Of a stretch of 64,000 nucleotides of DNA, positions 1 to 64,000 are shown piece after piece. The notes below the pieces were generated by a model. It worked only from the letters and a program-made list of their open reading frames with translations. It was not told where the DNA came from and ran no database searches. The stretch lies in NCBI GenBank assembly GCA_938009735.1, contig CALLIG010000107.1, positions 12,149 through 76,148 of the forward strand, written 5' to 3'. Source of the stretch: an uncultured Flavobacteriaceae bacterium (GTDB lineage Bacteria > Bacteroidota > Bacteroidia > Flavobacteriales > Flavobacteriaceae). The translations under genes were made by a program, and so were the position numbers. Positions within the stretch are counted from its first letter, which is position 1; every line of letters starts with the position of its first letter.

Positions 1-1
1 T

Positions 2-415
2 CGTCAAAATGTATTAGACAGTTTGAAAGGACTAGAAACCAATGCCGTTCAATTAAAAAACACGATATCTGGACACGAGTCAACTATTTCTTCATTAAAT
101 AAAAAATTAGAAGAAACCACAAATAATCTTACAGGAGTAACTGAAGAAAAAGATAGTATGTCTTTTCTAGGTATTTTAGTTTCAAAAGTTACCTACAATA
201 CCATTTTATGGTCGATCATTGCTGGTTTGTTAGGTCTGATGTTATTCTTCATGTATAAGTTTAGAAGAAGTAACATCTTGACTCAAGAAGCTAAAACGTC
301 ATTGTCAGAAGTTGAAGAAGAGTATGTAGATCATAGACGGAGAGCTTTAGAGCGAGAACAAAAAATTAGTAGGCAATTACAAGACGAAATAAATAAATAT
401 AAAAAATCAAAATAA
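2..415 (+). CDS. 5'-truncated coiled-coil protein with a single TM helix (conserved hypothetical upstream of trmD)
   Basis: Frame is open from base 2 (RQNVLDSLKG...). Heptad coiled-coil, TM segment ILWSIIAGLLGLMLFFM, C-terminal coiled-coil. Confidence 0.75.
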   Translation, partial: RQNVLDSLKGLETNAVQLKNTISGHESTISSLNKKLEETTNNLTGVTEEKDSMSFLGILVSKVTYNTILWSIIAGLLGLMLFFMYKFRRSNILTQEAKTSLSEVEEEYVDHRRRALEREQKISRQLQDEINKYKKSK

Positions 416-418
416 TTT

Positions 419-444
419 AAAAACTCCGAAAGGAGTTTTTTTTT
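419..444 (+). terminator. Intrinsic terminator
   Basis: AAAAACTCC-GAAA-GGAGTTTTT hairpin followed by a U tract. Confidence 0.85.
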
Positions 445-457
445 GACTTAGATACAA

Positions 458-898
458 ATGAAAATTATAAAAGCAGATAGTTCCCATATTCCTTTAATAG
501 CCCCACTACTAGATCAGTATCGTATTTTTTATAAACAAACTTCAAATATCAATGCTGCCAAAGAATTTCTTGAAAGCAGGTTTTCAAAAGGTGAATCGAT
601 TTTGTTTTTAGCTTTTGAAGACGATCAACCAATAGGCTTTACGCAACTTTACACAACTTTTTCTTCAGTTTCGCTGCAACCAGTATTTATATTGAATGAT
701 TTGTATGTTGACACTAATCACAGAGGTAAAAAAGTTGGAGAAGGATTATTGACTAAAGCAAAGAACTTCTGTCAAGAAAAAGGATATAAAGGCCTAGCGC
801 TTGAAACTGCGATTAATAATCCTGCGCAAAAGCTATATGAAAGATTAGGATGGGAAAAAGATACGGACTGTTTTCATTACTTTTGGACCTCCAAATGA
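458..898 (+). CDS. GNAT family N-acetyltransferase
   Basis: LNDLYV...HRGKKVG acetyl-CoA motif A; N..AQKLYERLGW motif B. Confidence 0.9.
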   Translation: MKIIKADSSHIPLIAPLLDQYRIFYKQTSNINAAKEFLESRFSKGESILFLAFEDDQPIGFTQLYTTFSSVSLQPVFILNDLYVDTNHRGKKVGEGLLTKAKNFCQEKGYKGLALETAINNPAQKLYERLGWEKDTDCFHYFWTSK

Positions 899-917
899 TC
901 TCTAAAATTAAGTTTTG

Positions 918-1598
918 ATGCGAATTGATATTATTACTGTTCTTCCTGAATTATTAAAGAGTCCGTTCGAGGCCTCTATTCTGAAAAGAGCCATCGAAAA
1001 AGGGTTAGTAGAAGTTCATTTTCATAATTTAAGAGACTATACGGACAAGAGTTATAATCAAGTTGATGATTATCAATTTGGCGGCGGTGCCGGCATGGTA
1101 CTCATGATAGAACCAATTGACAAGTGTATTTCTGCGTTGAAGACAGAACGAGATTATGACGATGTCATTTATATGACGCCGGATGGTGAAACGCTAAATC
1201 AGCAAATGGCGAATAGAATTTCGCTTCAAGGAAACTTGATTATTCTTTGTGGTCATTATAAAGGTGTAGATCAAAGAGTTCGTGATATGTTCATTACTAA
1301 AGAAATATCAGTTGGTGATTATGTACTTTCTGGTGGTGAATTAGGAGCAGCCATTTTATGTGATACGATTATTAGATTAATACCAGGCGTGTTAAATAAT
1401 GAGACATCTGCATTAACTGACACGTTTCAAGATAACATGTTAGCACCACCAATATATACCCGGCCCGCAGAATATAAAGGTCAGAAAGTACCAGAAATAT
1501 TACTAAGTGGTAATTTTCCAAAAATTGAAGAGTGGCGTGAAAATGAAGCACAAAAGCGTACAGAAAAACTAAGACCAGATCTTTTAAACAAGGAGTAA
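918..1598 (+). CDS. trmD: tRNA (guanine37-N1)-methyltransferase
   Basis: [38 protein letters not shown] motifs; ATG at 918. Confidence 0.97.
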
Positions 1599-1601
1599 TT
1601 C

Positions 1602-1922
1602 ATGGAGAGCTACGAAATATTCTACGGCATTAGTGGCGTTTTAGGTTTTATCGGACAGGCATTACTGTTAGTTTTTTCTATAGTATATGTAATAAAATCA
1701 AAATCCATTGATGGTATTTTGATGCTAGTTGGAAGTTTACTTTTAATTATCACAATGATTTCACGTCCAATTATATCTGCATTATTCATGATAGAAAGAA
1801 GCCCTAGTGACATGGTTTTTATACAAGGAATTTTAAGTATCATAAGTACATTCTTCGGAATTATTTTTGCGATTGGCTTTGCAATGGCCATGCTTAAGCT
1901 AAAGAATATTGAGAAACCATAA
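1602..1922 (+). CDS. Small three-TM membrane protein, unknown function
   Basis: Three hydrophobic segments; ATG lies 3 nt after the trmD stop. Confidence 0.7.
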   Translation: MESYEIFYGISGVLGFIGQALLLVFSIVYVIKSKSIDGILMLVGSLLLIITMISRPIISALFMIERSPSDMVFIQGILSIISTFFGIIFAIGFAMAMLKLKNIEKP

Positions 1923-1951
1923 CAAATCTTACTTAAATTATTTAGAAATTA

Positions 1952-1982
1952 CTTGTAAATTCAGGTATAAGGACTATTTTTG
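1952..1982 (+). promoter_or_regulatory. Bacteroidota primary-sigma promoter for rplS
   Basis: TTG (1953-1955), 19-nt spacer, TATTTTTG (1975-1982); matches TTG-N19-21-TAnnTTTG. Confidence 0.8.
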
Positions 1983-1986
1983 CACT

Positions 1987-2051
1987 CTGTTAAATTAACC
2001 TCTGACGAAAATCGTGAACGTTGATGTAAACATCATAGTAAATATTAAATC
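1987..2051 (+). promoter_or_regulatory. rplS 5' leader; candidate L19-Flavobacteria ribosomal protein leader
   Basis: ~65-nt 5'UTR with a GC-richer core AACCTCTGACGAAAATCGTGAACGTTGATG. An L19 leader family is described for Flavobacteria; the match was not computed. Confidence 0.5.
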
Positions 2052-2402
2052 ATGGAAGCATTAATCCAATTTGTAGAAAACGAGTTTGTAGCTAAAAAAG
2101 AATTTCCAAAATTCTCTGCTGGTGATACAATTACAGTATACTACGAAATTAAGGAAGGTGAAAAAACAAGAACACAGTTTTTTAAAGGAGTTGTGATTCA
2201 AAGAAGAGGCTCTGGAGCAACAGAAACTTTTACAATTAGAAAAATGTCTGGTACTATAGGCGTTGAACGTATATTCCCTGTGAATTTGCCAGCACTTCAA
2301 AAAGTTGAAGTAAACAAACAAGGTAAAGTGAGAAGATCTCGTATTTTCTACTTCAGAGAACTTACTGGTAAGAAAGCAAGAATTAAAGAGATACGTAAGT
2401 AA
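2052..2402 (+). CDS. rplS: 50S ribosomal protein L19
   Basis: GDTITVYYEIKEGEKTRTQFFKG, FTIRK, GVERIFP, GKVRRSRIFY. Confidence 0.98.
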   Translation: MEALIQFVENEFVAKKEFPKFSAGDTITVYYEIKEGEKTRTQFFKGVVIQRRGSGATETFTIRKMSGTIGVERIFPVNLPALQKVEVNKQGKVRRSRIFYFRELTGKKARIKEIRK

Positions 2403-2426
2403 GCGTATTATCTTAATCTTATACAA

Positions 2427-2465
2427 AAACCCATCTTTTGATTTATTTAGAAGATGGGTTTATTT
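2427..2465 (+). terminator. Intrinsic terminator after rplS
   Basis: AAACCCATCTT...AAGATGGGTTT hairpin plus U-rich tail. Confidence 0.8.
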
Positions 2466-2521
2466 ATGCACAATTGTTAATAACGGGTGTTCATATTGTG
2501 TTGATTACTAGTTGTTTAAAT
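2464..2521. other. Cluster of DnaA-box-like 9-mers (candidate replication origin)
   Basis: TTATGCACA (2464-2472) back-to-back with TGTTAATAA (2475-2483), then TGTTCATAT (2488), TGTTGATTA (2499), TGTTTAAAT (2513); lies in a ~770-bp intergenic region. Confidence 0.45.
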
Positions 2522-2932
2522 TTAATAGTCTCGAATAGTATTTTTTGTATATTAGAGTATGATTTAGAAATATATGTCTGGATGGATATATACGGAAGAT
2601 CAATGTAGAGTTTACGTTCTTTATATTATGGTTTAGTGCATTTAGAAATACAGTTGCAATTTAATTGCTTTTGAGATTTCGAGATAAACGATCATATACT
2701 TTATTAGCTGTCGCTTTTCTAGTGTATGTGGATGTTATAAGACTAAAATGATACCTCGGTGGGAATTTTAGAAAGATAGCATTAAGACTGTGAGAAGAAA
2801 AAAGAAAACAATTGCTTGGTTGAATGATTAAGAATTGTAATCTAATTTCAAACGTTGAAAAAGTGACGCAAATGCAATCAATGGTTGCGGTTTTGTTTTC
2901 GGACAAAACAACATGTTTGTAAACTTCTTCTA

Positions 2933-2972
2933 AAAACCCATATCAATGTACTTGTACAATGATATGGGTTTT
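2933..2972. terminator. Strong hairpin / bidirectional terminator with no annotated gene ending at it
   Basis: AAAACCCATATCA-A-TGTAC-TT-GTACA-A-TGATATGGGTTTT. Confidence 0.65.
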
Positions 2973-3134
2973 GTTATTTACAAGAATATTGATGAATAAA
3001 GAACTTACTTATTCTAAAGCTGAATGTTCTTGTTGATTTCTTGAAAATTATCCTTTCTAAACTTATGAAACAAAATTTGTAATTGCTGATCATATTTTGG
3101 CATTCTACAAATCTAAAAAACGCTCATAAAATTG

Positions 3135-3142
3135 TATCTTTG
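3135..3142 (+). promoter_or_regulatory. -7 promoter element for icd
   Basis: TATCTTTG ending 31 nt upstream of the ATG. Confidence 0.7.
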
Positions 3143-3164
3143 CAGCGCTTTAAACAAAAAATAA

Positions 3165-5390
<2,226 letters not shown>

Positions 5391-5410
5391 CTGCTTTGAA
5401 TAGATTAATC

Positions 5411-5448
5411 AAAAGACCTTTGCTCATTAGCAAGGGTCTTTTTGTTTT
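5411..5448 (+). terminator. Intrinsic terminator after icd
   Basis: AAAAGACCTTTGCT...AGCAAGGGTCTTTT hairpin. Confidence 0.8.
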
Positions 5449-5508
5449 AATAGAACATTAACGATTATATGAGCATTTATTTTTCTAATTTTATAAAAAA
5501 ACTGCTGA

Positions 5509-7905
5509 ATGAACTCACGTACCTTTCTGCTAACCTTCTTATTGCTAATTTTTTCACTTTTTTCTTTTGCCCAACAAAAATTTACCATAAGCGGGTCGAT
5601 TACTGAGGCGTCAAGTAATGAAACATTAATTGGTGTTACTATCGCCGTACCCGAACTTAGAACTGGTGTAACCACTAATGAATATGGATTTTATTCGCTA
5701 ACCCTGCCTGAAGGAGAATATCAAATTCAAGTCAGTTATTTAGGCTTTAAAACCATCAATCAAACTTTATCGCTTACAGCAGATCAGAAAATCAACTACC
5801 AATTGATTGAAGAAGCAGAACAATTACAAGAAGTAATTGTTACCGATGACGTCGAGAAATTAGACATACGTACACCTCAAATGAGTGTCAATGCAATGTC
5901 CATAGAAACCATTAAAAAAATACCTGTTATTCTTGGCGAAGCAGATGTAATTAAATCAATTTTACTTTTACCTGGCGTTACGAATGCTGGTGAAGGTGCT
6001 TCTGGATTTAATGTTCGTGGTGGCGCAGTAGATCAAAATCTGATTCTTCTTGATGAAGCGATAATTTTTAATTCCTCTCACCTATTCGGGTTTTTCTCGG
6101 TCTTTAATCCAGACGCAATAAAAGACATCAAATTATTTAAAGGAGGAATTCCTGCACGTTATGGTGGGCGTGTTTCTTCTGTTCTAGATATTTATCAAAA
6201 AGAAGGAAATAGTAAACAATTAAAAATAAATGGTGGTATTGGTCTTGTGGCTAGTCGACTACTTGTCGAAGGGCCAATTATAAAAGATAAAGCAGCTTTT
6301 TTAATTGGCGGACGCGGATCTTATGCTCATTTATTTTTACCCTTATTTAATCAAGATAATACAGCTTATTTCTATGATCTAAATACCAAGTTCAATTTTA
6401 ATATCAATGAAAACAATAACGTATATTTTTCAGGGTATTTCGGAAGAGATGTATTCGGAATTAATGAAAGCTTTGTAAACACCTACGGCAACTCAGTCGG
6501 CAACTTCAGGTGGAATCATCTATTCTCAGATAAACTATTCTCAAATTTATCATTGATCTATTCTGATTACTACTATGGATTAAAGCTTGATTTTGTTGGT
6601 TTTGATTGGAATTCAGGTATTCAAAATTTTAATGTGAAATATGATTTAAAACATTATCTAAATGACAAGCTTCAAATCAATTACGGATTAAATAACATTT
6701 ATTATAGTTTTAACCCAGGTAAGATTGCTCCTAGTAATGCTGATTCAGGTATTGTCGAAGATCAGCTTACAAAAAAGTACGCAAACGAGTTTGCTGCATA
6801 TATTGATGTAGAGCATGATATTACTGAAAATCTTAGCCTTGGTTATGGCGTCCGATTTAGTAATTTTATCCGATTGGGACAAGATGAGTTAAATGTTTAT
6901 GAGAATGATAATCCTATAAATTTTGATCCATCCTTATTGGTATATCAAGAAGCAAGTCCTGTAGAAACCATTAATACCAAAGGAGAAAATCTTGCAACCT
7001 TTAATAATTTCGAACCTAGAGTTTCACTTTCCTATTCATTTAACGAAAACAGTTCGATTAAAGCGAGTTACACACGGCTAGCGCAATACCTTCACTTAAT
7101 TTCGAATACAAGCTCCCCAACTCCCCTTGATGTTTGGACTCCGAGTGGTCCATTTACAAAACCACAATTACTAGATCAATATGCCTTCGGATTATTCAAA
7201 AATCTAAAGGATGGTGATTATTCAATAGAGACTGAAGTCTTTTACAAAGAAGTTCAAAATAGAATTGATTACATAGATGGTGCCAATTTAATTGCAAATG
7301 ATGCAATTGAAACAGTAATTCTTAACGGAGAAGCAAGGGCTTACGGATTAGAATTTTTACTACGAAAGAACACAGGTAAATTTCAGGGTTGGCTTGCCTA
7401 TACCCTTTCTAAATCAGAACAACGAACACCAGGTAGAGTTGCTAATACTACCAATGGGATATCAAATCTTGAAACCGGCATCAACTTTGGACAATGGTAC
7501 AATACACCCTATGACAAAACACATGATATTTCTCTTTTTGCAAGCTATGATGTCGATGACAAATGGAATTTCAACTCTAATTTTGTGTATCAAACCGGGC
7601 AACCTACTAATTATCCTGTAGGTCAATTTGAATTTCAAGGCTTAACAGTTCCTTATTATGGGTTACGAAATCAAGAAAGACTCCCTGCTTATCATCGCGT
7701 AGATATTTCAGCAACCATGACCCCTAGAAAAAATAAAGGGCGAAAGCTAAAAAGCGAATGGGTATTTAGCATTTATAATGTCTATTCAAGAAAGAATGCA
7801 GCTTCAATTAATTTTAGAAGGAATGTTGATTCCGGTGCAAATGAAGCCATTCGGACATCAATTTTTGGAATAGTACCAGCTGTTACTTATAATTTTAAAT
7901 TTTAA
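5509..7905 (+). CDS. TonB-dependent receptor with N-terminal CarboxypepD_reg-like domain
   Basis: Signal peptide; TTNEYGFYSLTL; plug motifs LLPGV..FNVRGG..QNLILLD and PARYGGRVSSV; C-terminal YNFKF. Confidence 0.92.
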   Translation: MNSRTFLLTFLLLIFSLFSFAQQKFTISGSITEASSNETLIGVTIAVPELRTGVTTNEYGFYSLTLPEGEYQIQVSYLGFKTINQTLSLTADQKINYQLIEEAEQLQEVIVTDDVEKLDIRTPQMSVNAMSIETIKKIPVILGEADVIKSILLLPGVTNAGEGASGFNVRGGAVDQNLILLDEAIIFNSSHLFGFFSVFNPDAIKDIKLFKGGIPARYGGRVSSVLDIYQKEGNSKQLKINGGIGLVASRLLVEGPIIKDKAAFLIGGRGSYAHLFLPLFNQDNTAYFYDLNTKFNFNINENNNVYFSGYFGRDVFGINESFVNTYGNSVGNFRWNHLFSDKLFSNLSLIYSDYYYGLKLDFVGFDWNSGIQNFNVKYDLKHYLNDKLQINYGLNNIYYSFNPGKIAPSNADSGIVEDQLTKKYANEFAAYIDVEHDITENLSLGYGVRFSNFIRLGQDELNVYENDNPINFDPSLLVYQEASPVETINTKGENLATFNNFEPRVSLSYSFNENSSIKASYTRLAQYLHLISNTSSPTPLDVWTPSGPFTKPQLLDQYAFGLFKNLKDGDYSIETEVFYKEVQNRIDYIDGANLIANDAIETVILNGEARAYGLEFLLRKNTGKFQGWLAYTLSKSEQRTPGRVANTTNGISNLETGINFGQWYNTPYDKTHDISLFASYDVDDKWNFNSNFVYQTGQPTNYPVGQFEFQGLTVPYYGLRNQERLPAYHRVDISATMTPRKNKGRKLKSEWVFSIYNVYSRKNAASINFRRNVDSGANEAIRTSIFGIVPAVTYNFKF

Positions 7906-7909
7906 TTCT

Positions 7910-8767
7910 ATGAAAAAGGTATTTTACATAATTTGTATAGGGCTGCTTTTTTTAGGATGTGAAGATGTCATAGAAGTTGATGTGCCACAATCCCCACCCA
8001 GGCTTTCTGTAGATGCTCTAGTAAGACTTAACACTAATTCTGCAACAACAACGGTACAAATTAAAGCTAACCTGACAAGCGCGTTCTTTGAAGATATAAC
8101 AGCAGCTGAATTGACAAGTATTTCAATTGTTAATCCTGATTACGTACCTACCTCCGCGTTAGATTCTCAAGAATTGGTGTTTTCCGGATTAGGTGCTGGT
8201 GTTTATGAAGCAACAAAAGAAACACAATTTTTCGCAGAAGGAGCCTTACAACTCAACATTGAGCACAACGGTCAACGATATTTAGCAAAAACTCAATACG
8301 TACAATCGGCACCGCTTTTAAATTTAGAGCAAGGTGATGGTACGCTGTTTACCGGCAACGAAACAGAAGTTGAAGTTTCATTTTTAGATAATAGTGATAG
8401 AACTGATTTTTATCTGGTTGACTTAGACTTTGGTGATTATTTAGTAACCGAAGACGAATTTTATAACGGCCAATCGTTTCGATTTTCGTATTTCTATGAT
8501 GACAAAGTAGAAGAAGGAAGTGAGATTAATGTTAGTTTACTAGGTGTTGATGAACCCTTTTATAATTATATGAATCAACTTATTGTTCAATCAGGTGGTG
8601 ATCAAGGGCCTTTTCAAACACCTTCAGCAACAGTAAAAGGGAACATTATAAATATCACCAATAGTGGTACTACAAGCGATACTATCAATACAGAAGATTC
8701 TGAAAATTTTGCCTTAGGATATTTTGCTGTTTGCCAGACTTTTACCGAAACTATTATAATAGAGTAG
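7910..8767 (+). CDS. DUF4249-like lipoprotein, partner of the TonB receptor
   Basis: Lipobox FLGC followed by EDVIEVD; C-terminal GNI...ALGYF; 4 nt downstream of the TBDR. Confidence 0.8.
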   Translation: MKKVFYIICIGLLFLGCEDVIEVDVPQSPPRLSVDALVRLNTNSATTTVQIKANLTSAFFEDITAAELTSISIVNPDYVPTSALDSQELVFSGLGAGVYEATKETQFFAEGALQLNIEHNGQRYLAKTQYVQSAPLLNLEQGDGTLFTGNETEVEVSFLDNSDRTDFYLVDLDFGDYLVTEDEFYNGQSFRFSYFYDDKVEEGSEINVSLLGVDEPFYNYMNQLIVQSGGDQGPFQTPSATVKGNIINITNSGTTSDTINTEDSENFALGYFAVCQTFTETIIIE

Positions 8768-9895
8768 TTATTTTACTTTAAAAAATTGTTCTACCGATTG
8801 CGCTATGAGCATTTCGGTGTTTCTCATGTTATAATCCAAATTCTTTTCAACATCTCTTATTTCAATAATATCCAGCTGATCAATATTTTCAAGCTCTTTT
8901 GGGTCTAAATCTAATTGTCCACAGAGCGCAAGAACGGGTACATTATGCTTTTTACCTAAATCTATAACGCCGTTTATTAGCTTACCATGCAAGGTTTGAG
9001 AATCAAATTTTCCTTCTCCTGTAATTATATAATTATATCTGTTTCTGATTAACAACTCACTTGCACCTGACATACTTAAAACAAAATCAATTCCTGAAAT
9101 AAACTCTGCCTCACAAAAAACCTTTAGTCCATATGCCGTTCCGCCAGCAGCGCCGGCGCCAGGGTTATCTACGTAATCTTTTCTGGTTTGCTGTTTAACT
9201 AAATTTGCGAAATCTTGCATTCCAAAATCTAGCTCTTCAATTTCCGCGTCACTTGACCCTTTTTGAGCTGCATAGGTATGTGCTGCTCCAGTAGATCCAA
9301 ACAAAGGGTTATCTACGTCGTTCAACGCATAAAAAGAAATACCTTTTAATGAAATACTATTACTGCTTTTATGTATCGATTTCACTTTTGAAAGATTGCT
9401 TCCTACGGGTTCAAGTTGATTACCATCGTTATCTAAGAAATAATACCCTAAAGCTTCAGCTATACCTATACCAGCGTCATTTGTTGCACTCCCTCCTAAT
9501 CCAATATAAATTGATAGACTTCCTTTTAAAATTGCGTCTTTAATGAGCAACCCGGTACCAAAAGTGGAGGTTTGCATTGCATTCTTTTCATCAGTTTTTA
9601 AAAGAGTTAATCCACAAGCTTTTGCAAGTTCAATATAAGCTGTTTGTTCTTTTGCATTAAATAGGTATTCGGCTTTTATTTCGCGCCCTAAAGGGTCAAC
9701 TGTTTCTACCGATATTTTTGTGCAAGTAATATTTGCGGAAATTGCATCTAAAAAACCATCACCACCATCAGAAGCTAATATAGAATGTGTTTCCGCTTCA
9801 GGCAATGCTAATTTGATTCCCTTTTCAATTGCACTAATGACTCCTTTAGCACTTAAAGAACCTTTGAACTTATCAGGGATTAGCAAAACTTTCAT
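8768..9895 (-). CDS. glxK: Glycerate kinase
   Basis: PDKFKGSLSA, SDGGDG, GLGGSATNDAG, GAGAAGG, TGEGKFDSQTLHGK; ATG at 9895. Confidence 0.9.
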   Translation of the reverse strand: MKVLLIPDKFKGSLSAKGVISAIEKGIKLALPEAETHSILASDGGDGFLDAISANITCTKISVETVDPLGREIKAEYLFNAKEQTAYIELAKACGLTLLKTDEKNAMQTSTFGTGLLIKDAILKGSLSIYIGLGGSATNDAGIGIAEALGYYFLDNDGNQLEPVGSNLSKVKSIHKSSNSISLKGISFYALNDVDNPLFGSTGAAHTYAAQKGSSDAEIEELDFGMQDFANLVKQQTRKDYVDNPGAGAAGGTAYGLKVFCEAEFISGIDFVLSMSGASELLIRNRYNYIITGEGKFDSQTLHGKLINGVIDLGKKHNVPVLALCGQLDLDPKELENIDQLDIIEIRDVEKNLDYNMRNTEMLIAQSVEQFFKVK

Positions 9896-9971
9896 GGACA
9901 CAATTTAACCAGTTATTAGTTTTAAATATACGGCTAAATACCTACTTTTAACATCACTTAAAGCAAGTAGC

Positions 9972-10208
9972 ATGCATACCGATAAGGATTTGTTAGTCAA
10001 AGGAATTAAATTCATCGCCTATACTACGGCTCTAATGTTCTCTGCACCAGTTGTGCTACATCAGGCGATTAAAAACGAAGAGCATGCATTTTTTTGGCCA
10101 GTAGCTATAGTCGGTTTCTTACTCGCAATAGCTGCTATTGTAATGGGGTTTTACAGTATAAAAATTATTATGGAGGCAATTTTCAATACTAATAAATCAC
10201 AAAAATAG
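9972..10208 (+). CDS. Small two-TM membrane protein (DUF6095-like)
   Basis: TDKDLLVKG N-terminus followed by two TM helices. Confidence 0.65.
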   Translation: MHTDKDLLVKGIKFIAYTTALMFSAPVVLHQAIKNEEHAFFWPVAIVGFLLAIAAIVMGFYSIKIIMEAIFNTNKSQK

Positions 10209-10235
10209 TTGCAATTTATCTGAAATTTTTAAAGT

Positions 10236-10925
10236 CTATTTTTCAACTTTCTTATCTACATTTCCCCATTTATTATTGAGAGTAGCATAGTCGTAGTCAA
10301 GAACTGACTTTTGTCGATCAAGGCGATCTGCAGTAAAAGCGCGTTGTAGAATATCTTCGATTAGATAATCTTCATGAACTCCTTCGGGATTAAATTCCTC
10401 CTTAAGACTGATCTTAAAAACCTTTGCCGTTGTACTGTACCAAAAGGCACGCCAACCACTACGAAGTTCTTTAACTAAGTCAAATGCAGTCGTGCCTGTT
10501 TGACGGTGAATTAGCTTTACTAATATTTGTCCCTCTGTACGTGTTAACTTTTTAAGTTCTTCAGAAAATTCATCTTCAATATATTTCTGAATTTTCTTGG
10601 TGTATTTTTTACGCTTCCCTTTTCTTTTAATTTTAACTATGCTATCGTTTAGTTCAACTAGACGCTCCGCAGCTAATTTAGCATATGGGTACACCTTAAT
10701 TGTTTTACGTCTTAAAATATAGTATTTGAGTTTTGTTTTATAATCAGGAAATTTCAATTTACCAAAAAGGTATATCTCGTCAAGGTCGATTGCACTTCGC
10801 ACAATAGAATCACCTTCAACTATAATCAAATTCTCAGAAATAGAATCTAAAGGCTGTTCTTCAACCTGTGACCATCCTAAAAATGTAACCAATAAGCATA
10901 TGCTAACAAGGAATTCTTTTCTCAT
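10236..10925 (-). CDS. DUF4294-like exported protein
   Basis: Signal peptide; KVYPYAK, LKKLTRTEGQILVKLIHRQTG. Confidence 0.75.
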   Translation of the reverse strand: MRKEFLVSICLLVTFLGWSQVEEQPLDSISENLIIVEGDSIVRSAIDLDEIYLFGKLKFPDYKTKLKYYILRRKTIKVYPYAKLAAERLVELNDSIVKIKRKGKRKKYTKKIQKYIEDEFSEELKKLTRTEGQILVKLIHRQTGTTAFDLVKELRSGWRAFWYSTTAKVFKISLKEEFNPEGVHEDYLIEDILQRAFTADRLDRQKSVLDYDYATLNNKWGNVDKKVEK

Positions 10926-11030
10926 ATATTATAATAAAGGCAAAAGCCTTGCCAAAATTAACGATAAATACAAAAGCTTATTATTAATTAATTGTGAATA
11001 TTACTAACTTAGTCTACTAAACAAACATAA

Positions 11031-12119
11031 ATGGCTGCTAAGAAGATTATAACCAAAAAATCACTTGAATTTTTTGAAAAATATCTAAATAATGCTGCAC
11101 CGACCGGTTACGAATGGGAAGGACAGAAAATTTGGATGGAATATTTAAAACCATATGTAGATACTTTTATAACGGACACCTATGGTTCAGCAGTTGGAGT
11201 TATCAATCCTGATGCAAAATATAAGGTAGTAATTGAGGGGCATTCTGATGAAATTTCATGGTATGTAAATTATATTTCAGATAACGGCCTACTCTATGTA
11301 ATAAGAAATGGCGGTAGTGATCACCAGATTGCACCCTCTAAATGGGTAAATATTCATACTAAAAATGGCTTTGTAAAAGGTGTTTTCGGATGGCCAGCTA
11401 TACACACTCGAAATAGAGCGAATGAAAAAGCACCAAAACCAGATAATATATTTATTGATATTGGCGCAAAAGACAAGGAAGAGGTTTTAAAAATGGGCGT
11501 GCACGTTGGTTGTGTAATTACGTATCCTGATACTTTTCAGATACTTAATAAAGATAAATTTGTATGTCGCGCTATCGATAACCGAGCCGGTGGTTTTATG
11601 ATTGCAGAAGTCGCAAGATTATTACATGAAAACAAAATAAAGCTTCCGTTCGGATTGTACATAACAAATGCCGTACAAGAAGAAATTGGACTTCGTGGTG
11701 CTGAAATGATTACGCAAACCATTAATCCTGATGTGGCTATCATAACTGATGTTTGTCATGATACCACAACTCCAATGATTGAAAAGAAAACACAAGGGCA
11801 TACTGAAATTGGTGCAGGTCCTGTAATTTCTTATGCTCCGGCAGTACAAAACAAACTTCGTGAACGAATTATAGAAACCGCAGAAAAGAATAAGATTCCT
11901 TTTCAACGTATGGCAGCTTCTCGTTCTACAGGTACTGATACTGATGCTTTTGCATATAGTAATGGTGGTGTAGCTTCAGCTTTGATCTCTTTACCTTTAC
12001 GTTACATGCATACTACAGTTGAAACTGTTCATCGTGATGATGTAGAAAATGTAATCCGTTTGATTTACGACACACTTTTAAATATTAAAGAAGGAGAAAC
12101 TTTCAGTTATTTCGACTAA
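11031..12119 (+). CDS. M42 family metallo-aminopeptidase
   Basis: GHSDEI, AIDNRAG, QEEIGLRGA, GTDTD, RYMHT. Confidence 0.93.
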   Translation: MAAKKIITKKSLEFFEKYLNNAAPTGYEWEGQKIWMEYLKPYVDTFITDTYGSAVGVINPDAKYKVVIEGHSDEISWYVNYISDNGLLYVIRNGGSDHQIAPSKWVNIHTKNGFVKGVFGWPAIHTRNRANEKAPKPDNIFIDIGAKDKEEVLKMGVHVGCVITYPDTFQILNKDKFVCRAIDNRAGGFMIAEVARLLHENKIKLPFGLYITNAVQEEIGLRGAEMITQTINPDVAIITDVCHDTTTPMIEKKTQGHTEIGAGPVISYAPAVQNKLRERIIETAEKNKIPFQRMAASRSTGTDTDAFAYSNGGVASALISLPLRYMHTTVETVHRDDVENVIRLIYDTLLNIKEGETFSYFD

Positions 12120-12124
12120 TTTTT

Positions 12125-12156
12125 AAGCCTCCTTTTTTAGGAGGCTTTTTCTTTTT
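12125..12156 (+). terminator. Intrinsic terminator
   Basis: AAGCCTCCT-TTTTT-AGGAGGCTT plus U tract. Confidence 0.85.
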
Positions 12157-12160
12157 ATAT

Positions 12161-12709
12161 ATGGATGAGTTAATTGATATACTTGATGCTAACGGTATTA
12201 TTACCGGAAAAACAGCCATGAAGTCAGAAGCACATAGAAATGGATGGTTTCATCAAACAGTACATATTTGGTTCTATTCTTTTGATGGACAAGTCTTACT
12301 TCAAAAAAGAGGAAAAGATAAAGATATCTACCCCCTACTTTGGGACGTATCTGTTGCTGGTCATATAGGAGCTGGCGAAGAAATTGAAATTTCAGCCATA
12401 CGAGAAGTTAAAGAAGAAATAGGCTTAAAAATAACAATAGATCAACTTGAAAAAATAGGTGTCTTTAGATCAATACAAAAACATCATAACAAATTAATCG
12501 ATTGTGAATTTCATCATACCTATGTATGTGAATTAAAAGTGTCTTTAGAAAATCTACAAAAACAGGAAAGTGAAGTTGAGGAATTGAAATTAGTTTCAAT
12601 CGATCAATTCTATTCAGATGTATCTAACAACAAGGAACTTAAAACATTTGTTCCTCATGATTCGAACTACTACAAAGCAATTTTGAAAGCAGTTAAAGAT
12701 AGATTATAG
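12161..12709 (+). CDS. NUDIX hydrolase (IPP-isomerase-like subfamily)
   Basis: H..GWFHQTVHIW, SVAGHIGAGE..SAIREVKEEIG Nudix box. Confidence 0.85.
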   Translation: MDELIDILDANGIITGKTAMKSEAHRNGWFHQTVHIWFYSFDGQVLLQKRGKDKDIYPLLWDVSVAGHIGAGEEIEISAIREVKEEIGLKITIDQLEKIGVFRSIQKHHNKLIDCEFHHTYVCELKVSLENLQKQESEVEELKLVSIDQFYSDVSNNKELKTFVPHDSNYYKAILKAVKDRL

Positions 12710-14080
12710 TGTATTAATAAAATCTTCAACTTGACTTAAGCTATATTCTTGTTGTGAACCTTCTGCCATGTTTTTCACAACAAAAGAACCATTCTGTAAT
12801 TCTTCTTCGCCTAATAAAATTACAAAAGGTACATTTCTATTATTAGCATATTTCATTTGCTTTTGCATCTTGGCATTTGAAGGATATAAATCGGCTTTTA
12901 TTCCTGCCTTTCGCAATTGTCCTACTAATTTCAATGCTGCCAAACCTTCCTTCTCACCGAAGTTTACACAAAGTACTTGCAACGATTGATCAATAGCTTC
13001 TGGAAAACGATTTAACTCTTCCATAACCAAATAAATACGGTCAAGACCGAATGAAATACCGACACCGCTTACATCTTTCATTCCAAATATACCAGTAAGA
13101 TCATCATAACGACCTCCGCCACCTATTGAACCCATTTGAACACCATCTGGTGCAGCAACTTCAAATATAGCACCTGTATAATAGTTGAGTCCACGAGCTA
13201 AGGTTACATCAATGTAAAGATTAGCAGATTGTAGTCCGATTTCTTCGATATTCTCGATAATAAATCGCAACTCTTCCACTCCCTTTGTTCCTACTTCAGA
13301 TGATGATAAAATATATTGTAATTCATCAAGTTGCTTTTTGTTACTTCCTGAAAGGGAAAATAATGGACTTGCTTTTTCAATGGCTTCCTCAGAAATGCCT
13401 TTAGCCAACATTTCCTTTTTTACACCTTCTTCACCAATCTTATCAAGTTTATCAAGTGCTACTGTAAAATTGATTAAATTATTTTTGGCGCCAATTACCT
13501 CTGCAATACCCGCTAAAATTTTTCTGTTATTCAATTTAATATTAGATCCTTCTAACTTCAATTCGGAAAAAATAGCGTCGTATAATTGTACTAGCTCTAT
13601 TTCTTGCAATAATGAATTAGACCCTACTACATCTGCATCACATTGATAAAACTCTCTAAAACGTCCTTTTTGTGGGCGATCAGCTCTCCATACTGGTTGA
13701 ATTTGATAGCGCTTAAAAGGGAAGTCGATTTCATTTTGGTGCTGCACAACGTATCTAGCAAATGGTACGGTTAGATCATAGCGTAGCGCTTTTTCAGAAA
13801 TTTTCGGAGTAATAGAACTTGAATTTTTAGAGCTATAGGTAACATCATCAACCTTACTAATAAAATCACCTGAATTTAAAATTTTAAAAATCAAGCGATC
13901 ACCCTCGTCACCATATTTACCCATTAAAGTACTAGAATTCTCAAACGCAGGCGTTTCTATTGGTTGAAAGCCGAAGGTTTGAAAATGTTTTTTAACAATA
14001 CTAAAAATGTAGTTTCTTTTAATTACTTCTAAGGGAGAAAAATCTCGAGTACCCTTTGGTATAGATGGTTTCTGTGCCAT
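12704..14080 (-). CDS. hisS: Histidine--tRNA ligase
   Basis: PKGTRDF, LRYDLTVPFARY, WRADRPQKGRFREFYQCD, RGLNYYTG, GGGRYD. Confidence 0.98.
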   Translation of the reverse strand: MAQKPSIPKGTRDFSPLEVIKRNYIFSIVKKHFQTFGFQPIETPAFENSSTLMGKYGDEGDRLIFKILNSGDFISKVDDVTYSSKNSSSITPKISEKALRYDLTVPFARYVVQHQNEIDFPFKRYQIQPVWRADRPQKGRFREFYQCDADVVGSNSLLQEIELVQLYDAIFSELKLEGSNIKLNNRKILAGIAEVIGAKNNLINFTVALDKLDKIGEEGVKKEMLAKGISEEAIEKASPLFSLSGSNKKQLDELQYILSSSEVGTKGVEELRFIIENIEEIGLQSANLYIDVTLARGLNYYTGAIFEVAAPDGVQMGSIGGGGRYDDLTGIFGMKDVSGVGISFGLDRIYLVMEELNRFPEAIDQSLQVLCVNFGEKEGLAALKLVGQLRKAGIKADLYPSNAKMQKQMKYANNRNVPFVILLGEEELQNGSFVVKNMAEGSQQEYSLSQVEDFINTL

Positions 14081-14194
14081 TTAGTCTTTTAGTTTTTCTT
14101 GCGCCTAGGCTAAAGAAACAGTTTTGTTAGTTGAAACAAATATAATTCTTTAGAAGGGCTTAACAATGCGTAGGGTTACAAAGGCGTAAAACGA

Positions 14195-14671
14195 TTATTT
14201 TACTTTAATCATTGTTTCAAACCATTTGTATAAATCACCTTTAGTAATTACTGCACCTTGTTCAATTAATTTGAACTTATCTAAATTCTTATCTTCAGTA
14301 TATGCTTTTGAAGCAGTAAGGTATTCTACAAAATCAGATTGCCAATTTTTTTTAAACCAATTAAATCCTACTGATGTGGCCAAATCAATTTCGGGGTTCA
14401 TGACTTTTACTGAAATTAATTTCATTTCTTTTTCTTCGCAGTTGAAGAAATGCATGTGCTGCGATGAAATATTTTCTAGATAGCTAACATTTTTCAGGAC
14501 ACCTTCCCAAATCAGATCACTAAAAATATCAACTTCATCTTCAGCTACAGCCGGTTTATCTTCTTTTAAATTTTTCCATTCTTCGCCAGTAATAGATTGT
14601 GTGGCTAAAAAATTTATAAATTCAGGTTGAAGTTCTTCAAGTTGTTCTTTCGTAAGTCTTTTATATTTCAA
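14195..14671 (-). CDS. Conserved hypothetical protein (DUF6495-like), TTG start
   Basis: KYKRLTKEQLEEL..EFINFLAT, FSDLIWEGVL. Confidence 0.7.
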   Translation of the reverse strand: MKYKRLTKEQLEELQPEFINFLATQSITGEEWKNLKEDKPAVAEDEVDIFSDLIWEGVLKNVSYLENISSQHMHFFNCEEKEMKLISVKVMNPEIDLATSVGFNWFKKNWQSDFVEYLTASKAYTEDKNLDKFKLIEQGAVITKGDLYKWFETMIKVK

Positions 14672-14696
14672 AATGACATGTATTAAATATTAGGAA

Positions 14697-14734
14697 TAAA
14701 AAAACCGTTCTCGCAGACAAAGCATAGAGAACGG
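14697..14734 (-). terminator. Terminator of rpsF-rpsR-rplI
   Basis: On the minus strand: CCGTTCTC...GAGAACGG followed by T7. Confidence 0.8.
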
Positions 14735-14758
14735 CAATTTTTTGCTATATGAAATATA

Positions 14759-15211
14759 TTATTTCTTTGCTGCAACTACTTCAAAAGGAAAATCAACAAC
14801 AACATCTCTATGCAAACGAATTTTTGCATTTGCTGTTCCTGTTCTTTTTACAGATCCTCCATTAATAGAAATGAACTTTTTATCAATCTCATGACCATCT
14901 TTTGCCAAGGCAGCTGCCAAGTCAATAGTAGTTACAGATCCAAAAAGTTTGTCTCCAGCTCCAGTTTTTGCAGGAATTTTAACTTCTAATGTTTTCAATG
15001 CATCAGCAGTTTTGTTCGCAGCATCTACAACTTTCTTCTCTTTGTGTGCTTTTTGCTTTAAATTTTCAGCCAAAACCTTCTTTGCAGAAGGAGTTGCCAT
15101 TGCAGCTAAGCCTTGAGGGATTAGAAAATTTCTACCGAATCCGTTCTTAACGTTCACCAAATCGTCTTTAAACCCTAGGTTTTCAACGTCTGCTTTTAAT
15201 ATAAGTTCCAT
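14759..15211 (-). CDS. rplI: 50S ribosomal protein L9
   Basis: VENLG..DDLVNVKNGFGRNFLIPQG, KLFGSVT. Confidence 0.97.
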   Translation of the reverse strand: MELILKADVENLGFKDDLVNVKNGFGRNFLIPQGLAAMATPSAKKVLAENLKQKAHKEKKVVDAANKTADALKTLEVKIPAKTGAGDKLFGSVTTIDLAAALAKDGHEIDKKFISINGGSVKRTGTANAKIRLHRDVVVDFPFEVVAAKK

Positions 15212-15224
15212 GGTTTCGTATATT

Positions 15225-15521
15225 TTATTTTAATAAATCACCTACGTAAGGCATTAATGCAATGTGACGTGCACGTTTAACCGCTTGAGCCACCTTTCTT
15301 TGGTATTTCAAAGAAGTACCTGTAAGTCTTCTCGGAAGTAATTTACCTTGATCATTTACCAACATCATTAAGAAGTCAGCATCTTTATAATCAATATACT
15401 TGATACCGTTCTTTTTGAATCGACAATATTTCTTTTTATTGTTGGTTTCAATGTTTAATGGAGTAAGATACCTGATCTCTCCATCTTTTTTACCTTTTGC
15501 TTGTTGTTCTATTGATGCCAT
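15225..15521 (-). CDS. rpsR: 30S ribosomal protein S18
   Basis: IDYKD, GKLLPRRLTG, QRKVAQAVKRAR. Confidence 0.97.
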   Translation of the reverse strand: MASIEQQAKGKKDGEIRYLTPLNIETNNKKKYCRFKKNGIKYIDYKDADFLMMLVNDQGKLLPRRLTGTSLKYQRKVAQAVKRARHIALMPYVGDLLK

Positions 15522-15526
15522 AGTAC

Positions 15527-15868
15527 TTATGCTTTAGTTGTTTTTAATCTTGTTCTTCTTACTTCTGCCCACGCAACTGCGTGTTTGTCTAACTTCACCG
15601 TTAGAAAACGCATAATACGCTCGTCTCTTGAAAACTCTTGCTCATAAGGAGTAAGAATTTCACCTGGTGCAGTAAATTCGAACAAGTGGTAAAAACCACT
15701 CTTTTTGTGTTGTATGGCATAGGCTAATTTCTTCAGCCCCCAATTTTCTTTGGCCACCATTTTGGCGCCATTCTTAATTAAGAAATCTTCAAATTTCTTA
15801 ACTGTTTCCTCTATCTGAGTGTCAGATAGAACGGGATTCAAAATGAAAACAGTTTCGTAATGGTTCAT
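15527..15868 (-). CDS. rpsF: 30S ribosomal protein S6
   Basis: YETVFILNP, WGLKKLAYAI, GFYHL. Confidence 0.97.
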   Translation of the reverse strand: MNHYETVFILNPVLSDTQIEETVKKFEDFLIKNGAKMVAKENWGLKKLAYAIQHKKSGFYHLFEFTAPGEILTPYEQEFSRDERIMRFLTVKLDKHAVAWAEVRRTRLKTTKA

Positions 15869-15889
15869 AATTATATTATTTTAAGTGTG

Positions 15890-15920
15890 CAAAAATAATA
15901 ATAATTGCGACACCCCACAA
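15890..15920 (-). promoter_or_regulatory. Primary-sigma promoter for the rpsF operon
   Basis: On the minus strand: TTG-N20-TATTTTTG. Confidence 0.8.
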
Positions 15921-16099
15921 GAAAACGTAAAAATCTTCGTTATACATAGGAATCAATTATATCAAGCTTAACCTAAATCTTAACCTATGTTCAAATACCA
16001 GTTACACAGAAAACCGTGCAATGTTCACAACTTTAGTTGTACTTCAGCGCGTTTTTTTAGTAATTTGTATCTGATTTAACCCCACAAATCAAACCATTT

Positions 16100-16792
16100 A
16101 TGAAATTACGTAGTATTATCGTAGACGATTCATCTATGCAGCGTATGGCAGTTGCCAAATTGGTAAACAATCATCCGAATTTAGCTATGGTGGCCGAATA
16201 CAGCAACGCAATCGAGGCAAAAAATGGCATTAAGAACAACGAAATCGATCTAATCTTTTTAGATGTTGAAATGCCTATTATCAACGGATTTGACCTACTC
16301 GAGTCTTTAGATAACAGCCCTCAGGTAATTTTAATTACCGGAAAACCTGATTATGCTCTAAAGGCATTTGACTATGATGTAACAGATTACCTTCACAAGC
16401 CAATTACCATGGCTCGTTTTGATGCATCTGTGCGCAGAGCAGTAGCCAAGTATGAGCAGGCGAACAGAGTTCACGAAGACGAAGAGCATATTTTCGTAAA
16501 GAGTAACCTGAAGAAAAGAAAAGTTATCTTAAATGATATTAAATGGATAGAGGCTCTTGGAGACTACATTAAGTTAGTTACAGATGAAGCCAATATCGTA
16601 ATTTTATCAACAATGAAATCTTTCGAAAAACAATTGCCGGAAGACAAATTTTTAAGAATTCACAAATCTTACATTGTGAATCTTGAAAAAGTTGAGAAAT
16701 TCAATAGTAAAAATGTTGAAGTTAGTGGAAGATCAATTCCATTGAGCAGAAATAAAAAGACTGAATTAGCAGAAGCGCTAAGTAACGTTTAA
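16100..16792 (+). CDS. LytTR-family response regulator (no adjacent kinase)
   Basis: REC domain (IVDD, FLDVEMP, KP) plus LytTR domain (FLRIHKSYIVN). Confidence 0.93.
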   Translation: MKLRSIIVDDSSMQRMAVAKLVNNHPNLAMVAEYSNAIEAKNGIKNNEIDLIFLDVEMPIINGFDLLESLDNSPQVILITGKPDYALKAFDYDVTDYLHKPITMARFDASVRRAVAKYEQANRVHEDEEHIFVKSNLKKRKVILNDIKWIEALGDYIKLVTDEANIVILSTMKSFEKQLPEDKFLRIHKSYIVNLEKVEKFNSKNVEVSGRSIPLSRNKKTELAEALSNV

Positions 16793-16814
16793 ATTTCAAC
16801 AACATAATTTCATA

Positions 16815-16850
16815 AAAAAAACCGATAATCATATGATTATCGGTTTTTTT
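16815..16850. terminator. Bidirectional terminator (perfect 36-bp palindrome)
   Basis: AAAAAAACCGATAATCAT|ATGATTATCGGTTTTTTT between convergent LytTR and priA genes. Confidence 0.85.
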
Positions 16851-19305
16851 ATATGTGATCTACATTATAAATAATGCGCACACTACGATAGAAAGAAATT
16901 GCTTTAAAAGATCGCTCCACTCTTTTAATATTAGCTTTTACTTGTGCTACTGATTGTTTAGAACCAATCTTAATCAATACATGTTTCAAGTATTGATTTC
17001 TGATACGCGCAACGGGCGGAAATTCAGGACCCAATACATTTTCTCCGAAAGCATTCCTGAGTCCTTTTGAGAACCATTCAGCTGCCTCGTTCAGTTTATT
17101 ATATTCCTTGTGCTTAAATGTTATTTTTATTATTCGATTTGCAGGAGGATATTTAAACTGCTCGCGATCATAAAGTTGCTCTTTGAACATTTCATCATAA
17201 GCGTTCGTAGATACTTGTTTCAATATTTGATGATACGGATTATAACTTTGAACAATTACCTTACCTCTTTTCTTGGTACGCCCTGCCCTACCCGATACCT
17301 GTGTTAATAGTTGATAGCTTCTTTCATGCGCCCTATAATCAGGAAAATTTAATAGTGAATCTGCATTCATAATTCCCACCAAATTCACATTTCTAAAATC
17401 TAAACCTTTTGTAAGCATCTGCGTACCAACCAAAATATCAAGTTCTTGTTGTTCAAAGGCGGTAATGATTCGTTCATAACCATGCTTGCCTCTGGTGGTA
17501 TCCAAATCCATTCTGCCCACTTTGGCTTCAGGAAATAACGTATGTAACTCTTGTTCAACTTGTTCAGTACCAAAGCCTTTTGTGTCTAGGGTTGCTGTGC
17601 CGCAAGCCTGGCAGCTTTCTAGTAAAGCCATATGGTGGCTACAGTAATGGCAGCGTAGTTGTTTTTTATATTGATGATATGTTAAACTAACATCACAATT
17701 TGGGCATTGCGGTGAATGTCCGCAAGTGGTACATTCAACTATAGGCGCATATCCCCTTCTATTTTGAAATAAGATGACTTGCTCCCCAGCATCTAAGGTT
17801 TCTGTAATTTCTTCAATCAAACGTTCTGAGAAATGACCCTTCATTCTTCGTTTACGTGATTGCTCTTTAATATCAACTAATTCGATATCTGGCATCAAAA
17901 CATTACCAAAGCGTCGGGTAATCTCAGCATAACCATACTTACCAGTCTTTGCATTATTGAAAGTTTCAATACTCGGAGTTGCAGACCCTAAAAGGATGTC
18001 AGCTTTGTGTAAACGCGCCAAAACTATGGCAGCATCACGTGCATGATACCTAGGCGCAGGATCAAATTGTTTGAAAGAACCTTCATGTTCTTCATCAACT
18101 ATAAGCAATCCTAAGTTTGAAAAAGGAAGAAATAGCGCCGATCGGGCACCAATAACGATCTGAGCCTTTGGTTTTTGGACAAGTACATTATTCCAAACTT
18201 CAACACGCTCTTGAACATTATATTTAGAATGATAAACAGATACTTTATTTCCAAAATACTCTTGAAGCCTTCCTATTAATTGAGTAGTAAGTGCAATTTC
18301 AGGAAGTAAATACAAGGCTTGTTTGCCAGATTGAATACATTCTTCAATAAGCTTCACATAAACTTCTGTTTTTCCAGAAGAAGTAACTCCTTTTAATAAA
18401 CATGGCTTTTTATTTTCGAAGGACTTTCTAATATCAAGCAATGCCGTTTCTTGATATTCATTTAAAGATTTCAAGTCTGCATTTTCTTCGCTACCATCGT
18501 AGGTTACACGATCTCTGCGAATATGATATTCTTCTAAAATGTTCTTATCAACTAAGGTTTTAATAATTGACTTTGAACCACCACTTGCCAGCTCTAATTC
18601 TGAAACTTTAATTGGTTTCTTTGTAGTTGCTTGTAATTGAAATAATGATAGAATAACCTGACTCTGCTTAGGAGCTCTGGTTAAGGACTCTAAAAGTTGT
18701 TCTAAGTTTTCTTCGGATAAATAGTCAACACCGAGTTTGACATAGCGGACTAACTTAGGTTTATACTGCTCGTATATTTCTTCTTTTAATAAGATGATAT
18801 TTTTATCAAGCAAACGATTCAAAATAGGAAGCACATTTTTTCGCTCAACTATTGCCGCCACTTCATGTACTTTTAATATGGCTTGATGCTGAAGTGCTTC
18901 ATAGACTAAAAACTCATCATCTTTTAAATCAGCTTCATTAACTTCTACATCTTTATTTTTTAAGATTAAGGTTTCACTCTCTAACAAAAACGCACTCGGT
19001 ATTGCACTACGAAAAACTTCTCCGATGGTGCTCATATAATAATCTGCAATCCATTGCCAATGCTTCAATTGTACTTTATGCACAATGGGTTGTTCGTCAA
19101 GTATCTGATGAATTTCTTTAGCCTCGTAAACTGTTGGAGCTGGCACATCAACCTCGTTTACAAGTGCGGTGTAAATTTTAGATTTTCCGAATGGAACGGC
19201 AACGCGCATGCCCGGTTGAAGAAATTCCGCTTCAGATTGCGAAACACTATAGGTAAATAGCTTCTCAAGGGGAATAGGTAAAATTACATTAATGAAGTGT
19301 TGCAT
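16849..19305 (-). CDS. priA: Primosomal protein N' (replication restart helicase)
   Basis: GVTSSGKTEVY, DEEHE, RYHARD, four CxxC pairs, QVSGRAGR. Confidence 0.97.
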   Translation of the reverse strand: MQHFINVILPIPLEKLFTYSVSQSEAEFLQPGMRVAVPFGKSKIYTALVNEVDVPAPTVYEAKEIHQILDEQPIVHKVQLKHWQWIADYYMSTIGEVFRSAIPSAFLLESETLILKNKDVEVNEADLKDDEFLVYEALQHQAILKVHEVAAIVERKNVLPILNRLLDKNIILLKEEIYEQYKPKLVRYVKLGVDYLSEENLEQLLESLTRAPKQSQVILSLFQLQATTKKPIKVSELELASGGSKSIIKTLVDKNILEEYHIRRDRVTYDGSEENADLKSLNEYQETALLDIRKSFENKKPCLLKGVTSSGKTEVYVKLIEECIQSGKQALYLLPEIALTTQLIGRLQEYFGNKVSVYHSKYNVQERVEVWNNVLVQKPKAQIVIGARSALFLPFSNLGLLIVDEEHEGSFKQFDPAPRYHARDAAIVLARLHKADILLGSATPSIETFNNAKTGKYGYAEITRRFGNVLMPDIELVDIKEQSRKRRMKGHFSERLIEEITETLDAGEQVILFQNRRGYAPIVECTTCGHSPQCPNCDVSLTYHQYKKQLRCHYCSHHMALLESCQACGTATLDTKGFGTEQVEQELHTLFPEAKVGRMDLDTTRGKHGYERIITAFEQQELDILVGTQMLTKGLDFRNVNLVGIMNADSLLNFPDYRAHERSYQLLTQVSGRAGRTKKRGKVIVQSYNPYHQILKQVSTNAYDEMFKEQLYDREQFKYPPANRIIKITFKHKEYNKLNEAAEWFSKGLRNAFGENVLGPEFPPVARIRNQYLKHVLIKIGSKQSVAQVKANIKRVERSFKAISFYRSVRIIYNVDHI

Positions 19306-19319
19306 ATGATCATTACCTC

Positions 19320-19751
19320 CTATTCTTCAAAACGAATCCAAGTTTGTGTTCTAAATATAAAAGCGAGATAGCCTCTCACCTTTAACTCCTTAGAATTATC
19401 TGGATTCAACCAAATTTTATATCGAAAAGTCATTGCTTGCTCAGGGTCGAAAAGGTAACTTCCTTTCCATTCATCATCTTCATTTTTCTTACCATCCTTA
19501 ATTATAGTAATACCAATTACAGGTTTGTCTTTCAACTCTCCTTCACATTTAACACAACGCACATCTTCTCTTCCTTCTTCCAATACAGCAATGATATCAC
19601 CGTACATCATTCCGTCTTTTTCATAAATCTCAATCATCCCTTTAGGCTTGCCTGTACGGTCGTCGATTGTTTTCCATTTACCGAAAACGCTTTGAGCGAA
19701 TCCTGATGTTGCAATTAGCGTGCAAATCACAAATACTATTTTATTCATCAA
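19320..19751 (-). CDS. DUF2147 family exported protein
   Basis: Signal peptide; GKWKTIDD, C..C, LKVRGY, RTQTW. Confidence 0.8.
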   Translation of the reverse strand: MMNKIVFVICTLIATSGFAQSVFGKWKTIDDRTGKPKGMIEIYEKDGMMYGDIIAVLEEGREDVRCVKCEGELKDKPVIGITIIKDGKKNEDDEWKGSYLFDPEQAMTFRYKIWLNPDNSKELKVRGYLAFIFRTQTWIRFEE

Positions 19752-20718
19752 CTTTCTTGTTATAATTTTTTCGCAACCAATTTAAGGAGGCGTTTAGCTC
19801 AAACCCAAGTAACAATATATTAGAATTTAACCAGATATAAACCATTAAGATTAGTAATCCTCCTAAAGCTCCATATAACTCGTTATAGCGTGCAAATTTA
19901 TCAACATATACACCAAAAAGATAAGAAGTAAGTATGAATAAAAGCGTAGTCATTAAAGCACCTACAGAAAAGAATTTTGCTTGTTTTCCTTCTGCCGTTC
20001 CAAAATAATATAGCGTGGCTGTTGTCAAGTAAGACAAAATAATAAAGAATAAAAATCTAGCAACCTGTATACCAAAAACATCATCTTCAGCCAATGCATA
20101 TCCACCCGTTCTAGCTGCAAACTCTTTCAAATATTGTAATATATATACATCAAAGAAAACAAAAGCCACAAAGCCTAATATAATTAAGATCGATAGAATA
20201 AGGCCTACCATTAATGCATAGGCATATTGCTTGAAAAAATTACGAGTTAAATTAATATGATACGAATTTTCAAATCCGCCAAATATGGAATTCACACCAT
20301 TTGCCATTAAAAAAATAGAAAGTAAAAAGGCAGAAGACAAAAGACCTCCTTTTTTTTGATCTTTTATTTGTTGATAAACCTCACCAAAATATTCCCCGGT
20401 TGCAGTTGGAAGAAAGGATTCTAAAAATATTGGAAAATCTTCATGAAATTTCGGATTGCCCAGATCAAGGTATTCAATGACAAAAGGTACCATCGTTAGC
20501 ATAAAAATTAAAAGAGGGAACAATGCTAAAAAAAGACTGAATGCAATAGCGCTAGCTCTGGTAGAAAGAGTTCCTTCTACAATGCCTTTGATATACATTT
20601 CTAAAAGGTCATAAATAGACAAACCCTCAAAACCTGGTAGTTTAATCCTTTTTAATATTCGGACCAACCAATTTATTACAGGAATTTTATCGAGCTTATC
20701 CTCTATCTCTTTAGACAT
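19741..20718 (-). CDS. YihY/virulence factor BrkB family membrane protein
   Basis: ASAIAFSLFLALFP, YNELYGALGGLLILMVYIW..LLGFELN. Confidence 0.9.
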   Translation of the reverse strand: MSKEIEDKLDKIPVINWLVRILKRIKLPGFEGLSIYDLLEMYIKGIVEGTLSTRASAIAFSLFLALFPLLIFMLTMVPFVIEYLDLGNPKFHEDFPIFLESFLPTATGEYFGEVYQQIKDQKKGGLLSSAFLLSIFLMANGVNSIFGGFENSYHINLTRNFFKQYAYALMVGLILSILIILGFVAFVFFDVYILQYLKEFAARTGGYALAEDDVFGIQVARFLFFIILSYLTTATLYYFGTAEGKQAKFFSVGALMTTLLFILTSYLFGVYVDKFARYNELYGALGGLLILMVYIWLNSNILLLGFELNASLNWLRKNYNKKVDE

Positions 20719-21575
20719 TATACTGCTTTAAGGCTAAGGTCCATATTATATACAGAATGGGTAAGCGCTCCAGAAGAAATATAATCTACACCACATTCGG
20801 CATATTTACGAATTGTTTTTTCATTTATACCACCTGAAGATTCCGTTAAGCATTTGTCGCCAATTAATGCAACCGCCGTTCGGGTGTCTTCATAATTGAA
20901 ATTGTCTATTAAAATACGATAGACTCCGTCAGATTCTAAAATTTCCTTTATTTCTTCTAAGCTTCGTGCTTCAACTATTATTTTTAAATCACGATTGGTT
21001 TCTTTTAAATAGGCTTTTGTTTTATCAATCGCTTTGGTAATACCGCCAGCAAAATCAATATGATTGTCTTTCAACATGATCATATCATAAAGTGCAAATC
21101 TATGATTCTCCCCTCCTCCAATCTTTACAGCCCATTTTTCAAGCGCTCGTAATCCTGGAGTGGTTTTTCGGGTATCTAAAATTTTAGTATTTGTACCATC
21201 TAACAAATCAACAAATGATTTTGTTTTTGTAGCAATTGCACTCATACGTTGCATTGCATTGAGAACTAATCTTTCTGCTTTTAGAATGCTCTGCGAACTT
21301 CCTGTCACATAAAAAACAATGTCTCCATATTTCACAGCTGAACCTTCTTCAATTAGAACTTCAACTTTCATGGCACCATCAACATATGCGAATACTTGTT
21401 TTGCAAAGTTTATCCCTGCTATGATACCATCATCCTTAACTAAAAGTTTGGCCTTACCTGCGGCAGTTTCAGGTATACAAGACAATGAACTATGATCGCC
21501 ATCACCAACATCTTCTCGAATTGCATTAGCTATTATTAGGTCTACTTCTTTCTGGAATTGTGCTTCTGAGATCAT
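20718..21575 (-). CDS. nadC: Nicotinate-nucleotide diphosphorylase (carboxylating)
   Basis: LDTRKTTPG, NHRFALYD, KDNH, ISSGALTHS. Confidence 0.97.
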   Translation of the reverse strand: MISEAQFQKEVDLIIANAIREDVGDGDHSSLSCIPETAAGKAKLLVKDDGIIAGINFAKQVFAYVDGAMKVEVLIEEGSAVKYGDIVFYVTGSSQSILKAERLVLNAMQRMSAIATKTKSFVDLLDGTNTKILDTRKTTPGLRALEKWAVKIGGGENHRFALYDMIMLKDNHIDFAGGITKAIDKTKAYLKETNRDLKIIVEARSLEEIKEILESDGVYRILIDNFNYEDTRTAVALIGDKCLTESSGGINEKTIRKYAECGVDYISSGALTHSVYNMDLSLKAV

Positions 21576-21645
21576 GTACTTTATTTGGTATGCGCTAATT
21601 TAATAAAAACAAAAACCAATTAGGAAATTGATTTAACTTTGCCTC

Positions 21646-22119
21646 ATGACGATCAAACTATTAGCTATCGGAAAAACAGACCACAAAGCACTTCAAGAGC
21701 TGATATCTGAATATCAAAATAGGCTAACACATTATATAAAGTTTGAACTAGAAATCATTCCAGATATTAAAAATGTAAAAAACCTGTCGGAAACTCAGCA
21801 AAAGGAAAAAGAAGGAGAGCTTATCCTTAAAAAACTAAATACTTCGGATGTTTTGATCCTTTTAGATGAAAATGGGAAACAATATTCATCCGTAGATTTC
21901 TCAGGCTTCCTCCAAAAGAAAATGAATTCTGGAATCAAACAATTAGTTTTTGTTATTGGCGGACCATACGGTTTTAGCAATACTATATATCAAAAAGCGC
22001 AGGGTAAAATCAGCCTTTCAAAAATGACTTTTTCGCACCAAATGGTCCGATTATTTGTTGTAGAACAGTTATATAGGGGCTTCACTATTTTGAAGAATGA
22101 ACCCTATCATCATCGTTAA
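21646..22119 (+). CDS. rlmH: 23S rRNA pseudouridine1915 N3-methyltransferase
   Basis: LDENGK, FVIGGPYG, SLSKMTFSHQMVRL, EQLYRG, PYHH. Confidence 0.96.
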   Translation: MTIKLLAIGKTDHKALQELISEYQNRLTHYIKFELEIIPDIKNVKNLSETQQKEKEGELILKKLNTSDVLILLDENGKQYSSVDFSGFLQKKMNSGIKQLVFVIGGPYGFSNTIYQKAQGKISLSKMTFSHQMVRLFVVEQLYRGFTILKNEPYHHR

Positions 22120-22151
22120 GTGAAATTTATGTTGAACTAAAATTAAATTAC

Positions 22152-22961
22152 TTAGGCATTGGTTGTTTCTAAGGAATTCACCATGTTAGAAGAAACTTCC
22201 TCCAAAGAATCTAACTCGTCCATAACACAGGTAATAAGTTCTTCTTTAAATTCTATTTTCTTTTCAATTTTTATAATATTCTGCAGTCCTTTTATATTTT
22301 GAATGTGCGAGCTGAAAGCATGAGTTTGGTGCCAAGAAATTTCTTTTAATTTTTTGTTCTGAAGGGTGATTTTTTTAATAACCGGATTGATAATAAAGAA
22401 AATTTCAAATAAAACTATTACGATACTTAAAAAAGCCAATTCCAACTCAATTACCATTAAAGTTCGGACCTCTTCTTCTGCTACCTTTTGAAAACGATTT
22501 ACAATAGCATCCATTAATACAAGAAAGCTATCCGCGTTACTTTCTACGCTAGAGATATCTGCTTGTTTTAAATCTTCAATCTTATGAAGATTCGCATACA
22601 GGTAATTTAAATGTTGATCGAGATTAGCAAACATCGAAAGTATCTCCGAATCGCTTAAAGGCTCTAAACCAATTTTAGAATTGCCTTTTTGTAGCGATTT
22701 ATTATTTCTATACAATGCATCTAGTCCTACTTTTAGCTCTGAATAGTTGCATTCTAGGAATCGGCACTCATAAAAATTCGCAAGCACTTGCTGGCTAAGC
22801 ATTCTTTGTTTTCCCGCTATGTTAATAATAGAGGCAGTACTCTGTTGTTTATTCAAGGAATATTGAACAACGGTCTGTATGAAAATTGTTAGAACGATCA
22901 CCGTGAAAACCAATATATAATATTGATAGAAGTCTCTAAATGATCTTTTAGTTTTTGACAT
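22152..22961 (-). CDS. Membrane sensor with NarX/PilJ-type periplasmic domain and a degenerate HisKA-like tail, no ATPase domain
   Basis: TM1, INIAGKQRMLSQ (P-box-like), TM2, coiled-coil, SWHQTH; protein ends ~55 aa later. Confidence 0.7.
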   Translation of the reverse strand: MSKTKRSFRDFYQYYILVFTVIVLTIFIQTVVQYSLNKQQSTASIINIAGKQRMLSQQVLANFYECRFLECNYSELKVGLDALYRNNKSLQKGNSKIGLEPLSDSEILSMFANLDQHLNYLYANLHKIEDLKQADISSVESNADSFLVLMDAIVNRFQKVAEEEVRTLMVIELELAFLSIVIVLFEIFFIINPVIKKITLQNKKLKEISWHQTHAFSSHIQNIKGLQNIIKIEKKIEFKEELITCVMDELDSLEEVSSNMVNSLETTNA

Positions 22962-23125
22962 TAAACATGAAGGTTAATTCCTACAAGGTAATATTGAGGA
23001 ATTAAAACAACAATAGTTTGTGGTGAAGTCAAACTTTATGTGCACTAACTATGATTTTCTTGTGGAAAAGAAAAATTTCCAACAACTTGGTTAGTATTGT
23101 TTAATTCATAACCAATTTGAAGTTT

Positions 23126-25018
23126 TTAATAAAGTACTCTAAACTTAATCGTATTTTCGATCTTCTTTAGTGCCTTAATTACATCCTTATTATATTCTTT
23201 ATCCAAATCTGTAATTACGTAACCTACCTCGTTATCTGTTGAGAGATATTGTCCAGAAATATTCATTTCGTATTTCGCTAAAACCTTGTTGATTTTCGCC
23301 ATAATACCCGGAACATTCTTGTGAATATGCAAGAATCGATGTGCCTTATTTTGCTTTGGCAATCGAATATTAGGGAAGTTTACCGCATCTACTGTACTTC
23401 CTGAATTCACGTATTCCATTATTTTATTAGGAACAAAGTCTGCGATATTTCTTTGTGCTTCTTCTGTACTACCACCAACATGAGGCGTTAAAATAACATT
23501 ATCCAAGCCTTGTAACTGAGAAATGAAGTCACCATTACTTCGTGGTTCTTCAGGGTACACATCTATTGCTGCTCCACCTAATTTACCTGACTTTAAAGCA
23601 TTTGCTAAAGCCTCAATATCAACTACAAAACCTCGCGCAAGGTTAATGAACATTGCACCATTCTTCATTTGATTGATTTCTCGCTCTCCTATAAAATTCT
23701 TGTTGGCTTTATTGTCATCAATATGTAAGGTAACAACATCAGAAACGTTTAATAAATTTTCGAGTGTGTTACATTTAATAGCATTACCTAATGCTAACTT
23801 ATCATCAATATCGTAGTAATACACGCGCATTCCTATAGCTTCCGCTAAAACTGATAATTGTTTTCCAATATTTCCGTAGCCAACGATACCTAAGTTTTTA
23901 CCACGAACTTCTCTAGAACCAGCAGCAGTTTTCTGCCATTGCCCATTGTGAATTTCTGTACTTCTTGGAAAAACACTACGCATTAACATGATAATCTCAC
24001 CGATAGCTAATTCTACTACAGATCTTGTATTACTATAAGGTGCATTAAAAACCGCTACCCCTTTTCTTCTGCTTGAATCTAAATCTATTTGTGTGGTTCC
24101 AATGCAAAAAGCACCAACTACTAATAATTTGTCAGCTGCATCTAAAACCTTTTTTGTTACCTGAGTTTTCGAACGTATACCCAAAACATGTACACCTTTA
24201 ATCTTTTCGATTAAATCTTCTTCAGATAGACTTGTTTTTATAAGCTCTACTGCAAAACCATCTTCTGATAAATTTTCAAAAGCATCAGTATGCACGTTTT
24301 CTAACAATAGTATTTTGATTCTGTTCTTGGGATAAGAAATATTTCGTGGCAAATCATTCACGAAAAGAAACTCGTCCATATTCGGCGTGATATGATCTGC
24401 ATTACTCGCAGCTTTCTCTCTATGAACATTCTCGGTATATGCAAAAAACTTATCTGCAATTCCCGCTTCACGCATTACATAATCACTATAACCATCGCCA
24501 ATTACCTGAACTTCACCTTCGAGGTCCATTTGTTTTAAGCATTCAATTTTTCCGTTGTGTTGCGATAGTGGGTTTTCTTCATCAAAACCAACAATTTTTC
24601 CATCTTCATCAAATTCAAAAGTATTGGCATACACTCTATCTGAAGGAATATTATAGTCCTTTACAATAGGATCAATAAACTCTTTGAATCCACAAGAAAT
24701 TACATAAATATCATCTGCGAATTTTTCAAAAAACTCTTTATTGGATTCTATGGATTTCGATATTTTTTGACGTAGCTCAGCTACTAAACCATCTAAATCG
24801 CTTTTGTTGGCATTCAATAATTTAATACGTCTCTCTAAAGATTCAGTAAACGAAATATCACCATCGATACCTAAGTTGGTAATTTTTTGAATTTCAGCAA
24901 TTACTTCATCCTTATTTGACTTTCCTTGCAAGGTCATTTCAGCCAAAACATCAAGTGCTTCTACCCTAGTCAATGTACTGTCAAAATCAAAAACGTACTT
25001 TCTACCCACGTCTACCAT
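23126..25018 (-). CDS. serA: Fusion of HAD phosphoserine phosphatase-like domain, D-3-phosphoglycerate dehydrogenase and ACT domain
   Basis: N-terminal FDFDST and GDGYSD (HAD). Then AFCIGT, NTRSVVE, GYGNIG, TPHVGGSTEEAQ. C-terminal HKNVPG (ACT). Confidence 0.92.
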   Translation of the reverse strand: MVDVGRKYVFDFDSTLTRVEALDVLAEMTLQGKSNKDEVIAEIQKITNLGIDGDISFTESLERRIKLLNANKSDLDGLVAELRQKISKSIESNKEFFEKFADDIYVISCGFKEFIDPIVKDYNIPSDRVYANTFEFDEDGKIVGFDEENPLSQHNGKIECLKQMDLEGEVQVIGDGYSDYVMREAGIADKFFAYTENVHREKAASNADHITPNMDEFLFVNDLPRNISYPKNRIKILLLENVHTDAFENLSEDGFAVELIKTSLSEEDLIEKIKGVHVLGIRSKTQVTKKVLDAADKLLVVGAFCIGTTQIDLDSSRRKGVAVFNAPYSNTRSVVELAIGEIIMLMRSVFPRSTEIHNGQWQKTAAGSREVRGKNLGIVGYGNIGKQLSVLAEAIGMRVYYYDIDDKLALGNAIKCNTLENLLNVSDVVTLHIDDNKANKNFIGEREINQMKNGAMFINLARGFVVDIEALANALKSGKLGGAAIDVYPEEPRSNGDFISQLQGLDNVILTPHVGGSTEEAQRNIADFVPNKIMEYVNSGSTVDAVNFPNIRLPKQNKAHRFLHIHKNVPGIMAKINKVLAKYEMNISGQYLSTDNEVGYVITDLDKEYNKDVIKALKKIENTIKFRVLY

Positions 25019-25184
25019 TCTTTTTATAAAATTATTAGCTTAAACCAAGATCAAAAATAAAGATTTATTCGGAGGTGTTTTGAGGAATGTTATCAAAAGT
25101 TATCCCTGTAACTAATTGACCTTGTGGAATTACAAATTCCATTTTTAATCGTAGTACATTTTATGAATTTCGCAATACAATTAA

Positions 25185-25964
25185 TTACAAGAAAGAAATT
25201 ATCGCTTTTGAGAAGTCTTCTGTTTTATAGGTGCCATTATGATCGCCTTTTACAAGCTGCAATTTGCTTTTAGGTATTGCTTGTTGTAAAGCGGTAGGAT
25301 CTCCATTATCAAGATCTTCATCTCCAGCAATAACCAAAACCTTAGCTTCAATAACTTGCAGTTGCCGTTTAGTGGTTACTGGTTGATGTTTTTGTTGTAA
25401 ATAAAGGCTTTTGAAATCTGCGCCTATTGATTTCGCGTAATCTACTGCACCTCGGGTTACATCGGTTACCTTGCCATCAAATGCATCTCTGAACATAATT
25501 CTTCGTTTCCAGTTTGGGTTTGTAAAGCTTATGCCCATGCCCCCAATAACTGCCTTTTTTACTCGGCGATCTTTAGTTAATAATTTTGCTAGCAAAATAC
25601 TTCCTCTTGAATATCCAATGGCATAATATTTACTAATCTTCAAATCAACCATTAAAAACATCAAATCAATTACTTCAGCCTCTTGCGAGTATGCTTCGTC
25701 TTCTTGAGGCTTATCAGAATCTCCATTACCCCTTAAATCAGGAACTATTACACGATAGCCTTTATCTAACAATGCTTGTTTGAGCACGGTATTATCCCAT
25801 GATTTTCGGGTATTTATAAAACCATGTATCAAAAGAACTGGCTTACCTTTTCCTTCATCAGTATAAGCAATTTTGGTATCGTCAAAAGATGTGAAATATT
25901 TGGTTTGGGCGAAAAATGATGACGTAAAAAAAAGTACTATAACTGTTATCGTATTTACTTTCAT
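25185..25964 (-). CDS. Secreted alpha/beta hydrolase
   Basis: Signal peptide; LLIHGF, PDLRGNG, GYSRG nucleophile elbow, GDH. Confidence 0.88.
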   Translation of the reverse strand: MKVNTITVIVLFFTSSFFAQTKYFTSFDDTKIAYTDEGKGKPVLLIHGFINTRKSWDNTVLKQALLDKGYRVIVPDLRGNGDSDKPQEDEAYSQEAEVIDLMFLMVDLKISKYYAIGYSRGSILLAKLLTKDRRVKKAVIGGMGISFTNPNWKRRIMFRDAFDGKVTDVTRGAVDYAKSIGADFKSLYLQQKHQPVTTKRQLQVIEAKVLVIAGDEDLDNGDPTALQQAIPKSKLQLVKGDHNGTYKTEDFSKAIISFL

Positions 25965-25978
25965 AGAAAATTAAAATC

Positions 25979-26677
25979 TTACAAGTTGATAAAAATGATT
26001 CCAGTAATTATAGCAATACCAAAGCTAATGAGCGTACCTATCAATATATACTCAGTTAACTTTCGACTGTTACTTTCTTTTAAATCATTAAATCGAAAAA
26101 CTGATTTTGCGGTAATTAGTAATCCTATAGCCTCCCAATGATCTAGAATTATAAAGAGCAATACAAAGAGCCTCTCAATAATGCCGATATACTTTCCTGC
26201 ATTTGGCAATGACTTATGATCTATTTCAATTTGATTAGACATTTGCTCTAAAAGCTTACTCATAATAATTGCTGCCGGAAAGCTCACAAATACTACTGCT
26301 GTTATTAAATGCCAATTTAGTTGTTCAAATAATTGTAGGGTATGATCCCATAAACCAGCATAATAAGCGCAACAATACAAGACCAAAATATGTAGTGCCT
26401 GATCAATAAAAAAGGGAATGCTCTTATTCTTAAATATCGGAGTAATGTAAAGTTTTGCAACATCAATGAAATAGTGAGATACCATTATTACCAAGGCAAT
26501 TTTCCAATAACTTAAATCCCACAATAGCAGCATTGTTACCGCAAAATGAAGCAATACATGCAGATACAAGTATTTTGAAGCAGCCTTATTTGCCTCTTTA
26601 TGAATTACCTCTCTTTTGGACTGTAAGACAAAATCAACAATCAAGTGCGCTAAAAAAAGCTTTGTGAACAACATCAT
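25979..26677 (-). CDS. DUF3307 family polytopic membrane protein with conserved His/Asp motifs
   Basis: AHLIVDF, HVLLH, SHYFID, DQALH, GKYIGIIERL, AKSVFRF, EYILIGTL; 4-nt ATGA overlap with the upstream gene. Confidence 0.82.
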   Translation of the reverse strand: MMLFTKLFLAHLIVDFVLQSKREVIHKEANKAASKYLYLHVLLHFAVTMLLLWDLSYWKIALVIMVSHYFIDVAKLYITPIFKNKSIPFFIDQALHILVLYCCAYYAGLWDHTLQLFEQLNWHLITAVVFVSFPAAIIMSKLLEQMSNQIEIDHKSLPNAGKYIGIIERLFVLLFIILDHWEAIGLLITAKSVFRFNDLKESNSRKLTEYILIGTLISFGIAIITGIIFINL

Positions 26678-27285
26678 GGTTTCATACGTTTTACAGTTTG
26701 CGGGTAATATTTTAGCAACTCAAGCACCAAATCTAATCGTGCTCTTTTTTGACGTTGGCTTACGGCAGATTGCTGAATACTAAGCTCTTTGGCTATTTCT
26801 TGCTGTGCCTTTTTAGGGCTTGATAATGCAATAGCAACAATTTCTGCAGAAACGGATGTCCATTCATCCATAAAATCTAAAGCCAATTTTATCATCAAAT
26901 TAAGGCTTTGATCTTCCTTTTTGTTTCCTGTAGCGATTGCTATATTTAATTTGTCTTCTTTCAAAGTCTCGAAGGTTCGACCTGAACGTTTATAAGCTGT
27001 ACCGTTAGACTCACTAACACTTACACCTTTAAAGTCTTCAGACCCTACACCTATTGACATACGAACATCTAAATCTTTGATAGATTTAACAACAGCTTTA
27101 ATTTGTATTGCAGCCCAAAGAGCATTCTTAGGAGCCACTTTAAGTTGAAACTCATCACCTCTGTAAATCTCCCAGTCAGCAGGAGTTTCACCCCATGTAG
27201 CGAACTGTTTCTTAAGTATATTAATCCATCCAGAAGCCTTGTGCTCTTCTGAATTAATAATGTCACCTGTTATAATTGCGATCAT
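26674..27285 (-). CDS. SatD-family protein: nucleotidyl-cyclase-like domain plus C-terminal HTH
   Basis: ITGDIINS, YRGDEFQ, VRMSIGVG, SNGTAYKRSGR; HTH QQEIAKELSIQQSAVSQRQKRA. Confidence 0.82.
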   Translation of the reverse strand: MIAIITGDIINSEEHKASGWINILKKQFATWGETPADWEIYRGDEFQLKVAPKNALWAAIQIKAVVKSIKDLDVRMSIGVGSEDFKGVSVSESNGTAYKRSGRTFETLKEDKLNIAIATGNKKEDQSLNLMIKLALDFMDEWTSVSAEIVAIALSSPKKAQQEIAKELSIQQSAVSQRQKRARLDLVLELLKYYPQTVKRMKP

Positions 27286-27289
27286 AAAA

Positions 27290-27395
27290 TATAAGCTAAA
27301 ACGCTAATATATGTAAATATAAGCTAATTCGCTAATAATTATAAAACATAAGTCAATATACTTATAATTAGTACTTATAAGCTAATTCGCTTATA
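27290..27395. repeat. Four tandem 20-bp imperfect palindromes TATAAGC-N6-GCTTATA, period 28-29 bp (candidate operator array)
   Basis: 27290 TATAAGCTAAAACGCTAATA; 27318 TATAAGCTAATTCGCTAATA; 27347 CATAAGTCAATATACTTATA; 27376 TATAAGCTAATTCGCTTATA. Confidence 0.88.
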
Positions 27396-27423
27396 TCTTA
27401 ATTTATAAAAGAGCAATTACAAG

Positions 27424-27876
27424 TTAAAACCATCTCCGAGTCAGCGTACAATATTGCTTATAGGTAGCACCAAACATTTCACTTAAAGCTTCCTCTTCAG
27501 GAATAATTTGAAATTTGTTCATATAGCCAACAAAGCCCGCTGCTAACAAAACATTAAAAGCATTTCCCAACCAAATACCCAATGCTAATAAGATGAGTAA
27601 CATTGCTAAATACATGGGATTTCTTGAAAATTGATATAGTCCGGATGTAACCAAATTGGTCGCTTTTGATGGTGTCGTTGGATCAACCGTAGTTTTAGAT
27701 TTAATAAATTGGAGTATCGAGATAGTTCCTATGCCTCCAGCAAATATCAATAAAGCATACATTAGATATTTTCTTCCGAAGAAGTCAAAATAACCAACTG
27801 GAAGAAAATAAGACAGCAAATACATTAGAACTCCAAATACTATTAAAACCAAAACAGGCGGCACTTTCAACTTCAT
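27424..27876 (-). CDS. Isoprenylcysteine carboxylmethyltransferase (Ste14/PEMT) family protein
   Basis: LVTSGLYQFSRNPMYL, EEEAL...FGATYKQY. Confidence 0.88.
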   Translation of the reverse strand: MKLKVPPVLVLIVFGVLMYLLSYFLPVGYFDFFGRKYLMYALLIFAGGIGTISILQFIKSKTTVDPTTPSKATNLVTSGLYQFSRNPMYLAMLLILLALGIWLGNAFNVLLAAGFVGYMNKFQIIPEEEALSEMFGATYKQYCTLTRRWF

Positions 27877-27961
27877 ACAAATATTTTTAATGACGTTAAA
27901 ATTACTATTTTTGGATTCGTTCTAGCGCAATTTTTTAAAAATAGATACGAATGCTGCACCT

Positions 27962-28546
27962 ATGAAATTAGTCTTCGCTACCCACAATCAAAATAAATTC
28001 AACGAAGTAAAAGAGTTACTTCCGACCTATATAACTTTAGTATCCTTAACAGATATTGATTGCCATGACGAAATACCTGAAACCGCAGAAACCCTTGAAG
28101 GTAACGCGCAACTGAAAGCAGATTACGTAACACAAAACTATGGCTTACCTTGTTTTGCAGATGATACCGGACTGCTTGTAGATGAACTAAACGGAGCACC
28201 TGGTGTATACTCCGCGCGTTATGCAGGCGATAAGAAGGATTCAGATGACAACATGAATAAGCTACTAGCAGAATTAAAGGGCAGCAAGGATCGTTCTGCG
28301 AGATTTAAAACTATAGTAGCATTAAATTTAAACGAAGACAACATACTGTTTACAGGGATTGCCGAAGGTGAAATCACCACAACTAAAAGTGGGCTAAAAG
28401 GATTTGGCTACGACCCCATATTTCAACCAAAGGGATATGACAAAACATTTGCAGAACTACCATTAAAGACAAAAAATGAGATAAGTCACCGCGGAAAAGC
28501 TATTCAACAATTAGTGTCATTTCTAAGCAAATTACCATCTAAATAA
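27962..28546 (+). CDS. rdgB: Non-canonical purine NTP pyrophosphatase (HAM1)
   Basis: ATHNQNK, DDTGL, PGVYSARY, GFGYDPIF, KNEISHRGKA. Confidence 0.96.
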   Translation: MKLVFATHNQNKFNEVKELLPTYITLVSLTDIDCHDEIPETAETLEGNAQLKADYVTQNYGLPCFADDTGLLVDELNGAPGVYSARYAGDKKDSDDNMNKLLAELKGSKDRSARFKTIVALNLNEDNILFTGIAEGEITTTKSGLKGFGYDPIFQPKGYDKTFAELPLKTKNEISHRGKAIQQLVSFLSKLPSK

Positions 28547-28553
28547 ATTAAAG

Positions 28554-28561
28554 TACCTTTG
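28554..28561 (+). promoter_or_regulatory. -7 promoter element for the DEAD-box helicase (implies ~105-nt 5'UTR)
   Basis: TACCTTTG. Confidence 0.7.
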
Positions 28562-28670
28562 CAGCTTTAAATAACGCCGCTAGTATAGCATGTGTTGCGC
28601 CGAGTCTAATAGGTTATGTCGATAATCGCTCTATTCAACATTCATATTTGCGATTAACAAATAACATATT

Positions 28671-30509
28671 ATGACAAAATTTGAAGCACTAGGGCTTGAT
28701 AAGACCCTATTAGATGCTATTGCCGATTTAGGATTTGAAAACCCATCGGAAGTACAAGAAAAAGCAATCCCTATTTTATTGGAAAGTGAAACCGATTTGG
28801 TTGCACTTGCACAAACAGGAACCGGAAAAACCGCTGCATTTGGTTTTCCGTTAATTCAAAAAATTGATAGCAATAGCAGAACCACACAAGGGTTAATACT
28901 CTCCCCTACTCGTGAACTTTGTTTGCAAATCACCAACGAAATTAAATTGTACTCTAAGTATGAGAAAAATTTAAGTACCGTTGCTATATATGGTGGTGCC
29001 AGCATTACCGATCAAGCCAGACAAATTAAACGTGGAGCACAAATCATCGTTGCTACACCAGGTCGAATGAAAGATATGATTAGCCGACGTTTGGTTGATA
29101 TTTCAAAACTTGATTACTGTGTTTTAGATGAAGCGGATGAAATGCTTAATATGGGCTTTTTTGAGGATATAAAAGATATTCTTTCTAATACTCCTGACGA
29201 TAAATCTACTTGGTTGTTCTCAGCAACTATGCCTAGAGAAGTTTCTACTATTGCCAAAAAATTCATGCATTCACCACAGGAAATAACTGTTGGAACTAAA
29301 AATGCAGGTACTTCAACAGTACAACATGAATATTACGTAGTAAGTGGTAGAGATCGCTACCCTGCTTTAAAACGTTTAGCAGATACCAACCCTGATATAT
29401 TCGCAGTTATTTTTTGTAGAACGAAACGAGATACACAACGTGTTGCAGAAAAATTAATTGAAGACGGATACAATGCAGGAGCAATACACGGAGATTTAAG
29501 TCAAAACCAACGTGATTTGGTAATGAACTCTTTCCGTAAAAAACAAATTCAGATTTTGGTCGCAACTGATGTTGCTGCCAGAGGTATTGATGTTAACGAT
29601 ATTACACATGTAATCAATTACCAATTACCTGACGAAATCGAAACCTATACACACCGTAGTGGTCGTACTGGTAGAGCAGGAAAATCTGGTATCTCAATGG
29701 TATTAGTTACTCGTAGTGAGACACGAAAAATTAAAGCTATTGAAAACAAGATTCAGCAAAAATTCCTCTCAAAAACAGTTCCAACAGGAAGTGATATTTG
29801 CGGGATTCAATTACACCATCTTGCAAATAAAATAAAGGATACCGAAATTAATGACGATGTAGATGAATATCTACCAGCAATTAACGAGATACTAAAAGAT
29901 GTAGATCGTGAAGAATTAATTAAAAAATTAATATCTGCTGAATTTACAAGGTTCTCAAATTACTACAAGAAATCTAGAGATTTGAATTCTGGAGAGCGAG
30001 GAGAAAGAGGAGAGCGTGGAGAAAGAGGAGAACGCGGAGAAAGAAGAGACCGAAGCAATAGAGCAGATGCTCCAACTTCAGGTTCTGTTCGTTACTTTAT
30101 TAATGTTGGTGAAAAAGACAATTATGACTGGATGTCTTTGAAAGATTTCATTCGCGACACCGTAGGTCTTGAGCAAGATGACGTATTTAAAGTAGATGTA
30201 AAAGAAAGCTTTTCATTTTTTAATACAGATGCCGCAGTAACTGATAAAATTCTAGCAACGTTTACTGAATTCAAAGTTGAAGGTAGGTTTGTTAATGTTG
30301 AAGTTTCTAAAAACCCAGGAGGTGGTGGCGCACGAAGAGATCGCAAAAGAAGCGGCGGTGGCGGCAGAGACCGTGGTGGATATGGCGGAAGCAGTAGCGG
30401 AAGTGGTAGAGATAGAAGCAAAAAAAGAGACCGTAGTTACGGAAAAAGCGAAAGCTCAGGTAATAGACGTAGCTCAAGTAGCAAAAAAAGAAAGAGTGAT
30501 TTCTTTTAG
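28671..30509 (+). CDS. deaD: DEAD-box RNA helicase, DeaD/CsdA type, with DbpA RNA-binding domain and RG/RS-rich tail
   Basis: AQTGTGKT, PTREL, DEAD, SAT, ARGID, HRSGRTGRAG; RYFINVG (DbpA domain). Confidence 0.9.
   Translation: MTKFEALGLDKTLLDAIADLGFENPSEVQEKAIPILLESETDLVALAQTGTGKTAAFGFPLIQKIDSNSRTTQGLILSPTRELCLQITNEIKLYSKYEKNLSTVAIYGGASITDQARQIKRGAQIIVATPGRMKDMISRRLVDISKLDYCVLDEADEMLNMGFFEDIKDILSNTPDDKSTWLFSATMPREVSTIAKKFMHSPQEITVGTKNAGTSTVQHEYYVVSGRDRYPALKRLADTNPDIFAVIFCRTKRDTQRVAEKLIEDGYNAGAIHGDLSQNQRDLVMNSFRKKQIQILVATDVAARGIDVNDITHVINYQLPDEIETYTHRSGRTGRAGKSGISMVLVTRSETRKIKAIENKIQQKFLSKTVPTGSDICGIQLHHLANKIKDTEINDDVDEYLPAINEILKDVDREELIKKLISAEFTRFSNYYKKSRDLNSGERGERGERGERGERGERRDRSNRADAPTSGSVRYFINVGEKDNYDWMSLKDFIRDTVGLEQDDVFKVDVKESFSFFNTDAAVTDKILATFTEFKVEGRFVNVEVSKNPGGGGARRDRKRSGGGGRDRGGYGGSSSGSGRDRSKKRDRSYGKSESSGNRRSSSSKKRKSDFF
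29991..30044 (+). repeat. Coding tandem repeat (Gly-Glu-Arg)x6
   Basis: GGAGAGCGA GGAGAAAGA GGAGAGCGT GGAGAAAGA GGAGAACGC GGAGAAAGA. Confidence 0.9.
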
Positions 30510-30531
30510 TCACACCTGTTAATTGTATATT

Positions 30532-30558
30532 AAAAAATACGCTTCGGCGTATTTTTTT
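30532..30558 (+). terminator. Intrinsic terminator with UUCG tetraloop
   Basis: AAAAAATACGC-TTCG-GCGTATTTTTTT. Confidence 0.88.
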
Positions 30559-30596
30559 GTTTTGTTTAGTACATTTAGGGCTAGATATTAAATTGC

Positions 30597-31394
30597 ATGA
30601 AAAAATACATACTTCTCCTTTTTACAGGAATAAGTTTTTTTGGCTTTTCACAAGAAGAGACTATTACTGAAACTAAAGAATTTAATGCGATTGTTATCAA
30701 CGCTCAATCTGACACTCCTATGGAGAGCGTTCATGTCGTTAATCTGAACCAAGTAAAAGGTACTATAACAAATGAGAAAGGGGAGTTCACAATTCCGGCA
30801 GCAGTTAATGACACACTTTACTTCACCTATCTAGGTTTCAAATCACAAAAGATTCGTGTAACCAATGATATGTTTAAATTCAAGGACACCAAAATATCAC
30901 TAACAGAGTTAGCCTTTGCCTTAGAAGAAGTTATAGTAAGACCCTATCAACTAACAGGTTACTTAGAAATCGATGTCAAAAATCTACCTGTAAACAATGC
31001 GTATCAGTACAGTATTTCAGGACTGTCTGTAGGATATGAAGCGGGTAACAAAAACCCAAATGCAGTTACTAAGGTACTAGGTGCTATCCTAAATCCGGCT
31101 GATTTACTGCGTAATTTGTTTGGCAAGAAACCAGGTCAAATGCGAAAACTGAGACAGGTAAAAGAAGATGATGAGATTAGAAATCTATTAGCTTCCAAAT
31201 TTGATCGAGAAACATTAACTGAATTATTACAACTTGAAAAAGTCGATATTGAAGACATATTAAATAATTGTAGTTATTCCAGATCATTTATAAAAACTGC
31301 TAATGACCTGCAAATTCTAGATGCAATTAGTGGATGCTATGAAGATTTCAAAGTTTTGAATAGGGATAAAAAAGGCAAGAAGGCGAAAAAATAA
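30597..31394 (+). CDS. CarboxypepD_reg-like domain exported protein
   Basis: Signal peptide; GTITNEKGEF, DTLYFTYLGFK, LEEVIV. Confidence 0.8.
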   Translation: MKKYILLLFTGISFFGFSQEETITETKEFNAIVINAQSDTPMESVHVVNLNQVKGTITNEKGEFTIPAAVNDTLYFTYLGFKSQKIRVTNDMFKFKDTKISLTELAFALEEVIVRPYQLTGYLEIDVKNLPVNNAYQYSISGLSVGYEAGNKNPNAVTKVLGAILNPADLLRNLFGKKPGQMRKLRQVKEDDEIRNLLASKFDRETLTELLQLEKVDIEDILNNCSYSRSFIKTANDLQILDAISGCYEDFKVLNRDKKGKKAKK

Positions 31395-31543
31395 ATACCC
31401 CTTCTAAAATCTAGCCATGAAATAATGTGAGATATTTCCATTATTTCCCCTGATAATCAGCACTTAACTAGTCATTAAATAGACCTATTAAAATATTTCC
31501 GATTTCTATTAGATTTTTATAGCTTTAAGGCAAATAATTTCAA

Positions 31544-33235
31544 ATGAACAAAGCCCTTTTCGCTATTGTCGCACTATCTCTTCTATTCTCCTGTAAAGAG
31601 CAACAAAAAACTCCTGCTAAAGCGGAAACTGTAAAAACCGAAATTGTTCAAGAAGTTAAAAAACAAACACCCTTTGTCTGGGAAGGTGCAAATATCTATT
31701 TTTTACTTACCGATCGTTTTCATAATGGCAATACAAAAAACGATACTACTTTAGGGCGAACCAACCCTACAGGTGTACTGCGGGGTTTCATGGGAGGTGA
31801 TATTGCCGGAATTACTGAAAAGATAAACAAAGGATATTTTACTGATTTAGGCGTTAATGCAATTTGGTTTACTCCAGTAGTTGAGCAAGTCCATGGCGAT
31901 ACAGATGAGAGTACCGGTAATACCTATGGGTATCATGGTTATTGGACAAAAGATTGGACGACTTTAGATCCGAATTTCGGAACTAAAAGAGAATTAGCAA
32001 GCATGGTTCGATCAGCACATAAAAAAGGGATTCGTGTTTTGATGGATGTTGTCTTAAACCACACAGGTCCAGTTACTGAAAAAGACCCTGTTTGGCCTTC
32101 TGAATGGGTACGGACTGACCCAACATGCGAATACACCTCATACGAAAGCACCACAAGTTGCACATTAGTAGACAACTTACCAGATATTTTGACTGAATCA
32201 GATACTGCTGTGGAATTACCAGATGCTTTGTTAGCAAAATGGAAAGCCGAAGGTAGACTTAGTATCGAATTAGATGAACTTGCTGTATTCTTTGAACGAA
32301 CCGGCTATACTAGAAGTCCAAGGGCATACATTATCAAGTGGCTCACAGATTACGTGAAAGATTTAGGCATTGATGGTTATCGTGTAGATACGGTAAAACA
32401 CGCCGATGAAAAAGCATGGGCTGAATTATACAAAGAAGCTTCGTACGCTTTTGAAACTTGGAAGAAAGTGAATGTCGAAGAATCTTTAGACGACACTCCT
32501 TTTTATATGATGGGTGAAGTTTATAACTACGGTATATCTGGTGGTAGAGCCTATGACTTTGGTGATAAAAAAGTCGATTACTACGATTATGGCTTTAATA
32601 GCCTTATTAATTTCGAGCTTAAACATGATGCTAAAAAAGACTACGAAATAATATTTAAAAAATATAATTCCCTTCTAAATAAAGAATTAAAAGGTCATGG
32701 AATAGTCAACTATTTAACTTCACATGATGATGGTCAACCTTTTGATAAAGACCGAACAATGCCATTTAAAACCGCAAACATACTTTTACTAACACCTGGC
32801 ACCTCGCAAATATATTATGGAGATGAAAGTTCACGTAATTTGACCGTAGAAGGAGCAGAAGGCGATGCCACCCTAAGGTCGTACATGAATTGGGAAGCTA
32901 TTGACAGCATACCAGAAACTCAAAAAATATTAGCACATTGGCAAAAACTAGGACAGTTTAGAAACAATCACCCTGCAATCGGCGCTGGCAAACATAAGCG
33001 ACTGGGCAAAAGGCCATATGTATTCAGTCGCACCTTTATAAATGATGATTTCAAGGATAAGGTAGTGGTCGGACTAGATTTACCAATGGGTAAAAAATCA
33101 CTTTGGGTAAAAGGATTTTTTGGAGATGGAACCAAATTATTTGATACCTATTCAGAAACAGAGGTTATAGTTAAAAACGGAAAAGTTATTCTTGAAAATG
33201 ACAATAATATTGCACTACTTGAACTTCAAAAATAA
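31544..33235 (+). CDS. GH13 alpha-amylase family lipoprotein
   Basis: Lipobox LFSC; YHGYW, DVVLNH, GYRVDTVKH, GEVY, SHDD. Confidence 0.92.
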   Translation: MNKALFAIVALSLLFSCKEQQKTPAKAETVKTEIVQEVKKQTPFVWEGANIYFLLTDRFHNGNTKNDTTLGRTNPTGVLRGFMGGDIAGITEKINKGYFTDLGVNAIWFTPVVEQVHGDTDESTGNTYGYHGYWTKDWTTLDPNFGTKRELASMVRSAHKKGIRVLMDVVLNHTGPVTEKDPVWPSEWVRTDPTCEYTSYESTTSCTLVDNLPDILTESDTAVELPDALLAKWKAEGRLSIELDELAVFFERTGYTRSPRAYIIKWLTDYVKDLGIDGYRVDTVKHADEKAWAELYKEASYAFETWKKVNVEESLDDTPFYMMGEVYNYGISGGRAYDFGDKKVDYYDYGFNSLINFELKHDAKKDYEIIFKKYNSLLNKELKGHGIVNYLTSHDDGQPFDKDRTMPFKTANILLLTPGTSQIYYGDESSRNLTVEGAEGDATLRSYMNWEAIDSIPETQKILAHWQKLGQFRNNHPAIGAGKHKRLGKRPYVFSRTFINDDFKDKVVVGLDLPMGKKSLWVKGFFGDGTKLFDTYSETEVIVKNGKVILENDNNIALLELQK

Positions 33236-33262
33236 AGTATTTAAAAGGTGATCTTTTTCAAA

Positions 33263-33628
33263 CTAGCTTTGCGAGTGCAGAGCAATACGATTTCCTTCAG
33301 TATCACTTATTGTTGCCATATAACCATGACCATCACCAATTTGTGTCTTTGGTTTAGTCACCACTCCACCAGCTCTCGCTACCCTACTTAATTCAGTTGC
33401 TACATCTTTACAAGAAAAATAGATTAATGGGCCATCTGTCAAACTAGGTGTATACATTTCATGAAGCACTAATGAACCTGTCGCTCCCGATTTTTCTGGA
33501 TTATTAGGAAACCATCCCATAACGAAATCTCCCATTTCATGTATTCCGATAGTAATATCGAAAACCGCATCATAAAATTTTTTAGCGCGATTCATATCTG
33601 TAACCGGAATTTCAAACCATCCTAACAT
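33263..33628 (-). CDS. VOC/glyoxalase family protein
   Basis: WFEIPVTDMNRAKKFY, DTEGNRIALH. Confidence 0.88.
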   Translation of the reverse strand: MLGWFEIPVTDMNRAKKFYDAVFDITIGIHEMGDFVMGWFPNNPEKSGATGSLVLHEMYTPSLTDGPLIYFSCKDVATELSRVARAGGVVTKPKTQIGDGHGYMATISDTEGNRIALHSQS

Positions 33629-33639
33629 GTCATTGTATT

Positions 33640-34167
33640 TTATTTTTCAAGAACTTCTTTTAGGCTAGCCATTCCTTCTTCAAAATCTTTACCCACCATA
33701 CTATCCATGCTCTTGAAAAGACTTATGATTGTCATCGGGAACTTATTACTGCCAGAAAAACCCCAGATAACCTTTGTATTTCCATTCCCTGAATCTTCGA
33801 CCTTAATATAGCAATCGGAAGTAGATTTAAAAGGTTTCAAAAAGCGTAACTCCGAATCAATTCGCTCACCATCAACTATCTTTTTAATCTCTTGTTCTCC
33901 TTCTCCTACATCTTTATTACCTAGCCAATAGCTCTGTGAGCCAACTTCACCATCGGTACCTGTGAATTTTTTTTCCATGTTTGGATCTTTTTTAGCCCAT
34001 GGCGACCAATCATCCATATTCTTAAGGGAACGTAAATAATGAAATACTTCTGCCTTAGGTCGAGAAATTTCAACAGACCTGAAAACATCATAAGTTTTAG
34101 GAGCTATTAGAGATAAAATAAACACCAATAAAACGAGACTAGCGATTACATAAATAACAGTATACAT
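33640..34167 (-). CDS. SRPBCC (polyketide cyclase-like) family protein
   Basis: N-terminal TM; WSPW..DP, VGEGEQ, GKDFEEGMASLK. Confidence 0.85.
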   Translation of the reverse strand: MYTVIYVIASLVLLVFILSLIAPKTYDVFRSVEISRPKAEVFHYLRSLKNMDDWSPWAKKDPNMEKKFTGTDGEVGSQSYWLGNKDVGEGEQEIKKIVDGERIDSELRFLKPFKSTSDCYIKVEDSGNGNTKVIWGFSGSNKFPMTIISLFKSMDSMVGKDFEEGMASLKEVLEK

Positions 34168-34211
34168 TTGTTTATCAATTAGTTGGTTGAGTTTAAATGT
34201 AATAAAAAAAC

Positions 34212-34868
34212 TTATTTCAACGTATGATAACGTGTTAAAATATCATCTATACTTTTAATGGTTTTTTTGGTCCAGTCTAATCTTTTTTCTAATTTATCAG
34301 CGTCTGTTAACTGCCAATTCACATCTAATTCTCTCAATTTAGTGGTTAAATCTTGTAAAATAATTGCACAAGAAACTGAGATATTTAAGCTCTCTGTAAA
34401 CCCTGCCATTTCAATTTTCAAGAATCCATCTGCATTATCTAGCACTTCTTTACTTAAACCATCGCGCTCTGTACCAAAAAACAAAGCAATTTTATCGTCA
34501 ATTTTAAAATCAGAAAGTGAGCAATCATTTTTATGTGGCGTAGTTGCAATAATTTTATATCCGCTATCACGAAGCTTTTTTATGCAGCTTTTGGAGCTAT
34601 CATGACGGATAACGTCTACCCATTTCTCAGCACCCATCGCAATATTCTTATCCAACTCCTGCCCATATCGATCTTCAATTACATGTGCTTCTTGCACACC
34701 AAAAACCTCGCAACTTCGAATTACCGCGCTCGTATTATGCATTTGAAACAAATCTTCAATAGCTACCGTAATATATTTAGTTCGAGTTTCTAGTACTTCT
34801 AAAAAACGGGCTTTTCGTTCTTCAGATATAAAATCTTCTAAATATTCTAAAAGATGGTGGTCAATCAT
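34212..34868 (-). CDS. TrmH/SpoU family RNA methyltransferase
   Basis: HNTSAVIRS, FGTERDG, MAGFTESLNISV. Confidence 0.9.
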   Translation of the reverse strand: MIDHHLLEYLEDFISEERKARFLEVLETRTKYITVAIEDLFQMHNTSAVIRSCEVFGVQEAHVIEDRYGQELDKNIAMGAEKWVDVIRHDSSKSCIKKLRDSGYKIIATTPHKNDCSLSDFKIDDKIALFFGTERDGLSKEVLDNADGFLKIEMAGFTESLNISVSCAIILQDLTTKLRELDVNWQLTDADKLEKRLDWTKKTIKSIDDILTRYHTLK

Positions 34869-34904
34869 AGAGGCAATATAATGAAATCCATTATTTTTAT
34901 CTAA

Positions 34905-35597
34905 ATGAAGAAAATCGTAGTACTTACTGGCGCAGGAATTAGTGCTGAAAGCGGCATAAAAACTTTTCGTGATTCAGATGGTTTATGGGAAGGTCATGAT
35001 GTTATGGAGGTAGCTTCTCCGGAGGGATTTACTAAAAACCCCACATTGGTGCTTGATTTCTACAATCAAAGAAGAAGACAACTCTTAAGTGTTACCCCAA
35101 ATGAAGCTCATAAATCACTTCTAAGCCTAGAAAAACACTATGACGTCCACATTGTTACACAAAATGTAGATGACTTACACGAAAGAGCTGGTAGCTTTAA
35201 AGTGCTTCATTTGCATGGGGAATTACTCAAAGTAAGAAGCACTAAAAATGAAAATGAAGTTTTAACTTGGAGAAAAGATTTGAATCTAGGTGATCTTTCT
35301 AAAAACGGCCATCAATTGCGACCTCACATTGTTTGGTTTGGTGAGCAAGTACCCCTTTTAGAAAAAGCTATCGAAATTACCCAGCAAGCTGATATATTAA
35401 TCATCATTGGTACATCAATGCAGGTATACCCTGCGGCAAGTCTTATCGATTTTGTTGCATCCAATACTCCTATTTATTTTATTGACCCAAAACCGAGTGT
35501 ACAAGCATCTCAATACGATAATCTCACCATTGTAGAAGATACGGCTGTTGAAGGGGTTCCTATTGTGGTTTCTGCTCTAATTGATATAGTAGTCTAG
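34905..35597 (+). CDS. cobB: NAD-dependent protein deacylase (class III sirtuin)
   Basis: GAGISAESGIKTFR, YNQRR, TQNVDDLHERAG, HGEL, RPHIVWFGE, GTSMQVYPA. Confidence 0.92.
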   Translation: MKKIVVLTGAGISAESGIKTFRDSDGLWEGHDVMEVASPEGFTKNPTLVLDFYNQRRRQLLSVTPNEAHKSLLSLEKHYDVHIVTQNVDDLHERAGSFKVLHLHGELLKVRSTKNENEVLTWRKDLNLGDLSKNGHQLRPHIVWFGEQVPLLEKAIEITQQADILIIIGTSMQVYPAASLIDFVASNTPIYFIDPKPSVQASQYDNLTIVEDTAVEGVPIVVSALIDIVV

Positions 35598-36033
35598 TTT
35601 TATTTGCCCAAGCAATAACTGCTTTTTGTTGCTCCTCAGTTAATTTTGCAGTCTCATGGGTCCAAGTGTATTCATTCAAAGGCATTTCTCCAGCTTCTAT
35701 CATCTGAACGACTTCGTCTAACTTGTGATCTTTTTTCTCATCGTCATAGTTTCCCCAGTCTGAAAAATTCAAATGCTTCTTTCCGTCTTTGATATGATTT
35801 GACAACCAATAAGAAACTGGCGCAACATTATTATACCAAGGGTATTCGGTATTGTTACTATGACAATCATAACAACTTTCTTGCAAAATTAGTTTTACGT
35901 CTGGTGATGGATTCGTTTGGGTAATAAACAATGCTGTATGATTACCTTGAGCTTGATTTTTTTCAGGACGATAAAATTGTAAAGCAACAAATACTACTAA
36001 AAGTGCTAGCGCAACTTTTTTTACTATTTTCAT
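35560..36033 (-). CDS. Haem-binding domain protein (single c-type CxxCH)
   Basis: SCYDCHSNNT.YPWY, LNFSDW, MPL..Y...H. Confidence 0.85.
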   Translation of the reverse strand: MKIVKKVALALLVVFVALQFYRPEKNQAQGNHTALFITQTNPSPDVKLILQESCYDCHSNNTEYPWYNNVAPVSYWLSNHIKDGKKHLNFSDWGNYDDEKKDHKLDEVVQMIEAGEMPLNEYTWTHETAKLTEEQQKAVIAWANKTRLLYQLEQKPQ

Positions 36034-36072
36034 TCTTTCAAATTAAGGGAACTGCTCTAAGTTACAGTTTTT

Positions 36073-36633
36073 ATGAATAAAGAACAATTATATCAGGCTT
36101 TAGACTATGTGAACCATTCCAGAGAAAAACGGAAAGAAATGGCTCAGCTAGTATCTGATAATCCGAATTTAGTACTTCCCTTACTGCAGATAGCATTTGA
36201 AGACAAAGATATTAAGTCTTCAAAAGCTTGTTGGGTAATTGAATTTACAGCTAAAGAAAACCTATCCTATATATTCCCTTATTTAGATGTATTTACTTCA
36301 AATATTGGAATACTCAAACGAGATTCTTCGGTACGGCCTATGGCCAAAGTTTGCGAATATTTAGTAACTACCTATTTTAAAAAAGCTAAAAATGAAGTGC
36401 AAAATCAACTTAATGAAGATCATCTTGAAAAAATAGCAAGTACTTGTTTTGATTGGCTTATCGGCGAACATAAAGTAGCAGCCCAAGCATATTCAATGAC
36501 TTGCCTTTTGCTACTGGGAAGAAAATTTGACTGGATTCACCCAGAACTAAAAATGGTACTCGAACAAAACTACAATACAGGTAGTGTAGCATATCAAGCC
36601 AGGGCTAGAATGACTTTAGCCAAGATTAGATGA
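36073..36633 (+). CDS. Conserved hypothetical alpha-helical (HEAT/ARM-like) protein
   Basis: Helical pattern; KACW, CFDWL, KVAAQAY; no lyase motifs. Confidence 0.65.
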   Translation: MNKEQLYQALDYVNHSREKRKEMAQLVSDNPNLVLPLLQIAFEDKDIKSSKACWVIEFTAKENLSYIFPYLDVFTSNIGILKRDSSVRPMAKVCEYLVTTYFKKAKNEVQNQLNEDHLEKIASTCFDWLIGEHKVAAQAYSMTCLLLLGRKFDWIHPELKMVLEQNYNTGSVAYQARARMTLAKIR

Positions 36634-36762
36634 TTGTTAATAATCGTAAACCAAAGAAACTTGATTTTTGAATTTTTCAAAAGCTTGTGCTTTATATCCT
36701 TTCAAGCTCTTCAACTATTAGTTATCTTCGCATTTTTCAAAAACCTAGCAATTTTATAATAT

Positions 36763-38106
36763 ATGTCTTTGACTCAACTGAATGCCATATCCCCTATTGA
36801 CGGACGCTACCGAAGTAAAGTAGCAAATCTAGCTCCTTTTTTTTCTGAAGAAGCTTTGATTAAATATCGTGTTAGGGTTGAGATTGAATATTTCATTTCA
36901 CTTTGTGAAATTCCACTACCTCAGCTTAGTTCATTTGATTCCTCAAAATTTGAGGTGCTTCGTGAAATCTATTTAAATTTTGATGCACAAGATGCCACAG
37001 ATATCAAAGAGATTGAAAAAGTAACAAACCATGATGTAAAAGCTGTTGAATATTTTATAAAGAAAAAATTTGATGCCTTAGGGTTATCATCTTTTAAAGA
37101 ATTTATTCATTTCGGACTCACATCACAAGACATCAACAATACTGCAATTCCGCTTTCATTGAAGGAAGCCATGAACGAGGTATATGTACCTATGTATTTT
37201 CAAGTATTAGAAAAACTAGAAGAACTATCAACAACATGGGCAGAAATACCAATGTTGGCGAGAACACATGGTCAACCTGCTTCTCCTACACGCTTAGGAA
37301 AAGAAATAGCTGTTTACTCAGCACGCTTAAAAGAGCAATTCAATTTATTAAATGATATACCAAGTGCTGCCAAATTTGGTGGTGCAACAGGAAATTATAA
37401 TGCGCACAAAGTGGCTTACCCAGCAATTGATTGGAAAGCTTTCGGTTCACAGTTTGTACAAGAAAAATTGGGCTTACACCATTCTTTTCCGACCACTCAA
37501 ATTGAGCATTATGATCATATGGCTGCTTTGTTTGATACTATGAAAAGAATCAATACAATTATTATTGATTTAGATCGAGATTTCTGGACTTATGTTTCTA
37601 TGGATTATTTCAAGCAACAAATCAAAGCCGGCGAAGTTGGCTCATCTGCGATGCCTCATAAAGTAAACCCGATAGATTTTGAAAATTCTGAAGGAAACTT
37701 AGGTATGGCGAATGCTATATTCGAGCATTTATCAGCAAAGCTTCCAGTTTCTAGGCTACAACGTGATTTAACAGATAGTACCGTACTTCGAAATGTAGGT
37801 GTACCTTTTGCACATACCATGATTGCTTTTCAATCTACTTTAAAAGGATTAGGCAAACTGCTTTTAAACAAAGAGAAATTCGAACAAGATCTAGAAAATA
37901 ACTGGGCTGTTGTTGCAGAAGCAATTCAAACCATCTTAAGAAGAGAAGGGTATCCAAATCCGTATGAAGCTTTAAAAGGATTAACCCGAACCAATACTAA
38001 AATAAATCAGCAGTCAATTGCTGAGTTTATAGACACACTTGAGGTGTCTGACACTATTAAAGACGAATTAAAAGTGATTACACCAAGTAATTACACCGGA
38101 ATCTAA
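36763..38106 (+). CDS. purB: Adenylosuccinate lyase
   Basis: SPIDGRY, TNHDVKAVEY, HFGLTSQD, RTHGQPA, GSSAMPHKVNPIDFEN. Confidence 0.97.
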   Translation: MSLTQLNAISPIDGRYRSKVANLAPFFSEEALIKYRVRVEIEYFISLCEIPLPQLSSFDSSKFEVLREIYLNFDAQDATDIKEIEKVTNHDVKAVEYFIKKKFDALGLSSFKEFIHFGLTSQDINNTAIPLSLKEAMNEVYVPMYFQVLEKLEELSTTWAEIPMLARTHGQPASPTRLGKEIAVYSARLKEQFNLLNDIPSAAKFGGATGNYNAHKVAYPAIDWKAFGSQFVQEKLGLHHSFPTTQIEHYDHMAALFDTMKRINTIIIDLDRDFWTYVSMDYFKQQIKAGEVGSSAMPHKVNPIDFENSEGNLGMANAIFEHLSAKLPVSRLQRDLTDSTVLRNVGVPFAHTMIAFQSTLKGLGKLLLNKEKFEQDLENNWAVVAEAIQTILRREGYPNPYEALKGLTRTNTKINQQSIAEFIDTLEVSDTIKDELKVITPSNYTGI

Positions 38107-38130
38107 TTATTTCAATATTTGACATAAAAT

Positions 38131-38159
38131 AAAAAGACCGCTATATAGCGGTCTTTTTT
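38131..38159. terminator. Bidirectional terminator between purB and mscS
   Basis: AAAAAGACCGCTAT|ATAGCGGTCTTTTT palindrome. Confidence 0.85.
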
Positions 38160-38178
38160 GTTATTATGTGATTCTATT

Positions 38179-38994
38179 TTATCCTTCTTTTTGGATCTCA
38201 ACCGCATGTGGATAAGGAATTTCAATACCAGCTTTGTCTAGAGCCAATTTACTTCCTTCTACAGTAGCAAAGAAAACATCCCAGTAATCTTCTGGCTTAC
38301 AAAAAGGTCTAACAGCTAAATCAACTGAGCTATCTCCAAGATTTGCTACATTAACTGATGGAGCTGGATCTTTTAGTACTTTAGGATTTGAAGTAAGCAC
38401 TTCTAATAGTACTTCTTTTGCTTTTTTCATATCCTCATCATAACCAATACCAACCATTGTATCAACTCTAATTTTACCTTCAGCGGTATAGTTGATAATA
38501 TTACCATTTGCCATCGCCCCGTTAGGTACTATTGCCAACTTGTTATCAGGAGTAGTCAATTTGGTTGTAAATATTTCAATTTCTTTAACCACACCAAGAG
38601 TTCCTTGAGCTTCTATCAAATCTCCTATCTTATAAGGTTTGAAAATAATCAAAAGGACTCCGCCTGCGAAATTGGATAAAGACCCTTGAAGCGCTAAACC
38701 AATCGCTAAACCAGCAGCAGCAATTACAGCAGCAAAACTTGTAGTTTCTACTCCTAATTTGCCAATTACCATTATGATTAAGAAAATCTTTAGTGCCCAG
38801 CTAACTAGGTTTAAAAGAAATTTCTGAAGGGCTTCGTCGTAATCTTTTTTCATCATGGCTTTCTTCAATACGCCCATCAGTTTTTTGATAATCCAAGAAC
38901 CAATAATGTAGATGAGAATCGCACCAATAATTTTTGGGCCATACTCAGTTGCAAAATCAATTGCTTTGTCAATCCATACTTGTGTGTCTTCCAT
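38179..38994 (-). CDS. mscS: Small-conductance mechanosensitive channel
   Basis: AAGLAIGLALQGSLSNFAGG, PYKIGD, VPNG, GIEIPYP. Confidence 0.92.
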   Translation of the reverse strand: MEDTQVWIDKAIDFATEYGPKIIGAILIYIIGSWIIKKLMGVLKKAMMKKDYDEALQKFLLNLVSWALKIFLIIMVIGKLGVETTSFAAVIAAAGLAIGLALQGSLSNFAGGVLLIIFKPYKIGDLIEAQGTLGVVKEIEIFTTKLTTPDNKLAIVPNGAMANGNIINYTAEGKIRVDTMVGIGYDEDMKKAKEVLLEVLTSNPKVLKDPAPSVNVANLGDSSVDLAVRPFCKPEDYWDVFFATVEGSKLALDKAGIEIPYPHAVEIQKEG

Positions 38995-39095
38995 TTTTAA
39001 ACTTTGTTTTAATTAATGTTTATGTTTATAGTTATCTTAATATATGAAATTGAAAACGATTTATACTTTGAATTTATAAAGCTTAACATTTTCTT

Positions 39096-39145
39096 AAAAC
39101 AGAAAATCCCGCTACTATTAATATAGTAACGGGATTTTCTGTTTT
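39096..39145 (-). terminator. Terminator of the ECF/DUF4252 operon
   Basis: AAAACAGAAAATCCCG...CGGGATTTTCTGTTTT inverted repeat. Confidence 0.8.
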
Positions 39146-39158
39146 ACTGTTTTCGATA

Positions 39159-39698
39159 TCAGCCTTTTAGCAACTCTTCTAGCGGTCCAAAGCCATCTCC
39201 TGAATAATCAGATTTTTGAATTGCCTCAATCAACTGCATTATATTAGCTGGATTCATGTCATCACCCAACACTCTAATTACAGCAAATCCTTTCTCTTTG
39301 TTATCTCCATATATAATAACCTCATCTATAGCATCTTCGTCGCCTAAATATTTTATAGTCGCTTTGCCGTAAGGGGTGTTCATTTTCATGAGCTCAACAA
39401 AGTCATTATTTTTAAGAATGGCCTTTACTTTTGTTCTTTCCATTTCAAACTCACTTGCATTCATGTCTGATTTTTTGAAAGCTAGAATATTTAATTTTTT
39501 TAAAGATTTTAAAGCCTCTTTTTGCCCACTAGATATGTCTGTATCATTTAAATTTAAAATACTGGTAGGTACATCAAATTGAAGAAAACTAGGGTTCTCA
39601 GCACTATCTACAAAATATTCTTGCAGGCTTTGTTCTGAAGCACAAGAAGAAATTGCCACTACTAAGAGTATTGATATTATTTGATATACTTTTTTCAT
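39159..39698 (-). CDS. DUF4252 family lipoprotein (divergent third paralog)
   Basis: Probable start MKKVYQ at 39698; lipobox ISSC; ELMKM, AVIRVLGD. Confidence 0.78.
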   Translation of the reverse strand: MKKVYQIISILLVVAISSCASEQSLQEYFVDSAENPSFLQFDVPTSILNLNDTDISSGQKEALKSLKKLNILAFKKSDMNASEFEMERTKVKAILKNNDFVELMKMNTPYGKATIKYLGDEDAIDEVIIYGDNKEKGFAVIRVLGDDMNPANIMQLIEAIQKSDYSGDGFGPLEELLKG

Positions 39699-39724
39699 TT
39701 CATTTGTTTTTATATAAATAACAA

Positions 39725-39776
39725 TAGGCATTAAAGTTACATCGTATAAAATTATACTGTGTTACTTTAATGCCTA
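39725..39776. repeat. Long imperfect intergenic inverted repeat inside the DUF4252 operon
   Basis: TAGGCATTAAAGT...GTATAA-AA-TTATAC...ACTTTAATGCCTA. Confidence 0.75.
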
Positions 39777-39788
39777 CTATTTAGTTTA

Positions 39789-40340
39789 TTAGTTCTTATT
39801 ATCTCGCTTTGCCTTTTTCATTTCTTCAGGCAAATTCATTTTATTGGTTATCGCACCAATCTTATTTAAATCGATATCACCAGTCATTGAAACTAAAACG
39901 GTTTCAAATTTTCGACCGTTTACATCGACATCAATATTCTTCATTCCAGAGACGAACATTAATAATTCTCTAACATGATCTTCATCTTTGCCAGACTTAA
40001 TGTAAAATTTCACATTAACATCTTTGTCTTTAACCCGCATCAATTCTTCCATCGACGAAGACTTTAAATATTTTTTGACCGTGGCTGACATATCTGAAGC
40101 GACACCCTTGTCTTCCGTAATAAATACTTTAATTCCGTTAATGCCTTTTGCTACTTCCGCAAATTCTTCTGCTTCTGGATCATCTGACATACTGCCAATT
40201 TTGGAAACTAAGTCGATCATTCCTTTATTGACTATTACGGTACCTACATTGTCCATATCTTCATATCGATCGAAGATAGACTGTGAAAAACCGAATACCG
40301 GTAAAATTGCGATTGCTACTACTAAAATTTGTTTTCTCAT
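39789..40340 (-). CDS. DUF4252 family exported protein
   Basis: Signal peptide; QSIFDRYED, EELMRVKDKD, ELLMFV, TGDIDLNKI. Confidence 0.85.
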   Translation of the reverse strand: MRKQILVVAIAILPVFGFSQSIFDRYEDMDNVGTVIVNKGMIDLVSKIGSMSDDPEAEEFAEVAKGINGIKVFITEDKGVASDMSATVKKYLKSSSMEELMRVKDKDVNVKFYIKSGKDEDHVRELLMFVSGMKNIDVDVNGRKFETVLVSMTGDIDLNKIGAITNKMNLPEEMKKAKRDNKN

Positions 40341-40421
40341 GACTGTTTGTTTTGCTCCCTTCCCACTTTTGGGGTTTTGGGATTGATTACTAATTGATTG
40401 ATGATGAAATATTACTGTTTG

Positions 40422-40970
40422 CTAATTGTCTTTCTTACCTGCTTTATTCAATTCTTCAGGTAAGTTCATTTTTTTTGTAAGCGCACCTATCTTATTCAAG
40501 TCGATGTCACCTGTTAACGATAATAGAACCGTTTCAAACTTTCGCCCGTTTACCTCAACATCAATGTTTTTCATACCCGTAACGAACATTAACAATTCGC
40601 TCACATGATCTTCATCTTTACCATTTCTGATGTAAAACTTAACATTGGCATCTTTGTCTTTTATGCGCATTAACTCTTCCATCTTTTCAGACTTCAAGTA
40701 TTTAGTAACAGTTGCTTTCATGTCACCAGAAACCTTTGCGTCTTCAGTTGTAAATACCTTTAACCCAGTTAAACTTTTCGCCATGCTCATATATTCTTCA
40801 GCTTCTGGATCGTCTAAATCAACATCCATTCTACTTAAAAGGTTGAACATGCTTTTATTTACGACTACAGCAGTTACTTCATCCAAATCTTCATACTTGT
40901 CGAAGATTGATTGAGAGATACCCATTATTGGCAATAATGCCATCACTACTATTATTAGGAACTTTTTCAT
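40422..40970 (-). CDS. DUF4252 family exported protein (close paralog of 39789-40340)
   Basis: QSIFDKYED, EELMRIKDKD, ELLMFV, TGDIDLNKI. Confidence 0.85.
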   Translation of the reverse strand: MKKFLIIVVMALLPIMGISQSIFDKYEDLDEVTAVVVNKSMFNLLSRMDVDLDDPEAEEYMSMAKSLTGLKVFTTEDAKVSGDMKATVTKYLKSEKMEELMRIKDKDANVKFYIRNGKDEDHVSELLMFVTGMKNIDVEVNGRKFETVLLSLTGDIDLNKIGALTKKMNLPEELNKAGKKDN

Positions 40971-41004
40971 TTTATTATATATTAATTTAATGTTTACTTA
41001 TTTA

Positions 41005-41457
41005 CTATTCGTTGTATATTTTTCTTTTTGTTTCTTCAAACTGATTGAGATACGCTACTTTATCTGTACCCTTACTGAAATTTGTGGCTAAAAGGTCTAA
41101 TGCCTTTTTAGTTTCTTGATATGCAAATTCAGTTGCAATACGCTCTTCCTCTGCTTTTACTCTATAGTCATTACCAAAATAGATGCCAAACATTAATAAA
41201 GTTACTGCCGCAACGGAAAGCCACTTATAATTGAACTTTCGTTTTGTTGTATTATCCGCAAGAGTTACGAGCGGCATTTCTTTAGTAAACTGCTCTTTCT
41301 TAGCTTCAGCAAAATATTGAAACATTGGTGCGTACTGTACTAAATGCTTAGCCACTTCTTCTTGTGAGAAATATGCTTTAAGCGTTTCTTCTTCAGCGAC
41401 AGTCGTTGTAGCCTCAAAATACTTTTCTAATAATTTTTCGATATTATCCAATGCCAT
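41005..41457 (-). CDS. Putative anti-sigma factor (single TM)
   Basis: IEKLLEKYFEATTTVAEEETL N-terminus; TM WLSVAAVTLLMFGIYF; overlaps the 3' end of the sigma gene. Confidence 0.75.
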   Translation of the reverse strand: MALDNIEKLLEKYFEATTTVAEEETLKAYFSQEEVAKHLVQYAPMFQYFAEAKKEQFTKEMPLVTLADNTTKRKFNYKWLSVAAVTLLMFGIYFGNDYRVKAEEERIATEFAYQETKKALDLLATNFSKGTDKVAYLNQFEETKRKIYNE

Positions 41458-41953
41458 AACTATGTTTTTGTACTAATTTTTCTCTTACTGTTTTTCTTGC
41501 CCTAGATAAAGCTACTCTAACTGCAGTTGGCTGCATGTTTAACATTTCACTTATCTCGTCGTTATTATATTCTTCAATATCACGCAACTGCAATACCATT
41601 TTTTGTTGCTCAGGTAGTTCTTCCATGATCTTTTCTACTAAGCTTACACTATCTTTTGCTTCTATCTGCGTTTGTAACTCGCTTCCCTTTTCTTGATAAT
41701 TACTATGAACCAATTTTAAATTACCTGCCTGCTTCGATTTTAATCGATCTAAACAAAAATTCTTAGTCATTGTCATCGCAAAAGCTTCTACATTCTTATA
41801 CTGCTCCATCGATTGCTTTTTCGACCATAACTTCATAAGAATCTCTTGGGTTGCATCTTCAGCCTCCTCTCTAGAGACAAGCAAACGTTTTGCTAGCCTA
41901 AAGAGCTTGTCTTTAAAAGGTAATACCACATTTAAAAATTCTGTCTGCTGCAT
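41444..41953 (-). CDS. ECF RNA polymerase sigma factor
   Basis: EAEDATQE, N.CLD, LPEQQKMVLQLR, AVRVALSRARK. Confidence 0.93.
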   Translation of the reverse strand: MQQTEFLNVVLPFKDKLFRLAKRLLVSREEAEDATQEILMKLWSKKQSMEQYKNVEAFAMTMTKNFCLDRLKSKQAGNLKLVHSNYQEKGSELQTQIEAKDSVSLVEKIMEELPEQQKMVLQLRDIEEYNNDEISEMLNMQPTAVRVALSRARKTVREKLVQKHSYGIG

Positions 41954-42000
41954 TAGTTGGTTGTTGATTGCAAGCTATTCTTATCCGTTTACATAAGGAA

Positions 42001-42026
42001 GACGAAGTATAACGAATTTTGTTACA
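42001..42026 (-). promoter_or_regulatory. ECF-type (probably autoregulatory) promoter of the sigma operon
   Basis: On the minus strand: TGTAAC-N16-CGTC, ending 47 nt upstream of the ATG. Confidence 0.7.
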
Positions 42027-42184
42027 ATTAGTTTCATATTAGTTCTAATGTCCCTATTTTAGGGGACTGCAAAAACCAAGTTGTCCCTATTTGAAAAAAT
42101 ATATTTCAAATTTAATTCAAATTCAAATTATGGTAGGGTTTTTGCAAAATGAGTTGTTAGCACATAGTATGAGCCATACTAATA

Positions 42185-42210
42185 TGTAATGTTTCATTCT
42201 AGTGCCGACT
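42185..42210 (+). promoter_or_regulatory. ECF-type promoter candidate for the S41 peptidase genes
   Basis: TGTAAT-N15-CGACT, 29 nt upstream of the ATG at 42240. Confidence 0.5.
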
Positions 42211-42239
42211 TAAAGTTAGAACCTTAAAAAAAAATAAAA

Positions 42240-43790
42240 ATGAAAAAGTACTTTGTATTGTTCCTCGCAATAGGACTTGTTTTAGTGAATTGTAAAAAGA
42301 ATGATGATGATGGTGTTACCCCAGTAGTTGCTACTGAAGATCCTGTAGAAGATCCTGTGGTAGAAGACCCGGTAGTAGAGACACTTGCTGACTACCCAGT
42401 TCAACTTTTTATGTGGCAAGCTATGAATGCCTACTATTTTTGGCAAAGTGATGTGCCAGATTTAGCAGATTCTAAATTAGATTTAGCGGAAGCTGATTTT
42501 GTAGATTTTTTGTCTGCTAAGGATAACCCCTCTGATTTTTTCTTTGACATATGTAACAATCACATTAATGTAGTTGGAGAAGCTGCTGCTGTAGACCGTT
42601 TTAGTTTTTTAAGCGAAGACTATAGAGATTTAGTTCAAGGATTCTCAGGAGTGTCGAAAAGTGATGGTGTAGAATTTGGTTTGTCTTTATATAGCGGAAA
42701 TAATATTTTTGGCTATGTACGTTATATTGTACCTGGTTCAGATGCAGATGGTAAAGACGTAAAAAGAGGAGATATCTTTACAGGTATTAATGGTACTAGT
42801 TTAAATCTTGATAATTACCAGGACTTGCTTTTTGGTGATATAGATACCTACATCATGAATTTTGCAACGATAGAGAACAATACTATTTCACCAAACGGAA
42901 GAGAATTATCTTTAACAAAACAAGAAGGTCTTAGTGAAAATCCAATCCTAATAAGTAAGGTTATCGAACGAGACGGTATTAAAATTGGTTATTTATTATA
43001 TAATTCTTTCATAGCTACTTATGATGAACAGTTAAATGACGCTTTTGGAGAATTCAAAACTGCTGGTGTTACTGAACTTATTTTAGATTTTAGATATAAT
43101 GGTGGTGGTCGTGTTTCATCAGCAATTCAAATTGCTAGTTCGGTTTATGGAACTAAGACCGATGAACTTTTCTTAAAAGCAAGATATAATGATAAAATTC
43201 AATCATCCTTTAATCCTGGTGATGGAGAAGATAACTTTTTTAGCACTACTTTAAACGATACACCAATTAATGCGCTTGATCTATCTAGAGTATATGTTAT
43301 AGCTACAGGTTCTTCTGCTTCTGCTAGCGAACTAGTAATGAATGGCTTAGAACCTTATGTCGATGTTGTTCATGTTGGCACTACAACAGTTGGCAAGAAT
43401 GAGTTCTCGGTAACATTTGTTGACGATCGTGATAATGGCTTTATTTATAATGCAGATCGTGAAGCGAACATAAACCCAGATAATCAATGGGCAATTCAAC
43501 CTCTTTTAGGGAGAAACGAAAATGCAGACGGCTTCTCTGATTACACAGGTGGTTTAATACCCGATCATGTGTTGCAAGAAGATATAACGAATTTGAATAA
43601 CCTGGGTGACCCTATTGAGCCACTATTAGCCTTAACCTTAAGTGTTATTTCTGGTAGTACTGGAAAAACGAACTTCGAGCCCATCTTTCCTGTTGATTTG
43701 ATTTCTAGTTCAGCGGTAATGAAAGTGACGAATAATACCATGTTAATGGATGGATTAATCAAACCATCAGTAACTAAGGACAAACAATAA
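42240..43790 (+). CDS. S41 family (tail-specific) peptidase lipoprotein with PDZ domain
   Basis: Lipobox LVNC+KKNDDD; DRFS, LDFRYNGGG, SASASE, TVGKN. Confidence 0.9.
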   Translation: MKKYFVLFLAIGLVLVNCKKNDDDGVTPVVATEDPVEDPVVEDPVVETLADYPVQLFMWQAMNAYYFWQSDVPDLADSKLDLAEADFVDFLSAKDNPSDFFFDICNNHINVVGEAAAVDRFSFLSEDYRDLVQGFSGVSKSDGVEFGLSLYSGNNIFGYVRYIVPGSDADGKDVKRGDIFTGINGTSLNLDNYQDLLFGDIDTYIMNFATIENNTISPNGRELSLTKQEGLSENPILISKVIERDGIKIGYLLYNSFIATYDEQLNDAFGEFKTAGVTELILDFRYNGGGRVSSAIQIASSVYGTKTDELFLKARYNDKIQSSFNPGDGEDNFFSTTLNDTPINALDLSRVYVIATGSSASASELVMNGLEPYVDVVHVGTTTVGKNEFSVTFVDDRDNGFIYNADREANINPDNQWAIQPLLGRNENADGFSDYTGGLIPDHVLQEDITNLNNLGDPIEPLLALTLSVISGSTGKTNFEPIFPVDLISSSAVMKVTNNTMLMDGLIKPSVTKDKQ

Positions 43791-43837
43791 ATAGACCCTT
43801 TTTAAAGTTAATTAATACATACTCTAAAAGAGCTCTA

Positions 43838-45325
43838 ATGAGAAAGACATTTAGTTTACTGCTACTTTTAATAATAGCATCATGTAGTAAAAATGATGAT
43901 AGTATAAAAGCGCCAGGAACGGTTAACCCTGACCCTAGTGCTGGAGTTGCTGTTCAAGATTTCATGTGGAAAGCAATGAATTTCTGGTATTTTTGGCAAG
44001 CCGACATGCCTAATCTAGCAGATGACAAGTTTGCAAATACTGACGAGGGATCAAAAGCATATACTGAATTTTTACTTTTAGAAGAAGATCCTGAAGATTT
44101 TTTCAATAATCAATTGCGATTTGCTGATGATAGGTTTAGCTTCTTATCTGATAACTATGTTGAGTTAACCAATCAACTATCAGGTATCTCAAAAAGTAAT
44201 GGGCTAGAATTTGGCTTAGTTCGCTTTTCTGATAGTGATGATATATTTGGCTATGTTCAATATATTATAACTGGTTCTGATGCTTCTAGTAAGGACATTC
44301 AAAGAGGTGAAATTTTCACGGGAGTTAATGGTCAAGCATTAAATCTTACAAATTATCGAGGCTTACTATTTGGTGATTCGGACACTTATACCTTAAACAT
44401 GGCAAGTTTTGTTGATGGAGAAATTACTCCTAATGATAAAGAAGTTATTTTGACCAAACAAGAAGGACTTGCTGAAAACCCGGTATTTTTAGATAAAATC
44501 TTTGAAATAAATGGTAAGAAAATCGGATATATAGTATATAACAGTTTCACCAATGAATATGATGAGCAATTGAATGAAGCTTTTGGGCGATTTAAATCAG
44601 GTGGAGTAACTGATTTAGTAGTTGATTTTAGATACAACCCAGGTGGTTCTGTTAGAACTTCCACGTTCATATCAAGTATGATATATGGCACTAACACCAA
44701 TGACGTGTTTTTAAAAGCTAGATATAATGATAAATATCAAAAACTTTTAGACGATAATAACTCTGAAACACGACGTTTTTTCGCAGATAAAACTGGAGCT
44801 GGAACAGCAATAAATACTTTAAACTTAAGCAAAGTCTATATCATAACAACGAACGGATCAGCATCAGCAAGTGAATTGGTAATTAACGGCTTAGCGCCTT
44901 ATCTAGATGTTGTTCAAATTGGTGAAACCACTCGAGGTAAAAACGAGTTTTCAGTCACCATGGTAGATGATCGTGAGAGTAATTTTGGACCATATGTCTA
45001 CAACGCTGAAAGAAAAAATCAAATCAAACAAGGCAATAATTGGGCTATACAGCCATTAATTGGAAGAAACGAAAACGCAGATGGCTTCTCTGATTATACA
45101 GCCGGATTAGTACCAGATATCGTTTTGGAAGAAGATTTAGAAAATTTGGGTGTTCTAGGTGATCAAAATGAGCCTTTATTAGCTAAAGCAATAGAACAAA
45201 TAACAGGAGCTACTGGCAAAAGAGATTTTACTGTTAAAACACCTGCTCGAATGATGACCAATTCAAAAATGTTCAAGCCATTGAAAGATAATATGTTCAT
45301 TACAGAATTACCTGCTATGAAATAA
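43838..45325 (+). CDS. S41 family peptidase lipoprotein (tandem paralog)
   Basis: Lipobox IASC+SKNDD; DRFS, DFRYNPGG, SASASE, TRGKN. Confidence 0.9.
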   Translation: MRKTFSLLLLLIIASCSKNDDSIKAPGTVNPDPSAGVAVQDFMWKAMNFWYFWQADMPNLADDKFANTDEGSKAYTEFLLLEEDPEDFFNNQLRFADDRFSFLSDNYVELTNQLSGISKSNGLEFGLVRFSDSDDIFGYVQYIITGSDASSKDIQRGEIFTGVNGQALNLTNYRGLLFGDSDTYTLNMASFVDGEITPNDKEVILTKQEGLAENPVFLDKIFEINGKKIGYIVYNSFTNEYDEQLNEAFGRFKSGGVTDLVVDFRYNPGGSVRTSTFISSMIYGTNTNDVFLKARYNDKYQKLLDDNNSETRRFFADKTGAGTAINTLNLSKVYIITTNGSASASELVINGLAPYLDVVQIGETTRGKNEFSVTMVDDRESNFGPYVYNAERKNQIKQGNNWAIQPLIGRNENADGFSDYTAGLVPDIVLEEDLENLGVLGDQNEPLLAKAIEQITGATGKRDFTVKTPARMMTNSKMFKPLKDNMFITELPAMK

Positions 45326-45339
45326 GATAGACAAAGTAT

Positions 45340-45378
45340 AATAAAAAAAGGCTTGGTTTTACCAAGCCTTTTTTTATT
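45340..45378. terminator. Bidirectional terminator
   Basis: AATAAAAAAAGGCTTGGT-TTT-ACCAAGCCTTTTTTTATT. Confidence 0.88.
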
Positions 45379-45395
45379 CTCAATTTTTACGAATA

Positions 45396-46451
45396 CTAGT
45401 TAAAGTATATCCCGCCAGGGATAATACCAACTGCAATAGTTTTGATCTCTGCTTTGGTATTTATATCATAAATGCTAAGGCTACCATCACTAGCAAAATC
45501 TTTAGCATCGGTGGTATATAATCTACCATCTTCTACAGTCATTGCGTAAGTACCTACTCCATCAAAAGCTTTCGCTGTAGGAAGTTCTGTTGCAGACGCA
45601 GACATACTGTAAACAGCTCCGTCTAAAGTATAGTATAGGTTTGTGCCATCATATCCTAAATGGTTTGGATGTTCAGTAGTTGTAAAGTCAAAGGTAGTTT
45701 CTACCTCGTTTGTTGTTGTATTAATCTTTGATAAAGAACCAGCTGTCTCTTCTCCTGTAAAAGAAGGCTTTCCTGCTGACAATACCCATAATGTATTAGA
45801 ACCGTCCAATTGAATTGCCTTTGGCACGTCACCCACGGTTATGGTTGTAGAAACCTCATTAGTACCAGAATCAATTACAGAAATTTTATTGTTCTGACCA
45901 AAACCACCCTGATGTGCTACATAAATAGTATTTGCACGGTTTATAATTTCTTCCGGACCGAAATCAACTGGTATTGTACCTTCAACTACATTTGTGGTTA
46001 AATTAATTATGGCAACATAATCATCGGTTTCATCAGCAGAGTCTCCCCAATTAGTGACATAACCCTTTCCATTTACTGAAATAAAATATCTCGGATTGTT
46101 TAACCCTGTCGAAATAACTGCTTCTTTTTTAAATGTAAATCGATCTACTACGGCAATTGTATTTGAATTATTAGCCACTATAAAAGCTTTATCATCAGTA
46201 AACCCAATCGATTGAACGATATTTCCTAAATCTTCAGTATTTACTTGATTGTAAATAGCACTTTCAACAGTCTCTAAATCGTTAGAAATAAAAGATACAG
46301 TTCCTGTTCCATTACTAAAAGGTCCTTCATTGGAAATTAAAATCCCGTCAACGTAATCTCCAGAAGGCAGTACTGGCGAATTATCATCATTTTCACAAGA
46401 TGTGATTACAAGCCCGATTGCAAGTATTGATACTACATGTTTAATGTTCAT
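45396..46451 (-). CDS. BtuG-like beta-propeller surface lipoprotein (cobalamin capture)
   Basis: Lipobox ITSC+ENDD; NEG.F, LGNIVQS, PRY, propeller repeats; directly downstream of btuB under a B12 riboswitch. Confidence 0.8.
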   Translation of the reverse strand: MNIKHVVSILAIGLVITSCENDDNSPVLPSGDYVDGILISNEGPFSNGTGTVSFISNDLETVESAIYNQVNTEDLGNIVQSIGFTDDKAFIVANNSNTIAVVDRFTFKKEAVISTGLNNPRYFISVNGKGYVTNWGDSADETDDYVAIINLTTNVVEGTIPVDFGPEEIINRANTIYVAHQGGFGQNNKISVIDSGTNEVSTTITVGDVPKAIQLDGSNTLWVLSAGKPSFTGEETAGSLSKINTTTNEVETTFDFTTTEHPNHLGYDGTNLYYTLDGAVYSMSASATELPTAKAFDGVGTYAMTVEDGRLYTTDAKDFASDGSLSIYDINTKAEIKTIAVGIIPGGIYFN

Positions 46452-46454
46452 TCT

Positions 46455-48293
46455 TTAAAATTTAAAATTAAGGTTAAGGTGAATATTTCTATTGGGCATT
46501 GGTCTAAATGCCACATTTTGATAATTCTCGTTTAAAATGTTATTTATCGCAATTTGGGTTTCTATTGCAATTCCCCATTTCTTTGGAAAACTGTAATTCA
46601 AACCTGCATTTAAGACGAAGTAATCCTGCAAGTTTTGATTGTTATCTGTAGTAGTAAAGACTTCTCCATTATAGAGTCCTTGAATAAAAGAGCTCCATTT
46701 TTTATAGCTATAAGCCAGATTAGAAGTGACTTTATGAAACGGTACATAAATCAATTGTTTCGTACTTTCATTATCTATTGCCTTGGTAAAAGCATAGCTG
46801 TTTTTCCACGTTAAGTAATGCTCTCCTATTTCTTTACGAATATCTGTTTCGAATTCAAGCCCGTATTGAGTGACATCTTTTATGTTTATCGGTGACCAAT
46901 TACCTGATATATCAGGTCGCCATTGAATTAAATCACTTGTAGCGATATAAAATGCATTTAAGGATAAGCTGTAATCTTTAGTTTTTATTGTTTGCCCAAT
47001 TTCAGTCTGTAAAGAGGTTTCCGGAAGCAATTCAAGGTTTCCTGCCGAGCCAGCTCCTTCCCAATACAAATCATTGAAAGTGGGAATTCGATAATTTTTT
47101 GAAGCGTTCAGGTAGACTGTATAGGTTTCGGTAATGTTGTATTTCATATCCATAGAAAAAACAAAAGGGCTCTCAAAATCACTCACCCAGTCTTTTCTTA
47201 CATCAATTCCATAACTAAAGGCATCAGAAGGCGTATGAGAAATTAATAGGATACCTGCCAAACGATTTCTGTCTTCATCACGAATGGATGACCCAGCTGC
47301 ATTTACATTGTTCGCTTCAACAACTCCATTGAATTTCCAATTTTTATGGCGATATAAATAATCATAGTTTAGTAAGACGCTTCCTGATTTTCCAAAACTA
47401 AATTCATCACGTTCCTTGTTGGCATAATATCGATAGCGCTCCGTTAAATAAGCCGCCTTTACGCGTTGTACTTTATTTGTTTTAAAATGGGTCCATTCTA
47501 GTAAAGAACGGGTGTTCAAATCTTGATAATTATCGTTCGAAGGCGCGGTTAATGTTCCTGAAAAATCACGATCACCGATAAATGTATTATGATAAAACTT
47601 AAGGAGATTAGCAGCCGAAAGCAAGGTTCCAAATGCTATATCAACATTCTGGTTTGCGAAAGCTCCATTCTCATTTCTTCGATTTGTATCTAAATATTTA
47701 TAATCGTTCGACGAACTTAAATGTCCTATACCAATATTTATCGAAGACTTTTCAGTTCCCCAACCAGCATTATAAAATAAACTACTGGTATCGAAACTAC
47801 CATACCCAAACTGTAACTGGTTTACCAATGGCTGATCAAACAAAAGGTTTTGATTCACATGAATACTTCCGCCAATGGCTCCCGTACCATACTGCGTACT
47901 TCCTCCCCCACTTCGAACCGTAATCTCATTCAGGTTTTGAGCCATTATCGTATTAAAATCGGTTTGCCCAGTAAGTTGCGAATTGATATTTATTCCATTC
48001 CAAACTACCGCTGTTTGCTGCGCAGAAGTGCCTCGAAAAGAAGCGGAAGAAACCATTCCATAGCCATTCTCTTTAAAATATATAGGCGTATTGAATTGTA
48101 AATTATTCGTTAACATGCCCTTATTGCGCTGCAATTCGGTATCATCTAACACCCTAACTTTTATACCGTCTGAAAACTGTTGTAGCTTACTATCAGATAG
48201 CACTACTTCTTGCAATACAATGACAGAGTCACGTTGCCCAAAAACAGAGTTCATCGCTAATAGCGTGAATAAATAATAGATTACATTCTTCAT
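46455..48293 (-). CDS. btuB: TonB-dependent cobalamin receptor
   Basis: SFRGTSAQQTAVVWNG, YGTGAIGG plug, RIPTFNDLYW, PMPNR, terminal F; cobalamin riboswitch upstream. Confidence 0.82.
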   Translation of the reverse strand: MKNVIYYLFTLLAMNSVFGQRDSVIVLQEVVLSDSKLQQFSDGIKVRVLDDTELQRNKGMLTNNLQFNTPIYFKENGYGMVSSASFRGTSAQQTAVVWNGININSQLTGQTDFNTIMAQNLNEITVRSGGGSTQYGTGAIGGSIHVNQNLLFDQPLVNQLQFGYGSFDTSSLFYNAGWGTEKSSINIGIGHLSSSNDYKYLDTNRRNENGAFANQNVDIAFGTLLSAANLLKFYHNTFIGDRDFSGTLTAPSNDNYQDLNTRSLLEWTHFKTNKVQRVKAAYLTERYRYYANKERDEFSFGKSGSVLLNYDYLYRHKNWKFNGVVEANNVNAAGSSIRDEDRNRLAGILLISHTPSDAFSYGIDVRKDWVSDFESPFVFSMDMKYNITETYTVYLNASKNYRIPTFNDLYWEGAGSAGNLELLPETSLQTEIGQTIKTKDYSLSLNAFYIATSDLIQWRPDISGNWSPINIKDVTQYGLEFETDIRKEIGEHYLTWKNSYAFTKAIDNESTKQLIYVPFHKVTSNLAYSYKKWSSFIQGLYNGEVFTTTDNNQNLQDYFVLNAGLNYSFPKKWGIAIETQIAINNILNENYQNVAFRPMPNRNIHLNLNFKF

Positions 48294-48342
48294 ACCACAA
48301 AAGACCTTTTACCCGAAAGTCTATCGATTTTGGTTCTGAATT

Positions 48343-48532
48343 TGGCAGGTCTCCTGACTTGTTTTAAGTTATTTTACCTTCCCGTCTTTCGATAGTGGTT
48401 TTGAAGAAAATAACCTCTCAATATTTGAGTGCCAAAATACTTGGCATAAACTTACAGTTGCGGGAACAGTTCTAGATTTTCACCAGATTCCCTTTTAATC
48501 TCATCACACATTAAATGCAACGAAAACCTAAA
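48343..48532 (-). ncRNA. Cobalamin (AdoCbl) riboswitch
   Basis: On the minus strand: AAGGGAA-TCTGGTGAAAATCTAGA-ACTGTTCCCGCAACTGT...CCACT...GGGAAGG...AAGTCAGGAGACCTGCC (B12 box). Confidence 0.93.
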
Positions 48533-48599
48533 TTCATGGCGAAAATAAACATTTTGTTTAATCTTTTACTGTAAAGATTAAATAATATACTTTTGAAAA

Positions 48600-49760
48600 A
48601 TGACAATAACATTTCGTATTCCTAAAGTTATATTTATTCTTTTTATCCTCTCAATAGTTTCATGTAAGAGCGAGAAGAAAGAAACGCTACCTGTAGAAAA
48701 GCCTTTAATACAAGCTGTCAACTATGCTAAAGGTTTTGCTATTGAAAAATTAGGTTCAGGTGTTACCATATTAAAAATCACATCACCATGGCCAAATGCA
48801 GAATCTGCATTCACCTATGCCTTGGTTCCAAAAGACAAGCAAGCTACAATCACCTTAAACAAAGATGCTTATGACGCTATTGTATCGGTTCCTGTAGAAC
48901 GGTTGGTTGTTACCTCTACAACACACATACCTGCTCTAGAGGCATTAAAGGTTTTAGATAAATTGGTTGGTTTTCCAGACACTAAATACGTTTCTTCAGA
49001 AAAAACCAGAAGGCGCATCGACTCAGGCTCAATTAAAGAACTTGGTAATAATGAATCAATTAATACTGAAATGCTCATCGAATTGAATCCTGAAGTAGTT
49101 GTTGGCTTTGGAATAAGCAATGAGAATAGCATTTACGAAACTATTAAACGTGCCAACATACCCGTTGTTTATAATGGCGATTGGACGGAAGAAACACCTC
49201 TTGGAAAAGCAGAATGGATTAAATTTTTTGCTCCGTTTTTTCAAAAGGAAGGGTTAGCTGATAGCATTTTTTCTAATATTCAAAGGTCTTATGACGAAGC
49301 AAAAGACTTAGCAAAAACTGCCAATACAAGACCAACAGTAATTTCTGGTGCTATGTACAAAGATGTATGGTATTTACCAGGAGGGAAAAGCTGGGCTGCT
49401 CAATTCCTTCAAGATGCTAATGCTCATTATTTATGGAAGAACACTTCAGAAACAGGAAGCCTTTCATTAAGTTGGGAAAAGGTTTTAGAAAAAGGGCAAC
49501 AAGCTGATTTTTGGATCGGACCAGCACAATTCATTGATTATCAAAATATGCAGGAAACTAGTGAACATTATGCCCAATTCGATGCTTTCAAAAACAAACA
49601 AGTCTTCACTTTTGCCAATACCAAAGGAGCAACAGGCGGATTATTATATTATGAGTTAGCACCGCAGCGACCAGACCTAGTACTAAAAGATCTTATTCAT
49701 ATTCTACATCCAGAATTACTGCCAAAGCATCAACCATTCTTTTTTAAACCTTTAAATTAA
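48600..49760 (+). CDS. ABC transporter substrate-binding lipoprotein (BtuF-like)
   Basis: Lipobox IVSC; YAKGF, E.TPLGKAEWIKF, RPDLVLKDL. Confidence 0.85.
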   Translation: MTITFRIPKVIFILFILSIVSCKSEKKETLPVEKPLIQAVNYAKGFAIEKLGSGVTILKITSPWPNAESAFTYALVPKDKQATITLNKDAYDAIVSVPVERLVVTSTTHIPALEALKVLDKLVGFPDTKYVSSEKTRRRIDSGSIKELGNNESINTEMLIELNPEVVVGFGISNENSIYETIKRANIPVVYNGDWTEETPLGKAEWIKFFAPFFQKEGLADSIFSNIQRSYDEAKDLAKTANTRPTVISGAMYKDVWYLPGGKSWAAQFLQDANAHYLWKNTSETGSLSLSWEKVLEKGQQADFWIGPAQFIDYQNMQETSEHYAQFDAFKNKQVFTFANTKGATGGLLYYELAPQRPDLVLKDLIHILHPELLPKHQPFFFKPLN

Positions 49761-49761
49761 T

Positions 49762-50793
49762 TTGGAAAGCACATCAAAATATCGAATTTCTTTTGTAATT
49801 CTATTGATAGCCCTAATGCTTACGGTCTTAGTGAATATTAGTTTAGGCTCTGTAGAGATTCCTTTTTTAGACACTTTAAATGCTATTTTTGATGGAACCA
49901 CTTCAAATACTTCTTGGGATTATATTATATGGGACTATCGCATACCTAAAGCTTTTACCGCAATACTTGTTGGAGCAGGCTTAGCTCTTAGCGGATTATT
50001 AATGCAAACCTTATTTAGAAATCCATTGGCTGGTCCTTTTGTTTTAGGTATAAGTTCGGGGGCAAGTTTAGGCGCGGCAATATTAATAATGGGTGCATCC
50101 CTTTTTTCTGGATTCTCAGCCTTTCAATTACTAAACAATGTTTCTTTAGCCATTGCTGCCAGTATAGGTAGTTTTGCCGTTCTACTTTTGGTAATGTCAG
50201 TAGCAGCAAAAGTAAAAGATACGATGGCCTTATTAATTATCGGGCTCATGTTCGGCAGTATTACTGCAGCCGTGGTTAGCGTCCTCTCCTATTTTACAAC
50301 TTCCGAAAAACTACAACAATTCATCTATTGGTCCTTTGGCAGCCTCGGTAATTTATCATGGTCACAATTAGGACTACTCTCTCTTATTGTTTGTATAGGA
50401 ATCATTTTAAGTGTTTTTGCTATTAAGGGATTAAATGGATTGTTACTGGGAGAAAACTATGCCAAAAGCCTTGGTGTTAATCTCAAAAAATTAAGATATT
50501 TAGTAATCATTGCAACCGGATTATTAGCAGGAAGCATTACAGCCTTTGCAGGGCCAATAGCTTTTATAGGTCTCGCAGTTCCGCATTTAACGCGACAAAT
50601 TTTTGATACTACTGATCATAAAATTCTGGTACCAGCAGTATTGATTTATGGGGCCATTATAATGTTACTTTGTGATATAGTAGCACAGCTTCCCAATTCT
50701 GCAAATGTGCTTCCAATAAATGCGGTTACCAGCATTATTGGTGCTCCCGTAGTGATTTGGTTGTTAGTTCGTAAAAAAAGAATGTTATTTTGA
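49762..50793 (+). CDS. FecCD/BtuC family ABC permease (TTG start)
   Basis: QTLFRNPLAGP, GENYAKSLG, GPIAFIGLAVPH. Confidence 0.9.
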   Translation: MESTSKYRISFVILLIALMLTVLVNISLGSVEIPFLDTLNAIFDGTTSNTSWDYIIWDYRIPKAFTAILVGAGLALSGLLMQTLFRNPLAGPFVLGISSGASLGAAILIMGASLFSGFSAFQLLNNVSLAIAASIGSFAVLLLVMSVAAKVKDTMALLIIGLMFGSITAAVVSVLSYFTTSEKLQQFIYWSFGSLGNLSWSQLGLLSLIVCIGIILSVFAIKGLNGLLLGENYAKSLGVNLKKLRYLVIIATGLLAGSITAFAGPIAFIGLAVPHLTRQIFDTTDHKILVPAVLIYGAIIMLLCDIVAQLPNSANVLPINAVTSIIGAPVVIWLLVRKKRMLF

Positions 50794-51572
50794 GTTCGAT
50801 AGAAAAACATACCGCCCTTTCTGTTAAAGATTTATCCGTTGGATATAAAAACTCCGAGATAGCCTCCGCAATCAATTTTGAAGCTCATAAAGGAGAATTG
50901 ATTGGGATTGTTGGTATCAACGGAATTGGAAAGTCTACGCTACTTAGAACTCTCGCTCAAGTTCAACCTAAATTATCAGGAAGTATTGATTTGAATGGGA
51001 AGCCCTTAGAAAAATATACTTCCAAAGATTTAGCATCAACATTGAGTGTGGTTTTAACCGAAACTATCGCTTCTAAGAACATGACAGTTTTAGAATTAAT
51101 CACACTTGGAAGACAACCATACACCAATTGGATTGGGAAATTATCAAAAGATGATATATCTAAAATTAGTGAATCGCTTCAGTTACTTGAACTTGGAGAA
51201 TTAAAAAACAAAAAGTGTTACGAACTTAGTGACGGTCAATTGCAACGAGTAATGATTGCTCGTGCTTTGGCACAAGACACTTCTATTATATTATTAGACG
51301 AGCCTACCACGCATCTTGATTTATATCATAAAGTTCAAATTTTCAAATTACTTCAAAAGATTGCTAAACAAACTAAGAAAACCATTCTGTTTACCAGTCA
51401 TGAAATTGAAATGGTGATTCAACTTTGCGATACTATGCTGCTATTAAATGGCACTAATAACACCTTCGGAACGCCAAATTATCTAATAGAACAAAAGGCT
51501 TTTGATTCTCTTTTTCCTGCGGATACCGTAACTTTTGACGCGAAGACTGGTTCCTTTAGAATTGAAAAGTAA
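50790..51572 (+). CDS. ABC transporter ATP-binding protein (BtuD/FecE-like, TTG start)
   Basis: GINGIGKST, LSDGQLQR, LLDEPT, SHE. Confidence 0.9.
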   Translation: MSSIEKHTALSVKDLSVGYKNSEIASAINFEAHKGELIGIVGINGIGKSTLLRTLAQVQPKLSGSIDLNGKPLEKYTSKDLASTLSVVLTETIASKNMTVLELITLGRQPYTNWIGKLSKDDISKISESLQLLELGELKNKKCYELSDGQLQRVMIARALAQDTSIILLDEPTTHLDLYHKVQIFKLLQKIAKQTKKTILFTSHEIEMVIQLCDTMLLLNGTNNTFGTPNYLIEQKAFDSLFPADTVTFDAKTGSFRIEK

Positions 51573-51637
51573 ATTCATCGCTTATTTCTTTTTGTGAGTC
51601 AATCGTGTATCTTTACTTCGAACACTTTAGTACGATA

Positions 51638-52984
51638 ATGAACGAATATTTAATATATCTTTTAGTTGGTTTAGTATGCCTTGCAATTGGCTATTTTCTA
51701 GGTAATTACATACAAAATTTAAAAACCAAATCAAGCCAAAGCGCCCTTGAAGAGCGGCAACAACAATTGTCTAATAACTTTACTGTTGTTGAACAAAGAT
51801 TAAGAGATGCTGAAGAACATAAAACACATTTACAAACTGAAAAAGAACAGTTAGGTAACCAAATTGTGAGGTATGAAGCCGATATGGAAAACCTTCAACT
51901 GAAGAACAGAGAGCAAAAAGAGGAAGTAGAAAAACTGCAAGAGAAATTTACCAAAGAATTTGAAAATCTCGCCAACAAAATACTAGAAGAGAAAAGCTTA
52001 AAATTTACCGAGCGTAACGAGAAGAATATTAAAGATATTCTCACACCGTTAAACGAGAAAATACAATTGTTTGAAAAAAAGGTAGAGGAAAGTCAAAAAG
52101 AGAATATTAGTATTCACTCTGCATTAAAGGAGCAATTAATAAATCTTCAAACGCAAAACCTTAAAATCACACAAGAAGCAGAGAATCTTACCAAGGCACT
52201 AAAAGGTGATAGTAAGATGCAAGGTAATTGGGGAGAATTAGTGCTAGAGCGTGTTCTAGAAAAATCTGGATTAGAAAAAGATAGGGAATACACGGTGCAG
52301 CAAAGTTTTACATTAGACGATGGTTCTAGAGTACTACCTGATGTGATTATTAACCTTCCTGACGATAAGAAAATGATCGTCGATTCAAAGGTTTCTTTAA
52401 CGGACTATGAACGTTATGTTAATGCTGAAGACGAAGAACAACAAGCTAAACATTTAAAAGATCATATCAATTCGCTACGAAGACATGTAGATCAATTATC
52501 AGCAAAAAAGTATGAAGACTTGTATGAAATGGAAAGTCCTGATTTTGTATTGCTTTTTATTCCTATTGAACCTGCATTTGCTATTGCTATAAATAATGAT
52601 AACTCGCTGTACAACAAGGCTTTTGAGCAAAATATCGTAATTGTTACTCCATCTACCTTACTAGCGACATTACGTACGATAGACAGTATGTGGAATAACG
52701 AAAAGCAGCAAAGAAATGCCATTGAAATTGCACGTCAAGCAGGGGCACTTTATGATAAATTTGAAGGCTTTGTTGGCGACCTTACCAAAGTTGGTAAAAG
52801 GTTAGACGACGCTAAAGGAGAATACAAAGGCGCTATGAATAAATTAGTAGATGGCCGTGGTAATATCATTACTAGTATTGAGAAACTAAAGAAAATGGGA
52901 GCCAAAGCAAAAAAATCTATTCCTGAGCCGATTTTAAGAAGAGCACAAGAAGATGACTTTGAAGAACCTAAATTAGAATTATGA
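51638..52984 (+). CDS. rmuC: DNA recombination protein RmuC
   Basis: N-terminal TM, coiled-coil, QGNWGELVLERVLE.SGL, PDVII.LP, DSKVSL, PSTLLATL. Confidence 0.93.
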   Translation: MNEYLIYLLVGLVCLAIGYFLGNYIQNLKTKSSQSALEERQQQLSNNFTVVEQRLRDAEEHKTHLQTEKEQLGNQIVRYEADMENLQLKNREQKEEVEKLQEKFTKEFENLANKILEEKSLKFTERNEKNIKDILTPLNEKIQLFEKKVEESQKENISIHSALKEQLINLQTQNLKITQEAENLTKALKGDSKMQGNWGELVLERVLEKSGLEKDREYTVQQSFTLDDGSRVLPDVIINLPDDKKMIVDSKVSLTDYERYVNAEDEEQQAKHLKDHINSLRRHVDQLSAKKYEDLYEMESPDFVLLFIPIEPAFAIAINNDNSLYNKAFEQNIVIVTPSTLLATLRTIDSMWNNEKQQRNAIEIARQAGALYDKFEGFVGDLTKVGKRLDDAKGEYKGAMNKLVDGRGNIITSIEKLKKMGAKAKKSIPEPILRRAQEDDFEEPKLEL

Positions 52985-53346
52985 AGAAAGTATTAGGATT
53001 AGGCGTATTTGGAATCATAGCGGTTTCACTTTTGTATTATGCATTTATATATTTTGTAACCTATAGCGAAGGTACCCGTTCAGGTGAATTGATAAAATTC
53101 AGTAACAAGGGTGTGATTGTAAAAACATGGGAAGGTGAAATAAGTCAAGGTATTTCTGGCGCCCAAATATTTACTTTTTCTGTTTTGGATAAAGATCAGA
53201 AGGTCATTGATAATTTACGTGATTATCAAGGTCAGTACGTAAAGCTAGATTATGTAGAACGATATGCTACTTTCTTCTGGTTGGGTGATACCAAATACTT
53301 TATCACCAAAGTTACCAAAGAACAATCACCGCACGTTAGAAACTGA
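52981..53346 (+). CDS. Conserved hypothetical membrane-anchored protein
   Basis: N-terminal TM; YSEGTRSG.LIKFS.KG..KTWEG; 4-nt overlap with rmuC. Confidence 0.7.
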   Translation: MKKVLGLGVFGIIAVSLLYYAFIYFVTYSEGTRSGELIKFSNKGVIVKTWEGEISQGISGAQIFTFSVLDKDQKVIDNLRDYQGQYVKLDYVERYATFFWLGDTKYFITKVTKEQSPHVRN

Positions 53347-53394
53347 TCTCATAATAGGCGTTTAATAAGTGTATGTAACAGTTAGTGTATTTAT

Positions 53395-53940
53395 ATGAAA
53401 GAATTCAAAACTGCCCGAGAGTCAAGATTGTCAATAACAGAATTAATGCTTCCCTCCCATTCAAATTTTGGAGGTAAGATTCATGGTGGTCATATTTTAA
53501 GCCTAATGGATCAAATTGCATTTGCATGTTCTTCAAAACACAGTCGAAAGTACTGTGTAACGGCATCGGTAAATCGTGTTGATTTTCTTAGTGCCGTTGA
53601 AGTTGGTGAATTACTTACTTTAAAAGCAGCTATTAATTATACCGGAAAGACCTCTATGGTTGTTGGGGTTCGCGTCGAATCGCAAGATATTACCACCGGA
53701 AAAAAAAGACATTGTAATTCTTCATACTTTACCATGGTTGCCAAAGATGAAGATGGAAAAAGCACCCCAGTTCCTGGATTGCTTGTTCAAGATGAACAGG
53801 GTATTAGACGATTCGCGAGAAGTAAGTATCGCAAAGAAGCAGCTTTTAAGCGCGATACCAAGTTTGATGAAAACAACTTTGATTCTAAGGAATATTTAGC
53901 CGTTTTAGCAAAGGAAAATATCAAGATTGAACTCAAGTAA
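53395..53940 (+). CDS. Acyl-CoA thioesterase (YciA-type hotdog fold)
   Basis: PSHSNFGGKIHGG..L.LMD, VTASV, YTGKTSM. Confidence 0.9.
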   Translation: MKEFKTARESRLSITELMLPSHSNFGGKIHGGHILSLMDQIAFACSSKHSRKYCVTASVNRVDFLSAVEVGELLTLKAAINYTGKTSMVVGVRVESQDITTGKKRHCNSSYFTMVAKDEDGKSTPVPGLLVQDEQGIRRFARSKYRKEAAFKRDTKFDENNFDSKEYLAVLAKENIKIELK

Positions 53941-54649
53941 TTTTCGCTGCAGCCGCAGCATCTAAAAACCAAATTAAATTACCTGAATTTGGAGCAACTA
54001 GACTTGCAGGGTATTTTTCAAAATCTCCCTTTTTGTTTATGATCTCATCTACTTTATCTACTTTGTTTTCACCCGTTACTAAAAAAGTGACTATTTGAGC
54101 ATGGTTAATCACCTTGCCAGTTATTGAAACTCTTTGTTGGCCTGAGTCTGGGTGAACAGCTACCTCACATAACTTGTCTGAATGCCAAAGATCTATCTCG
54201 TGTGGAAAAATAGATGCAGTATGTCCGTCATCACCCATTCCTAAAATCACCAAATCAAAACTTGGCACTCCACCATCTGATTTTGGTAAATTATCATCTA
54301 AAAGCTCGGCATAACGTTTAGCTTCATAATCAGGTTCATTTTCTCCTTTAATACGGTGAATGTTCTCTTTTGGAATTTCAATCTTAGAAATCAAATATTC
54401 AACAGTCATTTTATAATTACTATCATCATCAGTCGGATCTACACAACGTTCATCGCCCCAATACAAGTGAACAGCTTTCCAATCGATATCTTCTTGAAAG
54501 TTAGCCGCTAGTTCCTCAAATACTATTTTAGGAGTGCTACCGCCTGATAACGCGATATGCACTTCTTCTCTTGCAGCAATTAATATTGCCAAATAGCGTG
54601 AAAAATTCAAAGCTACTTCTTGTTTTGTTTGAGCTACTTTTAATTTCAT
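53933..54649 (-). CDS. pgl: 6-phosphogluconolactonase
   Basis: ALSGGSTP, WGDERCV, SNY, LGMGDDGHTASIFP; ATG at 54649. Confidence 0.94.
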   Translation of the reverse strand: MKLKVAQTKQEVALNFSRYLAILIAAREEVHIALSGGSTPKIVFEELAANFQEDIDWKAVHLYWGDERCVDPTDDDSNYKMTVEYLISKIEIPKENIHRIKGENEPDYEAKRYAELLDDNLPKSDGGVPSFDLVILGMGDDGHTASIFPHEIDLWHSDKLCEVAVHPDSGQQRVSITGKVINHAQIVTFLVTGENKVDKVDEIINKKGDFEKYPASLVAPNSGNLIWFLDAAAAAKIT

Positions 54650-54699
54650 TGGGGACAAATTTTAAATCTAAATATCTTTAATTACTTGTTTTTGTCTTT

Positions 54700-56232
54700 C
54701 TAATAAATGACACAGAAACCAGGGTCATCGGCCAAATTTGGACCAGGGTTCCGCCATAAGCCATCACCTGCAATTAAAGCATCAGCATTTTCAGGACCCC
54801 ATGCACCTGCAGAATATCCATATACACGTACATCTTTACCGTTCTTCCAATATTTCAGAATAGGGTCAACAAACTCCCATGCCGCCTCTACTTCATCAGC
54901 CCGCGCATAAAGTGTTGCATCACCTTGCATAGCATCAAGTAGTAAACGTTCATAGGCTTCCATTATACTGGTATCTACTAAACTTGAATAGTAAAAATCT
55001 AAATTTGCACGTTCTACTTTAAACCCTTGCCCTGGTACTTTCACACCAAATTTGATCAAAATACCTTCGTCTGGCTGAATTCGAATAATGAGTTTATTAT
55101 CCTTGTTAAACATTCCAGCATCTTTAAAAATCTGGTGGTGCGGTGCTTTAAAGTGTATTACAACTTCAGTAACTTTTGTCGGCATCCGTTTGGCTGTTCG
55201 AACATAAAAAGGCACATCTTTCCAACGCCAATTATCAACAAAAAACTTTATTGCTGCATACGTTTCAGTAGTTGATTCAGGGTTTACTCCCTCCTCTTCT
55301 CTATATCCATTTACAACTTTACCATCTATTTTTGAACTAACATATTGTGCTCTGATCGTATGTTCAGACAATGTTTTTTCATCATACATGATTCGAAGCG
55401 AACGTAATGCTTTTACTTTTTCATTCCGAATCTCTTGCGCGTTTGCATCAATTGGCGGCTCCATGACAATTAAAGAAACTATTTGCAACAAATGGTTTTG
55501 AAACATATCACGTAAAGCTCCTGATCCGTCATAATAACCTCCACGAAGACCTACTCCCCCACTTTCTGCATTGGTAATTTCAACGCGATCAATATAATTT
55601 CTATTCCATAAGGGTTCAAAAATACTGTTCGCAAAACGAGTTACCAGTAAATTTTGTACCGTCTCTTTACCTAAATAATGATCTATACGATAAATTTGTG
55701 ATTCTTTAAAATAGCGCTGAAGTCCTTTGTTTAGTTGCTTTGCACTTTCTAAATCATAGCCAAATGGTTTTTCTACGATGATTCGCTTAAAACCAACACC
55801 TCTAGATCTATTGAGTTGCTGCCCATACAAATTCTTAGCAATTGCTTCATATAAACTGGGTGGTGTAGAGAGGTAATACATATAATTCTCTCCTGTTTTA
55901 TACTTCGCATTTAATGTCGTAATGCGTTCTTCAAGATCTTTATAGTCTGTATCGTACTCGGTACCAACATCTTCATAAAAAAACTTTTTAGCAAATTCAG
56001 ATACTAATGCGTCATCAACAGAATGATTGCCCTTTAAATATTCATTGCCACTAACTACCTTTTTTCGAAATTCATCATCTGTCATGTAGCTGCGACTAAC
56101 CCCTAGCACTACAAAATTCTTAGGCAATTGATTCTCTTGAAATAGTCGAAATAAAGCAGGTACTAGTTTTCTAGCGGTTAAATCGCCAGATGCTCCAAAA
56201 ATAATGAGCATTTGATTTTCTGTTTTCGTCAT
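54700..56232 (-). CDS. zwf: Glucose-6-phosphate 1-dehydrogenase
   Basis: GASGDLTARKL, EKPFG, RIDHYLGKE, RDMFQNH, AYERLL. Confidence 0.97.
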   Translation of the reverse strand: MTKTENQMLIIFGASGDLTARKLVPALFRLFQENQLPKNFVVLGVSRSYMTDDEFRKKVVSGNEYLKGNHSVDDALVSEFAKKFFYEDVGTEYDTDYKDLEERITTLNAKYKTGENYMYYLSTPPSLYEAIAKNLYGQQLNRSRGVGFKRIIVEKPFGYDLESAKQLNKGLQRYFKESQIYRIDHYLGKETVQNLLVTRFANSIFEPLWNRNYIDRVEITNAESGGVGLRGGYYDGSGALRDMFQNHLLQIVSLIVMEPPIDANAQEIRNEKVKALRSLRIMYDEKTLSEHTIRAQYVSSKIDGKVVNGYREEEGVNPESTTETYAAIKFFVDNWRWKDVPFYVRTAKRMPTKVTEVVIHFKAPHHQIFKDAGMFNKDNKLIIRIQPDEGILIKFGVKVPGQGFKVERANLDFYYSSLVDTSIMEAYERLLLDAMQGDATLYARADEVEAAWEFVDPILKYWKNGKDVRVYGYSAGAWGPENADALIAGDGLWRNPGPNLADDPGFCVIY

Positions 56233-56491
56233 ATAAATTGGTAGGGTTTTCTAAGGTTTTAAATATAACTATCCTATCGGAGTTTCCAAGTTAGATTAGC
56301 ACTAAAACTAAATATTTTAATATATTTTTGAAGACATCTGTTAAAACCGCTATATCTTTAATCTTTCGTAAAATTGTGAAAGCTTTTATCCTAAGCTAAT
56401 AGACATTGTTCCTTTCAAATTCGGAAGATGCTAAAAGCTTAAATTTCAATATATTTAAGTGTATTACTGTTGCGGAAATAAAAAACAAAAA

Positions 56492-57904
56492 ATGAAAAAT
56501 ACATATGATTTTGGGTTGGTAGGTTTAGGCGTCATGGGGCGTAACTTTATTTTAAATGTAGCCGATAACGGATTTTCAGCATTTGGCAATGATTTAGATA
56601 CTGAAAAAGTAAACGCACTTATACAAGAAGGTGGTGATACCGATAAAGTAAATGCTTCTACAGATGCCAAAACTTTTGTTGCTGCATTGTCTACACCAAG
56701 AAAAATTATGTTGCTAGTTCCTGCAGGTAAAATAGTAGATGCAGTTATTGAGAGCTTGCTTCCCCTTTTAGATGAAGGCGATATTATTATAGATGGAGGA
56801 AATTCATTCTTCACAGATACCGACCGTCGGGATGCTTATTTAGCTGAAAAAGGAATTCATTTTTTCGGTGCAGGAGTCTCTGGAGGAGCCAAAGGCGCTC
56901 GCCTAGGGCCAAGTATAATGCCCGGGGGAAATCGAGAAGCTTACCAATATGTAAAACCAATTTTCGAAGCAGTATCTGCTAAATACAAAGGAGAACCATG
57001 TGTAGCATATTTAGGGCCCAAATCTGCCGGAAATTATGTTAAGATGGTACATAATGGCATTGAGTATGGACTAATGCAATTGACTTCTGAAATATACGAT
57101 CTACTGAAAAAAGGTGGTAATTATACCAATGATGAGCTACATGAAGCCTATTCAAAATGGAATTCTGGCAGACTACAGTCCTTCTTAGTTCAAATTACTT
57201 CTGAAATTTTGGCTCAAGATGATGAATTAGGAGAAGGACGATTAGTTGACAAAATACTAGACAAAGCCAAACAAAAAGGTACAGGAAAATGGACAAGCCA
57301 AAATGCAATGGATTTAGGCATTCCAGTACCATCTATTGATATTGCGGTAAGTATGCGTGAGATATCTGCTTTAAAAGACGAACGCATTGCTGCTGATAAA
57401 TTATACGATCGACCTAAGGTTGAACATATTATGGACAAGGCTGCATTGGAAAAACTAGCTGAGCAAGCATTGTATTTCTCTTTCATCATTACCTATGCGC
57501 AAGGATTGCATCAATTAGCGGATGCCTCTAAAGAATATGGTTACGAATTAGAAATTGCTGAAATAGCGAAAATTTGGAGAGCTGGCTGTATTATTCGCGC
57601 TGGGCTTTTAGCAGATATTACAGAAGCATTTAATGCGGATGCATTGCTTCCAAATTTATTACTTTCTCCTTCTTTCATTGAAAAAGTACAAAGTACTGTA
57701 GCTGCAGCTCGTGATCTAGTTTCATACGCCGCAAAAAATGGAATACCCGTACCAGGACTTTCAAATTCGCTAACATATTTTGATGCGTATACCTCAAGTC
57801 GATTGCCTTTGAATTTAATACAAGCGCAGCGTGATTATTTTGGTTCTCATACTTATGAGCGTGTAGATCGTGATGGAATTTTTCACACAGAATGGGAAAA
57901 GTAA
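56492..57904 (+). CDS. gndA: NADP-dependent 6-phosphogluconate dehydrogenase
   Basis: GLGVMG, IDGGNS, VKMVHNGIEYG, KGTGKWT, QAQRDYFGSH; ATG at 56492. Confidence 0.97.
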   Translation: MKNTYDFGLVGLGVMGRNFILNVADNGFSAFGNDLDTEKVNALIQEGGDTDKVNASTDAKTFVAALSTPRKIMLLVPAGKIVDAVIESLLPLLDEGDIIIDGGNSFFTDTDRRDAYLAEKGIHFFGAGVSGGAKGARLGPSIMPGGNREAYQYVKPIFEAVSAKYKGEPCVAYLGPKSAGNYVKMVHNGIEYGLMQLTSEIYDLLKKGGNYTNDELHEAYSKWNSGRLQSFLVQITSEILAQDDELGEGRLVDKILDKAKQKGTGKWTSQNAMDLGIPVPSIDIAVSMREISALKDERIAADKLYDRPKVEHIMDKAALEKLAEQALYFSFIITYAQGLHQLADASKEYGYELEIAEIAKIWRAGCIIRAGLLADITEAFNADALLPNLLLSPSFIEKVQSTVAAARDLVSYAAKNGIPVPGLSNSLTYFDAYTSSRLPLNLIQAQRDYFGSHTYERVDRDGIFHTEWEK

Positions 57905-57916
57905 TTTGTGTTATTT

Positions 57917-58360
57917 ATGAAACAACTATTTTTTCTTTTACTAATCTTTTTTACTATTTCGGCTTTTAGTCAAACCAACGTGTTAGATATTAAGGCTGAA
58001 AACATAAATCTTGAAGAATTGACCCTATCGAAGGTATTTGATGGTGAACGCTTTGTACTACTAAGTGTGGGAGGCACTTGGTGTAAACCATGCTTAGATC
58101 AAAAACCTTTCACAGCTTCTTTAGGACAGCAATATCCTCAATATTTAAAAGTGGTTTTTCTTTTCTTTACAGATACTCCTGAAAAAATCAAGGCAAGATT
58201 TGGAAATGATAATGATTTAAAAGATTATCTGCTTATTAAATCAGATGCGATTGAACAGCTTTCTATAAAAACCTACCCGACCAATGTTCTGGTTGATCCA
58301 AATGGTAATATCGTCGAGAATGATATTTCTTTAAATGATGTTGGTAGCTTAATTAAGTAA
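57917..58360 (+). CDS. Exported thioredoxin-like (TlpA/ResA) protein
   Basis: Signal peptide; TWCKPC; YPT cis-Pro loop. Confidence 0.82.
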   Translation: MKQLFFLLLIFFTISAFSQTNVLDIKAENINLEELTLSKVFDGERFVLLSVGGTWCKPCLDQKPFTASLGQQYPQYLKVVFLFFTDTPEKIKARFGNDNDLKDYLLIKSDAIEQLSIKTYPTNVLVDPNGNIVENDISLNDVGSLIK

Positions 58361-58453
58361 ATACAAATCTATATAGTTTGTCCTTATATAACGGAATTGC
58401 ATCTGCAGTAGACGAAACTAATTAACTTTCAACACAAAAAGTAGCTTTAAACT

Positions 58454-59887
58454 ATGATAATTGAGTCAGGAACACGATTTTTGTTTTCGATGATCAAACT
58501 CAGATTCGTTCTTATAGTTCTTCTTAGCTTAATAGTTAATACCATTGCTGGTCAAGATGATGTGCAGCAAAAGATAAATTATTATATCTCGCAAGCGAAA
58601 CTAGATTCAGCTAAAACGTATATTCAAACTAGTTTAGATGCAGTAGATAATAAGCAAGAAAAGAATGCTCTTAATTACCAATTGGTAAAAGTTCTATTTA
58701 TGCAATCTGATTATAACGCAGCATTAAAGCAAGCATTTAATTCTCTTGATAGCATAAAAGATGAAGAACAAAGAGTCAATTTCAATTTTATGATTGGCGC
58801 TATATATTCTGCTATTACCGATTATAAAAAATCTGTTGAGTATTTTGATTTAGTGATCGCATATAATGAAGACCCTTCTTTGACGCTTCAAACACATTTA
58901 TTGCTATCACAACTCCATATAGAATTAAATGATTCTACAAAGGCTGGTAAATCAATTACCGAAGCATATAAAATAACAAGTTTAACAAAAGAAGAAAGCC
59001 CAACAAAGAATCATGTTGAAATGCAGTATAATTTTTTTAATGAAAATTATGAGCTCTGTAAACAACAAAATTTTAAAATAATTAGAGATAGCACTAGCTT
59101 TTTAAACGCAAAAAGTTACGCGTATTCCATGGTTGGCGACTGTTTGGTAAAACAAGATTCATTAATAGAGGCCACTACATATTTTGATGAATTTCTAAAT
59201 TTAACCATTGAAACAAAAGATCCAGAACAAGTTAAGGTTGCAGCAAATAAGCTAATTGAAGTTTATGAGAAATTAGGTGATCAAGAAAAAGCAAATGCCT
59301 ATCATAAAATCTATAATGAAGCAATTAATGATTCTTTAAGTTTTTCAGCAGAGAAATATAGAGAACTATATGATGTTGAAAAAAACCGTGAGTTGGATAT
59401 TGCTAAAACTAAAAACTCTAGAAAATATCTGATTTTCGGTTCGATCCTTTTGTTGCTAATCTCTATTGGAATTTACTACTATTTTAAAATTAAAAATCCG
59501 AAAAAAGGACCAGGTAAAAAGATCGTTATTAGTGATAGCGAAATTAGAAAAATAGTAAGTGCTATCGATGAGTTGAAATCAAAGCAATTATTTTTAACAC
59601 CAAATATTACAAGAAAATCCTTTTGTTCTGATAATCAAATAACTTCTGAGAGATATTTAAGTCAATTCATTAACGAAAAATACAAAAAGTCTTTTTCTAC
59701 TTTTATTAATGATTTACGAATCGAATATGCACATAAACGCATTCAAACAGATAGTAAATTCAGAAGCTATAAAATTGAAGAGATTGCGAAAGAATGCGGT
59801 TTTGGGTCCAAAAAAAGCTTTGAACGAGCATTCGTTACCAAATACCAAGAAACTCCTTTCAAACTCATATCTAGGCTAACTGTCTAA
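58454..59887 (+). CDS. One-component membrane regulator: periplasmic TPR-like domain, TM, AraC HTH (alternative start 58490)
   Basis: Signal peptide; helical repeats; TM YLIFGSILLLLISIGIYYYF; YLSQFIN..F..FINDLRI..A, IAKECGFGSKKSF. Confidence 0.88.
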   Translation: MIIESGTRFLFSMIKLRFVLIVLLSLIVNTIAGQDDVQQKINYYISQAKLDSAKTYIQTSLDAVDNKQEKNALNYQLVKVLFMQSDYNAALKQAFNSLDSIKDEEQRVNFNFMIGAIYSAITDYKKSVEYFDLVIAYNEDPSLTLQTHLLLSQLHIELNDSTKAGKSITEAYKITSLTKEESPTKNHVEMQYNFFNENYELCKQQNFKIIRDSTSFLNAKSYAYSMVGDCLVKQDSLIEATTYFDEFLNLTIETKDPEQVKVAANKLIEVYEKLGDQEKANAYHKIYNEAINDSLSFSAEKYRELYDVEKNRELDIAKTKNSRKYLIFGSILLLLISIGIYYYFKIKNPKKGPGKKIVISDSEIRKIVSAIDELKSKQLFLTPNITRKSFCSDNQITSERYLSQFINEKYKKSFSTFINDLRIEYAHKRIQTDSKFRSYKIEEIAKECGFGSKKSFERAFVTKYQETPFKLISRLTV

Positions 59888-59907
59888 TTTTCTTTGTTTT
59901 ACAGAAG

Positions 59908-59925
59908 GTCAATTCGCGAAATGAC
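59908..59925. promoter_or_regulatory. Palindromic candidate operator upstream of the lipoprotein cassette
   Basis: GTCAATTCGCGAAATGAC (16/18 palindromic), 55 nt upstream of the -7 element TAATTTTG (59981-59988). Confidence 0.5.
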
Positions 59926-60105
59926 GCAACAAGTCGAGTAATCACTACGCTCGATTTCCTTTTAGCCAAGACCTTTCATTTAATTTTGTTTCTCTAGTGA
60001 AAACATTTTAAAGGCGAATGCATTCGCTTTTTTGTTCCAATGTTTCATGCTTTCTAAGACAAACATTAATACATCACATTCTTGAAAAAAATCAAACCCT
60101 ACCAA

Positions 60106-60939
60106 ATGAAAAAGTCAACGATATTTCTTTTACTTCTATTAGGTTTCACAATTTCAGCCAATGCCCAGTTCTTCAAAAAACTAGGAAATAAAGTCGAAAA
60201 GGCTGCTGAAAAGGCGGTGGAAAGAAAAGCAGAACAAAAAACCACCAAAGAAACCAACAAAGCATTCGATTCAACTTTCAATAAAAAAAGAAAGAAAAAT
60301 AAAAGTTTATCAGGTATGCCTTCATTCTCAGATGCAGAGCCGGCTACGAATTACACTTTTAACTATCGCGCTGATATGGAAATAAAAACGGGAGGAGAAA
60401 CAATGAAGATGAGTTATTTCTTATCTGAATCAGGTAACTATTTAAGCTCAATGCTCGATGACAAAAGAATGAAAGATAAAAGCCTAATGGTTATGGATTT
60501 TGAACGTGAAGCAATGTTCACTTTTATGGAAAATGATGGTCAAAAAATTAGAATGGCAATGTCTCTTGCTACAGCTAGTGCCTATGAACAAGCTTCTAAC
60601 GAAAGTAACACCAAAGTTACCGCCACCGGTAAAAGCAAAAAAATACTGAATTACAATTGTCAAGAATATAAAATGACTGGAGATGATATGTATGGTACAA
60701 TGTGGATTACCAAAGATGTCAATGCTCGTTTTCCTAAGAACTTTTACGGCATGAAGCAAGACAAAAGAAACAAAAACAATACCCAGGCCTGGATGAAGGA
60801 TATGAACGGCTGGCTGATGGAAATGGAAATGACCGACACATCAGAAAGAAAACCACAAACAATGATCATGACCTGTGTTTTCTTCGGAGAATCGAATTTA
60901 AGCATAGACACTAAAGGATATGAAACTCTAAAATTTTAA
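60106..60939 (+). CDS. DUF4412-like exported protein
   Basis: Start MKKSTIF; signal peptide; QFFKKLGNKVEKAAEKAV helix; TGKSKKILNYNCQEY..MWIT. Confidence 0.75.
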   Translation: MKKSTIFLLLLLGFTISANAQFFKKLGNKVEKAAEKAVERKAEQKTTKETNKAFDSTFNKKRKKNKSLSGMPSFSDAEPATNYTFNYRADMEIKTGGETMKMSYFLSESGNYLSSMLDDKRMKDKSLMVMDFEREAMFTFMENDGQKIRMAMSLATASAYEQASNESNTKVTATGKSKKILNYNCQEYKMTGDDMYGTMWITKDVNARFPKNFYGMKQDKRNKNNTQAWMKDMNGWLMEMEMTDTSERKPQTMIMTCVFFGESNLSIDTKGYETLKF

Positions 60940-60940
60940 T

Positions 60941-61405
60941 ATGCTTAAGAAACTATTTATAATAATTGCATTACCCCTATTCTTAGCAAACTGTCGTGCA
61001 TTAACAGGCGAAGAAATTGCAAGACTCGAAATCAACAAAGTAAGTACGGGAAAAGACAATATGTTCAATGACCGAACTATTTTAGAACTAAAAAAAGATG
61101 ATGAGATTATGTTTTGGTCTGATATGGACATTGCTTATGAAGGAGCTACTGAGCTAAGATTTAAAGTAGGAATCTTTAAAGATGGTGCCCTAATTAAGAA
61201 AATTGAAATAGACCCTACTAAAAAGAATATAACTCTTGGAGAAGCGAAAACAGAAGTAATGGGTAAAACCAATTGGAGTTTTTTAGGTAAAAACACAGAG
61301 CTCAAAATAGAAGAGGATGGCAAATATGGTATAAGTGCCATTCTAACTGCTACTAACAATTCAAATCTTAAAGTAACAAAGGCAGAACTTGTAATAAAAA
61401 AATAA
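60941..61405 (+). CDS. Hypothetical lipoprotein
   Basis: Lipobox LANC; beta-rich. Confidence 0.75.
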   Translation: MLKKLFIIIALPLFLANCRALTGEEIARLEINKVSTGKDNMFNDRTILELKKDDEIMFWSDMDIAYEGATELRFKVGIFKDGALIKKIEIDPTKKNITLGEAKTEVMGKTNWSFLGKNTELKIEEDGKYGISAILTATNNSNLKVTKAELVIKK

Positions 61406-61427
61406 TTATTCAAAACTCAAAGAATAT

Positions 61428-61973
61428 ATGAATCCTAAAATACCAGTAATTCTGAGCATCATTTTTATTATAACCGTAATGTCATGTAAAAAAGAAAACA
61501 ATGAAACTAGTTCCAATGGAACCTATAGTTTACAAATTGATGGTGAAGAACAAGTTATAAAAGATGCAGCTGGTTATTTAGATGATAAATTCAACTTCAA
61601 CAATAATGATCAGTTTGCAGAGGGATTAAGTTTAAAAACGAGTATTGGCTTAGAGGATAACACAGGTGTTTTTATAACATTTAATAATAACGATTTAAAT
61701 GCTGACAATGTAATTTTGGATGATTACACAACAAATATTGACGCTGCATTCAGCACTAACGACTTCAAATTCGGAGAAGTCACAGTTTCAAGTAAAGCAG
61801 GGTATTTCTCTTCACTTGGCACTAATACCGATGCTATCAAATTAATTAAATGCGAGATTGAAGGCAAAAATATTTCTGGAGAATTTGATGCAGTACTAAC
61901 CAATAAAGAGAACAATGAAACTATTCGCGTTGTAGGTACTTTTAAAGATGTAAGTTTAATCGTTTCACTTTAG
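61428..61973 (+). CDS. Hypothetical lipoprotein
   Basis: Lipobox VMSC+KKENNE; ISGEFDA..VGTF C-terminal beta pattern. Confidence 0.75.
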   Translation: MNPKIPVILSIIFIITVMSCKKENNETSSNGTYSLQIDGEEQVIKDAAGYLDDKFNFNNNDQFAEGLSLKTSIGLEDNTGVFITFNNNDLNADNVILDDYTTNIDAAFSTNDFKFGEVTVSSKAGYFSSLGTNTDAIKLIKCEIEGKNISGEFDAVLTNKENNETIRVVGTFKDVSLIVSL

Positions 61974-62003
61974 TTTCTTTTCTAATCAATATTTATTTTT
62001 ATT

Positions 62004-63650
62004 ATGAAAAGTCATTATTTAGTTTTAGCCGCACTTCTTATTCTAAATGCTTGTAAAGAAAATCTGGTAAGCAAGGAATCTACCACTCATGATTCTCAAA
62101 CAGAACAAGAAAAGGTAAAAGAAACCATAAACGACTTTAATAAAATCTTAGATAAAGATTCAGATAAGAAAACTGCTACAACTGTATCTACAGAAAAATC
62201 TGAAATTGAAAAATTATTCCAGTTAAGTGGTATTCCCAAAGAGGAATACCTAGAACAACTTAATAATGCTGATACGCTCAAAAGGCTAATAAAGCAAGTT
62301 GCAAAAAACAATAAAAAACGTAAACCTAAAAGTAAATTTCCATTAAAAGGTGCTATCACTTTAGATCAACTTACTTCAAAAAAAACACCTACAGGCGTTT
62401 CAATAGAAGAGGCTATATTAGTATTACACCACGAATTAAAACGTGATTTAACTCCAGAAAAAATACAAAAAATAGATGCTTTGTCTGGCACCAGCTTAGT
62501 CTCTAAATTAAGTGAGAAAGATGTCAAGTATCTTGTTCGTTATGCAAGTATTTATGAAAATTACAGATTAAGAGTATTATCTAATAATTCTACAAATTTA
62601 CATAGCAAAAAAGAAGCTCAAGAATTTATTGATGACATAAAAAGTAGACTTGATTCGTATAATTCAGGGGGAATTAAGGCGAGTGCTAACTATAAAAAAA
62701 GATTAGTGCGTTTTATAAAATCAGGTGAATCTACTCTGAAAAAAATGATTAAGAAGGAGAAGGTAGCGCAAGAAGATTTTAAAAAATTGAATCCAGACCT
62801 ATATTTCGGAGAAGATGTAGGAGAAACTTTTTTCAGTAGTAGAGTTAGAGCAGCAGTATACTTACCACTAGGTAGGTTGTCTTTTGCGGATAAAGTAATA
62901 AATGCCTACCACCCAGATTTAAATGTTTTGAATTTAAATAATGTCATTGGCACACCAGATGTTATTGAAGATAATGGTGCAATGACCATTACTGGTGAAT
63001 ACAGCATTGGCAAAGCTGGCACGCTTACGATTCAATTCACAGATAATGCACTAACTGATGTAAACGGACCCGATTTATACATTTTTGAGATAGGTAAAGT
63101 AGAACCTACAAACCTTGAAATTTCTAAAGACGGCATCACTTGGATTAAAGTTGGTAAAATTGATGGTGGCGTATCTGACGTGGATATTGCAGAATTCGTA
63201 CAATCTGGAGATTTATTTTACTTTGTACGTCTAACGGATTTGAAACAAAAAAGCGCCTTGCCTGGGGCCGATGTTGACGCCATTGCTGCAATAGGTGCGG
63301 CTATGCGATTAAAGCTTGATAGCAAAGTGCTTTTTGAAACTGGAAAGTCTGAACTGAAACCAGAAGGCATTGAAGCGCTAAAAGAACTCGCCGAAAGTAT
63401 ATCTGTATTAAAGAAAGGAAATGTTATTGTTGAAGGTCATACAGATGATGTTGGTGATGCTAGCTTTAATAAAAAACTATCCGTTGCACGAGCAAAAAGT
63501 GTAACAATAGAATTAAAAACATTAATTCCGGCAAGAACTTTTAAATGGATGGAAAAAGGACTGGGAGAATCTAAACCCTTAGTAAAAAACGATTCTGATG
63601 AAAATAGATCTAAAAATAGAAGGGTTGAAATTCTAATTGTTCCTAATTAA
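62004..63650 (+). CDS. Lipoprotein with helical N-domain, beta-sandwich module and C-terminal OmpA peptidoglycan-binding domain
   Basis: Lipobox LNAC; FTDNAL.D..GPDLYIFE..GADVDAI module; VLFETGKS, VEGHTD, LS..RA, NRRVEI. Confidence 0.85.
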   Translation: MKSHYLVLAALLILNACKENLVSKESTTHDSQTEQEKVKETINDFNKILDKDSDKKTATTVSTEKSEIEKLFQLSGIPKEEYLEQLNNADTLKRLIKQVAKNNKKRKPKSKFPLKGAITLDQLTSKKTPTGVSIEEAILVLHHELKRDLTPEKIQKIDALSGTSLVSKLSEKDVKYLVRYASIYENYRLRVLSNNSTNLHSKKEAQEFIDDIKSRLDSYNSGGIKASANYKKRLVRFIKSGESTLKKMIKKEKVAQEDFKKLNPDLYFGEDVGETFFSSRVRAAVYLPLGRLSFADKVINAYHPDLNVLNLNNVIGTPDVIEDNGAMTITGEYSIGKAGTLTIQFTDNALTDVNGPDLYIFEIGKVEPTNLEISKDGITWIKVGKIDGGVSDVDIAEFVQSGDLFYFVRLTDLKQKSALPGADVDAIAAIGAAMRLKLDSKVLFETGKSELKPEGIEALKELAESISVLKKGNVIVEGHTDDVGDASFNKKLSVARAKSVTIELKTLIPARTFKWMEKGLGESKPLVKNDSDENRSKNRRVEILIVPN

Positions 63651-63700
63651 GTTATTTTTGAAATAGTAATCAATTCTCATTACTAATCAATTTTAAATAA

Positions 63701-64000
63701 ATGCCCAAATACAGCATCTACGTAATAGAACTTCGTAAAAAAGTATTTACAGAAAATAGAAAATTTCGAGAAGCGAATCCGCAATTTAACGGCGTGTTGG
63801 AATGCCTATACGTTGGTATGACAAGCAAATCACCCAAAGAACGTTTTGAACAACATAAAACCGGTTACAAGAATAAAAAAGGGTATAAGATTTCTGCTAA
63901 TATCGTTGAGAAATATGGCACCTATTTACGCGGTAGTTTATTTCAGCATATAGACCCAATGAATTCAAGAGTTAAAGCATTAAAGATGGAAGAAACTTTG
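63701..64000 (+). CDS. GIY-YIG nuclease-domain protein, 3'-truncated by the window edge (absent from the ORF track)
   Basis: MPKYSIYVIEL...CLYVGMTSKSPKERFEQHK...ALKMEETL; open to the window end. Confidence 0.75.
   Translation, partial: MPKYSIYVIELRKKVFTENRKFREANPQFNGVLECLYVGMTSKSPKERFEQHKTGYKNKKGYKISANIVEKYGTYLRGSLFQHIDPMNSRVKALKMEETL

Follow-up and report, generated by a model that had tools for sequence, protein, structure and literature searches.

The two overlapping genes at positions 25979-27285 of the window, which is the whole stretch of 64,000 nucleotides that was analysed, encode members of the SatD and DUF3307 families. We give an even chance to the reading that they form a self-repressing module of the toxin-antitoxin (TA) type, in which SatD likely represses the operon and likely restrains a harmful membrane partner. 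The pattern of gene decay, the polarity of published insertion data and the presence of the pair as plasmid cargo argue for such an antitoxin-like, self-repressing SatD and against the CBASS/Pycsar logic of the first-pass annotation, from which the palm aspartates, the gene coupling, the operators and a TA-like dependence are retained, while the CBASS/Pycsar logic and the His-rich site as the core are not. In the proposed mechanism SatD would bind the four palindromes upstream of its gene through its helix-turn-helix (HTH) and thereby switch off its own operon, and it would also restrain the membrane partner, which if left unchecked would slow or stop growth. The palm domain might bind a metal and a nucleoside triphosphate, with the ligand or product serving as the switch, and this switch could conceivably act either on the grip of SatD on DNA or on a conserved Arg/Lys/Arg/Tyr/Ser cluster of the partner. 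The features of the locus are the following.

26674-27285, minus: satD, 203 aa, palm domain and C-terminal HTH; proposed autorepressor with antitoxin-like restraint
25979-26677, minus: partner gene of the DUF3307/SatE type, 232 aa, all-helical membrane protein
26674-26677, minus: stop-start overlap ATGA (TCAT on the plus strand), shared by the satD and partner ORFs
26923-27285, minus: palm domain (cyclase/GGDEF/Cas10/GCH III-like), SatD residues 1-121, from the AF2 model and fold matches
27262-27264, minus: SatD Asp8, first predicted metal ligand, D in 196/197 dereplicated relatives
27154-27156, minus: SatD Asp44 (GD motif), second predicted metal ligand, D in 197/197
26743-26805, minus: SatD HTH, residues 161-181, recognition helix QQSAVSQRQKR, from Pfam, the model and operator half-site co-variation
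26378-26677, minus: His-rich DUF3307 domain (H11, D15, H68, D72, D92, H96), putative optional accessory, absent in 81/142 cassettes
25979-26314, minus: constant C-terminal membrane domain (G165, E168, R169, K191, R195, Y210, G214, S218), without a Pfam family; proposed effector
27291-27308, no strand: palindrome 1, closest to the start codon, found by pattern; proposed operator
27319-27336, no strand: palindrome 2, found by pattern; proposed operator
27348-27365, no strand: palindrome 3, with a symmetric C-G to T-A change, found by pattern; proposed operator
27377-27394, no strand: palindrome 4, perfect, found by pattern; proposed operator

Both ORFs, their coordinates, the minus strand and the ATGA overlap agree with the first description when re-read in the sequence, and the SatD motifs ITGDIINS, YRGDEFQ, RMSIG and GTAYKR (the G.AY.R motif) are all present.

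The two genes were expected to co-occur, and they do: the C-terminal domain of the partner adjoins 185 of 197 dereplicated full-length SatD genes, 5 others lie at contig edges, and among the 7 scored as lacking an adjacent partner one has the partner upstream and one has it frameshifted. The partner is located upstream of satD in loci L160 and L170-L173. In the window's family, ten genomes gave a partner hit and no SatD hit; eight of these contain a divergent SatD upstream, one retains a short remnant and one is cut by a contig end, so that all eight intact, checkable partners are preceded by a SatD. In the same family, locus L020 (genome G146) has its partner deleted to the last ~25 codons, with satD and the operator array intact.

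Gene decay was surveyed in 201 genomes of a streptococcal-type genus, taken to be Streptococcus from the gene order topA-satD-DUF3307-gid; in a streptococcal-type genome the same pair lies between topA and gid/trmFO. SatD is found in 70 of these genomes, and both genes are intact in 58 (one of them cut by a contig end), the partner alone is broken or missing in 7, both are broken in 5 (two of which are apparently error-rich assemblies) and SatD alone is broken in none. The partner frameshifts and losses in the seven genomes lie at different places, where locatable. Locus L231 carries an early frameshift in satD too and is therefore counted among the five genomes with both genes broken. The asymmetry gives a binomial p of 0.011 and a Fisher p of 0.002 without the two noisy assemblies, values which overstate the significance because the genomes are related. 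Three more streptococcal-type genomes contain partner fragments only. Decay of the two genes thus runs one way, loss of SatD without loss of the partner not being seen, and the TA-like dependence suggested earlier is supported by these counts, and the insertion data for S. pyogenes agree with them.

In S. pyogenes satD occurs in 178 of 249 genomes, and no other accessory gene reaches the top essentiality range; it has the maximum score in all data sets (2/2/2), while its only operon mate, followed by trmFO, scores 0/0/0 (PMC11323703). The available tables for S. mutans show insertions at 0.41, 0.21 and 0.21 of the expected number in satD versus 1.46, 1.31 and 1.66 in satE, and satD is non-essential there by the authors' 1% threshold (PMC5806208, Table S2). 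In S. equi all six libraries shown class the gene between topA and the membrane gene as non-essential, and each of them gives it a lower insertion index than the partner, with 2 to 3.4 times fewer reads (PMC5452409). The S. pyogenes and S. equi genes and their partners were matched by gene order and length, not by sequence. A Tn-seq supplement for S. suis contained no searchable satD row. The direction of the effect is the same in the three streptococci and its strength varies. An antitoxin that cannot be lost fits the genome decay and S. pyogenes, and does not strictly fit S. mutans and S. equi. Since satD is non-essential in these two, any toxicity of the partner would be mild, strain-dependent or masked by polar insertions. 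In PMC11323703 satD appears as a puzzle, being accessory yet essential, and an antitoxin-like role of SatD would explain it.

The pair is also carried on pEC34A (locus L061, NC_019077.1:1765-3481), a ColE-type plasmid of 3770 bp from E. coli and K. pneumoniae. Besides rop, mobA and one tiny ORF, its only cargo is a SatD-like gene together with a DUF3307 gene encoding 332 aa, and palindromes precede the pair. The SatD-like protein, which the Pfam SatD profile misses, is identical on six plasmid records, five of them from Klebsiella, and complete E. coli genomes yielded no cassette of this type. This 3.8-kb version offers a ready test system in laboratory E. coli.

TA modules of types II, IV and VII consist of two coupled genes, the first of which is autorepressing and hard to lose, and occur on small plasmids. 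The SatD cassette is similar in its coupled two-gene operon, in its predicted autoregulation, in a first gene that appears hard to lose and in its presence on small plasmids. What sets it apart is a putative toxin formed by a polytopic membrane domain, and neither SatD nor the partner matched a known toxin or antitoxin family. The cassette would work like a TA module or like Panoptes, yet it matches no such family.

The region upstream of satD was described as filled by four palindromes, and these were recovered as ATWAGY-N6-RCTWAT sites starting at 27291, 27319, 27348 and 27377, spaced by 28-29 bp within a 138-nt spacer. Over the whole window a relaxed pattern is not above chance (8 sites seen, 4.9 expected). 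The clustering is: none of 300 shuffles reached the 29-nt autocorrelation, and 18 of 5000 had three generic palindromes in the 138-nt spacer. Across the upstream regions of 60 loci the best period is 28 or 29 in 53, with p <=0.01 in 45; a strict detector finds arrays at only 87 of 197 SatD loci. The sequence of the repeat varies by clade, with symmetric changes. Half-site identity correlates with identity of the recognition helix (partial r 0.35, compared with 0.22 for the next protein window and <=0.13 outside the HTH) in 3741 pairs from 87 arrays, which are not independent of each other and from which overall protein identity was removed. Because their sequence tracks the recognition helix of SatD's own HTH, the palindromes likely are SatD operators; this co-variation strongly suggests DNA sites for that HTH and supports the proposed HTH autorepression as candidate autoregulation.

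In 12 of 96 arrays the repeats are placed after satD, between the genes. Sigma70-like promoter sites upstream of satD occur at chance level. Promoters of Bacteroidota contain a -7 element, and upstream of satD in 30 loci this element has no fixed position. A wider SatD regulon was considered and rejected: the pattern matches nine sites in the genome, four of them at the cassette, where ~17 are expected by chance.

SatD matches Pfam PF16264 (E 8e-9, 35.8 bits against a curated cut-off of 29), and its residues 161-184 show a weak match to the sigma70-r4 HTH. The AF2 model (pLDDT 97.7), the fold matches and the Pfam HTH are in line with the earlier view of SatD as a palm fold fused to an HTH. The best fold match of the palm is GTP cyclohydrolase III (Z 9.6, rmsd 2.7, 107 aligned residues), followed by Cas10, GGDEF and class III cyclases at Z 8-8.7, none being clearly ahead, and identity to these matches is 10-20%. 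No relative of solved structure was found by sequence search. SatD shares with all four families the palm fold and the two-Asp metal site, and differs from them in a shorter domain, in the HTH fusion and in that the cyclase Asn and Arg are not conserved. Long variants (L068:5001-5795, L176, L178 and L179) contain an insert or extension of ~55 residues near the HTH, with no extra Pfam family.

Conservation was assessed in 253 full-length hits, dereplicated at 90% to 197 relatives. The first Asp is kept in 196 of them, the Ser four residues later in 195 and the second Asp in all 197, so that both predicted metal-binding aspartates of the palm are conserved, as had been claimed, and are not variable. 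Since these Asp and Ser residues are near-invariant, the predicted metal and triphosphate site is likely under selection. The signature of class III cyclases is a transition-state Asn and an Arg after a GxxV motif. With the register set by eye rather than by structure, the Asn position is occupied by H in 84, W in 28, Y in 25 and Q in 20 of the 197 relatives, and the Arg position by R in 142 and G in 49, the window's SatD having G. As this Asn/Arg pair is not conserved, a canonical cAMP/cGMP cyclase activity is unlikely for SatD. It also lacks the GG(D/E)EF signature, having RGDEF in the window; G-D-E-F is kept in the family, with R or L before the G. A palm with invariant aspartates joined to an HTH could represent a new nucleotide-making or nucleotide-sensing regulator.

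A benign one-component regulator is a close rival of the TA-like reading, because the same asymmetry can result when the repressor of any membrane protein is lost, and we regard it as possible though the less probable of the two. SatD would then be a repressor whose palm senses a nucleotide or metal, the partner would be a useful stress or transport protein, and loss of satD would be costly only through overproduction of a membrane protein. The distribution suits this reading: about 89 of the 151 genomes from the window's family carry the pair, which is resident, syntenic and in single copy, and the same upstream gene is kept in 19 of the 30 closest loci of the window's lineage. With a single copy and a fixed neighbour in this family, the cassette resembles a resident gene more than a mobile addiction module. 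It is also found in 58 of 401 genomes of a second phylum sample and in haloarchaea. In the window it is surrounded by housekeeping genes, with a methyltransferase upstream, an alpha/beta hydrolase and a serine-synthesis fusion downstream, and Ham1 and a DEAD helicase farther out; no genomic island is seen at the cassette by GC content within the window. The names of homologues place the source in the Flavobacteriaceae, close to Maribacter and Zobellia. The scarcity of defence genes, with 5 of 109 nearest chromosomal neighbours from 56 loci matching PADLOC (all in one clade, at a threshold of 1e-25 and with no control set), the non-essential satD of two of three streptococci and the variable cyclase positions, the G for Arg in the window's SatD included, are likewise consistent with such a regulator. 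The regulator reading, however, sits poorly with a satD that is essential in all S. pyogenes data sets (PMC11323703), with a pair that is the only cargo of the small plasmid pEC34A, with no regulon outside the cassette, and with a partner whose loss looks cost-free (7 losses in 70 genomes and the Tn-seq scores).

A more tentative version of antitoxin action makes SatD bifunctional. The palm would constantly make a nucleotide signal that holds the membrane effector shut, while the HTH would repress the operon via the phased array. If a phage sponge or a metabolic crash, for instance, drained the signal, the effector would be released and the repression relieved at the same time. This is modelled on Panoptes, in which OptS uses Asp6 and Asp57 and constitutively made nucleotides hold a toxic membrane effector off (PMC12657218). 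OptS and SatD are alike in having a minimal palm with two Asp (D6/D57 and D8/D44, respectively) and, as proposed for SatD, in a synthase-fold protein that restrains a membrane partner, with the same polarity as in the genetics of the SatD cassette. SatD differs from Panoptes in its HTH and operator array and in its all-helical partner; mCpol is absent among the listed Pfam families of 150 SatD proteins (25 of 40) and among the 50 matches listed in the fold search. The polarity fits restraint of the Panoptes type, and is equally compatible with repression or with a nucleotide signal. The rarity of defence genes among chromosomal neighbours counts against a phage guard of this kind. If the Panoptes-like reading were true, SatD would define, next to Panoptes and distinct from it, a second family of inverse-signalling guards, apparently far commoner and present in bacteria and archaea, which would also account for the essentiality of an accessory gene in S. 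pyogenes.

Returning to the TA-like reading, the harmful part of the partner would be its constant C-terminal membrane domain. The all-helical partner consists of two helical parts, and its match to Pfam DUF3307 (PF11750, 81.7 bits against a cut-off of 23) covers residues 3-119 only, leaving a C-terminal domain of ~110 residues with no Pfam family. In 154 loci this domain follows SatD in 142, of which 61 have the His-rich domain and 81 have none; 30 of the latter are short proteins made of the C-terminal domain alone. In 144 aligned rows G165, E168, K191 and G214 are invariant, R169, R195 and S218 are kept in 142-143 and Y210 in 138, and the Arg/Lys/Arg/Tyr/Ser cluster could perhaps bind a nucleotide. 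The fold search with the partner, its two domains folded together, stayed near background (best Foldseek E 2.7; best Z 8.4, to a TetR-type helical bundle), and for the C-terminal domain no match rose above background. When a homologue was used to query a protein atlas, the matches were confined to DUF3307 and unnamed clusters. Loci L035-L059 form a SatD clade with a stand-alone membrane partner of 104-126 aa and no Pfam family; a clade with stand-alone partners is common in one family of the Bacteroidota phylum, where SatD occurs in 26 of 41 genomes.

A further reading, close to the earlier suggestion, puts the functional centre of the partner in its His-rich DUF3307 domain, which would be an intramembrane metal hydrolase degrading a SatD-made signal, and this appears improbable. 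Where present, the domain may be a metal site, as its six His/Asp ligands hardly vary across 104 rows. Thus two HxxxD motifs (H11/D15 and H68/D72) and the DQxxH motif (D92-Q93-H96) of the earlier description stand, while its HxxxH motif does not, H40 and H44 being kept in 74 and 49 of 104. The site is however unlikely to be the core, since 81 of 142 cassettes lack it, among them 30 whose short partners consist of the C-terminal domain alone, and there is no hydrolase fold match; the domain is better seen as an optional extra.

Defence of the CBASS/Pycsar type, in which phage would activate SatD to produce a cyclic nucleotide that turns the membrane effector on, is very unlikely. The layout of a nucleotide-synthase-like fold beside a membrane protein is similar, and of 13 annotated plasmid regions several place the cassette beside Gabija, Pycsar/TIR, AbiEi, HipA or RelE genes, others being neutral; the plasmid copies L073, L063, L071 and L072 lie beside Pycsar/TIR, Gabija, RelA-type/HipA/HEPN and AbiEi genes. 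But this logic predicts that the synthase is freely lost, and the genetic polarity is the opposite: it is unsupported because SatD, and not the partner, is hard to lose (SatD alone broken in 0 of 70 genomes, the partner alone in 7; satD essential in S. pyogenes). Enrichment in defence islands had been proposed as a check. Defence neighbours on chromosomes are few, the five PADLOC matches in that single clade, obtained with no control set, being a methylase, SoFic, a partial mad3 and two TnpB-like proteins, and six SatD and partner proteins matched no PADLOC family at E 0.1, plasmid SatD giving weak matches in the HTH region only. The queries used found no SatD in viral contigs or phage records, except for one HTH-only match. 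Some role of the cassette in defence is possible.

The reading of the palindromes as RNA hairpins, that is a type III-like RNA antitoxin or riboregulator, has hardly any chance: the position of the tandem repeats just before the first gene, their symmetric changes between clades and the 894 of 1044 Watson-Crick arm pairs (for which the detector selects) would suit it, but the arms are only 6 bp and AT-rich, the region matches no Rfam family, the excess of G-T over A-C mismatches (36 vs 22) is no stronger than that of T-T over A-A (33 vs 14) and so gives no RNA-specific G-U excess, and the sequence tracks the HTH helix.

The acid-tolerance name of SatD reportedly derives from the sat operon of S. 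mutans. The SatD and SatE proteins of this operon belong to the same two Pfam families (PF16264 and PF11750) and are encoded in the same order as in the window, where the ffh/ylxM/satC context is absent. The literature searched, with subscription journals and bioRxiv supplements outside its scope, contained no mechanism for SatD or DUF3307 and no paper naming both families. In the parts available, PMC10326533, PMC5786311, PMC8504454 and PMC13492114 contain annotations of SatD or DUF3307 only, and neither the passages of PMC13404961 nor the supplement of PMC12053914 gave anything on either family. The pair is widespread. The conserved domain of the partner has neither a Pfam family nor a fold match.

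Several minor observations concern the neighbouring genes. The ORF at 23126-25018 (minus) combines HAD phosphatase, D-3-phosphoglycerate dehydrogenase and ACT domains by Pfam, a fusion of the SerB-SerA type, and the ORF at 22152-22961 (minus) encodes a 269-aa protein with a PilJ-type sensor domain, in which Pfam detects no kinase or MCP domain. The DEAD-box helicase at 28671-30509 (plus) contains several ERG repeats in a row and ends in a tail rich in Gly, Arg and Ser. RNA reads on satD in one run amount to two 151-nt contigs at depth 2, which is too little for use. In run X2 one contig over 26456-27494 of the window skips three stretches of the cassette, and it most likely derives from the more divergent copy of a related organism.
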